Below are positions 1-64,000 of a stretch of DNA of 64,000 nucleotides, in pieces. The stretch is taken from the NCBI RefSeq assembly GCF_018350175.1, contig NC_058368.1:83392001-83456000 (forward strand), read 5' to 3'. A program made the translations under genes and the position numbers. The notes under the pieces are model-generated. The model saw only the letters and a program-made list of their open reading frames with translations. It did not search any database and was not told where the DNA came from. This DNA comes from Felis catus (Eukaryota). The stretch's first letter is position 1; each line of letters begins with the position of its first letter.

Positions 1-1226
1 ACACCATTCACAAAAATAAACTCAAAATGGATAAAGGACCTGAATGTGAGACAGGAAACCATCAAAACCCTAGAGAAGAAAGCAGGAAAAGACCTCTCTG
101 ACCTCAGCTGTAGCAATCTCCTACTCGACACATCCCCAAAGGCAAGGGAATTAAAGCAAAAATGAATTACTGTGACATTATGAAGATTAAAAGCTTCTGC
201 ACAGCAAAGGAAACAACCAACAAAACTAAAAGGCAACCAACGGAATGGGAAAAGATATTTGCAAATGACATATCGGACAAAGGGCTAGTATCCAAAATCT
301 ATAAAGAGCTCAGCAAACTCCACACCTGCAAAACAAATAACCCAGTGAAGAAATGGGAAGAAAACATAAATAGACACTTCTCTAAAGAAGACATCCGGAT
401 GGCCAACAGGCACATGAAAAAATGCTCAACGTCGCTCCTTATCAGGGAAATACAAATCAAAACCACACTCAGACATCACCTCACGCCAGTCAGAGTGGCC
501 AAAATGAACAAATCAGGAGACTATAGATGCTGGAGAGAATGTGGCAAAACGGCAACCCTCTTGCACTGTTGGTGGGAATGTAAATTGGTGCAGCCACTCT
601 GGACAACAGTGTGGAGGTTCCTCAGAAAATTAAAAATAGACCTACCCTATGACCCAGCAATAGCACTGCTAGGAATTTATCCAAGGGATACAGGAGTGCT
701 GATGCATAGGGGCACTTGTACCCCAATGTTTATAGCAGCACTCTCAACAATAGCCAAATTATGGAAAGAGCCTAAATGTCCATCAACTGATGAATGGATA
801 AAGAAATTGTGGTTTATATACACAATGGAGTACTACATGGCAATGAGAAAGAACAAAATATGGCCCTTTGTAGCAACGTGGATGGAACTGGAGAGTGTGA
901 TGCTAAGTGAAATAAGCCATACAGAGAAAGACAGATACCATATGGTTTCACTCTTATATGGATCCTGAGAAACTTAACAGAAACCCATGGAGGAGGGGAA
1001 GGAAAAAAAAAGAGGTTGGAGTGGGAGAGAGCCAAAGCATAAGAGACTCTTAAAAACTGAGAACAAACTGAGGGTTGACGGGGGATGGGAGGGAGGGGGG
1101 GGGTGGGTGATGGGTATTGATGAGGGCACTTTTTGGGATGAGCACTGGGTGTTGTATGGAAACCTATTTGACAATAAACTTCACATATTGAAAAAATAAA
1201 TAAATAAAAAATAAAATAAAATAAAA
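1..1226 (+). mobile_element. Young felid LINE-1, 3' part (ORF2 C-terminus, 3'UTR, A-rich tail); extends beyond the left edge
   Basis: ORF 162-968 encodes the L1 ORF2p C-terminal Cys-rich domain ([30 protein letters not shown]). It is followed by a G-rich 3'UTR and an (AAAAT)n tail ending about 1226. Nearly identical to about 32650-33863. Confidence 0.97.
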
Positions 1227-1749
1227 TTCAGTAGACTTTCAAGTTATGTTCTACCAGGAGTTATTTTTGCATACACCTGCATTCCCCTCAGGAGATTGAT
1301 TCTTTATATAAACACTTTGCCATTAATTTATATCTTTGTCCAAACCCCTATGAGCATCTGTATCTACATATCAATACTCATACCATATTTATATCTATCC
1401 ATTTTATGTAACTAATGAATAGTTTACATTAAATTGTTTAAAGATCTTGAGATTACCTAGATGCCCTTAGCAATGTTGATGTTTCTCCTCTTTGGGGATT
1501 TGTACCTGCCATTCCTTTAGCTATGTTAATTTGAGAAAGCCAACTTTCTCTATCAGTCTGTCTGTTGCCTTATCAGTAATACTGGGATAACAGTACCTTC
1601 TGCCCATATCACAGGATGTTATTGAATCTTTAAAGCACATTCATGAATGTTTTTGAGTAAGATAACATATTTAAATAAGCTTCTAAAATTCCAGCATGCA
1701 AATGCACCATTATTGATTTAGAAAAAAATAAATGAAATCACATTATCAA

Positions 1750-2775
1750 AAAAAAAAGAGGGAAGATTATAGCAATACAGGCCTACCTCAATAAGAAAAA
1801 AACAAAAACAACACCCCAAAACAATAATTTAATTTTATACCAAAAGGAACTAGAAATATAATAAACAAAGACCAAAGGCAGTAGAAGGAAGGAAATAATA
1901 AAGGCTACAGCAGAAACGAATAAAACAGAAAGTCCCCTCCACTCCTCAAAAAATAGAACAGATCAATTAATCCAGAAGCTGGTTCTTTGAAGTATCAATA
2001 AAATTGAGAAGCCTTATTTAAGATTAACCCATAAAACAACAGAAAAAACCCCCACAGAGGTAGGGCTCAAATAAAATCAGAAATGAGGGGGCACCTGGGT
2101 GACTCTGTCACTTAAACGTCTGAATTTGGCTCAGGTCATGATCTCATGGTTCATTGATTCGAGCCCTGTGTCAGGCTCTGTGCTGACAGCTCAGAGCCTG
2201 GAGACTACTTCAGATTCTGTGTCCCCATTTCTCTTCTCTCCTCCCCTCTCCCCTCCCCTCCCTTCTCCTCCTCCCTCTCCTTCTTCTTCTTCTTCTTCTT
2301 CTCTCTGTCTCTCTCTCTCTGTCAAATAAACATTAAAAAATCAGAAATGAAGATTGAAGAATAACAATCAACACATACATAGAGAAAAGATTATAAGAGA
2401 ATACGATAACAAAAAAAATATCCCAAAACAGTGAACAATCTAGAATTAGATAAATACCTAGAAATACAAAACTCCCAAATCTCTATCAGGAACAAATAGA
2501 ATTTTTTTAAAAAATATTTTACTAGCAAATAAGTTGAATCTATAATCAGAAAAATCTCAACAAACACAAGTTCAGAACAAGATCATTTCACAGGTGGATG
2601 ACAACAAACATTTGAAGAATTAATATTTATTCTTCTCAAACTACTCTAAAAAAATTGAAGCAGAAGGAAAGATTCCAAATTCATCCTGCAAGGCAGAATT
2701 GCCATTATATCAAAACCAGATAAAAACACTTTAAAAAGAGAAAGAAAGAAGAAGAAAGAAAAAGAAAGAAAGAAA

Positions 2776-2807
<32 letters not shown>

Positions 2808-3903
2808 AAAATACAGTCCAATATCTCTAATGAACAAAAATGAAAAAAGTTTCAACAACAACAACAACAACAACAACAAAAAAACCAGAATCCAACAATA
2901 CATCAAAAACAAAACTCATTACACTTAAGTGAGATTTACTTCTGGGATGCAAGTGTGGTTCAATATTCATAATTCAATCAGCATGACACATTAAATCAAG
3001 AAAAGAAAGCACAAAAAATGACCATTTCAATAGATGCAGAAAGTAACATTTGACAGCCTACAACATTCTTCTATGATACAACCTCTCAACAAAGTAGTTT
3101 GAGCAGATAAGATACTAAAAGCCCCATATGAAAAACACACATGTAATATCATACTCAATGCTCAAAAAACAGGAGCTATTCCTCTAAGATCAAGAACAAA
3201 AAAGGTTATCTATTCTCACCACTGGAAGTTCTAGCCATGGAAATCATACAAGAAAAAAAAAAAAAGAAAGGCATCCAAATTGGTAAGGGAGAAGTAAATC
3301 TTTAAATAGTTGTAGATGACATGTAAGTGATATAAAAATCCCTAGAGTCTACCAAAAAACTACTAGAACTAATAAATGATTACAGCAAATTCATAAGATA
3401 AAAAAACAATAGTCAGAAATAAATTGCATTTCTATACACTAATAATGAAGTAGAAGATATAGAAATTTAAAAGAAAAAATCCCATTTATAATTACACCAA
3501 AAAAATAAAATATCCAGGAATAAACATAGAAATGGAGGCAAAAGATAATATAAATATAAAAATAAATATATGTATGTGTGTGTGAAAAATATAAAGCATA
3601 GATAAAATAAATTGAAGGTACATGAACAAATGAAAAGATATCCCATGCTCATGGATAGAACAAACATTCTCGTGGGAGAATAAATACTGTTAAAATGTAC
3701 ATACTACCCAAAGCAATCCACATATATAATGTGATTACGATCAAAATACCAATACCCATTTTTTCACAGAACTACAATAAATAAATAATACTAAAAATTG
3801 TGTGGAACCACAAAATACCTCAAAATTTCCAAAACAATCTTGAAAATGAAAAAATTGAAGGTATTCCAATCAAAGATTTCAAGACATACTACAAAGCTGT
3901 AAC
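1750..3903 (+). mobile_element. Older degenerate L1 ORF2 fragment containing a SINE and expanded microsatellites
   Basis: Collinear with the ORF2 DNA of the other L1s in the window (gggatgcaagtgtggttcaatattc, atagatgcagaaa, gtagatgacatg, gacatactacaaagctg), with many stops. (GAAA)n at about 2737-2810 and (AAC)n at about 2853-2880. Confidence 0.9.
2087..2336 (+). mobile_element. CanSINE (tRNA-derived)
   Basis: ggggcacctgggtg head, CT-rich body, aataaacatt tail. TSD aaaatcagaaatga at 2073-2086 and 2337-2350. Confidence 0.95.
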
Positions 3904-3954
3904 ACTTTTTGAAACGAACAACAACAAACAAACAAGCAAACAAAATGCAACACT

Positions 3955-4176
3955 CATTGCTTCTTGCTCCCCAGCCTGTGGTCCACAGAGGTTTTCCTCT
4001 TGTTCAAACCCAATATTGGACTCTTTCAACTCCTCTCTCTTTCCCTCCTTTTTTGTCTCTCCATGGAAATTGTTCCCTTCCCTCTGCAGCACCACCGTTT
4101 TTCTCTTCCCCAAATCACTCCCATGCACTTTGCACCTACCACACGGTCTCCCACCAACTGTGGAGATCCTTCTGCC
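3955..4176 (-). mobile_element. Fragment of an older carnivore L1 5'UTR
   Basis: Reverse complement (ctggcagaaggatctccacagttggtgggag...) resembles the L1 5' ends at 9050-9216 and 7650-7842. Confidence 0.6.
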
Positions 4177-5672
4177 AGTTCTATTTTTAGTTTTTTGAGA
4201 AACCTCCATACTGTTTTCCAGAGTGGCTGCACCAGCTTGCATTGCCACCAACAATGCAAAAGAGATCCTCTTTCTCCTCATCCTTGCCAACATCTGTTGT
4301 TGCCTAAGTTGTTAGCCATTCTGACAGGTGTGAGGTGGTATCTCATTGTGGTTTTGATTTGTATTTCCCTGATGATGAGTGATGTTGAGCATTTTTTCTG
4401 TGTCGGTTGGCCATCTGGATGTCTTCTTTGGAGGAGTGTCTCTTCATGTCTTTTGCCCATTGCTTCACTGGATTATTTGTTTTTTGGGTGTTGAGTTTGA
4501 TAAATTCTTTGTAGATATTGGATTCTAACCCTTTATTGGATATGTCATTTGCAAATATCTTCTCCCATTCAGTCGGTTGCCTTTTAGTTTTGCTGATTGT
4601 TTCCTTCAGTGTGCAGAAGTTTTTATTTTGATGAGGTCCCAATAGTTCATTTTTTCTTTTGTTTACCTTGCCTCCGGAGATGTGTTGAGTAAAAAATTGC
4701 TGCGGGCAAGATCAAAGAGGTTTTTGGCTGCTTTTTCCTCCAGGATTTGGATGGCTTCCTGTCTTACATTGAGGTCTTTCATCCACTTTGAGTTTATTTT
4801 TGTGTATGGTGTAAGAAAGTGGTCCAGGTTCATTCTTCTGCATGTCGCTGTCCAGTTTTCCCAACACCACTTGTTGAAGAGACTGTCCTTATTCCATTGG
4901 ATATTCTTTCTTGCTTTGTCAAAGATTAGTTGGCCATATGTTTGTGGGCCCATTTCTGTGTTCTCTATTCTATTCCATTGGTCCGAGTGTCTGTTCTTGT
5001 TCCAGTACCATACTGTATTGATGATTACAGCTTTATAGTATAGCTTGAAGTCTGGTATTCAACATAGTATTGGAAGTCTTAGCCTCTGCAATCAGATAAC
5101 ACAAAGAAATAAAAGGCATCCAAATCAGCCAGGAGGATGTCAAACTTTCACTCTTCACAGATGACATGATACTCTATGTGAAAAACCCAAAAGATTCCAC
5201 CAAAAAACTGCTAGAACTGATTCATGAATTCAGCAAAGTTGCAGGATATAAAATCAATGCACATAAATAGTTTGCATTCCTATACACCAACAGTGAAGCA
5301 ACAGAAAGAGAAATCAAGGAATTGATCCCATTTGCAGTTGCACCAAAAACCATAAAAAACCTAGGAATAAATCTAACAAAAGAGGTGAAAAATCTATACA
5401 CTGAAAAGTGCAGAAAGCTTATGAAAGAAATTGAAAAAGACACAAAGAAATTGAAAAAGATTCCATGCTCCTGGATAGGAAGAACAAATATTGTTAAGAT
5501 GTCAATACTATCCAAAGCAATCTACATATTCAACACGATCCCTATCAAAGTAACACCAGCATTCTTCACAGAGCTAGAACAAATAATCCTAAAATTTGTA
5601 TGGAACCAGAAAAGACCCCAAATAGCCAAGGCAATCTTGAAAAAGAAAACCAAATCAGGAGGCATCACAATC
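4177..5672 (-). mobile_element. 5'-inverted (twin-primed) L1 ORF2 insertion with its 3' end lost
   Basis: 4177-5055 is ORF2 on the minus strand and 5056-5672 is the adjacent upstream ORF2 segment on the plus strand. The breakpoints abut exactly (ggcatcacaatc | ccagacttcaagc). Confidence 0.9.
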
Positions 5673-7842
5673 TTGCCCAGGTTTTGTTGAAAAATCTACA
5701 GCTAGCTTTATGAGTCTTCCCTTAAAATTTAAAGACTGCTTTCGTCTTGCTGCTTTAAAAGATTTTTTTTATCACTACATTTCGCACATTTAATTATCAC
5801 ATGTCTTAGTGTTGGCTAGCTTTTGCTCATTTCAGTGGGATTTCTCTGTGTCTCCTGGATCTAGATGTCTATTTTCTTGAAATTTTCATAATTTCATAAG
5901 GGAAATTTTTATAATTTCATAATAATCCTGACATAAATTTTATGCCTCATTTTCTCTCTCTTGCACTCTCTTTAGTGCAGATCCTTATATTCCAATTTTT
6001 TCTCTTCTATATCACTAATTTATTCTGCTGCTTCTTTCAGCCTACTATTCATTAATTACATGAAGCCTGTTTTCAACTTCAGTCATTACAATCTTCATTT
6101 CTGACTGATTCTTTTTTAACTCTTTATATCTGTGGAAAGTGAACCCTATGTCTTCCATTCCTTTTTCTTAAGCCCATAGAGTGTCCCTGTGATTATTGCC
6201 TTAAATTATCCATCAGACATGTTACTCATATCTGTTCACCTTAGATATTTGGTTGTGGCCTTATCTTGTTCTTTCATTTGTGATGAATTCTTCAGTCTCT
6301 GCATTTAGTCTCAGTTTTTGTCTCCTTCTCTGTGTTAGTAAAGCCAGTTATGTTTCCTGCTCCAGGGAGTAATTGCTTTATGGAGAAGAGGTCATATAGT
6401 CTCTGGGGCCTGGCATTTCAGGGAGTGTTGTTGTGTGCTTTGCTGTTGTGTTTTGGCTCCTGTGTCTTTCAGGTCAGTCATCTAAAGAGTCCGTCCTTGG
6501 CTTCAGTGGGTAGTGTTTGGCCCTTGGCAAGGATGTGGCAGATTTTCACCAGGTGTGCTCCAGTGTGTTTGTTAAAATATATCCGATACTACTTCCACTA
6601 GAACTGAAGCCCTGAAGAACTCTCTTGTTGTGGGATGTTGTGTGGTCAAGGTTTCTGCTGACTTTCTGGGGGAAGGACTCACCATGCTGACACTGAAGCA
6701 AGGTTGACTGAGAAGGGCAGTCCTGAAAGAGTGCCGAAGTGTTGGACTTTGTGTAAGCAAGTTAAGCAAGATGTTTGGGCACTGCACTGCTTCCTGCAGG
6801 TGGCTTTGTGTTTCTTCTGAGGGGCGAGAGAGGGAGATGACGCCAGCAAGCTTCTTCATCCCCAGAGAGGCATATCCAGATATGCTGCTTCTAAGATAAG
6901 CACTATGAGAAGTGCAAATAATCTTCCCTTTATGTGTCCCAGGCCTTTTTCAGATCACTGTTTCTAATCTGTCTGCCCCTGAGTTGTTTGCTTTCCATCT
7001 CTTCCAGGAGCTGAACAGTGCCCTCTGGTCTCTAACCCAGCCAAGCCTACTAGCCTTTCAACGTCCAGTCTTTAGAGACGTAATTTGGGTAGGGGATTGT
7101 GCTGGTCTTCTGTGGGAGGGCCCTATCTTTCTCAGACTGAGATCAGCTTGACCAAGGAGGACTGTCCCACCAGAGTACAGGGGTGAGGGGCTTGGTGTAA
7201 GCAAGTTAGGCAACTATGCTGTTTCCTGCAGATGGCTGTGTTTATGCTGAGGGTGGGAGAGGAAAATATTCAGGAAATGGCCTGTTATTTTGTCCCCAGA
7301 GAGGTATCTTTGTGAATGCTCCCTCTCAGGGATGCATTCCAAATACAGGGAATAATCTCCCCCTTGTGTGACCCAGGCATTCTACAAATCGCTACTTCTA
7401 AGCCATCTACCACAGGGTTGTTGCCTGCTTTCACTTCAGGAGCAGTGCAGTGTCACATATGTTGACCTTTAAATTCCAGTTATTAAGTTTCACTGAACCT
7501 CAAGAACTCACAAAATTCAGCCCCTCTAGTTTTCCCAGGCAATAGCTTTGGGGAAATGTTCTCCTTGGGCATTACCCTGAATGTTCTGCTCCCTCTCACC
7601 CTTCTCTGTGACCGTGGCTTTCTCCTGTCACCAGCACCTACCATTCATTTCCCTCCTAAACCATGTCTGCACACTTTCTACCCTCTTCAATATGTCTTCT
7701 TCTGTCCCTTTATTTGTGGAGTTTGATTTGTCAGTCTTCAGTTTGATTTATGAGGCATTTAGAAAGATTTGATATTCATTTAGTTCTGTTCATGGACCGG
7801 GAGCTTACGGTCCCCCTACAACAGCATCATATTCTCTTCCCC
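5673..7842 (-). mobile_element. Older carnivore L1 5'UTR plus ORF1 (degenerate)
   Basis: The minus strand starts with an L1-like 5' end (ggggaagagaatatgatgctg...ctgaagactgacaaatcaaactccac). ORF1-like DNA at 5673-6300. Two diverged copies of a roughly 440-bp unit in the UTR. Confidence 0.8.
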
Positions 7843-8878
7843 TTACTGTCTTCTTCATGATAGGTATTCTAATAAGTGTGAGGAGAAATATTTCCGTGTT
7901 TTCTATTTGTATTTTCTAATTTTTAGTGGTGTTGTGCAACCTTTCTTTACCATTACAATGTCTTCTTTGAACAAAAATAATTTAGTTCTTCTGGGTGATT
8001 CCATGTTAGTGTACTTCCAGACATTGATGGATGGACTTCTTACTGACAGCAGCCATCAGACTGTATTTCTTTATGACATTTTATATTCTTATGCACTACT
8101 TCTGTCATTTTGCTTCTTCCTCCCAGTCACAGAGCAAGAAAAGTATTACTTCAGCTGTGTTCCACACCACTGGGGAAGATGGGCATTCAATCATTTCTCT
8201 TGGTTTATCCTGTGAGAGATGTTTGGCAGATCATACCTGTGTGTTGTTGCCTTAGGCAAGGATGGAGTTTGTCCCATAGAAAGCTCCTATCTCTGTTGCA
8301 TCCAAACTCACTTTTATATTCTCCATTAGCATGCTGAAATCACCCCTTGAAAAGATTGGACTTGTGAAGTTTCTTTCTTCTCTGTGTATCTGTATATCTG
8401 CCCATTTCTGCACTCTCCAGATTTTGCTGATCACAGAGAGAGGATTTGAGGTAAGTTCAGTGTTCACCTGCTTCTGTAATTCCTATAAAGCTCTGCCTGC
8501 CTATAACTGTATATACAAGTGGGGGAGACTCCTCCTGAATACCTGCTTTTGTTCCTGGATAGATGCCTAATTCTTTGTTACAAAAGGGAGACTAAAAGAA
8601 AAATAAATTATGCAGTTGTAATGCTTATATCACTCTTCTTTTGATGAAGTTTAACTTAATTATTTTTACATATTACATTTGTTCTTACTTTTATAAGTTC
8701 TTGTTATTTTATCTATTTACCCTGTGTCAATAATCTTTCATTTTCCAAAATTTGTTTCTTTTCTTGAATGATTGAGTTTCAATTGTCTATACACTGTCAT
8801 TTTTTATTCATTTGAAAGATGTCTATATTACTAATAGTCTTATTTGACAATACAAAATGCATTCATTAAACTTATATT

Positions 8879-8881
<3 letters not shown>

Positions 8882-8917
<36 letters not shown>
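8882..8917. repeat. (CA)n microsatellite
   Basis: Direct reading. Confidence 0.95.
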
Positions 8918-8920
<3 letters not shown>

Positions 8921-9049
8921 TATCTTCCATAAAAACAATTACATTTTGTTAAAGTTTTAACGCTTATTTTCCTTACCTTTTAATTTTCATTTTTGGAATT
9001 ATATTCATAGACTTCACAAATATATATTAAAATTTATAAAGGTATCCAG

Positions 9050-9216
9050 GGAGACAGAAAGATGGTATTGGAGTAGTTGAAAGCTAGTCTTACCTCATCC
9101 CAAGTATATAACTAGATACCAATCAAATCATACTACATACCAAGAAATTGAACTAAGGACTGACAGAAGGAACTCCACAACTAAAGGGAGAGAAGGAGCC
9201 ATATCATAGAAGGTGA
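9050..9216 (+). mobile_element. 5' end of an older carnivore L1, interrupted by a younger L1
   Basis: aagatggtattggagtag...ggactgacagaaggaactccacaactaaaggg resembles the L1 5' terminus at 7842 (-). Confidence 0.75.
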
Positions 9217-12200
9217 GGGGAGGAGCCAAGATGGCAGAACAGCATGAAAGTTTTTTGTGTGTCTCACGTCCATGAGGTACAGCCAGACCATCACTAAACC
9301 ATCCTGCACACCTAGAACACTGACCTGAGGATTAACACACCAATCTACACAACCTGAACCACAGAACTCAGCAGGTATGTGGCACAGAGACGTGAACTGG
9401 GGGAGAAAGAAGCTGCGGAGGGTAGGGAGCCACTTTTGCAGGCAAAGAGAGGACAGAGACAGGGGGAGAGTATGGGAAAAGCACCTCCATAAAAGCAGCT
9501 GGAGAGAAAGTGGAAGAGTGGAAACAGCTGCAGGAACTGAAGTAAAAAGGGAGAAAGGAGAAAGGAAAGGGTTTAAATTCCATCAAGACTATAAACAGAG
9601 GGAACGCAGAGTCTGAAACACTGCAGCTCAATGCCTGGTGGTGCGCTGGTGGGAAGGGTGAATCCCCAGGAACAGAGTGGAGTCTGGAGGCCTTAGGGCC
9701 ACATGCAGGAGCTGGTTACACTGCTGGGAGGACACCTGTAGAGGCTGTGTGGGTACTCCAATGTCAAGGCCCCAGTGGACCCAGGAGAACAACCACATTC
9801 GCTGGTGCTGGAACAAGGTCATTAAGGGTGAAGCCTGGTGCTAGATGTGTGTTGTGATTTTCCATAATCCCTGAAACGCTGCTGCTACACTATCTTGTGA
9901 AATTTTTCTGGGGTGGACTGACACCTGGCTGCAGTCTCCGGGCATTGGCAGCAGCATGGTCCTGCAAATGTCCTGGGTGCGGCTGGCACCTGGCCATTGC
10001 TCAGTGAGACCCTCTTGCAGAGGGGCAGAATGGATCAAAGCCACAGCCCCTCAGAAGTAAGCGGTTGGGAAAAACAGCCACATCTGAGAAAAAACTCAGG
10101 ATGGAGGTGCTTTCTGGAGTGTGGTCATGGACTGTGTAAAAGCAGGGAGTGGACAAAAGTCAAAGACAAAGGACAGGTGCGTGATTGCTGATCAGGAAGA
10201 GCAGAGTTCTGATACTAGAGAATGGATGGCTGGGTTATGCCATTTTCACCACTCCTGTGCATGTGCATATGTACCTACAAGCACCACAAGAATCTACCCC
10301 AGTAAGCTAAGCAGTGCCATCTAGTGGAGAACAAAGCTGTTACACTAAGCCCTACCCTACTGGGCCAACCTCGCTCTTTAGTAACACAAGTCTCTCTGCC
10401 TGCTTAGTTTATGGACTATAAAGTGCTTCATCGTTTGACTTCTAGGGGAAAACAAAGTAATTTCAGTCGTCTTTCAGTCTGTTCACTGGTCCATCTATTC
10501 AATTTTTTTTCTTTCTTTTCTTTTTCTTTTTCTTTTTTCTCTTTTTCATTTCTTTTTCTTGAATACAGAAAGAAAAAATCATTTTTATTTTTAATTTTAT
10601 TAAAAATACATTTTTTAAATTTTTTGTACTATATATATATTTTAATATTTTTGTTTTTTCTTTCAAGGTTTATTTATTTTTGGGACAAAGAGAGACAGAG
10701 CATGAACGGGGGAGGGGCAGAGAGAGAGGGAGACACAGAATCGGAAACAGGCTCCAGACTCTGAGCCATCAGCCCAGAGCCCGACGCGGGGATCGAACTC
10801 ACGGACCGTGAGATCGTGACCTGGCTGAAGTCAGACGCTTAACCGACTGCGCCACCCAGGCGCCCCATGTACTATATTTTTTTACTTTTGTGTAACTTTT
10901 TTCAAAATATATTTTACTTCCATCATTTCAATTTAGTCTACTTCCATGTAATCATTTTTTTTCAAATTTTCAAAAGATTTCCTTTTTTTCTTTTTCCCCC
11001 TTTTTTCCCTCTAATCTGTGAAGCCCCTTTCAACACCCAGACCAAATCACACCTAGGATCTAGCATAATTTATTTGATTGTGTGTGTGTGTGTGTTTAAT
11101 TTTTAAAATTTTAATGTTTTTTTAAGTTACTTTATTTTAATTTTAATATTTTTACCTCATTAATTCCTTTTCTTCCTTCAAAATGATGAAATGAAGGAAT
11201 TCACCCCAAAAGAAAGAGCAGGAAGATATGACAGTGACTTGATCAAAACAGATACAAGCAAGATGTCTCAACCAGAATTTAGAATCATAATAATAAGAAT
11301 ACTAGCTGGAGTAAAAAATGGATTAGGTTCCCTTTATGCAGAGATACAAGAAGTAAAAGCTAGTCGGGATGAAATAAAACATGCTATAACTGAGCTGCAA
11401 TCTCGAATGGATGCCATGGTGGCAATGGTGGATGAGGCAGAAGAGAGAATCAGCGGTATTGAGGACAAACTTATGGAGAATAATGAAGCAAAAAAAAAAA
11501 AAAGGAGAATAAGGAAAAAGAGCACGATTTAAGAATTAGAGAAATCAGTGACTCATTAAAAAGGCATAACATCAGAATCCTAGGGGGAGAGAGAAATAGG
11601 GGTAGAAGGGTTATGTGAGCAAATCATAGCAGAAAACTTTCCTAACCTGGGGAAAGACACAGACATCAAACTCCAGGAAGCACAGAGGACTCCTATTAGA
11701 ATCAACAAAAACCGACTATCAACAAGGCATATCATAGTCAAATGCACAAAATACTCAAGCAAGGAGAGAATCATGAAAGCAGCAAGGGACAAAAAGTTCT
11801 TAACCTACAAGGGAAGACAGATCAGGTTTGCAACAAAATCTATCCACAGAATCTTGGCAGGCCAGAAAGGAGTGGCAGGATATATTCAGTGTGCTGAATC
11901 AGAAAAATATGTAGGCAAGAAATCTTTATCCAGCAAGGGTTTCATTCAAAATAGATGGAGAGATCAAAAGTTTCCCAGACAAACAAAAATTAAAGGAGTT
12001 TGTGACCACTAAACCAGCCCTGCAAGAAATTTTAAGGGGGACTCTCTGAGGGGAGAAATGAAGAAATTAGAAAATAATAAATAAATAAATAAATAAATAC
12101 CAAAAGCAACAAAGACAAGAAAGGACCAGAGAACACCAGAAACTCCAACTCTACAAGCAACATAATGGCAATAAATTCATATCTTTCGGTACTCACTCTA

Positions 12201-15200
12201 AATGTCAATGGACTAAATGCTCCAATGAAAAGACATAGGGTAACAGAATGGATAAGAAAACAAGATTCATCTATATCCTGTTTACAAGAGACCCACTTTA
12301 GACCTAAAGACACCTTCAGATTTAAAGTAAAGGGATGGAGAACCATCTATCATGCTAACGGTCAACAAAAGAAAGCCGGAGTATCCATACTTACATCAGA
12401 CAGTCTAGACTTAAAATAAAGACTTTATCAAGAGTTGAAGATCATTATATCATAATTAAGGGTCTATCCACCAAGAAGACCTAACAATTGTAAACATATA
12501 TGCGCCAAAAGTGGGAGCACACAAATACATAAATCAATTAATCACAAACATGAAAAAACTCATTGATAATAATACCATAATGTTAGGGGAGTTCAACACC
12601 CCACTCACAGCAATGGACAGATCACCTAATCAAAAAAAAAATAAATAAATAAACAAGGAAACAATGGCTTTGAATGACACACTGGACCAGATGGACTTAA
12701 CACATATATTCAGAACATTTCATACTAAAGCAGCAGAATATACAATCTTCTCCAGTGCACATGGAATGTTCTCCAGAATAGACCACATACTGGGACACAA
12801 GTCAGCCCTCAGCAAGTAAAAAAAAATATTGCGATCATACCGTGCATATTTTCATACCACAACACTATGAAACTTGAAATCAACCAAAAAAAAAAAAACT
12901 TGGAAAGGTGAGAAATGCATGGAGAATAGCGAACATCTGACTAAAGAATGAATGGACTAAGCAAGAAGTTAAAGAGGAAATTAAAAAGTATATGGAAGCC
13001 AATTAAAATGATAACACCACAACCCAAAACATCAGCAATGCAGCAAAGGCGGGCTTAAGTCAATTGTATATAGAAATCCAGGCCTTCCTAAAGACAAAGG
13101 AAAGATCTCAGATACACAACCTAACCTTATGCCTTAAAGATCTGGAAAAAGAACAGCAAATAAACCAACACCAGTAGAAGACAGAAAATAATAAAGATTA
13201 CAGCAGAAATTAATGCTATCGAAAACAAACAAACAAACAAACAACAACAAAACAGTAGAATAGATCAATTAAACCATAAGCTGGTTCTTTGAAAGAATTA
13301 ACAAAGTTGATAAACCACTAGCCAGTTTGATCAAAAAGAAAAAGTAAAGGGCCCAAAAATGAGATTGAGAATGAAAGAGGACAGATCACAGCCAACACAG
13401 TAGAAATAAAAATAATAACAAGAGAATATTATGAGCAATTATATGCCAATAAAATGGGCAATCTGGGAGAAATGGACAAATTCCTAGAAACATATACACT
13501 ACCAAAACTGAAACAGGAAGAAACAGAAAATTTGAACAGACCCATAACCAGTAAGGAAATAGATTAGTAATCAAAAATCTCCCCAAAAAACAAGAGTCCA
13601 GGGCCAGATGGCTTTACAGGGGAATTCTACCAGACATTTAAGGAAGAGTTAACATCTATTCACTTAAAGTCGTTCCAAAAATAGAATAGGAAGGAAAACT
13701 TCCAAGCTTTTTCTATGAAGCCAGCATTACCTTGATTCCAAAACCAGACAGAGACCCCATGAAAAAGGAAAACAATAGACCAATTTCCCTGATGAACAGG
13801 GATGCAAAAATCCTCAACAAGATATTAGCCAACTGAATCCAACAATACATTAAAAAAATACTCACCATGATAGGTGGGATTTATACCTGGGATGCAGGGT
13901 TGGTTCAGTATCCACAAAAAAAATCAATGTGATTCATCACATCAATAAAAGAAATTACAAGGACTAGATGATACTTCAATAGATGCAGAGAAAGCATCTG
14001 ACAAAACACAACATCCTTTCTTGATAAAAACCCTCAAAAAGTAGGGATTTAAAGATAAAACCTCAAGATCATAAAAGTCATACATGAAAGACCCAATGCT
14101 AATATCATCCTCAATGGGAAAAACTCAGATCTTTCACTCTAAGGTCAGGAACAAGACAGGGATGTCCACTCTCGCCACTGTTATTCAACATAGAATTAGA
14201 AGTCTTAGCCTCTGCAATCAGACAATATGAAGAAATAAAAGGCATCCAAATCGTCCAGGAGGAGGTCAAACTTTCACTCCTTGCATAGGACATGATACTC
14301 TATATGGGAAACCCAAAAGATTGCACCAAAAAACTTCTAGAACTGATTCATGAATTCAGCAAAGTTGCAGGATATAATATCAATGAACAGAAATAGGTTG
14401 CATTCCTATACACCAATATTGAAGCAACAGAAAGAGAAATCAAGGAATTGATCCCATTTACAGTTGCACCAAAACCATAAAATACCGAGGAATAAATCAC
14501 ACCAAAAAAGTGGTGAAAAACCTACACACTGGAAAGTATACCTTATGAAAGAAATTGAAGAAGACACAAAAAAATGGAAAAAGATTCCATGATCCTTGAT
14601 ATGAAGAAAAAATATTGTTAAAATGTCGATATGACCCAAATCAATCTACATATTCAATGCAGTCCCTATCAAAATAACAACAGCATTCTTCACACAGAGA
14701 TAGAACAAATAATCCTAAAATTTGTATGGAACCAGAAAAGACCCTGAATAGCCAAAACAATCTTGAAAAAGAAAACCAAAGGAGGCATCACAATCCCAGA
14801 CTTCAAGCTATACTACAAAGCTGTAATCATGAAGAAAGTATGGTACTGGTACAAAACAGACACTCAGATCAATGGAACAGAATAGAAAACTTAGAAGTGG
14901 ACCCACAAACGTATGGCCAAGTAATCTTTGACAAAGTGGGAAAGAATATCCAATGGAATAAAGATAGTCTCTTCAGCAAGTGGTGCTGGAAAAACTGGAC
15001 AGTGACATGCAAAATAATGAAACTGGACCACTTTTCACCACACACACAAATAAACTCAAAATGGATGAAAGACCTCAATGTAAGACAGGAAGCCATCCAA
15101 ATCCTCGAGGAGAAAGCAGGCAAAACCTCTTTGATCTTGGCCGCAGCAATTTCTTACTCAACTTGTCTCCAGAGGCAATGGAAACAAAAGCAAAAATGAA

Positions 15201-15217
15201 CTGCTGGGACCTCATCA
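9217..15217 (+). mobile_element. L1 with complete 5'UTR, ORF1 (about 11183-12049) and ORF2 (12165-15217), both disrupted; 3' end missing
   Basis: Starts ggggaggagccaagatggc. ORF1p fragments (EFRIIIIRILAG; MKAARDKKFLTYKGRQIRF). ORF2p endonuclease start MAINSYLSVLTLNVNGLN..CLQETH. RT-region DNA. No 3'UTR or poly(A). Confidence 0.95.
10640..10866 (-). mobile_element. Young felid SINE (SINEC_Fc type) inside the L1 5'UTR
   Basis: CpG-rich, nearly identical to 60929-61173. TSD-like tgtactatat at 10625-10634 and 10868-10877. Confidence 0.95.
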
Positions 15218-17136
15218 GAGAATTCCCAACAACAACAACAACAACAAGCAGGCCAACTGCAAGACATACTGTAGTTAAATTTAAAATATATTGATACTGA
15301 AAATACCTTAAAATCAACCAAACAAAGAAGTCCATAACACTCAAGGGAAAGTCTATAAGGATAGCTGGATATTTATTTACACAAACTAGGCAAACCAGAG
15401 GGAGTGACATGATATACTCAAAGTGCTGAAGAGGAAAAATCTGCATCCAGGAATACTCCATCCAGCATGGCTATCATTCAGAAAATAAGGATAGAGAAAG
15501 TTTTCTAACAAACAAAAGGTAAGGGTGTTTATGACCACTAAATCAGACATGCAAGAAATATTAAAGAGGACACTTTTAGTGGAAAGAGAACAAAAATGAG
15601 AATGATAAGAAAGGATCAGAGAAAATCTCCAGAAATAATGACAAAAGAAGTGTTAAAATAGCAATAAATACATATGTATCAATGAATACTCTGAATATAA
15701 ATGGACTATGTGCTTCAATTGAAATAAATAGGGTTTCAAATGTACAACAACAATAAAAGACCTATATGCTTCATACAAGACACTCATTTGAGCCCTAAAG
15801 GCACTAGAAGATTGAAATGAGGGGTGGAGACATTTATCACTCAAAAGGATGTCAAAAGAAGACTGGAGTAACAATATTTTTTTCAGAAAATTTTCACTTT
15901 AACAGAAGAGTGTATGAAGATACAAAGATGGACACTATATCAAATAAAAGGGACATCCAAAAAAGAGATTTAATAAATGTAAATATTTATGTACCAAATA
16001 TCAGAGTACCAAATACATTAAAAAAATTAATAACAAACAGAAAGGAACTGGTTGATAATACAATAATAGTATCAGAATTTTAACACCCCACTTACATCAA
16101 AGGCGAGATCATATAAAGAGAAAGTAAACAAAGAAGCAATGGCTATGAATTATACACAGGATCTGATGCACTTAACAGATAATCAGAACATTCCATCCTA
16201 AAACAGCATAATACACTTTCTTTCAAAGTTCATATGGTACAGTCTTCAGAATAAACCACATATTAGGACACAAATCAAGCCTCAATAAATAATAAAAAAA
16301 ATATATTGAAATCATACCGGGCATCTCTTCTGACCAAAATGCTATGAAATTTGATATTAAACACAAGAAAAAAATTTGAAAGGTCACAACTACAAGGAGG
16401 TTAAACAACATGCTACTAAACAATGAATTGGTCAAACAGGAAATAAAAGAGGATTTTTTTAATCACATGGAAACAAATGAAAATGAAAACACAATGGGCA
16501 TTACAAATGGCATGATATTATTTTTATGACTGAGTAATATTCCATTGTATTTATATACCACATCTTCTTGTCTATTCATCACTCAGTGGGCATTTGGGCT
16601 CTTTCCATAATTTGCCTATTATTTATAATGCTGCTATAAACACTAGGTTGCATGTGGATAGACCTAGAGTGTATTGTGCTAAGCTAAATCGGACAAAGAG
16701 AAATTCTATATGTTTTTCACTCATATGTGGAACTTAAGAAACAAAACAGCTGAATATAGAAGGAAGAAAAATAAAGAAAGCAAACCATAAGAGACTATGA
16801 ACTTTAGAGAACAATCTGAGGGTTGCTGGAGGGAAGGTGTGTGAGGGATGGGCTAAATGGGTGATGAGTATTAAAAAGGGCACTTGTGATGAGCACTAGA
16901 TGTTATAAGTAAGTGATGAATCACTAAATTATACTCCTGAAACCATAGTACATATAGATAAACTCAAATTTAAACAAAAACTTGAAAGAAAACACAATGT
17001 GCAAAACAAACAAACAAACATTGGGATGAAACAAATAATGGTCCTGAGAGGAAAGTATATAGTAATGCATGGATAATACAAGAAGTGTGAAAAATCTCAC
17101 ACAAACATCCAAAACTTATATTTAAAGGAGCTAGAA

Positions 17137-17172
<36 letters not shown>

Positions 17173-18340
17173 AGAAAGAAAGAAAGAAAGAAAGAAACAA
17201 CAAATGAAGTCTAAAGTCACCAAAAGGAAGAAAATAATAATGACTCGAGCAGAAATAAGTCATATAGAAATTTAAAAATAAACAATAGAACAGATAAATA
17301 AAACTAGGGACCGGTTCTTTGAAAAAGATAATAAAATTGATAAACTTCTTAGCATAACTTATCAAAATCAGAAGAGAAAACACCTAAAAGAACAAAACTA
17401 CAAATAAAAGAGGAAACATAAAAACCAACACCAGAGAAACATAAAAAATTATAAGAGAATGTTATGAAAATCTATATGCCAACATTTGGACAAATTGAAA
17501 AAAATGAATAAATTCCTAGAAACATATTAACTACCAAGACTAAAACAGGGAGAAATAGAAAACCTGAATAGAAATATAAACAGCAACAAAATGGAATCAG
17601 TAATAGAAACACTCACAACCTACAAAAGTCCAGGACCACATGACTTCACAGGCCAGTTCTACCAAATATTTAAAGAAGAGGTAATACTTATTCTTCTCAA
17701 ACTCTTACAAAAAATAGAAAAAGAATAAAACTTCTAAATTTGTTTTATGAAGCCAGAGTTAACCTGATACAAAAACCAGAGGAAGACTCCACTATATCAT
17801 CACTCCTCATGAACTTGGTTGCAAAAATTCTCAATAAAATATTAGCAACCTGAATCCAACAGTACATTGAAAGCATCATTCACCATGATCAAGTGGGATT
17901 TATTCCTGGGTTTTTAGGGTGGCTCAATTTTCACAAATCAATGAACGTGATACACCACATAAACAAAAGAAGAGTAATAACCATATTGTCTTTTCAGGAT
18001 GCAGGAAAAATATTTGACAAAGCACAAATCCCTTCATGATAAAAAACTCTCAAGAATTTGTGGAATTTCTCTCATATGTGGAATTTAAGAAACAAAACAC
18101 ATGAGCAGAGCCCCAAAAGAAGAGGGGGGGAGGGCAAACCAATGAATCAACTCTTAACTGTGGAGAACAAACTGATGATTACCAGAAGAGGGAGGGAGAG
18201 GGATGGGTTAAATGGTTAAATAGGTGATGGGGATGAGGATAAGGTGTGGCACTGAAGTGCTAAATCACTACATGGTACACGTGAAACTAATATTACACTC
18301 AATGATAACTAACTGCAATTTAAATGAAAACTTAAAAAAG
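15216..18340 (+). mobile_element. Older L1: ORF1 3' half, ORF2 5' half, then a jump to an L1 3'UTR (about 18057-18340)
   Basis: ORF1-like DNA (aagacatactgtagttaaattt), endonuclease-region DNA at 15650-16490, caccatgatcaagtgggatttattcctggg, then ctcatatgtggaatttaagaaac and an A-rich end. Confidence 0.85.
16497..16987 (+). mobile_element. Short 5'-inverted L1 3'-end insertion
   Basis: 16497 to about 16653 is antisense, and about 16654-16987 is sense 3'UTR. TSD gaaaacacaatg at 16485-16496 and 16988-16999. Confidence 0.88.
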
Positions 18341-20349
18341 CTAACTAGGATAAGTAAAAACTTCAGAAAAATTAAAATGGCAGTTTAGAGAAAAAAAAGT
18401 TGAAGGGGTTAGTGTGAGTCATCTGAAGGCTGAAATCCTAGAGGACACAGAATGCTCCAGTCTTCAAGTGTGGGCTTTACAAACAAAAATCATTGTCTGG
18501 AGAAACAATGTCATAGATAAAGGAGGGCATAAGAAAATGACCAATAGTTCCAGAACACATATAGAGAAAAGGGTTTAGAAGAATTGCTACTATCTTGTTT
18601 CCTGGTTTGTCTGAACTGCCTGGTACATGCTAAATACAACATAGTTGTATTAGTTTGAAAGCTAAAAAACAACCTTTAAAGCATTATTTTTGTCTGGGAG
18701 TGTACTTTATGGTTGATTTTAATTTTTTAAATACTATTATTTTTATTATTGAAATATAATTGACATACAATGTTATACTAATTTCAGGTGTACAGTATAT
18801 TAAGTTTTCTTTTTAATAGTTTGTGTTTTTATATTTTTCTATTATTACCACATCCACATTTAAATTATAAAACAATTACCCTAAAATGCAACATTAAAGC
18901 AACACTGACTACAGTGGAGTGACTATAGAAAGAGTACAATCAGTAATCTAATGAAGTGATTTAGAAAAAGATATATAAAGGAGATCCCTCAATTTTATTC
19001 TCAACTACAGTACTGATTAGTGGTTGAGAAAGATAAGATAACTAAATAAATACCCCTCACAATATTTTTGAAAATTGAATGAGGATATACACATACGTAA
19101 GAAAAATATTTTACAATACGAAAAAGTTATGGCCACATATAAACTGACATCTATTTCACAGATGAGATTTTATTGGTTATGGGGAAATTTGATATTACTG
19201 TTAATATTAGTTAAGATTTCCAATTTAATAATAAGAAATTATTTGAAAAAGACATGAGGAGAGAACCAGAACAGTGTAACAGAGACACCTGTTACCTTTG
19301 TTGTTGTTGTTGTTAGGTCTCTTAATTGCATTCTTCTTCAAAGTCCCAGAAGGAATTTTTCAACAACAAACCTCATCAACTCCCATGATGGGCATAGTAA
19401 AACCAGGATGATGTCACTCTCCTGTTTATCTTTACGCAGTTAATCATGGACACACTCTATTACCTATATGCATAAAGGCTGCAGCATCATCTCATGCTGA
19501 GTTTAATCCTGTAGAAAGAACTACAGGAACAAATGGATAATTATTGTTTTTGATTTGTTCTCCTTCTGTTACAAGTTATTAATTCTTGACCATATTTCCT
19601 GTTTTGTTTCCCTGTCATCTATTTTTATGAAGAAAAGCAAATGTGAGTTTAAAAAATTCAATGTAATTAACATAGTGTCATATTAGTTTCAGTTGTACAA
19701 TATCATGATTCAACAACTCTATACATTTCTCAGAGCTCACTAAGGTAAGTGTATCCTTAATCATCCTTTTTTGGTTGAATTGTTCATATAATCATTTACT
19801 GCAACATATCAGAAAGTGGCTTCTTTATTTTCATTTATTTATGGACACAAGAATATGCATGTCTCCTATATTATTGAATGATGTGTTTGTTTTATTGAAA
19901 CTGAAATTTTACAGAATAAATGAGACTGATTTTTCTTTAAGTGCAAACTATTTCTGGTAGTTAGAAAACTGAAACATTATATCAATTATATTTATGTTTC
20001 TTAGATGAAACCAACAATGATTGATTATTGCTAAATTGTAGACTGTGGAGGGAAGATTGTGTTCTAGAGAGCTAAGGCAATCTTATTGGCTCAGGGTTCT
20101 ATCACCTGAGTTGAGAGTGAGCTACAAATCGTCCCTCAGGTGAATTGTGTGATGATAGGCAGATACTCTGGAAATTTGAATTATTTAATTTGTAAAAGGA
20201 GAAAATGAGTTGATGAAGTACCTCATTGACTCCTGGGGAAGATAAATTATGGTGACACAATGAAACATTTCTGAGATGCTGTCAGCTTTAAGTAACGATA
20301 TGATATTCTATCACCAGTATTAAAAAAAGTTATAGTTTGAATATTTAAA

Positions 20350-20445
20350 AATATTTTTAGTAAACACTATGCACAACATGGGGCTCAAAATCATGACTCC
20401 AAGATCAAGAGTCACATGTCTACCACTGAGCCATCCAAGTGTCCC
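20350..20445 (-). mobile_element. Short old CanSINE
   Basis: ggggctcaaaatcatgactccaagatcaagagtcacatg...ctgagccatccaagtgtccc is the reverse complement of a tRNA-like SINE head. Confidence 0.8.
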
Positions 20446-20913
20446 TGCCATGACTATTAATAATTCCCCAATTTAAATATGCACTATTATATTTACATTA
20501 AACTCAAGCAATTGGATAGAAAAAAGTTAGAATGAAGAGGGTGGCCAGTTACTTTGCAAAGTAGAGACAGAATTCCATTGTCTGTTTGGTGTGTCAGGTA
20601 GACTGCTGAGTTTGGCTTGATCACAGTGACTCCCATTTACCAAAGTGCAACAGAGATTTGCTACATTTGGCCACATTGACTCAGACAGCAGATATGTTTT
20701 GCTTTTATTTGACTGTTTTAAAATTTTGTCCAGAGGTCAGCTTTCTTCTGCCAGTGGGGGAGATAAGTGACAACTGCTTTAGCACCCCAGAACATGGGAC
20801 TGTTATTAAGTTGAATATTGTAATTAGCCTTTGGAATCATTACAAGAGTACACAATGTTTTGAAAGTCAGACTTTATTCCTGAAATATCCCTGTATCATA
20901 ACCACTTCTAAAC

Positions 20914-21027
20914 TCTTCCTAGAGATAAAAGCAAATATTTATTTTTTTGTTGTTGGTAAGAAATTTTAAATCTTCCTAGAGATAAGAGCCAATATTTATT
21001 TTTTTGTTGTTGGTAATAACTTTTAAA
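20914..21027. repeat. 57-bp tandem duplication (2 copies)
   Basis: tcttcctagagataa...tgttgttggtaa..ttttaaa starts at both 20914 and 20971. Confidence 0.92.
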
Positions 21028-21190
21028 ATCGAAGATTTAACGTGTCAGTACTTAAAAAAATTGCAAAGGTTTGATTTCTAGAAGAGAAAATGTAGAAGCT
21101 ACTACTGATTCTTTTCAGAAACAACAGATCTATTTTACTTTTATTGTTCTTATTTATTTTGAGCTATTTTAAAATTCTACTTTAAATCTA

Positions 21191-21204
21191 TCTCTCTCTC
21201 TCCC

Positions 21205-21249
<45 letters not shown>

Positions 21250-21272
21250 AACTCACACTCACACTCACACAG
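21191..21272. repeat. (CT)n(CA)n compound microsatellite
   Basis: Direct reading. Confidence 0.9.
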
Positions 21273-22376
21273 ACACTATCTTTGCCTGAACTGTGACCTC
21301 ATTCAGTGTAATTGATTTTGTTTTACTTTGTCTTCAACATTTAACAGAGATGTAGGCTTTGAATAGCGAGATTTTAGGTGTGGGGGCAGGGAGTTGAATT
21401 GTAGTCAGAGACAAACTGAGTTTTGTTCAATTTTTTTGTCTACATCTCAGTTTCCATGAAAAGTTGGTTGTTATAGACAAAAAAGTAGATTGTGTTTGTA
21501 AAAACAACTAATGATTGGGAATGATCTTATAAATGCTAGCTCTTCTTCCTGAGATTTAGAACAAATAGTAGGAAATTTAAGTTGATGAAGTTAGAAAACA
21601 TAGAACTAAGACAGTATTCCCCATAAAGATCTGCTTAACTGGAGTAAAATAATAAATATTGATTATATATTTATTTATATATTCAGGTATATATATGTAT
21701 ATAATATGGGACTACAGAAATCATCAAATCCAAATTCTTATGTGTATGAATAGATACTAAATTGACAAACTTAATAATTCATTTTATATCATAAGATACA
21801 AATGGTAACTTCCATCTCTTACACAGATTCTGCATAATAATTACCATAGATATTAACTCTTTAAATTAATGATATATGTGCTTACTCTTCTGTAACTGGT
21901 AATGTCTAATCATTTTCATTGTTTTACATCATTTAATCCTGAACATACCTGAGATCTAACATTATTATCCTGTTTTTATGTAAAGTAGACAAAAGGATGG
22001 TGGGTAGAGGATAACCTGGATCCACAGTCACAGTCCAACCTCGAAGTTTGGGCTCCTAAGTTGATGACCCTAGGATATCTAAGGGGTTGGTCATTGGTGA
22101 GGACTCTGATCTGCTCCTTTGTATGCATGGATCACTCTGCACAACCACACAGCATCACAGCCTGGCCTGACTGAACAGATAATGATGGTTCAAAATTTGG
22201 TATAAGCATTCCCCAAGGTTTGTTTCAGTTACTTTCCAAATCTTTATTATATAGGATATACCTCTAAGAGTTTTTAAGATCCAGTTGGATCCTTAAACCA
22301 GAAACATTGATTCAGTTTTGAATTCCATAACAAAAAAACTCTATAAGATATTTTTGTCTTTATTTCAATAATTATC

Positions 22377-22428
22377 TTTTTTTAAGTTTATTTATTTTGA
22401 GATGAGACAGCGTGAGTAGGGAAGGGGC

Positions 22429-22478
<50 letters not shown>

Positions 22479-22602
22479 CAAGCAGGCTCTGTGCTATCAG
22501 CACAGAGCCAGGCACGAAGCTCAAACTCATGAAATGTGAGATCATCACCTGAGCCAAAACCAAGAGATGGATGCTTAACCAAATGAGCCACTGAGGTGCC
22601 CC
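22377..22602 (-). mobile_element. CanSINE with expanded (GA)n
   Basis: T-rich tail, (GA)n body, ends ...tgagccactgaggtgcccc. Confidence 0.93.
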
Positions 22603-22737
22603 TTACTTTTTGAGTTTTTATACAGCAGTGATTCTGAAAATTTTCCATACCTATAAGTAAACAACACTATCTATCATCAGGAAATTTCATGACCTTCCAC
22701 ATGAAACTTACTGTAAGTTACCAATATTTAAAAGTGT

Positions 22738-23790
22738 TTTTATTTTATTTGAGTGTACCTGACCCTCAATGTTATATTACTTTCAGGCATACAACATAAT
22801 GATTCAATAAGTTATATGTTATGCTGTACTCACAAGTGTAGCTTCCATCTGTCACTATACAATATTATTAAAATATCATTGACTATATTCCTTATGAAGT
22901 GCCTTTTTTTCCCTGCAACTTATTCATTTCATAACTGGAAGACTGTATCTCTCATTCCCTGTCACCCATTCAACCCAACACCACACAGCTCTCCCCTCTT
23001 ATAAACATCAGTTTCTTCTATTTCTGGGTTTCATACTGGGTTTTGTTTGTTTGTTTACTCACTCCTGATTTTAGATTCCACATAAGAAAGAAATAAATAA
23101 TACTTGTCTTTCTATCTGACTTCTATCACTTACCATGGTGGCTCAATCCATGTTGTAAAAAATGGCAGAAATCATCCACTATTATAGTGGCACACTATAC
23201 ACACACACACACAAACACACTATTCCTTCCTTACCCATTTGTATATTGATGCACACTTAAGCTGTTTCCATATATTGACTATTGTAAGTTAATGCTGCAA
23301 TATATGAGTGAATATTAAAATATACAATGGAATATTACTCAGCCACCAAAATGAATGCAATCTTGACATTTATAACGACATAGATGGAGCTGGAGAGTAT
23401 TACGCTAAGTGAAATAAGTCAGTCAGAGAAAGAGATATATCATATGATTTAATTCATATGTGGAATTTAAGAAACAAAACAAAGGGGGAAAAGGAGAGGC
23501 AAACCAAGAAACAGTATCTTTACTATAAAAACAAACATTTCTACTAGAGTGGAGGTGGGGGGGAGGAATGGGTGAAAAAATAGATGGAGACTAAGGACTG
23601 CACTTGTGATAAGCACCAGTTGTTATATGAAAATGTTGAATATTATATTGTACAGATGAAACTGATATTACACTGTGTGCTAATTACCTGGAATTTAAAT
23701 AAAAACTTTAAAAAAGTCATATGAAGATTTGGGTGTTGCATATAGCACTTTTGTTTTCTTTGGGGAAATGCATACCCAGTGGAATATTGA
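22738..23790 (-). mobile_element. Old L1 3' end (minus) with a nested plus-strand L1 3' end at about 23315-23716
   Basis: Antisense 3'UTR motifs (ttttagattccacata; gctgtttccatatattgactattg). The inner sense piece runs tatacaatggaatattactcagcc...ggaatttaaataaaaac. Confidence 0.8.
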
Positions 23791-23964
23791 GGTACTGATA
23801 TTTTTGACCCATGGTTTCAAATTCTTAGATATTTAGTAAATTTGTTCAATTACAAATAATTTATAGTCTTAAAATTTACAAGTCCTTGGAACTTTCCATT
23901 ATTAGCACACTGGGTTACTGTGTGTAAACATACACACGTGCACACACACACACACACACAAAAT

Positions 23965-23995
23965 CACTAAACATTTCTTTCTATTAACTCCACAG
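23965..23995 (+). promoter_or_regulatory. Probable splice acceptor for the OR coding exon
   Basis: Branch-like cactaa, pyrimidine tract catttctttctattaactc, CAG ending at 23995, 27 nt before the ATG. OR genes typically have this layout. Confidence 0.6.
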
Positions 23996-24022
23996 TTTTC
24001 CTTGTGATCCAGACGAAATTCA

Positions 24023-24997
24023 ATGGAAAACACCACTTGGGTGGTCAACCATACTGGACGATCAGATTTTGACCTAGTAGGACTCTTCAGTCAATATAAG
24101 TACCCAGCTCTCCTTTGTGTGATCGTCTTTGTGGTTTTCCTGATGGCCCTGTCTGGAAATATCATCCTGATCCTTGTGATATACTGTGATGCCCACCTTC
24201 ATAACCCTATGTACTTTTTTATCACCCAGTTGTCTTTCATGGATGTGATGTACATTTCTGTCACTGTGCCCAAGATGCTCATGGACCAGGTCTTGGGTGT
24301 AAATAAGATCTCAGCCCCTGAATGCGGGATGCAGATGTTTCTCTATTTGACATTAGGAGGTTCAGAAGTTTTCCTTCTAGCTGCCATGGCCTATGACCGC
24401 TATGTGGCCATCTGTCATCCACTCCTTTATCCTATCCTAATGAACCATAGGGTGTGTCTCCTCTTGGTCTCTTCTTCATGGTTTCTGGGATCTTTGGATG
24501 GATTTACTCTCACACCTGTCACCATGACATTCCCCTTCTGTAGATCCCGGGAGATCCACCATTTCTTCTGTGAGGTTCCTGCTGTAATGAAGATTTCCTG
24601 CTCAGACACTTCCCTCTATGAGACACTCATGTACTTATGTTGTGTTCTCATGCTCCTCATTCCTGTGACAGTCATTTCAAGCTCCTATTCTTTTATCCTC
24701 TTTACCATCCACAGGATGAACTCAGCAGTGGGACAGAAGAAGGCCTTTGCCACTTGTTCTTCCCACATGACTGTGGTCATCCTCTTCTATGGGGCTTCTG
24801 TCTATACCTACATGCTCCCCACCTCCTACCACACCCCTGAGAAGGACATGATTGTATCTTTTCTTTATACCATACTCACTCCTGTTCTAAACCCTTTAAT
24901 TTATAGTCTTAGGAATAAGGATGTCACAAGGGCTCTAAAAAGAATGTTAAATGTGGGTACTCTCAGGAAAATATTAGGTAGGAAATGTTTGTACTAA
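24023..24997 (+). CDS. Olfactory receptor, family 2 subfamily T (OR2T4/OR2T5/OR2T29-like), intact, 324 aa
   Basis: N-glycosylation sequons NTT and NHT. Motifs [49 protein letters not shown]. Segments [22 protein letters not shown] and SYHTPEKDM match recalled human OR2T4/2T5/2T29. Confidence 0.95.
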
Positions 24998-25284
24998 TGT
25001 TTTTTTTTCTGTACTCTACATATTAAAATTTTAGGATTCCAAGCCAATATGAGAATGTTTCCTCATATTCTCATACCATGATGTGTAGTCACCCATTCAT
25101 CCTTTTTGGAGGAATTGTTTCCTTATATCAGAAAATTCTTTATTTAAAATATTTATGCAATTGTATTATATCCATGTTACATTTTTCTGAAACTTCCACT
25201 GTGATTCTGTTGAAGAATATTTATAGTCTTAAGAAATATGTAATAAAATATTTAGAAACCAAGATCATAATGTGCGCAACAGAT

Positions 25285-25302
25285 GAGAGAAAGAGAAAGC
25301 AT

Positions 25303-25347
<45 letters not shown>

Positions 25348-25360
25348 AGAGGTGGAGAGA
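25285..25360. repeat. (GA)n microsatellite
   Basis: Direct reading. Confidence 0.9.
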
Positions 25361-27653
25361 GGGTGCTATGGAGTGAGAAGTGATAAATTAATTGGGATAT
25401 AAAATTAATAGGAGAACCTAGGCAAAAGGTGTATGAGTGTTAATTGTACTATTATCATTATCCATACTAATTTTCTGTAAATTTGAAATTATTTAATAAT
25501 AAAACATAAAGTATCAGACTTCTATTTAAAAAAAAATTTCTTGCTTCATTGTGGCAGTGTAGGTGACAAATCATGCTCAGGTTCACATGGCTGATCATTA
25601 TTGCAATAATCCAGTTGTTGGCCTGCATTTAATTAGGGCAATTTTGTTCTTTAAGTTACAAATAGTGGCTGTTATCTCTCTGAAATTATTAGCATATTGT
25701 GGTAGAAGGTACTGTGGGTATAAAATTAACCCCAAGGAGGGTTTAGGGAAGTTTTCCAGCATAAGGATGTATCAGACCTTAGATTTGAAGTATGTAACTT
25801 ATTATAAAAAAAAAGCAGATGAAGACCATCAAATAATCTGTCAATTATTTTAAAAAAATCTTATCTTATATTATAATAAAAATAATAAGATATAGCTAAG
25901 TGAATTTCCCATATATACCAAATGTCTACTCTCCCTAAGGAATTTTAACTATAAGTGTATTTTGTTCAAATATTTGTAACAAAATACATAAATTGTTTGA
26001 GGCACATATGGAAAGTGTACAGCTCATAAGGACACACCAGTTCTACCTATGACATGTGAGCTTAGCCAAAGAGGCTGAAAAGAGACCCTAGAGCTCAGTG
26101 TTGAATGGTAACTAGATGCTACCTTCATATGAGTACAGGAGGCTAGGACCAGGGATCTTGCTCAAGGACATCCTGCCACAGAAAAGGAACACTATGAGCA
26201 AAGTTCAGGTGGTTGACCAAGCAGGAGAGAAATGTTCCAATGACACCTCCTTTCCAGATTCACTTTACAGCCCAATTATTGCCCTTTTGTGACCCAGATA
26301 TTTACAAATGATAATAAAATGACGAAACATCGATTTAAGCAGAGTGAAATTAGTAGGAATCAATTGAAGAAGAGCAACACTGAAGGTATGGAGACCAGGT
26401 GTGTGAGGACGATTGAGCTGAATAGTGTTGATCTAAGTGGAATGGACCATTCCAAGTGGAATTAGCAGCTTTGGTGAATAAGCAGGGCTTTGTTGAATCT
26501 GTTCCATAAAACCATAAATCTGGTTGCATGTGTACCAGTTTCCAATTAGCTGTGACAAATTGTGAATTATTAGGTGGTTTCAAAAGTAGAGATCCCTTTT
26601 TTTCTGGCACTCTCAATACCTTCATGACTATAAAATAAAGATCTGACAGTATTTTAGGACACAATGTTAGAAAATTAGATATATTACAATTACAACATTA
26701 TAATTATATTACAAAAATTATAGTATATGTTGCAGTAAAATAGAATGAATAAAATATGTACATTCTTTAACTTCTAAAGTAATTGAGAAGTGTATACATT
26801 ACCCCTCAATTTATTGGACCATAATAATACACATATTTGATTGTTCCATTGAAAACACTGTAGACATGGGAAACAAAATGGGGTAAAACAAAGCAAAACA
26901 AAACAATCTATGGAATCAAATTTTTTTTCCATAATTAAAATTTTACTATATCTCAAGAAAAAAAAGAATAAAATGTTTGAGGAAGAAGACCAAAGCAGGA
27001 GGCATCACAATCTCAGACTTTAACCTCAACGACAAAGCTGTAATCATCAAGACAGCATGGTATTGGCACAAAAACAGATACACAGACCAATGGAATAGAA
27101 TACAGACTCCAGAATTGTCCCACAAAAGTATGGCCAACTAATCTTTGACAAAGCAGGAAAGAATATCCAATGGAAAGAAGACAGTCACTTTAACAAATGG
27201 TGCTGGGAGAACTGGACAGCAACATGCAGAAGAATGAAATTAGACCACTTTCTTACACCATTCTCAAAAATAAACTCAAAATGGATGAAGGACCTGAATG
27301 TGAGACAGGAAACCATCAAAACCCTAGATAGAGGAGAAAGCAGAAAAAAACCTCCCGGACCTCAACCACAGCAATTTCTTATTTGACACCTCTCCAAAGG
27401 CAAGGGAATTAAAAGCAAAAATGAACTATTGGGACCTCATGAAGGTGAAAAGCTTTGGCACTGCAAAAGAAACAGTGAAAAAAACTAAAAGGCAACCAAT
27501 GGAATTGGAAAATATATTTGCAAATGACATATCAAAGGGCTAGTATCCAAAATCTATAAAGAACACACCAAACTCCACACCCGAAAAACAAATAATCCAG
27601 TGAAGAAATGGGCAGAAAACATGAATATACACTTCTCTAAAGAAGAAATCCAG

Positions 27654-27915
27654 CTCTCTCCCCGGTATCTCACCTCTGCGTCAGTGCAGTTAGGCATCAG
27701 CAAATTAATGAGAGGAGAGAGGAGGCCCCTGCTCTTGGGCACCCACAGGAACTTACTCCAGCTCCAGACACACCGTAAACACTTTCATCTAACGGAAGAT
27801 AAGCTGTGAAATCGGATTTCTGAACCACAAGACACTTGTGTAAAAACTGCATTCCATGCCACGCCTGAAATGTTCCAAAGCTCAGTTTGTATTTTCTTTT
27901 AGAAATTATTTTGGC
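27654..27915 (+). other. Non-L1 segment inside the TSD of the full-length L1 (putative 5' transduction)
   Basis: Lies between the left TSD (27639-27653) and the L1 start gaggagagagggaagatggcgg (27916). No resemblance to any L1 in the window. Confidence 0.75.
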
Positions 27916-30900
27916 GAGGAGAGAGGGAAGATGGCGGTGTAGGAGGACACTGGGCTCACCACGCATCCTGCTGATCACTTAGATTCCACCTACACCTGCC
28001 TAAATAACCCAGAAAACTGCCAGAGGATTAGCAGAACGGAGTCTCCGGAGCCAAGCGCAGACGAGAGGCCCATGGAAGAGGGTAGGAAGGATGGCAAGGC
28101 AGTGCGCGCTGCACGGACTGGCGGGAGGGAGCCAGGGCGAGGGGCAGCTCGCAGGCCAAGCAGAGCCCCTGAGTGTGGCTGGCAAAAGCGGAGGGGCCTG
28201 ACGGACTGTGTTCCGACAGCAAGCGCAACTTAGCCTCTGGGAGGTCATAAGTTAACAGCTCTGCTCGGAAAGCGGGAAGGCTGGAGGACAAAGGGAGGGA
28301 GAGCTGCTAAGCCCCCAGACGACAGAGCTCAGTTTGGTGGGGAACAAAGGCGCTCACCAGCGCCATCTCCCTCACCCATCCCCCAGCCAAAACCCAAAGG
28401 GAACCAGTTCCTGCCAGGGAACTTGCTCGCTCCTCGCAAACACCCAACTCTGTGCTTCTGTGGAGCCAAACCTCCGGCAGTGGATCTGACTCCCTCCCGC
28501 TGCCACAGGGCCCCTCCTGAAGTGGATCACCTAAGGAGAAGCGATCTAAGCCTGCCCCTCCTGCCCCCGTGCACCTTGCCTACCCACCCCAGCTAATATG
28601 CCAGATCCCCAGCATCACAAGCCTGGCAGTGTGCAAGTAACCCAGTCGGGTCACGCCACCCCACAGTGAATCCCGCCCCTAGGAGAGGGGAAGGGAAGGC
28701 ACAAACCAGTCTGACTGTGGCCCCAGCGGTGGGCTGGGGGCAGACACCAGGTCAGACTGCGGCCTCGCCCACCAACTCCAGTTATACACCACACCACAGG
28801 GGAAGTACCCTGCAGGACCTCACCACTCCAGGGACTATCCAAAATGACCAAGCGGAAGAATTCCCCTCAGAAGAATCTCCAGGAAATAACAACAGCTAAT
28901 GAACTGATCAAAAAAGATTTAAATAATATAACAGAAAGTGAATTTAGAATAATAGTCATATAATTAATTGCTGGTCTTGAAAACAGTATAGAGGACAGCA
29001 GAGAATCTCTTGCTACAGAGATCAAGGGACTAAGAAACAGTCACGAGGAGCTGAAAAGTGCTTTAAATGAAATGCAAAACAAAATGGAAACGACGACAGT
29101 TCAGATTGAAGAGCAGAGGAGAGAATAGGTGAACTAGAAGATAAAATTATGGAAAAAGAGGAAGCTGAGAGAAAGAGAGATAAAAAAATCCAGGAGTATG
29201 AGGGGAAAATTAGAGAACTAAGTGATACACTAAAAAGAAATAATATACGCATAATTGGTATCCCAGAGGAGGAAGAGAGAAGGAAAGGTGCTGAAGGGGT
29301 ACTTGAAGAAATTATAGCTGAGAACTTCCGTGAACTGGGGAAGGAAAAAGGCATTAAAATCCAAGAGGCACAGAGAACTCCCTTCAGACATAACTTGAAT
29401 CGATCTTCTGCACGACATATCATAGGGAAACTGGCAAAATACAAGTATAAAGAGAAAATTCTGAAAGCAGCAAGGGATAAACGTGCCCTCACATATAAAG
29501 GGAGACCTATAAGACTCGTGACTGATCTCTCTTTTGAAACTTGGCAGGCCAGAAAGAATTGGCACGAGATCTTCAATGTGCTAAACAGAAAAAATATGCA
29601 GCCGAGAATCCTTTATCCAGCAAGTCTGTCATTTAGAATAGAAGGAGAGATAAAGGTCTTCCCAAACAAACAAAAACTGAAGGAATTTGTCACCACTAAA
29701 CCAGCCCTACAAGAGATCCTAAGGGGGACCCTGTGAGACAAAGTACCAGAGACATCATTACAAGCATAAAACATACAGACATCACAATGACTCTAAACCC
29801 GTATCTTTCTATAATAACACTGAATGTAAATGGATTAAATGCGCCAACCAAAAGACATAGGGTATCAGAATGGATAAAAAAACAAGACCCATCTATTTGC
29901 TGTCTACAAGAGACTCATTTTAGACCTGAGGACACCTTTAGATTGAGAGTGAGGGGATGGAGAACTATTTATCATGCGACTGGAAGCCAAAAGAAAGCTG
30001 GAGTAGCCATACTTATATCAGATAAACTAGACTTTAAATTAAAGGCTGTAACAAGAGATGAAGAAGGGCATTATATAATAATCACAGGGTCTATCCATCA
30101 GGAAGAGTAACAAGTATAAATGTCTATGTGCCGAATACTGTAGCCCCCAAATATATAAAACAATTACTCATAAACATAAGCAACCTTACTGATAAGAATG
30201 TGGTAATTGCAGGGGACTTTAACACTCCACTTACAGAAATGGATAGATCATCTAGACACATGGTCAATAAAGAAACAAGGGCCCTGAATGAGACATTGGA
30301 TCAGATGGACTTGACAGATATATTTAGAACTCTGCATCCCAAAGCAACAGAATATACTTTCTTCTCGAGTGCACATGGAACATTCTCCAAGATAGATCAT
30401 ATTCTGGGTCACGAAACTGCCCTTCGTAAGTTTACAAGAATTGAAATTATACCATGCATACTTTCAGACCACAATGCTATGAAGCTTGACATCAACCACA
30501 GGAAAAAGTCTGGAAAACCTCCAAAAGCATGGAGGTTAAAGAACACCCTACTAACGAATGAGTGGGTCAACCAGGCAATTAGAGAAGAAATTAAAAAATA
30601 TATGGAAACAAACGAAAATGAAAATACAACAATCTAAATGCTTTGGGACACAGCGAAGGCAGTCCTGAGAGGAAAATACATTGCAATCCAGGCCTATCTC
30701 AAGAAACAAGGAAAATCCCAAATACAAAATCTAACAGCACACCTAAAGGAACTAGAAGCAGGACAGCAAAGGCAGCCTAAACCCAGCAGAAGAAGAGAAA
30801 TAAGAAAGATCAGAGCAGAAATAAACAATATAGAATCTAAAAAAAACTGTAGAGCAGATCAACGAAACCAAGAGTTGGTTTTTTGAAAAAATAAACAAAA

Positions 30901-33863
30901 TTGGCAAACCTCTAGCCAGGCTTCTCAGAAAAAAAAAAAAAAAAGGGAGATGACCCAAATAGATAAAATCATGAATGAAAATGGAATGATTACAACCAAT
31001 CCCTCAGAGATACAAACAATTATCAGGGAATACTATGGAAAATTATATGCCAACAAATTGGACAACCTGGAAGAAATGGACAAATTCCTAAACACCCACA
31101 CTCTTCCAAAACTCAATCAGGAGGAAAGAGAAAGCTTGAACTGACCCATAACCAGGGAAGAAATTGAATCAGTTATCAAAAATCTCCCAACAAATAAGAG
31201 TCCAGGACCAGATGGCTTCCCAGGGAGTTCTACCAGACGTTTAAAGCAGAGATAATACCTATCCTTCTCAAGCTATTCCAATAAATAAAAGGGGAAGGAA
31301 AACTTCCAGACTCATTCTATGAAGCCAGTATTACTTTGATTCCTAAACCAGACAGAGACCCAGTAAAAAAAGAGAACTACAGGCCAATATCCCTGATGAA
31401 TATGCATGCAAAAATTCTCAATAAGATACTAGCAAATCGAATTCAACGGCATATAAAAAGAATTATTCACCATGACCAAGTGGGATTCTTTCCTGGGATG
31501 CAGGGCTGGTTCAACATTCGCAAATCAATCAATGTGATACATCACATTAACAAAAAAAAAAGAGAAGAACCATATGATCCTGTCAATCGATGCAGAAAAG
31601 GGCTTTGACAAAATCCAGCACCATTTCTTAGTAAAAACCCTTGAGAAAGTCGGGATAGAAGGAACATACTTAAAGATCATAAAAGCCATTTATGAAAAGC
31701 CCACAGCTAACATCATCCTCAATGGGGAAAAACTGAGAGCTTTTTCCCTGAGATCAGGAACACGACAAGGATGTCCACTCTCACCGCTGCTGTTTAACAT
31801 AGTGCTGGAATTCTAGCATCAGCAATCAGACAACAAAAGGAAATCAAATGCATCAAAATTGGCAAAGATGAAGTCAAGCTTTTGCTTTTTGCAGATGACA
31901 TGATATTATACATGGAAAATCCGATAGACTCCACCAAAAGTCTACTAGAACTGATACAGGAATTCAGCAAAGTTGCAGGATACAAAATCAATGTACAGAA
32001 ATCAGTTGCATTCTTATACACTAACAATGAAGCAACAGAAAGACAAATAAAGAAACTGATCCTATTCACATTTGCACCAAGAAGCATAAAATACCTAGGA
32101 ATAAATCTAACCAAAGATGTAAAGGATCTGTATGCTGAAAACTATAGAAAGCTTATGAAGGTAATTGAAGGAGATATAAAGAAATGGAAAGACATTCCCT
32201 GTTCATGGATTGGAAGAATAAATATTGTCAAAGTGTCAATACTACCCAAAGCTATCTACACATTCAATGTAATCCCAATCAAAATTGCACCAGCATTCTT
32301 CTCGAAACTAGAACAAGCAATCCTAAAATTCATATGGAACCACAAAAGGCCCCGAATAGCCAAAGTAATTTTGAAGAAGAAGACCAAAGCAGGAGGCATC
32401 ACAATCCCAGACTTTAGCCTCTACTACAAAGCTGTCATCATCAAGACAGCATGGTATTGGCACAAAAACAGACACATAGACCAATGGAATAGAATAGAAA
32501 CCCCAGAACTAGACCCACAAACGTATGGCCAACTAATCTTTGACAAAGCAGAAAAGAACATCCAATGGAAAAAAGACAGCCTTTTTAACAAATGGTGCTG
32601 GGAGAACTGGACAGCAACATGCAGAAGGTTGAAACTAGACCACTTTCTCACACCATTCCCAAAAATAAACTCAAAATGGATAAAGGACCTGAATGTGAGA
32701 CAGGAAACCATCATAACCTTAGAGGAGAAAGCAGGAAAAGACCTCTCTGACTTCAGCCGTAGCAATCTCTTACTCGACACATCCCCAAAGGCAAGGGAAT
32801 TAAAAGCAAAAGTGAATTATTGGGACCTTATGAAGATAAAAAGCTTCTGCACAGCAAAGGAAACAACCAACAAAACTAAAAGACAACCAACGGAATGGGA
32901 AAAGATATTTGCAAATGACATATCAGACAAAGGGCTAGTATCCAAAATCTATAAAGAGCTCACCAAACTCCACACCCGAAAAACAAACAACCCAGTGAAG
33001 AAATGGGCAGAAAACATGAATAGACACTTCTCTAAAGAAGACATCCGGATGGCCAACGGGCACATGAAAAGATGCTCAACGTCGCTCCTTATCAGGGAAA
33101 TACAAATCAAAACCACACTCAGACATCACCTCACGCCAGTCAGAGTGGCCAAAATGAACAAATCAGGAGACTATAGATGCTGGAGAGGATGTGGAGAAAT
33201 GGGAACCCTCTTGCACTGTTGGTGGGAATGCAAATTGGTGCAACCACTCTGGAAAGCAGTGTGGAGGTTCCTCAGAAAATCAAAAATAGACCTACCCTAT
33301 GACCCAGCAATAGCACTGCTAGGAATTTACCCAAGGGATACAGGAGTGCTGATGCATAGGGGCACTTGTACCCCAATGTTTATAGCAGCACTCTCAACAA
33401 TAGCCAAATTATGGAAAGAGCCTAAATGTCCATCAACTGATGAATGGATAAAGAAATTGTGGTTTATATACACAATGGAATACTACGTGGCAATGAGAAA
33501 AAATGAAATATGGCCTTTTGTAGCAACGTGGATGGAACTGGAGAGTGTGATGCTAAGTGAAATAAGCCATACAGAGAAAGACAGATACCATATGGTTTCA
33601 CTCTTATGTGGATCCTGAGAAACGTAACAGAAACCCATGGAGGAGGGGAAGGAAAAAAAAAGAGGTTGGAGTGGGAGAGAGCCAAAGCATAAGAGACTCT
33701 TAAAAACTGAGAACAAACTGAGGGTTGACGGGGGATGGGAGGGAGGGGGGGATGGGTGATGGGTATTGAGGAGGGCACCTTTTGGGATGAGCACTGGGTG
33801 TTGTATGGAAACCAATTTGACAATAAACTTCACATATTAAAAAATAAATAAAATAAAATAAAA
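27916..33863 (+). mobile_element. Full-length young felid LINE-1 (about 5.95 kb), inactivated
   Basis: CpG-rich 5'UTR with aagatggcgg (YY1-type) start. ORF1 28844-29736 is frameshifted near 29110. ORF2 29787-33618 has stops and frameshifts (EN LNVNGLN/CLQETH/GDFN, RT FADDM, C-terminal Cys domain). 3'UTR and A tail present. 15-bp TSD aaagaagaaatccag. Confidence 0.97.
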
Positions 33864-35084
33864 AAAGAAGAAATCCAGATGGCCAACCCGACATGAAAAG
33901 ATGCTCAATGTCACTCCTCATCAGAGAAATACAAATCAAAACCACACTCAGATATCACCTCACACCAGTCAGAGTGGCTAAAATGAACAAATCAGGAAAC
34001 TATGGGTGCTGGAGAGGATGTGGAGAAATGAGAACCCTCTTGCGCTGCTGGTGGGAATGCAAACTGGTGCAGCCGCTCTGGAGAACAGTATGGAGGTTCC
34101 TTAAAAAATTAAAAATAGATCTATCCTATGAGCCAGCAACAGCACTGCTAGGAATTTCCCCAAGGGATACAGGAGTGCTGATCCATAGGGGCACTTGTAC
34201 CGCAATGTTTATAGCAACACTTTCAACAATAGCCAAATTATGGAAAGAGCCTAAATGTCCACCAACTGATGAATGGATAAAGAAATTGTGGTTTATGTAC
34301 AAAATGCAATACTACGTGGCAATGAGAAAGAATGAAATATGGGCTTTTGTAGCAACATGGATGGAACTGGAGAGTGTTATGCTAAGTGAAATAAGTGCTA
34401 CAGAGAAGGACAGATTCCATATGTTTTCACTCCTATGTGGATCCTGAGAAACTTAACAGAAGACCATGGGGGAGGGGAAGGAAAAAAAAGTTAGAGAGGG
34501 AGGGAGGCAAACCATAAGAAACTCTTAAAAACTGAGAATAAACTGAGGGTTGATGGGAAGTGGGAGGGAGGGAAAGTGGCAATGGGCATTGAGAAGGGCA
34601 TCTGTTGGAATGAGCACTGGGTGTTGTATGGAAACCAATTTGACAATAAATTTCATATATTAAAAAAATAAAAGGAAAAAAATACTGCTTGCATAATATT
34701 CACAGTTACTAGACGTGGAAGAACACTTGATGCTCAATTTTTTTGTATCTATAATAAAAGCAAGAAATGGACAAATTTCTGGCATTCAGGTTTACTTGCT
34801 TATAGTGCCATATAAGTAGATGTGTACTGCAGTAGTTTAAAATGTTCAAATCAGAATGTGTTATGTGTTTGTGCTTGTGCTCATGATGCCACCAGCATTT
34901 TGCCAAAGAAATCATTTTTATCCCATGAAAACCAGCCCTCAGTGTTCTTGCATACCCCATAGGTCATTAATGACTATGATTGGGATTATTACAAATTTAG
35001 TCATAAACTAACATGGGTTAGGTGGTGAAACTTGTAGTGTTTTTTTACAAATATTCCACTTTTAATTTCTAATTGTATTTTAAC

Positions 35085-35250
35085 TAGAATATAAATTATA
35101 TAACATAATTAATTATAATGTATATATAATATATTTAATTATTAAGATGATTAGTATTATATTAATTATATATAATACTATCTTAATAATTATATATTAT
35201 ATTATATTATATTATATTATATTATACTATATTAATTATATTATCACATA
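35085..35250. repeat. AT-rich low-complexity (TATTA)n tract
   Basis: Direct reading. Confidence 0.85.
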
Positions 35251-35357
35251 TGTTTTTCTACAGTATGTCCCAGTCACTATTATAATATTGTTACATATAT
35301 TATCCTATTCAAAAACTTTTTGGAAGCTTCTCAAACCCCATACTATTGGAATTTTAC

Positions 35358-36206
35358 TTTTTTCCATTTTTTTAAATTTAATTTTAGTTAATTAACATAC
35401 AGTGCAATATTGGTTTCAGGAATAGAATTCAGTGATTCATCACTTACATATAACACCTACTGCCCATCACAAGTGCCTTACTTAGTACCTATCACCCATC
35501 TAGCCTATCCTCTATCCACCTCCCTCCATCAACCTATAGTTCATTATTTATCATTAAGAGTCTCTTGTGGTTTGTTTCTCTCTTCTCCCACCCCCATATT
35601 CATCTGTTTGGTTTCTTAAATTTCACGTATGAGTGAAATCATATGGTAGTTGCCTTTCTCCGACTATTTCGCTTAACATAATACACTGTCTCTGACCATG
35701 TTATTGAAAATTTCAAGATTTTATTCATTCTGATGGCTGTGTTATATTCCTTTGTAAATATATACCACATCATTTTACCCATTCATCAGTCTATGAACAT
35801 TTGGGCTCTTTCCATAATTTGGCTATTATTGATTATGTTGCTATAAACATTGGGGTTCCTGTAACACTTCAAATCTGTATTTCTGCATCCTTTGAGTAAA
35901 TACCTAATAGCATAATTGCTGTATTGAAGGGTTGTTCTATTTTTAGTTTTTTGAGGAAACTCCATAGTGTTCTCCAGAGTGGATATATCATTATGCATTC
36001 CCACCAACAGTGCAAGAGGGTTCCCCTTTCTCTGCATCCTCGCTAACATCCATTGTTTCTTGTGTTGTCAATTTTAGCCATTTGGCCAGGTGTAAGGTGG
36101 TATCTCATCATGGTTTTAATTTGTATTTCAATGATGATGAGTGATGTTGAACATCTTCTCATGTATCTGTTAGTCATCTGGATATCTTCTTTGGCAAAGT
36201 GTCTAC
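35358..36206 (-). mobile_element. 5'-truncated carnivore L1 3' end
   Basis: T-rich tail, antisense 3'UTR and ORF2 C-terminus. TSD-like attggaatt at 35345 and 36207. Confidence 0.9.
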
Positions 36207-36344
36207 ATTGGAATTATTAAAAATTTAGTCATAAACTAACTGGATTAGTTGGAGAAGCTTGCATTGTTTTTACAAATATTTAACTTGTTCAAACCTCTTA
36301 AACTCTTTAAGGAAGATACGATATTGAGTTCTTGTTGTTGATAA

Positions 36345-38132
36345 ATGTATTTTATTGTGGTAGGAACACCTATCACTAGGTCAACTTTCTTAAGAATTGT
36401 TTATGTGTGCAGCACAGTATTGTTGGCTATAGCACAGGTATTGTTTTCTTTTTTAAGTTTATTTGATGTAGGGATCAATCTCATGAACCGTGAGATCATG
36501 ACCTGAGCCGAAAACAAGAGTCAGATGCTCTACTGACTGAGACTACCAGGCATCCCTAGGGAAGGTATTCTTATTATCTCCATTTTACAGAGAAGAAAAC
36601 TAAGGCACCAACAAGTTAAATAATTTGTTTGAGGCTACTAGGAGGTAATGTACAAATGTATATTTTCTAGTAAGTGTGAACTGAAGAGTTGGTTGGAGTA
36701 ACTGGGTCTTTCCTCAGTTAAAAGTGGTTTATTTGGGTTAAAGTTGGGTCTGTCATCTTTGCTCTAGACAGAAAACTTGGTGATACTTCTAGAGAAAACT
36801 AGTTTCTTGCACTACAGTTTACTCACAGATACTGTATCTCTTCCATTCCTTGAGGTCTGTATTTTCCACTCCCTTTCACCCATTTTACTCATCACCCCAC
36901 TCCTCTCTTCTATGACAACCATCAGTTTGTTCTCTATATTTAAAACTCTGACTCTGCTTTTTGTTTATTCTCTTATGGTTTTAATTCCACATATGACTGA
37001 AGTCATGTGGTGATTGTCTTTCTCAGGAAGACATATTTCACTTAATATATGTCCTCCAGACCCATCCACATAATCACAAATGGCAAATGTCCTTATTTTA
37101 AAAATGGTCCTTATTTTTTAAAAGCTGAATAGCATTCTATTGCATACCACATTCCATATTTTGTCACATTGTTTATCTATTTATATTTGATAGTTATTTT
37201 TTTCCATATCTTAGTGAATAATATTAGTGACTATTCTTGAATAATATGACAAAATATGAAAGTGCAGATATCTTATTGAGATACAAATTTCAATTCATGT
37301 GGATATATACCTAGAAGTGATATTGCTAAATCAAATGGTAATTATGCATTCAAAATTTTAAGAACATATATTGTTTTTCAAATGTCTATATCAGTTTAAA
37401 TTCCAACCAAACAGTATACAAAGTTTACCTTTTCTCCACATTCTCACAAGAACTTACTCTTTCCTCTACACCTAGTTTGTTAAGAGATTTTTTTCTTTTT
37501 AATCGTAAATGGATGTTGAATTTGTCAAATGCTTTCTCTACAACTACTGATATGATCATATGACTTTTATGTCTCATTTTATGAATGCAGTTTATCACAT
37601 TAATTAATTTGCAGAAGATTAACCATCTTTTAATCTCTAGAATAAATCCTACTTGATCATGATTCATCCCACATATGTTGATACGTTATATTTCCATTGG
37701 TCTCCACAATTTCATTTTCTTTTTTGATTTTTCTTTGATCCATTGTTTTTCCAGTAAGATATTGTTTCATTTCCACAAACTTGTGAAGTTTTCAGTTTTC
37801 GTTTTGTAATTGATTTCCAGTTTTGTACCAAGTGGTCATAAATGATGCTTGATATGATTTTAATCTTCTTAAATTTTGTAAGACTTGTTTGGGTCCTAAC
37901 ATATAGCCTATCCTGGAAAATATTCCATGTACACTTGAGAAAAATGTGTACGTTGCTTTTGGTTGAAATGTTCTGTATGTATCTGTTAAGTCAATCTGAT
38001 CTAATATGTCATTTAAGGCTAAGGTTTCCTTACTGATTTCCCGTGTGGATGATGTAAACACTGATGAAAGTGAGGCTACTAGGGATCCCTGCTATTATTT
38101 TATTGTTTATTTCTCACTTTAGTTCTGTTAAT

Positions 38133-38198
<66 letters not shown>

Positions 38199-39780
38199 GC
38201 TCCTGTGTTGGATTCATAATTCTGTACAGTGTTTTATTATCATGTTGGATTAATTCCTTTATCATTTGTAATGTACTTTGACTCCTTGTACAGTCTTTTC
38301 TTTAGTCTATTTTGTCTCATAGTTATCCCAGCTGTCTTTACTTTCCATTTGCATGAAATATTTTTATCCTTTTGTTTTCAATCTTTGTGTGCTTACATCT
38401 GGAGTATCTTTTCCAGCATATAAGTGAATCTTTTTTTGTTTTATGTATTCAACCATTCTGTTTTGGATTTGAGAATTTAGTTTCATTTTTTTTCAATTAG
38501 TTTCAAATTTTTAATATTATTTTCACACTGGTTTGTAGTTATACTCTTTTTTGTATGTATGATTTGATTCTTTTGGAGTGGTTTGCTTAGATTCCTTTCT
38601 TTTTGTCACTCTTGTGTAAACTGTAAGTCCTGGTTTGCAATTACTGTAAGACTTACAAAAGCAACTTTTATATAGACAGTCTATTTTAAGTTCAACTTAA
38701 GTTTTAACACATTCTGAAGTTGTACACTTTTATCCACGTTTGAAACTTTTATGCTTTTGATGTCACAATTTACATATTTTTATTTTATATCCCTTAACAA
38801 ATTATTATAGTTATAATTATTTGTTACTATTTTTGGGTTTTAGCATTCAGACTGGCTTACAGATGATTGACTTACGGCTTTTATAGTAGATTATTCTGAA
38901 ATTTGGTATATATTTATTTTTACCAGCGACGTTACACTTCAAAAGGTTTTCTTTTACTTATTAGTACTCTTATTTTGCTTATAGAATTCCCTTCAATGTT
39001 TCTTATAATGTTGGCTTGGGGTAAAGATGTACTGTAGCCTTTGTTATCTTTTAAGCTTCTCTTTTGTTCAAGTATTTAATCCATTTTGATGTTATTATTG
39101 AATATGGCATGAAATAAGTGTCCCATATCATCTTTTGTTATGTGTATAACCAAATTTTCCCAACACATTTAGAGGCGACTATCCTTTCCCTATGTGTATT
39201 CTTGGCTTTGAAATTAAATAAGATTTATGTGCATGGGAATATATTCCTAGAATCTCTTTTCACTTCCATTCAGCAAAGAGTCTGTTTTTAACCTAATAAC
39301 ATATTGCATTTTTAAATTTTTAAATTTAAATTGCAGTTATTTAACATACAGTGTAATATTAGTTTTGGTGTACAATTTACTGATTCAACACGTATATAAA
39401 ATGGACTTTTTAATCCCCATCACTTATTTAACCTATCCACCCCTCCTCTTTGGGAACCATCAGTTTTTTTCTGTAGGATTAAGAATACATTTCTTTGTTT
39501 TCTCCTCTCTTTTTCCCCCTATGATTGTTTCTTTTGTTTCCTAAATTCCATATATAAGTGAAATCATATGTCATTTGCCATTCTCTGACTGTCTTATTTT
39601 GCTTAGCATAATACTCTCCAGCTCCATCCAGGTCACTGAAAATGGCAAGATTTCACCCTTTTTATGGATGATTAATATCCCATTGTGTGTGTGTGTGTGT
39701 GTGTGTGTGCCACTTCTAATCCACTCATCAGTTGATGGGCATTTGGGCTTTTTAAAAATGTTGGATATTGTTGACAATGA
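36345..39780 (-). mobile_element. Patchwork of old antisense L1 fragments, with a SINE fragment (about 36445-36556), a MIR (about 36560-36640) and an L1 3' end (about 39310-39780)
   Basis: Minus-strand ORFs with ORF2p remnants ([44 protein letters not shown]). MIR core attatctccattttacagagaagaaaactaaggc. (TG)n(TA)n at 38136-38193. Confidence 0.8.
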
Positions 39781-39899
39781 TGTATGTTACACTTAAACAT
39801 TGTATATTAACTTAAAATTTTAATAAAACCTTTAAAAATTAAAATAAATTAATAATATTTTTCATTTCAAAACAAACTAAGGAAGAGGAGCTATTACAC

Positions 39900-40249
39900 A
39901 GGAAATTATTTTCAGGAAAAAAAAGAATCATGAAGAATTACTTTAAACAATCTCATTTAAATGAACTGCATTATCAAGAAGAAATGAATAAATTACTAGA
40001 AGCATAAAACCTACCAATACTGAATTAAAAATAAGTAGTGAGGCCGAACAAACCAATAACAAGTGGGGAGATTGAAGTGATGATGATGACGATAAATCCT
40101 TCAAGAAAGAAATCTCTGGATTAGATGGCTTTGCAGCTGAATTACCAAACCGCAAAGAAAAAAAAAACACAAATCCTTTTTAAATTCTTTTAAAACATAG
40201 AAGTAGAAAGAATACTTTCAAAATTATTTATGAATCTAGGGTAAGTGTA

Positions 40250-40292
<43 letters not shown>

Positions 40293-43200
40293 GACACCAC
40301 AGGAAGAAAAAACTACAGGCCAATATGTCTAAACCAAATGGATGCAAACTTCTCAACAAAATTCTGACAAACTGAATTCAACAACCATCAAAAATAGTAT
40401 ACACCAAGAACTAGAGGGATTCATCCTTGGGATGCAAGGATGATTTAATATGTACAAATCAAACAATGAGAAAAACCACACTAAGATAATAAAAATAAAA
40501 TCTATATGATTATTTGATTAAATGCCTAAAAAATTTGACAAAGTTCAAATTCCATTCAGAATAAAAATGCTCTATAAAATATATATAAACATTTTCCTCA
40601 GCACAATGAAGGCGATTTATGGAAATCCCACAACTGAAATCATAATCAATGGAGAAAAGCTAGAAGCTTTTTGTCTTAAATTTTGAACGTGGGGAGGACA
40701 TTTATTCTCACCACTTTATATGACATTGTATTAAAATACTAAAAAGAGCAATCAGACAATAAAAGATGTAAAAGACATCCAAAGCAGAAAAGAAGACATA
40801 AAATTACCTCTGTGTGCATATGACATAATTCTATATGTATACAATCCTAAATACTCTATAAAAAGCTGTTAGTTCTAACCAAATTCAGTAAAGTTACAGA
40901 TTGTAAAGTGTGCATACAAAAACTGTTGCATTTATTTATACTAGCAATGATCTACTCAAAAAGGAAATCACAAAAACAACCCCAATAAAATGAATATTTA
41001 GGAATGTATTTAACCAAAGAGTTGAAAGACCTACACTGAGATCTACAGCACATTAATTGAAAGGAATTGAAGAATAGATAAACACATGGAATGATCTCAG
41101 GTTCATAGGTTGGATTAATTAATAAGGTTAGCATGTCCATAAAACCCAAATCTCTCCATATATTCAATGAAGTCTTTATCAAAGTTCCAGTGGCAGTTTA
41201 CTTAATGGAGAAAATATCTAAAATTTTTATGGAACCACAAAATATCCTGCATAGTCAATGCCCTTTTGAGAAGGAACAGTTTTAGCGGTATCATGCTTCC
41301 TGATTTTAAATTATATTACAAGATTGTACAATACAGGATGGTAAAACAATTTTAAAAAGTGGAAATAAAACAGACCACTCAAAAAGAATAGAAATCCCAT
41401 AAATAAACCCAAGCATATAAGTTCAGTTAACTTTGATAAAAACACAATGGGGACAATCTTTTCTGATAATGGTGCTGTGAAAACTGGATATCCATATATA
41501 AAATGAGTGGACACTTACCTTACATGATACAGAAAAATCAACTCAAGCAAAAAAAAATCGGTCACAGAAAGACAGATATCATAGATTTTCACTCATATGC
41601 GGAATTTAAGAAACAAAATAAACAAGCATAGGGATGAAAATACAGAGACAAGCCATGCAACGGACATTTAACTATAGATAACATACTGATGGTCACCAGA
41701 GGGAAAGTGAGTGAAAAGATGGATTAAATAGTTGATGGGGATTAAGGAGTGCACTTGTAGTGATGAACACCAGGTCTTATATGGAGGTGTTGAATCAGGA
41801 AATTGTACATATGAAACTGATATTACACTATATGTTAACAAGCTGGAATTTAAATACAAACTTAAGAAAAAACCTAAACAGATAATGATTTTAAAATATT
41901 ATTAATAAATCCTCACATAACAATAACACTAATGTAAATAGATTTAATTCACCAATCAAAAGCACACCATGCCTGGTTGGATGAAAACAAGACAGAACTA
42001 TAGGTTTCCTACAAGAGACTCACCTTACTTTTAGAGAAACACACAAGCTGAATGTGAAGTGGTGGAGAAAGATATTCTATACAATTGGAAAATAAAAGAA
42101 AGTGAGGATAGTTATATTTATGAGACCAAATAGACTTTAAAGCTAAAACAATAACAAAACAAGAAGAAAGTCATTAAACAATGTTAAAGGGGTCAATTCA
42201 TCAAGAAGATAAATAATTATAAATATATAAAAAACCAATACAAGAACATCTAAATAATTTAAACAAATACTAACAGATCAGAACAGAGAAATAAACAATA
42301 ACAGTGCATTTTCAAAATGAATAGATCCTCCAGGCAAAAAAATTAGCAACAAAATGATGGGTAAGAAACACACCTCAAATGAAATGACCCTAACAGATAT
42401 TTACATAATATTCCATTGAACAGAAACAGAATCCACATTCTTCTCAAGTGCTTACATAACAATCGTCAAGTGCTTACATAACAGTATAGTACTGGCATAA
42501 AAATAAACTTGTAGACCTTTCTTGCATATGATAGTATCCAAAACAAGTCTGATTATTTTAAACATTTTTTTCCAACCACAATGTGACAAACTAAGTAATT
42601 AAAAAAAAAGAATAACTGGAAAACCAATAATAAGAAATTTGAACCAGCAATGAATACCCCCCCAACACAGAAAGACTCAGGATAAGATGGTTTCATTGCT
42701 GGACTCTACTAAACATTTAGAAAGAATTACTGCCAAATCTTCTCAAATTCTACAACAAATTGAAGGCAATGGAAAACTTCTAGTTTTATTTTATGAGGCT
42801 GACTTTATGCTGATATCAAAGCCAGATAAGGACTCTACAAGAAATGTATAGACTGATATCCCTGAGGAATATATGTGCAAATTTTACATTATAATTTAAT
42901 ATATAATATATCATATTATATATGATAATATGGATATAAGCCAAATTCAAATACACATTAAAATGATCATACATAAGTGAGATTTATCCCTGGAATACAA
43001 GGATGGTTTAATATATGCAAACTAATGCATACTGTGTACAATATTAATATGAGTATCTTAATTATTCAGAAAAAAAACAAAAACATTTGACAAATCACAA
43101 CAACCTACCAAAGGAAAATACTTCACAATAAAGGCCATTTGTTGCAAACCCACAGCTAACCTTATACTCAATGATAATAAAAAAAACTGGAAGATTTTTC

Positions 43201-45050
43201 TCTAAGATCGGGAACAAGTGTTTACTTTCACCACTTTTATTCAATATAGTACTAGAAGTCATAGCTAGAGCCATTAGGCTAGACAAAGAAATAAAAGGCA
43301 TCCAAGTCAGAAATTAATAGGTAAAAATTTTCCTTTCTTGCAAATGATAAAGAATTATGTGTAAAAAGTCCTAAAGATTCAATCAAAACACCATTGGAAG
43401 TAATAAAAAATTCAGTAAGCTTGAAGAATATAGAATCAATATGTAGAAATCTGATGTGTTTCTCTACACTAGCAATGAAATGTCTGAACAAGAAAAAAAA
43501 AAGATTCCATTCACTATGGCATCAAAAACAATAAAGTCCTTAGAAATAAATTTAATTAGGTACGTGGAAGACCTGCACAATAAATATTGTGATGAAATAA
43601 CTTGAAGAAGACAAAAATGGAAATACATCTTATGTTCACTGAACAGAATAGTCAATATTTTTTTAAATTTCTATACTACCCAAAGCCATATATACAGTCA
43701 ATCCAATCTCTATCAAAACTCCATTTTTGTTTGTTTGATTTACAGAAATAGGCAAACAACCGACCCTAAATAGTCACAGCGATTATGGAGCAGAACAAAA
43801 CTGAAGACATCACACTTCTAATTTCAACATAAATTGCAAAGCTGTAGTTATTAAACAGTGTAGTACTGGCATAAAAATAAACTTGTAGACCAATGGAACA
43901 GAATAGAGACCCCAGGATAAATCCCTGTTTATATAGTACCCTAATATTGACAAAAGATCCAAGAATACTCAAAGAGGAAATGAAAGTCTCTGACAAATGA
44001 TACTGAGAAAACTGCATAACCACATGCAAAAAGTGGAATCAGATCCCTATAATATACTACTCACAAAATTTAACTCAAAATGTGTTATAGACACGGGGCA
44101 CCTGGGTGGGTCATTTGGTTGGGCGTCTTACTTTGGCTTTGGTCATGATCTCACCGTTCGTGGGTTCTAGCCCCACATTGGGCTCTGTGCTGACTGCTTG
44201 GTGCCTGGAGCCTGCTTCGGATTCTGTGTCTCCCTCTCTCTCTGTTCCTCCCCTGCTCACAGTATTTCTATCTCTCTCTCTCAAAAATAAATAAAGATTT
44301 AAAAAATTTAAAAAAATGGATTATAGACTTAAATGTAAGACCTAAAGCCATGAAACTCCTAGAGGAAAACAGGGAGCTGTCAAGGAACTGATATTAGACT
44401 GGGCAGTGATTTTTGGAGTGATAAGACATGAAAAACACGAACAAGAGAAGGAAAAAAAAAACAGTAAGTAGTACTACATCAAACCAAAAAGCTATGGCTT
44501 TACTTCAACAAAGAAACAATAAAAAAAATGGGATGACAACCTACAGAATGAGAGAAGATATTTGCAATCCTTACACTGGATGAAGAGATAATATACAGAA
44601 TATTTAGAGTTCTCATACAATTCAATAACAAACAAACAAAAAAATAATAAAAATGGGGAGGAGGCTAAATAGACATTTTTACAAAGAAGATATACAAATG
44701 ACCACTTGTACACAAAAAGATGATCAGCATCATTAGTTATCAGGGAAATGCAAATGAGATATCATCTCACAACTTCCAAAACAGCTATGATGAAGACAAA
44801 AGAAAGCAAAGTGTTGGCAAAGATGTGGAGATAGGAGGACACGTATACACAGTTGGAGGGAATTTAGGTTGATTTAGCCTATGGAAAACAGTTTGTAGGT
44901 TCCTCAAAAACATAAAAATAAAACTATCATATGGTCCACTAATACTACTTTAGCGCATAAACTCAGAGAAAATGAAAACAAAAGTCTGAAGAGATATATG
45001 TAATCTTACACTTATTACATTATTTATAATAGCCCAGATATGGGAAAAAG
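39900..45050 (+). mobile_element. Two or more old, degenerate sense L1 ORF2 blocks with an L1 3' end at about 41548-41870
   Basis: ORF2-collinear DNA (gggatgcaaggatgatttaata; ctacaagagactcacc; aaaggcatccaag; accaatggaacagaatagag; atcagggaaatgcaaat). Confidence 0.8.
44095..44312 (+). mobile_element. CanSINE
   Basis: ggggcacctgggtgg head, CT body, aataaataaa tail. Degenerate TSD aaaatg..ttatagac. Confidence 0.93.
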
Positions 45051-45079
45051 CTGAGGGCCCATTACACAGAAAATATTTA

Positions 45080-45800
45080 TAATTGAGATATCATTGGAAT
45101 TCTCAGTAATAATACTAAATGTTAAAAGACAAAAAAGAGAAACATAATCATGATGGAAAATCATTTTCAACCTAAAATCTACACTTAGCTGAACTTCCAT
45201 CAAGTGGGAAGATAAAATAGTGTCATTTTCAGACATGTAAATTATGAAAAAAAAATTCCTCCCATGTATCTTGTTTAAGAATTTATTGAAAGCTATGCTC
45301 CAGTAAATTGGAGAGTAAATCAAGAAAGAGGAAGGCTTGGGCTTGGGAGACAAACATCAGAGGATCAAGGAAAAAGAGTTAATTGTGAAGAAACATCTCA
45401 GGAGGAGCTCTGTGCAGCTAAGCTCTAGGCAAGCAGTGTATGTGGGAACAGGAAGACAGAGGCTACAGAAGACATGGCCCAGGAAGTGTAAACTGGGAGA
45501 ATTCTAAAGTAGTCACATTATCCAGGGGATATTTATCAAGAGGGAACATATACATATGGCAGAAAAACAAATTAAGCAAACAAACCAGCCTGACACCTGA
45601 TTTATTCTAGGAAAAACAAAAACAAAAATGTAAACAACAAAGTGGCATCTTAAAGGAAGTGTAACCACAATGCAAGTAAGGACTTTAATGTAAACATTTG
45701 TAGCATTTTAATAATATAAAAATTGAATCTTAGTTTAACAAAATGAGTAGAACTATAATTTTATTGGCGTGATGAGAGAAGTACACGTTTGTGTGTAGAG
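45080..45800 (+). mobile_element. Ancient L1 ORF1-like or HAL1-like fragment
   Basis: tcattttcaacctaaaatctacacttagctgaacttccatcaagtggga..ttttcagacatg resembles the 3' end of ORF1. Confidence 0.45.
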
Positions 45801-47204
45801 ACTAGGAGAGTGGAAGGGACCTAAATTTACGTTATGTCTAGTCAAACTTGTGCTAGTAATTTCCCTATGGACTCTGAGCTCTTAACATCTATCTGTCTGT
45901 GAAAATGCTAGAGAGAATAAGCCATGCAGCCTGCATGTTTTCCTCATAGCCCTTTAACCCTCTTGACACTCTTATATAGTTCTTCTGTGGGATGCCAATG
46001 GTGGTGACGGGCTCTGTGGAACTTTCTATCTAAGGCTGGTCCTCAGTTGGGCATAGTCTCATCCCAGACTACTAGCTTTCTAATATCAAGACCATAAAAC
46101 TTGGGGATAGTGATACTTTTTTTTACCTAATTTTGTACTTAAGTAAAACAATTGTTAAATTACTTTGTAATTTTAAATAGTCATATTATGATTGAAAAAT
46201 CTTAGGGACAGACTAATAAGATATTTTCTTGTCATGCAATGGAGTGGTGTACATTCATTTAAAATTTAATGTTTAAAAGTACCTTAAATATATGTGTTAG
46301 AATAGAAAACATAAAAGTATAGAGAAGACAAGGAAAAATTTATGAAAAATAGCTACAAATAAATTTATTCAACAAATAATTTTCTTCCCCATTGTAGAGG
46401 TACTTTGGATAAGTATCTTCTTTTTAGGTATACAAAATAAAAGAAGGGAAATTGCCTTGAAATGCACTTAAAGCAAAATAAAAAACAAAACAAAAACAAA
46501 ACTCTCACATACACAGAACCATCCACTTTTCTTGCATTGATATTTACAGAAGTGTACCTGGAGAAATAAGAAAGAAAGAATTTTTTTTGTATCTTCCTAA
46601 TTGCTTCTAGAGTGATATGGAGTAAAGGTGAGAATATTTTAATACCAGGGACTAATAGAGGGGACAACTGCACACATAAATAGAATTATAGAGGACTATG
46701 GATATCATGATCAGCCAATTGTTCCTATGAGGAGTTCAAGCACCCGAAAATGGTAAACTGTTCATATCCCATTGGACTCACACTCAGGTTTCTGGCCCTA
46801 GAGCGTCAGCCCTTGATCCAGAATGTACATTGGGTGCTGGGGAGAATAATAATAATGGTGCTGCTAATAATAAAAACTAAAACAAGAACTATAATCAAAG
46901 AAAGAGCTCCACTTTTATTACACACATAATGTTCATGAAAATAAAGACACCGAGTCACAAAGAAGTTAAGTAATCTGCCTAAGTCTGTAAGTCATGGAGT
47001 TTGGGTTGAGACCCAGCTCATCTGTGCTCTTAAAAACAGAATAATGCCTTTAATATTGATGATGACGTCAACTAAAAATCCGATCAATACTTAATGACAG
47101 AAAGAAACACAAAATCAACACCATTTTTCAAAAATACCCTTAACATATTTCATTTTAGCTCCTTTTTGGGGGGATTGTTTTATTTTCCTAATCATACATA
47201 GTGG

Positions 47205-47470
47205 TTTTCTTTAATTTATAAAAATTATATACTGAAATTCACGTTAATTAACATACAGAGTAGTATTGGTTTCAGGAGTAGAACCCAGTGCTTCACCACT
47301 TACATACACATCCAGTTCTCTTTTCAACAAGTACCCTCCTTAAGGCCCATCATGCATTTAGTCCATACCCCCCACTCAACATCACCCAGTAACCCTCATT
47401 TTTTTTTCTCTGTACCTAAGTCTCCTATGGTTTGCTTCCCTATCTATTTTTATCTTATTTTTCCTTCCCT
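47205..47470 (-). mobile_element. Carnivore L1 3'UTR fragment
   Basis: ttaattaacatacag..tattggtttcaggagtagaa matches the antisense L1 end at 35385-35430. Confidence 0.8.
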
Positions 47471-48829
47471 ACATAGTCTTTTAGGGAATACAGCAAGGGC
47501 ACACAGTGTAGTTTTAAAATAATGTCATGTTGTTAATTATCCACATGATGGCACATGGATGATGCCAAGTTGGTCCCCTAGTAATACCTACTGGAGGGCT
47601 AGAATCTAAAAATAGTCCCCTGAGGACTTTAACAAATTTTATAGATTTCTTCTCCCTGTAAACATATATCATTAAGCCAAGGGTTAAAGGGGAGAAATAT
47701 AAATGTCCCAGATTCAATCACAAATGATTATGATTTTGGTACTTAAATTATAAGTTATTTAATGAATCAAGAGAGACTGCTGGTGAGAACACTGCCTTGA
47801 GAATTCATAGTAAAATGCTAAGTGACCATGTGATAAAAGCAGAACTTCCTTTACTTCAAGAAGCAACAGTTACAGACTCAGAAATCTCTGTTGTAAGGAC
47901 CTTTTTCCCTTTCTTGATCTTTAATAGGAAATTCTTCCTTAAGATGGGAAAATTTGATACAGAAAGGTTAGGTAACATGGCCAAGGATAGAAAATACAGA
48001 AACTAAAAAGCCAAGATTCAAACACCAGTGAGTTTACGTACAAGCCAATGATCTTAAGCCCACTCTCATTTGCACCTGAAATTGGCACATGGGTTTGAAG
48101 TAATTTAGAAATATTTAAACTTGAATCAGGAAAAAAAAGCACAATCAGTTCAAAAGCTGAACAATAAGTTACTAGGGATATGAAAAGGTAGAAGTCTGAA
48201 CATTTTAATAAAATCTATCAAAACAGAAGACTGTTCACTGAGTACATTAGGTAATCCAACTTGTCATCAGAAAAGGCATCAGAAAGACCAGTTTAAAGAC
48301 TGGATGTATGGGGGGGGGTGTCATTAACTCATAAATTTAAACAATTAGTATGTTGAAGGGGCAGGATTACCTTATGATTCCAAATCAAATCATGTTATAC
48401 AATAAGTTTAACATGAGCAAGGATATTGGTTAAAAAACCTTTAATTGCACAAAAAGATTAATTCACAAAATGAACCACTCATTATAAACACTTATATGCT
48501 GCAAGTTCTAAGCATTAGAAAAACAAATGATTTCAACATATTTTATTCACATAAGAAATGCTAAGTCTGTAAAATACTAATAGCAATTTTTCCTTTCATT
48601 TTTATCATTGTTGCCATAATTAATTGTAGGTAATACATTGCATGATTACTATTTGCTAGACACCATGCAGAGTACACTTATTGGACTGAACAAACATGCT
48701 AAATTCATAAGTCAATCCCAAAACTACCCTGTAATCCTAATATGTCTAACGTGTTCATTTACCCAACTGATCTCCAAGATGCTTTTGTTCTTTTTTCAGA
48801 GTTTTAACAATAAATCCTGCCCTTCACAA

Positions 48830-50170
48830 ATAGAAGCTCTCATTGATTCTAATTGCACTGATAGAATAGAAACAATTAGAAGAGAACTTACTTGTATCAC
48901 AGATACACTGCCTTAGTTTCTGCTAGAGGAAATGAAGTGACTATACTAACTAAAAAAATAATCAACTTGTTCACTTATAAATTGGTTTCTATGCTCTCTA
49001 TCTCTATCAAAGGTCAACCTTCTGGAAGCAGTTCCTTCCATTTTTTTTAAATCCAGTATCAATTCGTTCTTTGTATATATTATTCCCTTTAACATATCTG
49101 CAATATATTACAACAAAACACATTGATATCATATCCCTTTATAGCTACTGCTCCATTTTTCTGTTCTCACTAAAAAAAAAATGTGTTTATACTGGGCTCA
49201 CTTATCCACTTTCTCTCCTTATATTTTACCCTGTATCGTCTCTGAGCACTCCACTGGGCTTGTTCTTATTAAGGTCACAAGAGATCTTTGCGTGGACAAA
49301 TAGAGTGGCCAACTCAAAACTCTCATTGTGATCCAATAAGAAATAGTATCTACTGCAGTTGATTAGAGTCTCCAGTTTTGACGTTTTCTCACTTGTACCT
49401 AGATATTACTTCAATCATTATCTTTTGTCTCACTTTCTAGCCAGCTGAACACAGTTGCCTAAGTCTCAAACCTTTACTCTTACCTAAGTTTTAACTGATC
49501 CTTATGTCTTTAAATATTTTCTTCGACTCTTAAGAATAACAATTTAAACCCTCAGCCCTTACCACTAATCTCAATCCCGAATGGCTTCATATATCTAATA
49601 GACATTTAAAATTTTTCTCAACAACTGGGGCGCCTGGGTGGCTCAGATCATGATATTGTGGTTTGTGAGTTCAAGCCCCTTGTAGGGCTCTGTGCTGACA
49701 GCTCAGAGCCTGGAGCCTGCTTCAGATTCTTGCTTCCCCCCACCTCTCTATCCCTCCTCTGCTCGTGCTCTGTGTCTGTCTGTCTCTCAACAATAAATAA
49801 ACATTAGATTTTTTAAAAAAGTTTCTCAACAACTAAATTATTGTTTTCTCCTACTCAATCCTGCCACTCTAAAAGTTTTCAGAATCTTAGTTTCCTTCCA
49901 CCTGAAGTCAATTGACTTATATTTCATTTCACTTTCTTTCCTAATGGTCATCTTTTCCATGAGCTAAATCCTTTTATGTAGCTACCCTACTCAATCCTTT
50001 TCACTCATTTGAAGATTCCTAAGTTGTCTTCCTGCATACAGTCTAGTTCCCTGTTCTATTTCCTACCCTATAGTCATAGTATAGAAGTGTACATAAAATA
50101 ATGTACATAAAAATGTACATCTTAACAAGTTATATCTATATAGAAAATTCTTCAATAGCTTTCTGTATCA
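48830..50170 (+). mobile_element. Ancient L2 LINE fragment
   Basis: cactccactgggcttgttcttattaaggtcacaagagatc and atatctaatagacattt resemble the recalled L2 ORF2 consensus. Confidence 0.55.
49627..49821 (+). mobile_element. CanSINE with an internal deletion in the head
   Basis: ggggcgcctgggtggctcag joins directly to atcatgat. TSD tttctcaacaact at 49614-49626 and 49822-49834. Confidence 0.92.
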
Positions 50171-50911
50171 TGCCAAACAAACCTAAATTGCACCCAAGTC
50201 CTGTTTATGAATCACATATAATTGGGCAATGTAAAATTTCTTCCATAAATGTCACCATTCTTAGAATTCTATTAAAATAGCATGGAAAAAGTCACAGTAG
50301 TGCTCTTTGATATTATATATTACAGTCTCTTTTGAGTAGGTGTGTAATGCTTGGACATTCAATATTCAGTCAATATAGCTAAGCTTATCCACTATTTACT
50401 ATGGTCTCATATTTGACAGGCAACTATTTTTAGTGTGAGTCCTATGAAGATGATCTTAAAGGTTAAAATCTTGAGGCAAAGCCAATAATTAAAGACTTGA
50501 TTAAAATTGTGTGATTTCTATATTTCATCACTTGTGAATTGGTATTATTTAACTTTATTGATACAAACATAATCACATAATTGTGGCATCAAAATCTGGT
50601 AGTTATGGAAGCTGTTTCTGGGTGAAGTGTAAAAGTAACCTGCAAATATTTTTTTTTCTTTTTTCAGACTGAGAGACAAAGAACCAGAATCAGATTAATT
50701 CTTTAACCTAATAATACCTCATTGTTGATAGCCAAAATGTATCTGCATACCTAATGAAAAATCCCTGGTTCCCTCTCCCAGGAACAGGAAACCAGACATG
50801 ATAAATTATCTTAATTAATTGTAAGTAGTAATCTTTGACATCTGACCAAATAGTCTTCTTTAAAACAGGACAACAGAGAATGTTCTCATCTATTCTCAGT
50901 TTACTGAATCC

Positions 50912-51865
50912 CTAAGCATCACTTGTGGATACTTTCTGAGCAGATAAACATCTTGACAGTATCTTTTGAAATGCCCCCATGACATCCTTGTTTCTGAGGC
51001 TGTAGATAAGAGGATTGAGCATGGGTGTGACAATGGTATAGAAGGCTGAAACTACTTTGTCCTGCTCAGGAGTGTGAAAAGACTGGGGCAGAACATAAGT
51101 GTAGAAGGCAGCCCCATAGAAAATGCTGACCACAGTCAAGTGGGAAGAGCAAGTAGTAAAGGCCTTTTTCCGGCCTTCAGCAGAGCGCATTCTGTGGACA
51201 GTTAACAAAATAAGAGAGTAGGAGATTGAGATGATAGAGATAGGGATGAGCAACATGAGTACACAGCAGATGTACATCAAGGTTTCATACAAGGATGTGT
51301 CAGCACAGGCTAGTCTGAGAACTGCAGGGATCTCACAGAAAAAATGGTTGATATTTCGGGAGTGACAATAGGGAACATTCATGGTGATGGGGGTGAGCAG
51401 AAAGCCATCCAGGGACCCCCCAAACCAGGCACCAGCAGCCAGCAGGAGACACACCCTGCGGTTCATCAGGACTGGATACCTAAGAGGGTTACAGACAGCC
51501 ACATAGCGGTCATAGGCCATGAGGCCCAAGAGGAAGAACTCCGAGCCAATCATGCTCAAGTAGAGGAAGATCTGGATGCCGCAACCCACAAAGGAAATGG
51601 TCTTCTCTTTAGAAACCATGTCGACCAGAAGTTTTGGGACAGTGGTACAAATGAAAAGAGTATCCATGATGGACAGCTGGCTGAGCAGAAAGTACATAGG
51701 AGTATGGAGACGGGAGTCCACCTGAATCAAGAATATCATGACCAAATTTGCAGTTACAGCTACCACAAAAATAGCAAAAATAACAGCAAAGACAATCCCA
51801 GTAGTTTTATTGTTCACCAGAAGCCCCAGGAGGATAAAATCAGAAGATAAAGTTATATTCTTCAT
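50912..51865 (-). CDS. OR2T11: Olfactory receptor 2T11 ortholog, intact, 317 aa
   Basis: All OR motifs present ([54 protein letters not shown]). Segments [47 protein letters not shown] and the C-terminus [10 protein letters not shown] match recalled human OR2T11. Confidence 0.9.
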
Positions 51866-52375
51866 TTACATTGCCTATGTCAGCTCCAGCAGACCAGAAA
51901 GCCACAGAGACCAGGAAGTAAAAGGAGAGAAGATCCTTTCAGTATGGGCGAGACTTACAATAGAGATGACACCTCAGAGAGTACTGGTTTGGCTGAAATT
52001 TTCCAACACAAAGTGCTAGAGAAAAATGAAGAGACCAAGAGACATATCATAAATCAGAAACTGTAGATCTACTCCTCATTGTTGATGAACAACACTTTTC
52101 GTATTGTGTTTATGTTCATGCTGCAATACATAGATTATGTGAGTGGCATAATAAAGTTGGTATTTGCTATACTTTGATTAGTTTAGCTATATCTTTCCTA
52201 TTCACTCTTTGCATTTCTGGCACCAGAATGTTGTCCAAACCATAGTAGGGCCAAGTCAACACTGGTTTGAGTAAAGGCCCATTGATTCACTCATATGAAA
52301 GGCCAAAATTAAGAATGAATAACTTAGGAAGAGAAAAGTATAAAGAAAAAGCATTAAAAAATGGATAAAGAAAAG

Positions 52376-53180
52376 TGTGTCTCCTCTATTCTCAACATTT
52401 CACCTCTGACACTTTTGGTCAGCAAATGTGTGAGGGTCTCCTCCCCATAATAAGCAATTCTTAACCCTCCAGACAAACAGCTGGGTGTCCTACAACTTAA
52501 TACAATATTCACACTATCTACATGGAGATAGCTTAATCTCTCACTGGTTAAGAGCTTAGCCCCACAAGACTGTCACCCAAATCAGACGCCAACTGCAAGT
52601 AAAGTTTATCACTTGGGCCTCGGTTTCTAGGAGCCCATCCCTGAGCTCAACTAATTTTCTAGAACATTTTATAGAATTAAGAAAAAATATTTTGCTAACA
52701 ACTAGGTAGAAGAGATACATCTGGTAGGTATGCAGGAAAAGGCCAGAAGATTCACTGCCTTGTCTATGTGTACCATCCTCTACAACCTCACATGTGCACC
52801 AACCCAGAAGCTCTTGGAAACCCATCCTTTTGTATTTTTATAAATGCTTGATTATTTAAGCATTATTTATCAAATCATTGACCATCAGTGATTAATGAAA
52901 TCTCTAGACCTTCTCTTCTCCATGGAGATCTAGTGGTGGAGGTTTAAAAGTTGCAAACCTTTAATTATGGTTATTTTCCTGGGAACAAGCCCAATTCTTA
53001 GGAGATTTCAATAAATCATCTAATTAACATAAACTCAGGTGTGGTAGGAGGACATTATGAATAACAAAAGACATTTACATAGCTATTTCCATTTAGGAAA
53101 TTCAGAGAGTTTTAAGAAGTCAATGCCAGGAATTTGAAAAAAAGACTAAATATATATTAGTTATGCATCACAATATCACA
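52376..53180 (-). mobile_element. Solo LTR, MER21-like
   Basis: Minus strand begins tgtgatattgtgat..aatatatatttagtc and ends ...ca. Internal cagctgggtgtcctacaa and cccacaagactg resemble recalled MER21. Confidence 0.7.
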
Positions 53181-53269
53181 AAGGTTAGGTTATTTGTTGG
53201 CATTTCACAAATGAAATATTCTAGTCATTTCATTTCATCTAGGTTATTCTAGTAGATTCCTGCTATCTC

Positions 53270-53822
53270 CCTGCTTTCTCTATTTTCTGTGTTGAGTCCA
53301 GCCTCAGCAGAGCAAAGTGATCTTAACCTATATCAAAACAGGTCAACTCCTGCTCAAAGCTCTACCATAAAACTTTATATTTCACTTTAAGGCCCACCAT
53401 ATTGTAACAGTTTCACCCTTTGAAGCCATTGCCTGCTTTTTCCAGTGTATTTGCTCTGGTACTGCAAATCCCATGTGACCCCCTTGTTGATCCTTTGTCC
53501 CCTCTCTGGGGTAGCCTCCAGTCCATAGCTTTTGTCTCTGCTGTCACCCTGGGCTGGATCTCTTCCCTATAGCTGTGACTGACACCCTCATGTCTTTCAG
53601 GGCTTTGCCTAAAGCCCACTTTGTTAGGACTAGATGGCTATTGTTTGCACATTCCTTCATACTACTTAGCATATATATTCATTACATTTTGTGTTTGTCT
53701 CCTGTCACTGACAGAAAGTTCAATATGAGCAAGGCTGTTGCCTATTTTGTTTCCTGAGTGCTTTTAGAATATAAATGAATGACTGGCACCTTGTAAATGT
53801 TTGTTGAATATTTAAATAAATA
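53270..53822 (+). mobile_element. L2 3' end
   Basis: actcctgctcaaagctctaccat...tggcacc..aaatgtttgttgaata resembles the L2 terminus. Confidence 0.65.
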
Positions 53823-53889
53823 ATTGTTAAACATATACAGTTTACTAAAATGCAAATTGCTTTTTTTTTCTTTTTGCCCTTTAAGTGAT

Positions 53890-54108
53890 TCTTTTCTTTT
53901 TCTTAATGTTTATTTATTTTTTTTGAGAGAGAGAGAGAGAGAGAGAAAGAGCTAAGGAGGGGCAGAGAGAGAGGGAGAGATAAATTCCAAGCAGGCTTCA
54001 CACTGTCAGCACAGAGCCTAATGTGGGGCTCAAACTCAGGAACTAGGAGATCACAGCCTGAGCTGAAAATCAAGAGTCAGACACTTAACCAACTGAGCCA
54101 CCCACATG
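53890..54108 (-). mobile_element. CanSINE
   Basis: aatgtttatttatttt, (GA)n, cttaaccaactgagccaccca. Flanked by gtgattc on both sides. Confidence 0.9.
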
Positions 54109-54779
54109 GGTGATTCATTTCTTGTAGAATTTCCTTAAAATCCACCTGAATATGATCTATAAAATGTGCTAAAGGAAAAATAAAAAGAAATTAAATGTCA
54201 GGCCCTCGTGTTTATCTTCAATCCAAAATAAACTTGCCATAAGAGAGGATCTACCTACATTCTCTAATAAGAAACAGTTCTAGAAACCAAAATGTTTCAC
54301 AAGTTTCTAGGATAAAACAGCAATAGGAATTTTACATCTTAATCATTGAGGTTTCACACATACAAATTTGAGATAAACACTCTTAGTGACTTAAAATCAA
54401 TATAGTATTTTGGACAAAGTCAGCAGCATAATTTTTCAGCAAGCAAAGAACTCACCACTTTCTATCCTTTTTGAATCTGCCTACGTTGTAACAGTACTTC
54501 ATTTGATTTTGTACCAATTATTTTGTACAAGATAACTGTAACTGCAGATGTCATTATCCATCCATGGGTTGTATTGTGGATGTTGCTAATTTAATTTGAA
54601 CTCACCTAGGTTACACAGGCAAAAGGTCAGAAAATCATGAGTGTGTTTTTGTAGCAGTAATTTGCACCTGTCTCCTATTATCAGAAAAAAAAACTGTCTT
54701 AAAACAGGCCTCTATTAATTTTGTATTTTATTAAACTTAACAATATGATATATTTAACTTACTGTTAAATAAAACCAAT

Positions 54780-55245
54780 TGTACTAGGCAGAATAATGTC
54801 CTCACCCCACTCATGGATCCCTATCCTAATTCCCAGACTATGAATATGTTGCTTTATTTGACAAAACATATTTTGCAGATGTGATTAAGGTGAGATTATT
54901 CTGGAACGTCCTGTTGTACCCAATGCAAGCACAAGGGTCCTTATACGAGGGAAGGAGAAAAGAGGAAGGAAGAAACTAGAGGAGATGTGATATTATGAAT
55001 ACAGGTCCAAATGATTCAAACACTGGTATTGAAGATGAAGAGGACCATGATGAGAAGGATTCAGTGGTCTCTAGAATCTGAAAAATGCTAGAAAAATGGA
55101 TTTCCTCTATGGCCTTCAGAAATGAGTGTATCCCTTAGCCTAATGTGACCAAATTTTGACTTGTGACCTCCAGAATTATAAGATTATAAATTTGTGTCAT
55201 TTAAAGCCACTGAGTTAGTGGTAATTTGATACAGTAGCCACACCA
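54780..55245 (+). mobile_element. MaLR LTR (MLT1-like)
   Basis: tgtactaggcagaataatg..tttgcagatgtgattaagg..gacctccagaattataagattataaatttgtgtcatttaaagccact. Confidence 0.8.
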
Positions 55246-55299
55246 ATAAGTAGTTTTATCATCTTTTAAACATAAGTATAATTGAAGCATGTTCCTAAT

Positions 55300-55500
55300 A
55301 ACAAATTAGCCAGTACCCATGCAGTGTTTACTTTGTGCCAGGCATCTCTCCACATGTTTTAGTGTTTTGATGTAGCCACTTTTCACAACACATCTATGGA
55401 GTCAGTTACTATAATTATCACTATTTTTCAGTTGGAGAAACTGAGGCACAGGAAGTACAACTGGTAGAGGAGCAGGACTTTGTTTTTCACACTCTCCACA
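55300..55500. mobile_element. MIR
   Basis: tttactttgtgccaggca...ttttcagttggagaaactgaggcacag MIR core. Confidence 0.7.
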
Positions 55501-56259
55501 GTTATACTCAACTGACCATAAATGCACAATATCCTCTTTATCATATGTTAAATCGACAATTGTCTAAGACAAGTCAAATTAATATGGGCTGTAAAACCAG
55601 AATCACATTCAAAAAGTTTTGAATTTCTGGTCAAAGTTGTCAACAAACTTACAAAATAACAAATAAAATTATTACTTTCAGAAATATAAAGTGCTAACTC
55701 CTGGGCAATCTCTAAGCATCACACGTTTGCCTGTAGTTGTCTGATTTCCTATGTTGAGGTACACACACATAAACAAAAGTCCCCAGAGAATGTAAGCCAG
55801 GAAAGATCCTCCAAACACCAGACTCATACATTTCACTTCTGAATATTCACTTCTGAGGGTAACTTCTTAGCTCCAAGCAGACATAAAATAATGACCCATC
55901 CAATAGTCCTACTCCCAGTCTTTCACCAGTATAACCACTACTACATATACAGCCCTGTAAAGATGACACCATATTTCCTTTTGAGGATCCATATTTAAAA
56001 GAAATCTTCTATAATGTGTGTCAGAGGGAAGTGGCAGGGTTAACTCAGGAATAAATTACCAGTGAGGACGAAACTATTAAAATTGAATGAAAAATAAACA
56101 ACAAAGACATTTCAAAAATTACATGGAGATGTGAACCTAATTTAACTCATCGTGGCCTAAACTCAAATGTTACTAAGGAAAGCTTGCCAACGGTTTACAA
56201 ATCTAAAACCATGAGTTAAATTATCAAGTTTTTAAAATATAATTTTCCTCTTCTACTAT

Positions 56260-56318
56260 ATAGATAGAAAGAAAGATAGATGATAGATAGATGATAGATG
56301 ATAGATAGATAGATAGAT
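56260..56318. repeat. (GATA)n microsatellite
   Basis: Direct reading. Confidence 0.9.
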
Positions 56319-56365
56319 ATGCTCCTAAATTGAGAGGCATGATCATTCTTTAAAACAACATTTTA

Positions 56366-56485
56366 GGGGTGCCTGTCTGTCTCAGTTGGTGGAGCATGCC
56401 ATCCCAGAGTCATGAGTTTGAGCTCCACATAGGGTATGGAGCCTACTTAAGAAAATTGTAAAAACAAAATTAAAAAAAATAATAA
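56366..56485 (+). mobile_element. Short old CanSINE
   Basis: ggggtgcctgtctgtctcagttggtggagcatg...gagcctacttaa followed by an A tail. Confidence 0.8.
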
Positions 56486-58039
56486 AATATTTAAAAAGAG
56501 ATGTAAAGTAAAATGCAAGCTCTGCAAAAAGACCTCAGTAATGTTTTGGTTATGTCTAACTTAATATATCACTTTCTTAAACCAAAACCTATCTATGGGT
56601 GGAGGTACTTTGAGAGCTTCCCACAGTTGAATTAGGTCATTAGTTCAATAAAAACAGACATTTTTATATGATTATTCTCTCCTTGAATATGATCAGAGTT
56701 AGTTATTAAGCTCAATATCATTGGAAAATCAACACGTTCTCAACCTCTGTTTCCCACCAGGTGGTCCCTTCTGGAATTTGTTGGTGAATCCATAAAAACA
56801 ACTCCCACCACTTCCCCCTTTGAATATATATGACACTGTGCACCTGGTGTTACCTTCCTCTAATTTGTGTGTTGTGTGAGGATATAAAATGTGAAATTTT
56901 TGGTCTGATGGTGGACATCTGGGAAGTGGATGCCCAAAGTTATATGGTTAGAACTTAAGCTTGACTCACTATGACTCTTCCTTACAGTATGAGCAGAAGG
57001 AAACTTCCTCAACAGGCTAGATGTTCACAGCACTGGCTATATTCTTTTCTGCTGCATGGGCCCCAGTGTGTATAAATGAAGTTTGAGCTTGCAATCTCAT
57101 TAAATTTTGAGCCTCTAGTTGAAGCTGGTCTGTATCAACATTGAGTATCAAGATGGGGTGCTCATAAATTTCTGCTGAGAGTGGGAGTAGGTATCATCTT
57201 TGTTTGAGAAAGCACCAGTCCAATAATAGGATCTTAAAAGTAATGTGTATAAACTATGCTTACAGGATATTTTGTATAGAAATCAAGAGATAAATAGGCA
57301 ACATTTAAAAGTTTTCATCTTGGTCTTGTTTGCAATAGTAAGAAAGAAGAAGAAATTTAAGCATCTGCAGTTGGACACACAAATAATTTGTTTTAATATT
57401 ATAATGTGTAATAGAATTTCAAGCAACCATTGGAATGTAAGGTGGATCTATAATCATTAGCATGGTATGACAGTTTTATTGTATTCTTAAGTGAAAAATG
57501 TGGCACATTTACAATTTCCTTATCATATATATGTATGTATATGAATCATATATGTGATAAGTAGATATGTATATATATGTATATGCACATATATAACGAT
57601 AGTTTATTGTGCATATATGTGTGTATATATTATGCACATATAGCACACATTTATAACATATATACATATATGTAATTATGAAATAAATCCAAGTTTTCAC
57701 TAATGGTGCACATTCAAGTGACATCAGTTTTTTCTGGAAAACATTTTTTGTCTTCTTACAAGTAGAGATTATATGTATAAAAAGAGATCCCTTTAAGGAT
57801 AATTTCAAAGGATGAGCTTCCTAGTCCAAACGTGGGCAATTAATACATATAATTTTCCACATTTCAATCTTTAAATATTTGGAGGATGACTGAGCTACCA
57901 TAAACTTACACCAGAATCCTGCCCATATCTACTTCCGAATCTGAAAACAAAATTCATCAGATTGTTCTCAACTCTTAAGTCCCATACTACAAGATGCCAT
58001 CTGAAGCAAATCGTTATGGTCTTAAAATGTGTACGTCAG

Positions 58040-58255
58040 GGGGTGCCTGGGGTGGCTCAGTCGGTTGAGCGTCCGACTTCGGCTCAGGTCATGATCTCGT
58101 GGTCCATGAGTTCAAGCCCCGCGTCGGGCTCTGTGCTGACAGCTCAGAACCTGGAGCCTGTTTCAGATTCTGTGTCTCCCTCTCTCTCTGACCCTCCCCG
58201 TTCATGCTCTGTCTCTCTGTCTCAAAAATAAATAAACGTTAAAAAAAACATTAAA
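58040..58255 (+). mobile_element. Felid CanSINE
   Basis: Near-consensus element. TSD aaaatgtgtaYgtYag at 58024-58039 and 58256-58271. Confidence 0.95.
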
Positions 58256-60928
58256 AAAATGTGTATGTTAGTTTTTGTAGGCTACATTCAGAGTGACTCA
58301 CTAACATGCACATATCAAAAAACTCAGAAAATATAATGTTTAAATACATAGTGTATTAGAAAATTTAAAAAATTAACAAATACATACAAAAGAATATCCA
58401 GAAATAATCTAGACTTAGCATTGGTGTAAACAATTCCAATTTGCTAGTTTAAGTTTCCCAGTTTTCTATGATGACTTCAAACTCTAAGATGCCACTTTAC
58501 CCATTACTCCTGATGTAGTTTAATCTGATCCTTACACAGAATCTGTACCTCAAATGGCCTGGGCAAAAGACCAGCATCCGCCACTTAATAGCTATGTGAC
58601 CCCAGGGAAGTCACTCCTCAAGTTCCTCATTGGCCAGCAGAGCCTCAGAGCAGCCCTTGTCCTGAGAATTATTCTGGAGTCTGTGTAAGACTCTTGTAAC
58701 AGTGCTGGAAACATAATAATATTATCAAAGTATTGACTATAAATTGTAGGATCTTCTCTTACTGAAAGCAAATAACTCTCCATTTTGGTAACGGTGAAAA
58801 AATAAAACAGGCCTCAGAGTAAGAAAACAATATTAATTTCTGAATTTTAAGATTTCCAGTAGCTAGCCTTGTTTTAGTCACTTAAATCTCTTTACCCTAA
58901 TTTTCCCTATATTTAAGGCAGATATGATAGTAAAAATTATTATAAATCATGTAAATTTTAGATGATAATTTTAAGATTGTAAGAACCTTTATTTTAAATA
59001 AATAATAGTATTGGACAAGTATCTATCTTAATATTCAAGCCATGTATTAAATGCACAGCATATGCTGTAACGTTGTTCTTAAAAATCTCAAAGACTTTTA
59101 CAATCTTTCAAATTAGAAAAGACCATTGTGTTCAGGCAGCTCTGAGTTCAGTTAAATTTATTAGTCTTTATCTCATGAAAGAAGATTCCCCCATACGTTA
59201 TTTAGAGAGGCAAGGAAGCAGCTGTCTCTACTGCTGCTTCATCAGTCTTGAAAAACTAAGGTCTGAATTTAACTATATTTAAACATGTTTCCTGATTTTA
59301 TCTTTCTGTGTTTATTAGATACTTATTAAAATCAATACTCATTGCAGTTAAATGCTAGAAATTCAGGAGAAGATCACTTTTGCTATCAACAGAAATGTGT
59401 AATCCTAAACCTCATTTTAACGTCTAAGTTTCCATTAAATGGAAGCATCTTTAGTCTCCACAACTGAGCAAATGCCTACCTATGACACTTAACTCCTGTT
59501 TGCTCAAAAGGAAAATGGTTATCTATGACAAATCTAGAAAAAGCCAATTATAGTGTAATAAAACAAGCTTAAAAATCTAATCAAAGAAAATGAAATAAAG
59601 CAACATGGAATAATCAAGTGTTGATACTATAGGTATGGATTTATCACCTTTATATTCTTAACTAATTGTGCAAACCAAGGTGATATAGTAGAACAGAAAC
59701 TTTAAATATTTTCTTAAAATTTAAGCCTTGTAATTTTAAAAGAGAAATCACTGACATATTTGATAAATATTTGGCAAAATCATGGTAAGTATGCAAGTTT
59801 AACATAATCTATATTTAACACAATACAAAATGAAAAGAAAAAGCAATGTGTGTATATACACACACATATATAATACTTCACTAACTGTTATGAAGAGGCC
59901 TTTTGTTTTAGTTAAATAGTATCTCAATGCCATGAAATTATACATTGCAATTGTTCTGCCTCGTGAAAATAACTTCTTTACACAGTCCGTATCTGAAGTT
60001 TTAAACGTTTTGTTTTCATACTGTTATCAGACCTACTGGCAGGAATTTGTCCAAACTGAGAAGTCTAACTTGTAAGGATGTACCACAGAAGAGGCCTGCA
60101 TTCATTTCTCCACACTAAATAACTTCTATTTTTTTTTCTCACTCCTTTATGTCTCAAATCTTCCTGGGTATTTAATAAGTCATTGAAAAGTTAAACTTTA
60201 TACCACCCATTATTTCAATGTTTACATTATATAAATACATATTTTATTTTTTGTGTAAATAAAATAAGTGTGTGGAAGCAAGAGTTCAATTAATTTCATG
60301 TCCATATCCCTCACCTGTAGAAAGATATCAGGGAGGGCATGACTGCCCTTCAACATGCATCATCAGGTCCTTGGTAGACAGACTACCTGGTATCTAACAG
60401 AAAATGAACATGGGTTTTAACAACATATCACTCTCAGAGGAATTTTCCCCCAGTTTATCATTAGGATTAATGAGCTGGGAGCTGCTCATTGTGCAGCATG
60501 CTCCTCTTCTTTGGAAATTGCTTACCAACTAATGGCAAGGTTTGACACCAAAACACAAGGAAAACATCAGAAGACATGGTTCTAAGGCTCCCATCTGTCT
60601 CTTGCTAGGAAGAGGGAATAATTTGCTCTGAACATCAGTTTCTCTATCTCACATGGGGTTAATTACTTCTGTAAATACTTGGTAGGACTTAGGGCAAATC
60701 AATTAAAACCATATAATACATTTAAATATAATATGGAATTTGGAGAATTTTCCCTTAATATTTAACACATAATCTAGAACAGTACTCGGTATGTGCAAGT
60801 ATGCAGTTGTTAAATTTAAAGTTAGTTTTAAATTATAATTTATAATTATATTTCCCAAGTTAATATAATGCATTTTTAATAAATAGGAAAATATAGTTAA
60901 CACAAATTATTTAATATACTAATTTGTT

Positions 60929-61173
60929 GGGGCGCCTGGGTGGCGCAGTCGGTTAAGCGTCTGACTTCAGCCAGGTCACGATCTCGCGGTCCGTGAGTTC
61001 GAGCCCCGCGTCGGGCTCTGGGCTGATGGCTCAGAGCCTGGAGCCTGTTTCCGATTCTGTGTCTCCCTCTCTCTCTGCCCCTCCCCCGTTCATGCTCTGT
61101 CTCTCTCTGTCCCAAAAATAAATAAACGTTGGAAAAAAAAATTTTAAAAATAAAAAATAAAAAAATAAAATAA
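60929..61173 (+). mobile_element. Very young felid SINE (SINEC_Fc type)
   Basis: Most CpGs intact, long A-rich tail. Perfect 16-bp TSD aatatactaatttgtt at 60913-60928 and 61174-61189. Confidence 0.97.
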
Positions 61174-61424
61174 AATATACTAATTTGTTAACATTACTGG
61201 GGAGAAAATCTGTGAGCATATGTTTTAAGTGAGGGCAAAGTATACAGACCATATGTATAATTTTTAATTAAATTACATTTAAGTTTCATACAATAGAAAA
61301 GTACAAAAATTAGAAGACACATGATTGATAAATCATCACAGAATAAAAACACAAATGTTTACTAATGTGGGGAATTAGCCTTAGGAAATGTTAGTACACC
61401 TTTTAAGAAATTAAATACAACATT

Positions 61425-61638
61425 GGAACGCCTGAGTGGCTCAGTCAGTTAAGCATCTGACGTCGGCTCAGGTCATGATCTCGCAGTTTTTGAGTTCTAG
61501 CCCCGCGTCGGGCTCTGTGCTGACAGCTCAGAGCCTGGAGTCTGCTTCAGATTCTGTGTCTCCTCTCTCTGCCTCTCCCATGCTCATGCGCTGTCTCTCT
61601 CTGTCTCAATAATAAATAAATATTAGAAAAATTATAAA
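61425..61638 (+). mobile_element. CanSINE
   Basis: SINE head, body and tail. 20-bp TSD aagaaattaaatMcaacatt at 61405-61424 and 61639-61658. Confidence 0.94.
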
Positions 61639-61699
61639 AAGAAATTAAATCCAACATTATACTTATTGAAGTAGCAAAGCAGTAAAGACTAGAAGTATC

Positions 61700-62000
61700 T
61701 AGTACTGCAAATGTGAAGACCCTTGTAGACATCAAGGAACATAAAGATTCATAGAATCATCACACTACAATAGGAACATAATAGTTTCCCAGTACAACTT
61801 CATAAAAATGGATATCTCTGATTTACCCAATAAATAATTCAAAATAATTTTTATAAAAGTGAGTTAAGGGAAGCACAGAAAGATCATTCAATAAAATCAA
61901 GAAAACAATACACAAAGTGAGCTTTTCAAAGATATAAATCATAGAAAAGAGCCAAAGAGAAATTGTGGCTCTGAAGAATACAGTAAATGCAATTAAAAAT
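61700..62000 (+). mobile_element. Old L1 ORF1-like fragment
   Basis: gatttacccaataaataattcaaaataatt..ttcaataaaatcaagaaaacaatacac..ctgaagaatacagtaaatgcaattaaaaattca. Confidence 0.65.
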
Positions 62001-62187
62001 TCAAGTCTGGGATTGTGATGCCTTCTGCTTTGGTTTTCTTTTTGAACATCACTTTGGCTATTCAGGGTCTTTTCTGGTTCCATATAAATTTTAGGATTAT
62101 TTGTTTTATCTCTGTGAAGAATGCTCATGTTGTTTTGATAGGGATTGCATTGAATATGTAGATTGCTTTGGGTAGTATCGCCATTTT
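62001..62187 (-). mobile_element. L1 ORF2 fragment abutting the ERV tail
   Basis: Minus strand aaaatggcgatactacccaaagcaatctac...ggcatcacaatcccagacttga is collinear with 32230-32415. Confidence 0.9.
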
Positions 62188-62202
62188 ATTTTATTTTTTT
62201 TT

Positions 62203-62592
62203 CAATAAATTGGGGTTTTACTTCCCACTTCCATTCCCCATCATTGGAGGTAACACAACTCCAGGCTGCGCAATAGAGGGTTTCAAACCCTCCACATGTG
62301 TGCCTCATCGCCCCCGTCCTAAATCCTGGACATGCATAAAATCCATTTCTACTTATTGATACCCTCCTTTGCAGTTGCCTCCATTTACCTCCTTCCATTT
62401 CTTCTAATGGACTAACTTTTTCTAAATTAAAATATAAATCTGGCCACCAGGTATTTAATGGGGCAGTTCCTAGGGTTTTGTTGTAGATTTCATGAGTCTC
62501 TAAGTAATTTCCCATGTCAAATTATAGGGGGTGTGCAGGTTTGGATTTACAGACAGAATTTGCAGAACAATCAAGAGGAGGGCAAGTACCAT
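62203..62592 (-). pseudogene. env: Truncated, frameshifted gammaretroviral env (signal peptide plus N-terminal SU)
   Basis: ATG at 62592 gives MVLALLLIVLQILSVNPNLHTPYNLTWEIT, then a stop at 62500-62502. A shifted frame continues TWWPDLYF..GFYACPG..CGG..YCAAWSCVTSNDGEWKW, motifs typical of gammaretroviral (PERV-like) SU. Confidence 0.9.
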
Positions 62593-62594
62593 AG

Positions 62595-64000
62595 TTACGG
62601 CTCAGTCCGTTGGCGGCGTAGGGTCAATTTTAAAGGATTGTCCTTAGTCCGATCAACAGTCCAGGTTGCCTTTGAAGGTCCAATGAGGTCTGAGAATGGG
62701 TCCACTGGTTTGGCGTGGGTGTAATGGATCCAGGAGGTGATTCCGTCTACTTTGATGGCCGTAGGCATTGTCAGGATGACCTGGAAGGGTCCTTTCCACC
62801 TGGGTTCCAGAGTCTCCTGCCGATGACATTTGATGGGGACCCAATCCCCCGGTCAGAATTGAGGAATAGGCGGGGGTCCAGTCTCATAAAGTTCTTTTAA
62901 CTTGGGCCATACATCTTCATGGACCCTCTGCAAGGCTTGTAGGGAGAACAAGAGTTCAAGACCATTATCATTCTCAGTTTTGACAAGGTCATCTTTTAGG
63001 TAAGGGATGATGGGGGGTGGTTTACCATGCATTATTTCATAGGGTGTGAGTCTCAGTTTGTATGGGGAGTTACGCACCCTGAACAGAGTGTAGGGGAGAA
63101 GGACTGCTCAATTAGTACCAGTCTCCATGGTCAATTTGGTTAGGGTCTCTTTTAATGTTCTATTCATTCTCTCTACCTGTCCTGAGCTTTGGGGTCGGAA
63201 TGCACAATGTAATTTCCAATCAGCCCCAAGTATGGAAGCCAGTCCCTGACTTACCTTAGAGACGAATGCAGGTCCATTGTCTGACCCTATCATTACTGGA
63301 AAACCATACCTGGGCAGGATTTCTTCTAGGATCTTTTTGGCTACAATCTGTGCCGTTTCATTCTTGGTTGGAAAGGCTTCAGTCCATCCTGAAAAGGTAT
63401 CTACAAAAACTAGCAAATACTTATATCCATATTTTCCTGGTTTTACCTCAGTGAAATCTACTTCCCAATAGGTCCCCGGTCTGCTCCCTCTTTGTCTTAC
63501 CCCTGTTGTCTGAGGATTGCTACTTGCATTGTTGAGTTGGCACACTGTACATTTAGTGACTACTTGATCGACCTTATCAGAGACATTTCTGATTTTTAGT
63601 CCAGTCTGTCTCAGTAAGTCCAACATTCGCCGGGAACCTAAGTGGGTGCTGCGATGGATCCGCTCTAGAACTTGCCATCCTAGTTTATCTGGGAGTATAA
63701 TGCTGCTTTTGGAGTCTCTCCACCAGCCATCTTTGATCCGGGTCATAGGAAGTTTACGCATCCATTGAATGTCGCTTTCTGAATACTCAGGGCTGGGGGG
63801 CAATTCCCGGGGTCCGGGGTCTGGCAGCTGTAGGGTCAGCAATTGTGCTGGGGGCCAAGCTATGTTTTTTTTTTTTTTTTTTTTTTTTTGCAGTCTGATC
63901 GGCCAAATTGTTGCCCCGGGAAACTGGGTTGGTTGTCTTCTGGTGTCCTGGGCAATGCACAATCGCTAGCTTTTTGGGTTCCCATAAGGCTGCTAGCAGG
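62595..64000 (-). pseudogene. pol: Class I (gammaretrovirus-like) ERV pol: RNase H end plus integrase, disrupted; continues past the right edge
   Basis: IVHCPGHQK..GNNLAD (RNase H). HHCC motif HRSTH..CTVC. Catalytic motifs WEVDFTE, GSDNGPAF, GQVERMN. WKGPF and NPLKL near the end. In-frame TGA stops at 63108 and 62853 and a frameshift at an A25 run. Confidence 0.96.

Follow-up and report, generated by a model that had tools for sequence, protein, structure and literature searches.

L1 5' transduction by upstream promoters is described in the available text of a review (PMC6035798). In the portions at hand of two further papers, such transductions were termed extremely rare (PMC4862182) and were put at <1% of the insertions newly arising in the human germline (PMC9341517), the latter portion also covering a macaque L1RS 5' transduction from an intron of PRDM4 and describing a cap-derived G. 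For hg38, the accessible part of PMC13174262 reports 17 mRNA/lncRNA-L1 5' transduction chimeras, which combine unique RNA with mostly near full-length L1s, and gives an intact L1 5' end as typical of 5'-transduced elements. In RAP1GDS1-L1PA2, as presented in the same part of that paper, splicing made use of a cryptic acceptor 15 bp ahead of the source L1, and one source gave rise to two independent insertions.

The feature analysed here lies in a 64-kb window, the whole stretch of DNA that was examined, and resembles the upstream-promoter 5' transductions, as covered in the available text of PMC6035798 and PMC9341517, in that a full-length L1 with an A-rich tail and extra 5' sequence are contained in one target-site duplication (TSD). 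As in macaque L1RS in the latter source, a G at the 5' junction may have come from the cap. It differs in that the segment is about 260 bp long instead of 4 bp and belongs to an old, fixed-looking copy of the felid germline. With the hg38 chimeras, in the part of PMC13174262 available, the locus shares a near full-length L1, unique 5' sequence on the 150-bp scale and a 15-bp TSD; those chimeras carry mostly spliced exons, whereas here the 5'UTR is complete and an acceptor-like site, 13 bp ahead of the L1, has been kept along with its upstream tract. The small-RNA/L1 chimeras (U6, 5S, 7SK, tRNA) included in the same part of that paper likewise have non-L1 sequence joined to the front of an L1 inside a single TSD; unlike them, the present locus has no Rfam match and its L1 is not 5'-truncated. 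A literature search, which was thin on subscription papers and poor at matching the term 5', returned no felid 5' transduction. With 5' transductions already known in human and macaque, the feature is most likely a further case of the same rare process.

Anatomy of the insertion

The coordinates of the young L1, its flanks and the older L1 that hosts it are listed in Table 1. The initial annotation had described a perfect 15-bp TSD around 262 bp of extra sequence and a full-length L1, and this was borne out: the two flanks are identical at 15 of 15 bases, they could be extended on neither side, and the 15-mer has two sites in all on the + strand of the window. The left copy is directly preceded by a pyrimidine/purine junction, CT/AAAG, which as the outer target site is of the endonuclease type, a loose match with two differences from TT/AAAA. 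The last G of the left TSD could equally be a cap-derived G following a 14-bp TSD.

Table 1. Positions of the young L1, its extra 5' segment and the surrounding host L1 in the window.
Feature	Position	Strand	Evidence
Left part of the older, 5'-truncated host L1 (end of ORF2), split by the insertion	26976..27653	+	89% identity to young L1 32370-33046; 8.8% non-CpG divergence
Left target-site duplication, 15 bp	27639..27653	+	exact match to 33864-33878
Extra 5' segment, ~260 bp, non-L1, starting with C + 9 pyrimidines	27654..27915	+	no second copy in the window; no Rfam match
Candidate parental endonuclease site (T-rich tract, TT/AGAA junction) and candidate left parental TSD (the next 12-17 bp)	27893..27915	+	sequence
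L1 5'UTR, GC-rich, with a presumably YY1-like motif near its start	27916..28843 (start 27913-27918)	+	88% identity to L001 over 585 columns from 27918
L1 ORF1, disrupted by a frameshift and an early stop	28844..29736	+	open stretches 28964-29125 and 29110-29733, not in the same frame; Pfam PF02994, PF17490
L1 ORF2, split into several open pieces	29787..33618	+	frame analysis; 572-aa C-terminal ORF
L1 3'UTR, polyA signal and A-rich tail	33619..33863	+	sequence; 96% identity to young L1 end at 1-1216
Right target-site duplication	33864..33878	+	exact match to 27639-27653
Older host L1, right part, back in register	33879..34684	+	89.5% identity to young L1 33049-33848

The host L1 had also been said to resume seamlessly after the right TSD, and it does. 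With the insert removed, its sequence across the join agreed with the corresponding region of the young L1 at 190 of 207 positions, the alignment containing a single 1-base gap, so no bases beyond the TSD were lost or gained. The host differs from the young L1 by 8.3-8.8% at non-CpG positions. One TSD encloses both the extra 5' sequence and the L1, and the host is continuous around them; a single TPRT insertion bearing extra 5' sequence is well supported by the TSD, the tail, the continuity of the host and the intact 5' end of the L1.

The young L1, presumably of carnivore type, is dead despite its full length, since stops and frameshifts interrupt both ORF1 and ORF2; the C-terminal ORF of ORF2 gave a weak Pfam match to RVT_1, below the cut-off. 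The A-rich tail reaches 33863, and no 3' transduction was found at the 3' end of the element (33619-33863). Dating relied on another young L1, whose 3' end occupies positions 1-1216 of the window and is 96% identical to the element under study. The divergence between the two copies is 3.0%, half of which places the young L1 at about 1.5% from its family.

One other copy of the same 5'UTR family, L001, was found by a motif scan in metagenome contigs and was used to locate the 5' end of the L1. It starts at the same G-rich leader as the window copy, and no alignment was obtained between the approximately 50 bases preceding it and the final 27 bases of the segment; the segment is thus absent from the 5'UTR of the one other copy available (1 of 1). 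A TT/AAAG junction, clearly of the endonuclease type, lies 14 bases upstream of the G-rich start of L001, the window counterpart lying 12-17 bases upstream of the L1. The alignment of the two copies contains a 12-base gap and is more divergent in its last 100 columns, and L001 is rich in intact CpGs, 14 of its 29 being decayed in the window copy. On account of the gap, the greater divergence at the 3' end and the many CpGs retained, L001 may belong to another subfamily. The alignment confirms that the young L1 is complete to its 5' end, as had been annotated, but not that it begins precisely at 27916: L001 aligns from 27918, the G-rich leader could begin at 27913, and the start may be placed anywhere within 27913-27918.

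The window as a whole is L1-rich mammalian DNA. It contains two intact olfactory-receptor ORFs, 60% identical to each other (24023-24997, + strand, 324 aa; 50912-51865, − strand, 317 aa), which look like members of family OR2T, and a retroviral integrase ORF (63108-63761, − strand; Pfam rve and Integrase_H2C2) of an endogenous retrovirus that continues past the window end. An older L1 piece at 4177-5672 has an internal inversion whose two arms share 8 bases (5052-5059), an arrangement seen in twin-primed insertions. A repeat of about 230-250 bp is present in four copies (10619-10869, 58037-58260, 60927-61178, and 61423-61649) that are 80-92% alike and are presumed to be carnivore SINEs.

The extra 5' segment and its two ends

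The 262 bp upstream of the L1 had been regarded as unrelated to it, which agrees with the lack of a second copy in the 64-kb window, where the best non-self BLAST match was 24 bp (E=0.16), and with its absence from L001. No Rfam family was matched at the gathering score anywhere in the window, the segment included, which speaks against a known structural RNA as the 5' partner. Pfam gave no match for either of the two short open frames of the segment, which translate its 5' part only, and the 51-aa frame on the + strand had none among 1.84 billion protein representatives. A motif from the segment found no match in metagenome contigs, a collection in which the control motif from the L1 5'UTR was itself found at only one locus; the control motif had no match in the viral and prokaryote collections, and the phage collection contained no match to the segment. 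The observed/expected CpG ratio is 0.44 in the segment, a value resting on only 6 CpGs, and 0.18 in the window.

The segment opens with a C followed by nine pyrimidines, a pattern noticed after the fact and present at 430 of 127,960 positions (0.3%); the shorter pattern of a C and four pyrimidines was present at 2737 of 127,960 (2.1%). This opening resembles a start of the TCT/5'TOP type, and 27654 is plausible as the transcription start of the source transcript. The pyrimidine run, the candidate cap G and the CpG level are suggestive only and no proof of a promoter.

At the opposite end, the initial annotation had placed a T-run/purine junction followed by 15 bp. The junction is present at 27900/27901; the distance is not fixed at 15 bp, since an L1 start within 27913-27918 leaves a candidate parent TSD of 12-17 bp. 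The 15-mer following the TT/AGAA junction (27901-27915) occurs at a single place in the window, both strands counted together, and the young L1 has no 3' transduction able to carry its partner, so it is a candidate and not a demonstrated duplication. For 127,760 positions taken as random points, TT followed by four purines with at least three A lay 10-20 or 7-20 bases upstream in 4.2-5.2% of cases, and a match to TT/AAAA with at most one mismatch at these distances in 13-16%; the strictest endonuclease pattern (0.03%) had been fitted to the observed letters and was excluded from the evidence. Judged from these letters, the TT/AGAA junction modestly favours a genuine L1 insertion site, and 27901-27915 may plausibly be the TSD of the parent L1. 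The T tract with the AG at 27901-27902 also resembles a 3' splice acceptor that was left unused, 13 bases ahead of the L1, and retention of the upstream tract together with the AG would point to unspliced read-through at the 3' end of the segment.

Segment words in public sequencing runs

Part of the segment is present in 20 of the 24 listed runs, across 12 studies and four organisms, and 17 of the 24 contain at least half of the 26 words sampled from it. All 10 runs of organism A with segment words are small (1-146 million letters), no deep run of this organism being among those listed, and three deep runs, from organisms B, C, and D, have shares of 0.61-0.65. The share reaches 1.00 in X1, which is possibly the source of the assembly and was not counted as independent; otherwise the ceiling is 0.73, in four rows of one study. 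Rows X18-X20 (shares of 0.35-0.42) and the habitat labels were left out of the evidence, and the six RNA rows are metatranscriptome contigs, which say nothing on expression or strand.

By calculation, shares of 0.61-0.73 correspond to 1.0-1.6% divergence or to contigs covering 170-200 bases. A unique source diverged by 3-4% would be expected to give a share of 0.28-0.39; the observed values exceed this, and the rows therefore probably do not show the source locus. Three readings fit the shares, namely a multi-copy family with a consensus about 1.5% away, partial contigs of one locus, or an orthologous locus in relatives. From the word matches, the runs other than X1 probably reflect the same locus or a family consensus, and there are hints that the segment has several copies.

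Origin of the extra 5' sequence

The most economical mechanism for the extra 5' sequence is 5' transduction, and one L1 retrotransposition event with read-through from upstream is considered the probable explanation of the locus. A promoter lying approximately 260 bases ahead of a full-length parent L1 would have started the transcript, which would have crossed the site where the parent had inserted and continued into the L1; reverse transcription would then have copied this RNA completely, up to its 5' end, and integration would have taken place where the endonuclease had nicked the older L1, giving rise to the 15-bp TSD. That the insertion was a single event is shown by the TSD, the tail, the intact L1 5' end and the continuity of the host; a position of the segment immediately ahead of the parent, with its start site at 27654 and the parent TSD at 27901-27915, is what we infer for the source locus.

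It is unlikely, if not negligibly so, that the segment never lay beside an L1 and was joined to it from a second template, by a reverse transcriptase that reached the end of the L1 RNA and moved on to another RNA, by trans-splicing or ligation, or as filler from nearby DNA. An L1 start at 27913 would leave the segment ending in four T, similar to U6-type partners, which end in a T run; no Rfam family was matched, and no template is present in the 64-kb window. Joining from two templates would also leave the endonuclease-like junction unexplained, although such a junction arises by chance in 4-16% of cases, and the acceptor-like T tract and AG kept before the L1 are more in keeping with unspliced genomic read-through than with the end of an exon. 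A precedent for such joining is found in the available part of PMC13174262, in human full-length L1s attached to gene 5' exons with no source L1 found in the gene (MAP3K13, FHIT). That the insertion did not arise in one event, the segment having entered later at the junction of TSD and L1 or having been created by an assembly error, is very improbable: nothing speaks directly in favour of it, neither a TSD nor a tail of its own is seen around the segment, which fills precisely the interval from the TSD to the start of the L1, the 20 largest direct-repeat families listed include none that flanks it alone, and its words recur in runs of four organisms from 12 studies.

A further reading makes the segment an established, multi-copy 5' extension of an L1 sub-lineage, any transduction having occurred once in an ancestor, and this is rated as quite unlikely. 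The divergence of 1.0-1.6% calculated from the shares agrees with the distance of about 1.5% between the L1 and its family, the matches of organism A are all in small runs, and the shares other than that of X1 stop at 0.73; the same shares would, however, be obtained from contigs of 170-200 bases from one locus or from the orthologous locus in relatives, and L001 has no such extension (1 of 1). That the segment is part of the normal 5'UTR, the circumstance named at the outset as contradicting a transduction, is weakened by this one copy, while a 5'UTR restricted to a sub-lineage still fits the multi-copy hint from the runs. It is doubtful, though worth stating, that the segment is a captured upstream leader which spread with a felid L1 sub-lineage, forming a multi-copy 5'-transduction family with the founder scar in every daughter, in which case an L1 would have been captured in the course of acquiring a new 5' end; this possibility overlaps both the read-through transduction and the 5' extension.

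Taken as a single event, the locus preserves a rare process in clean fossil form, and the segment would serve as a tag for tracing a felid donor L1 that was once active, together with the germline promoter that drove it. Transitional sequences for L1 5'UTR swaps are lacking according to the accessible part of PMC13174262. If the tag proved to be common to many L1 copies, it would represent an intermediate in the 5'UTR swaps that are thought to drive L1 evolution.
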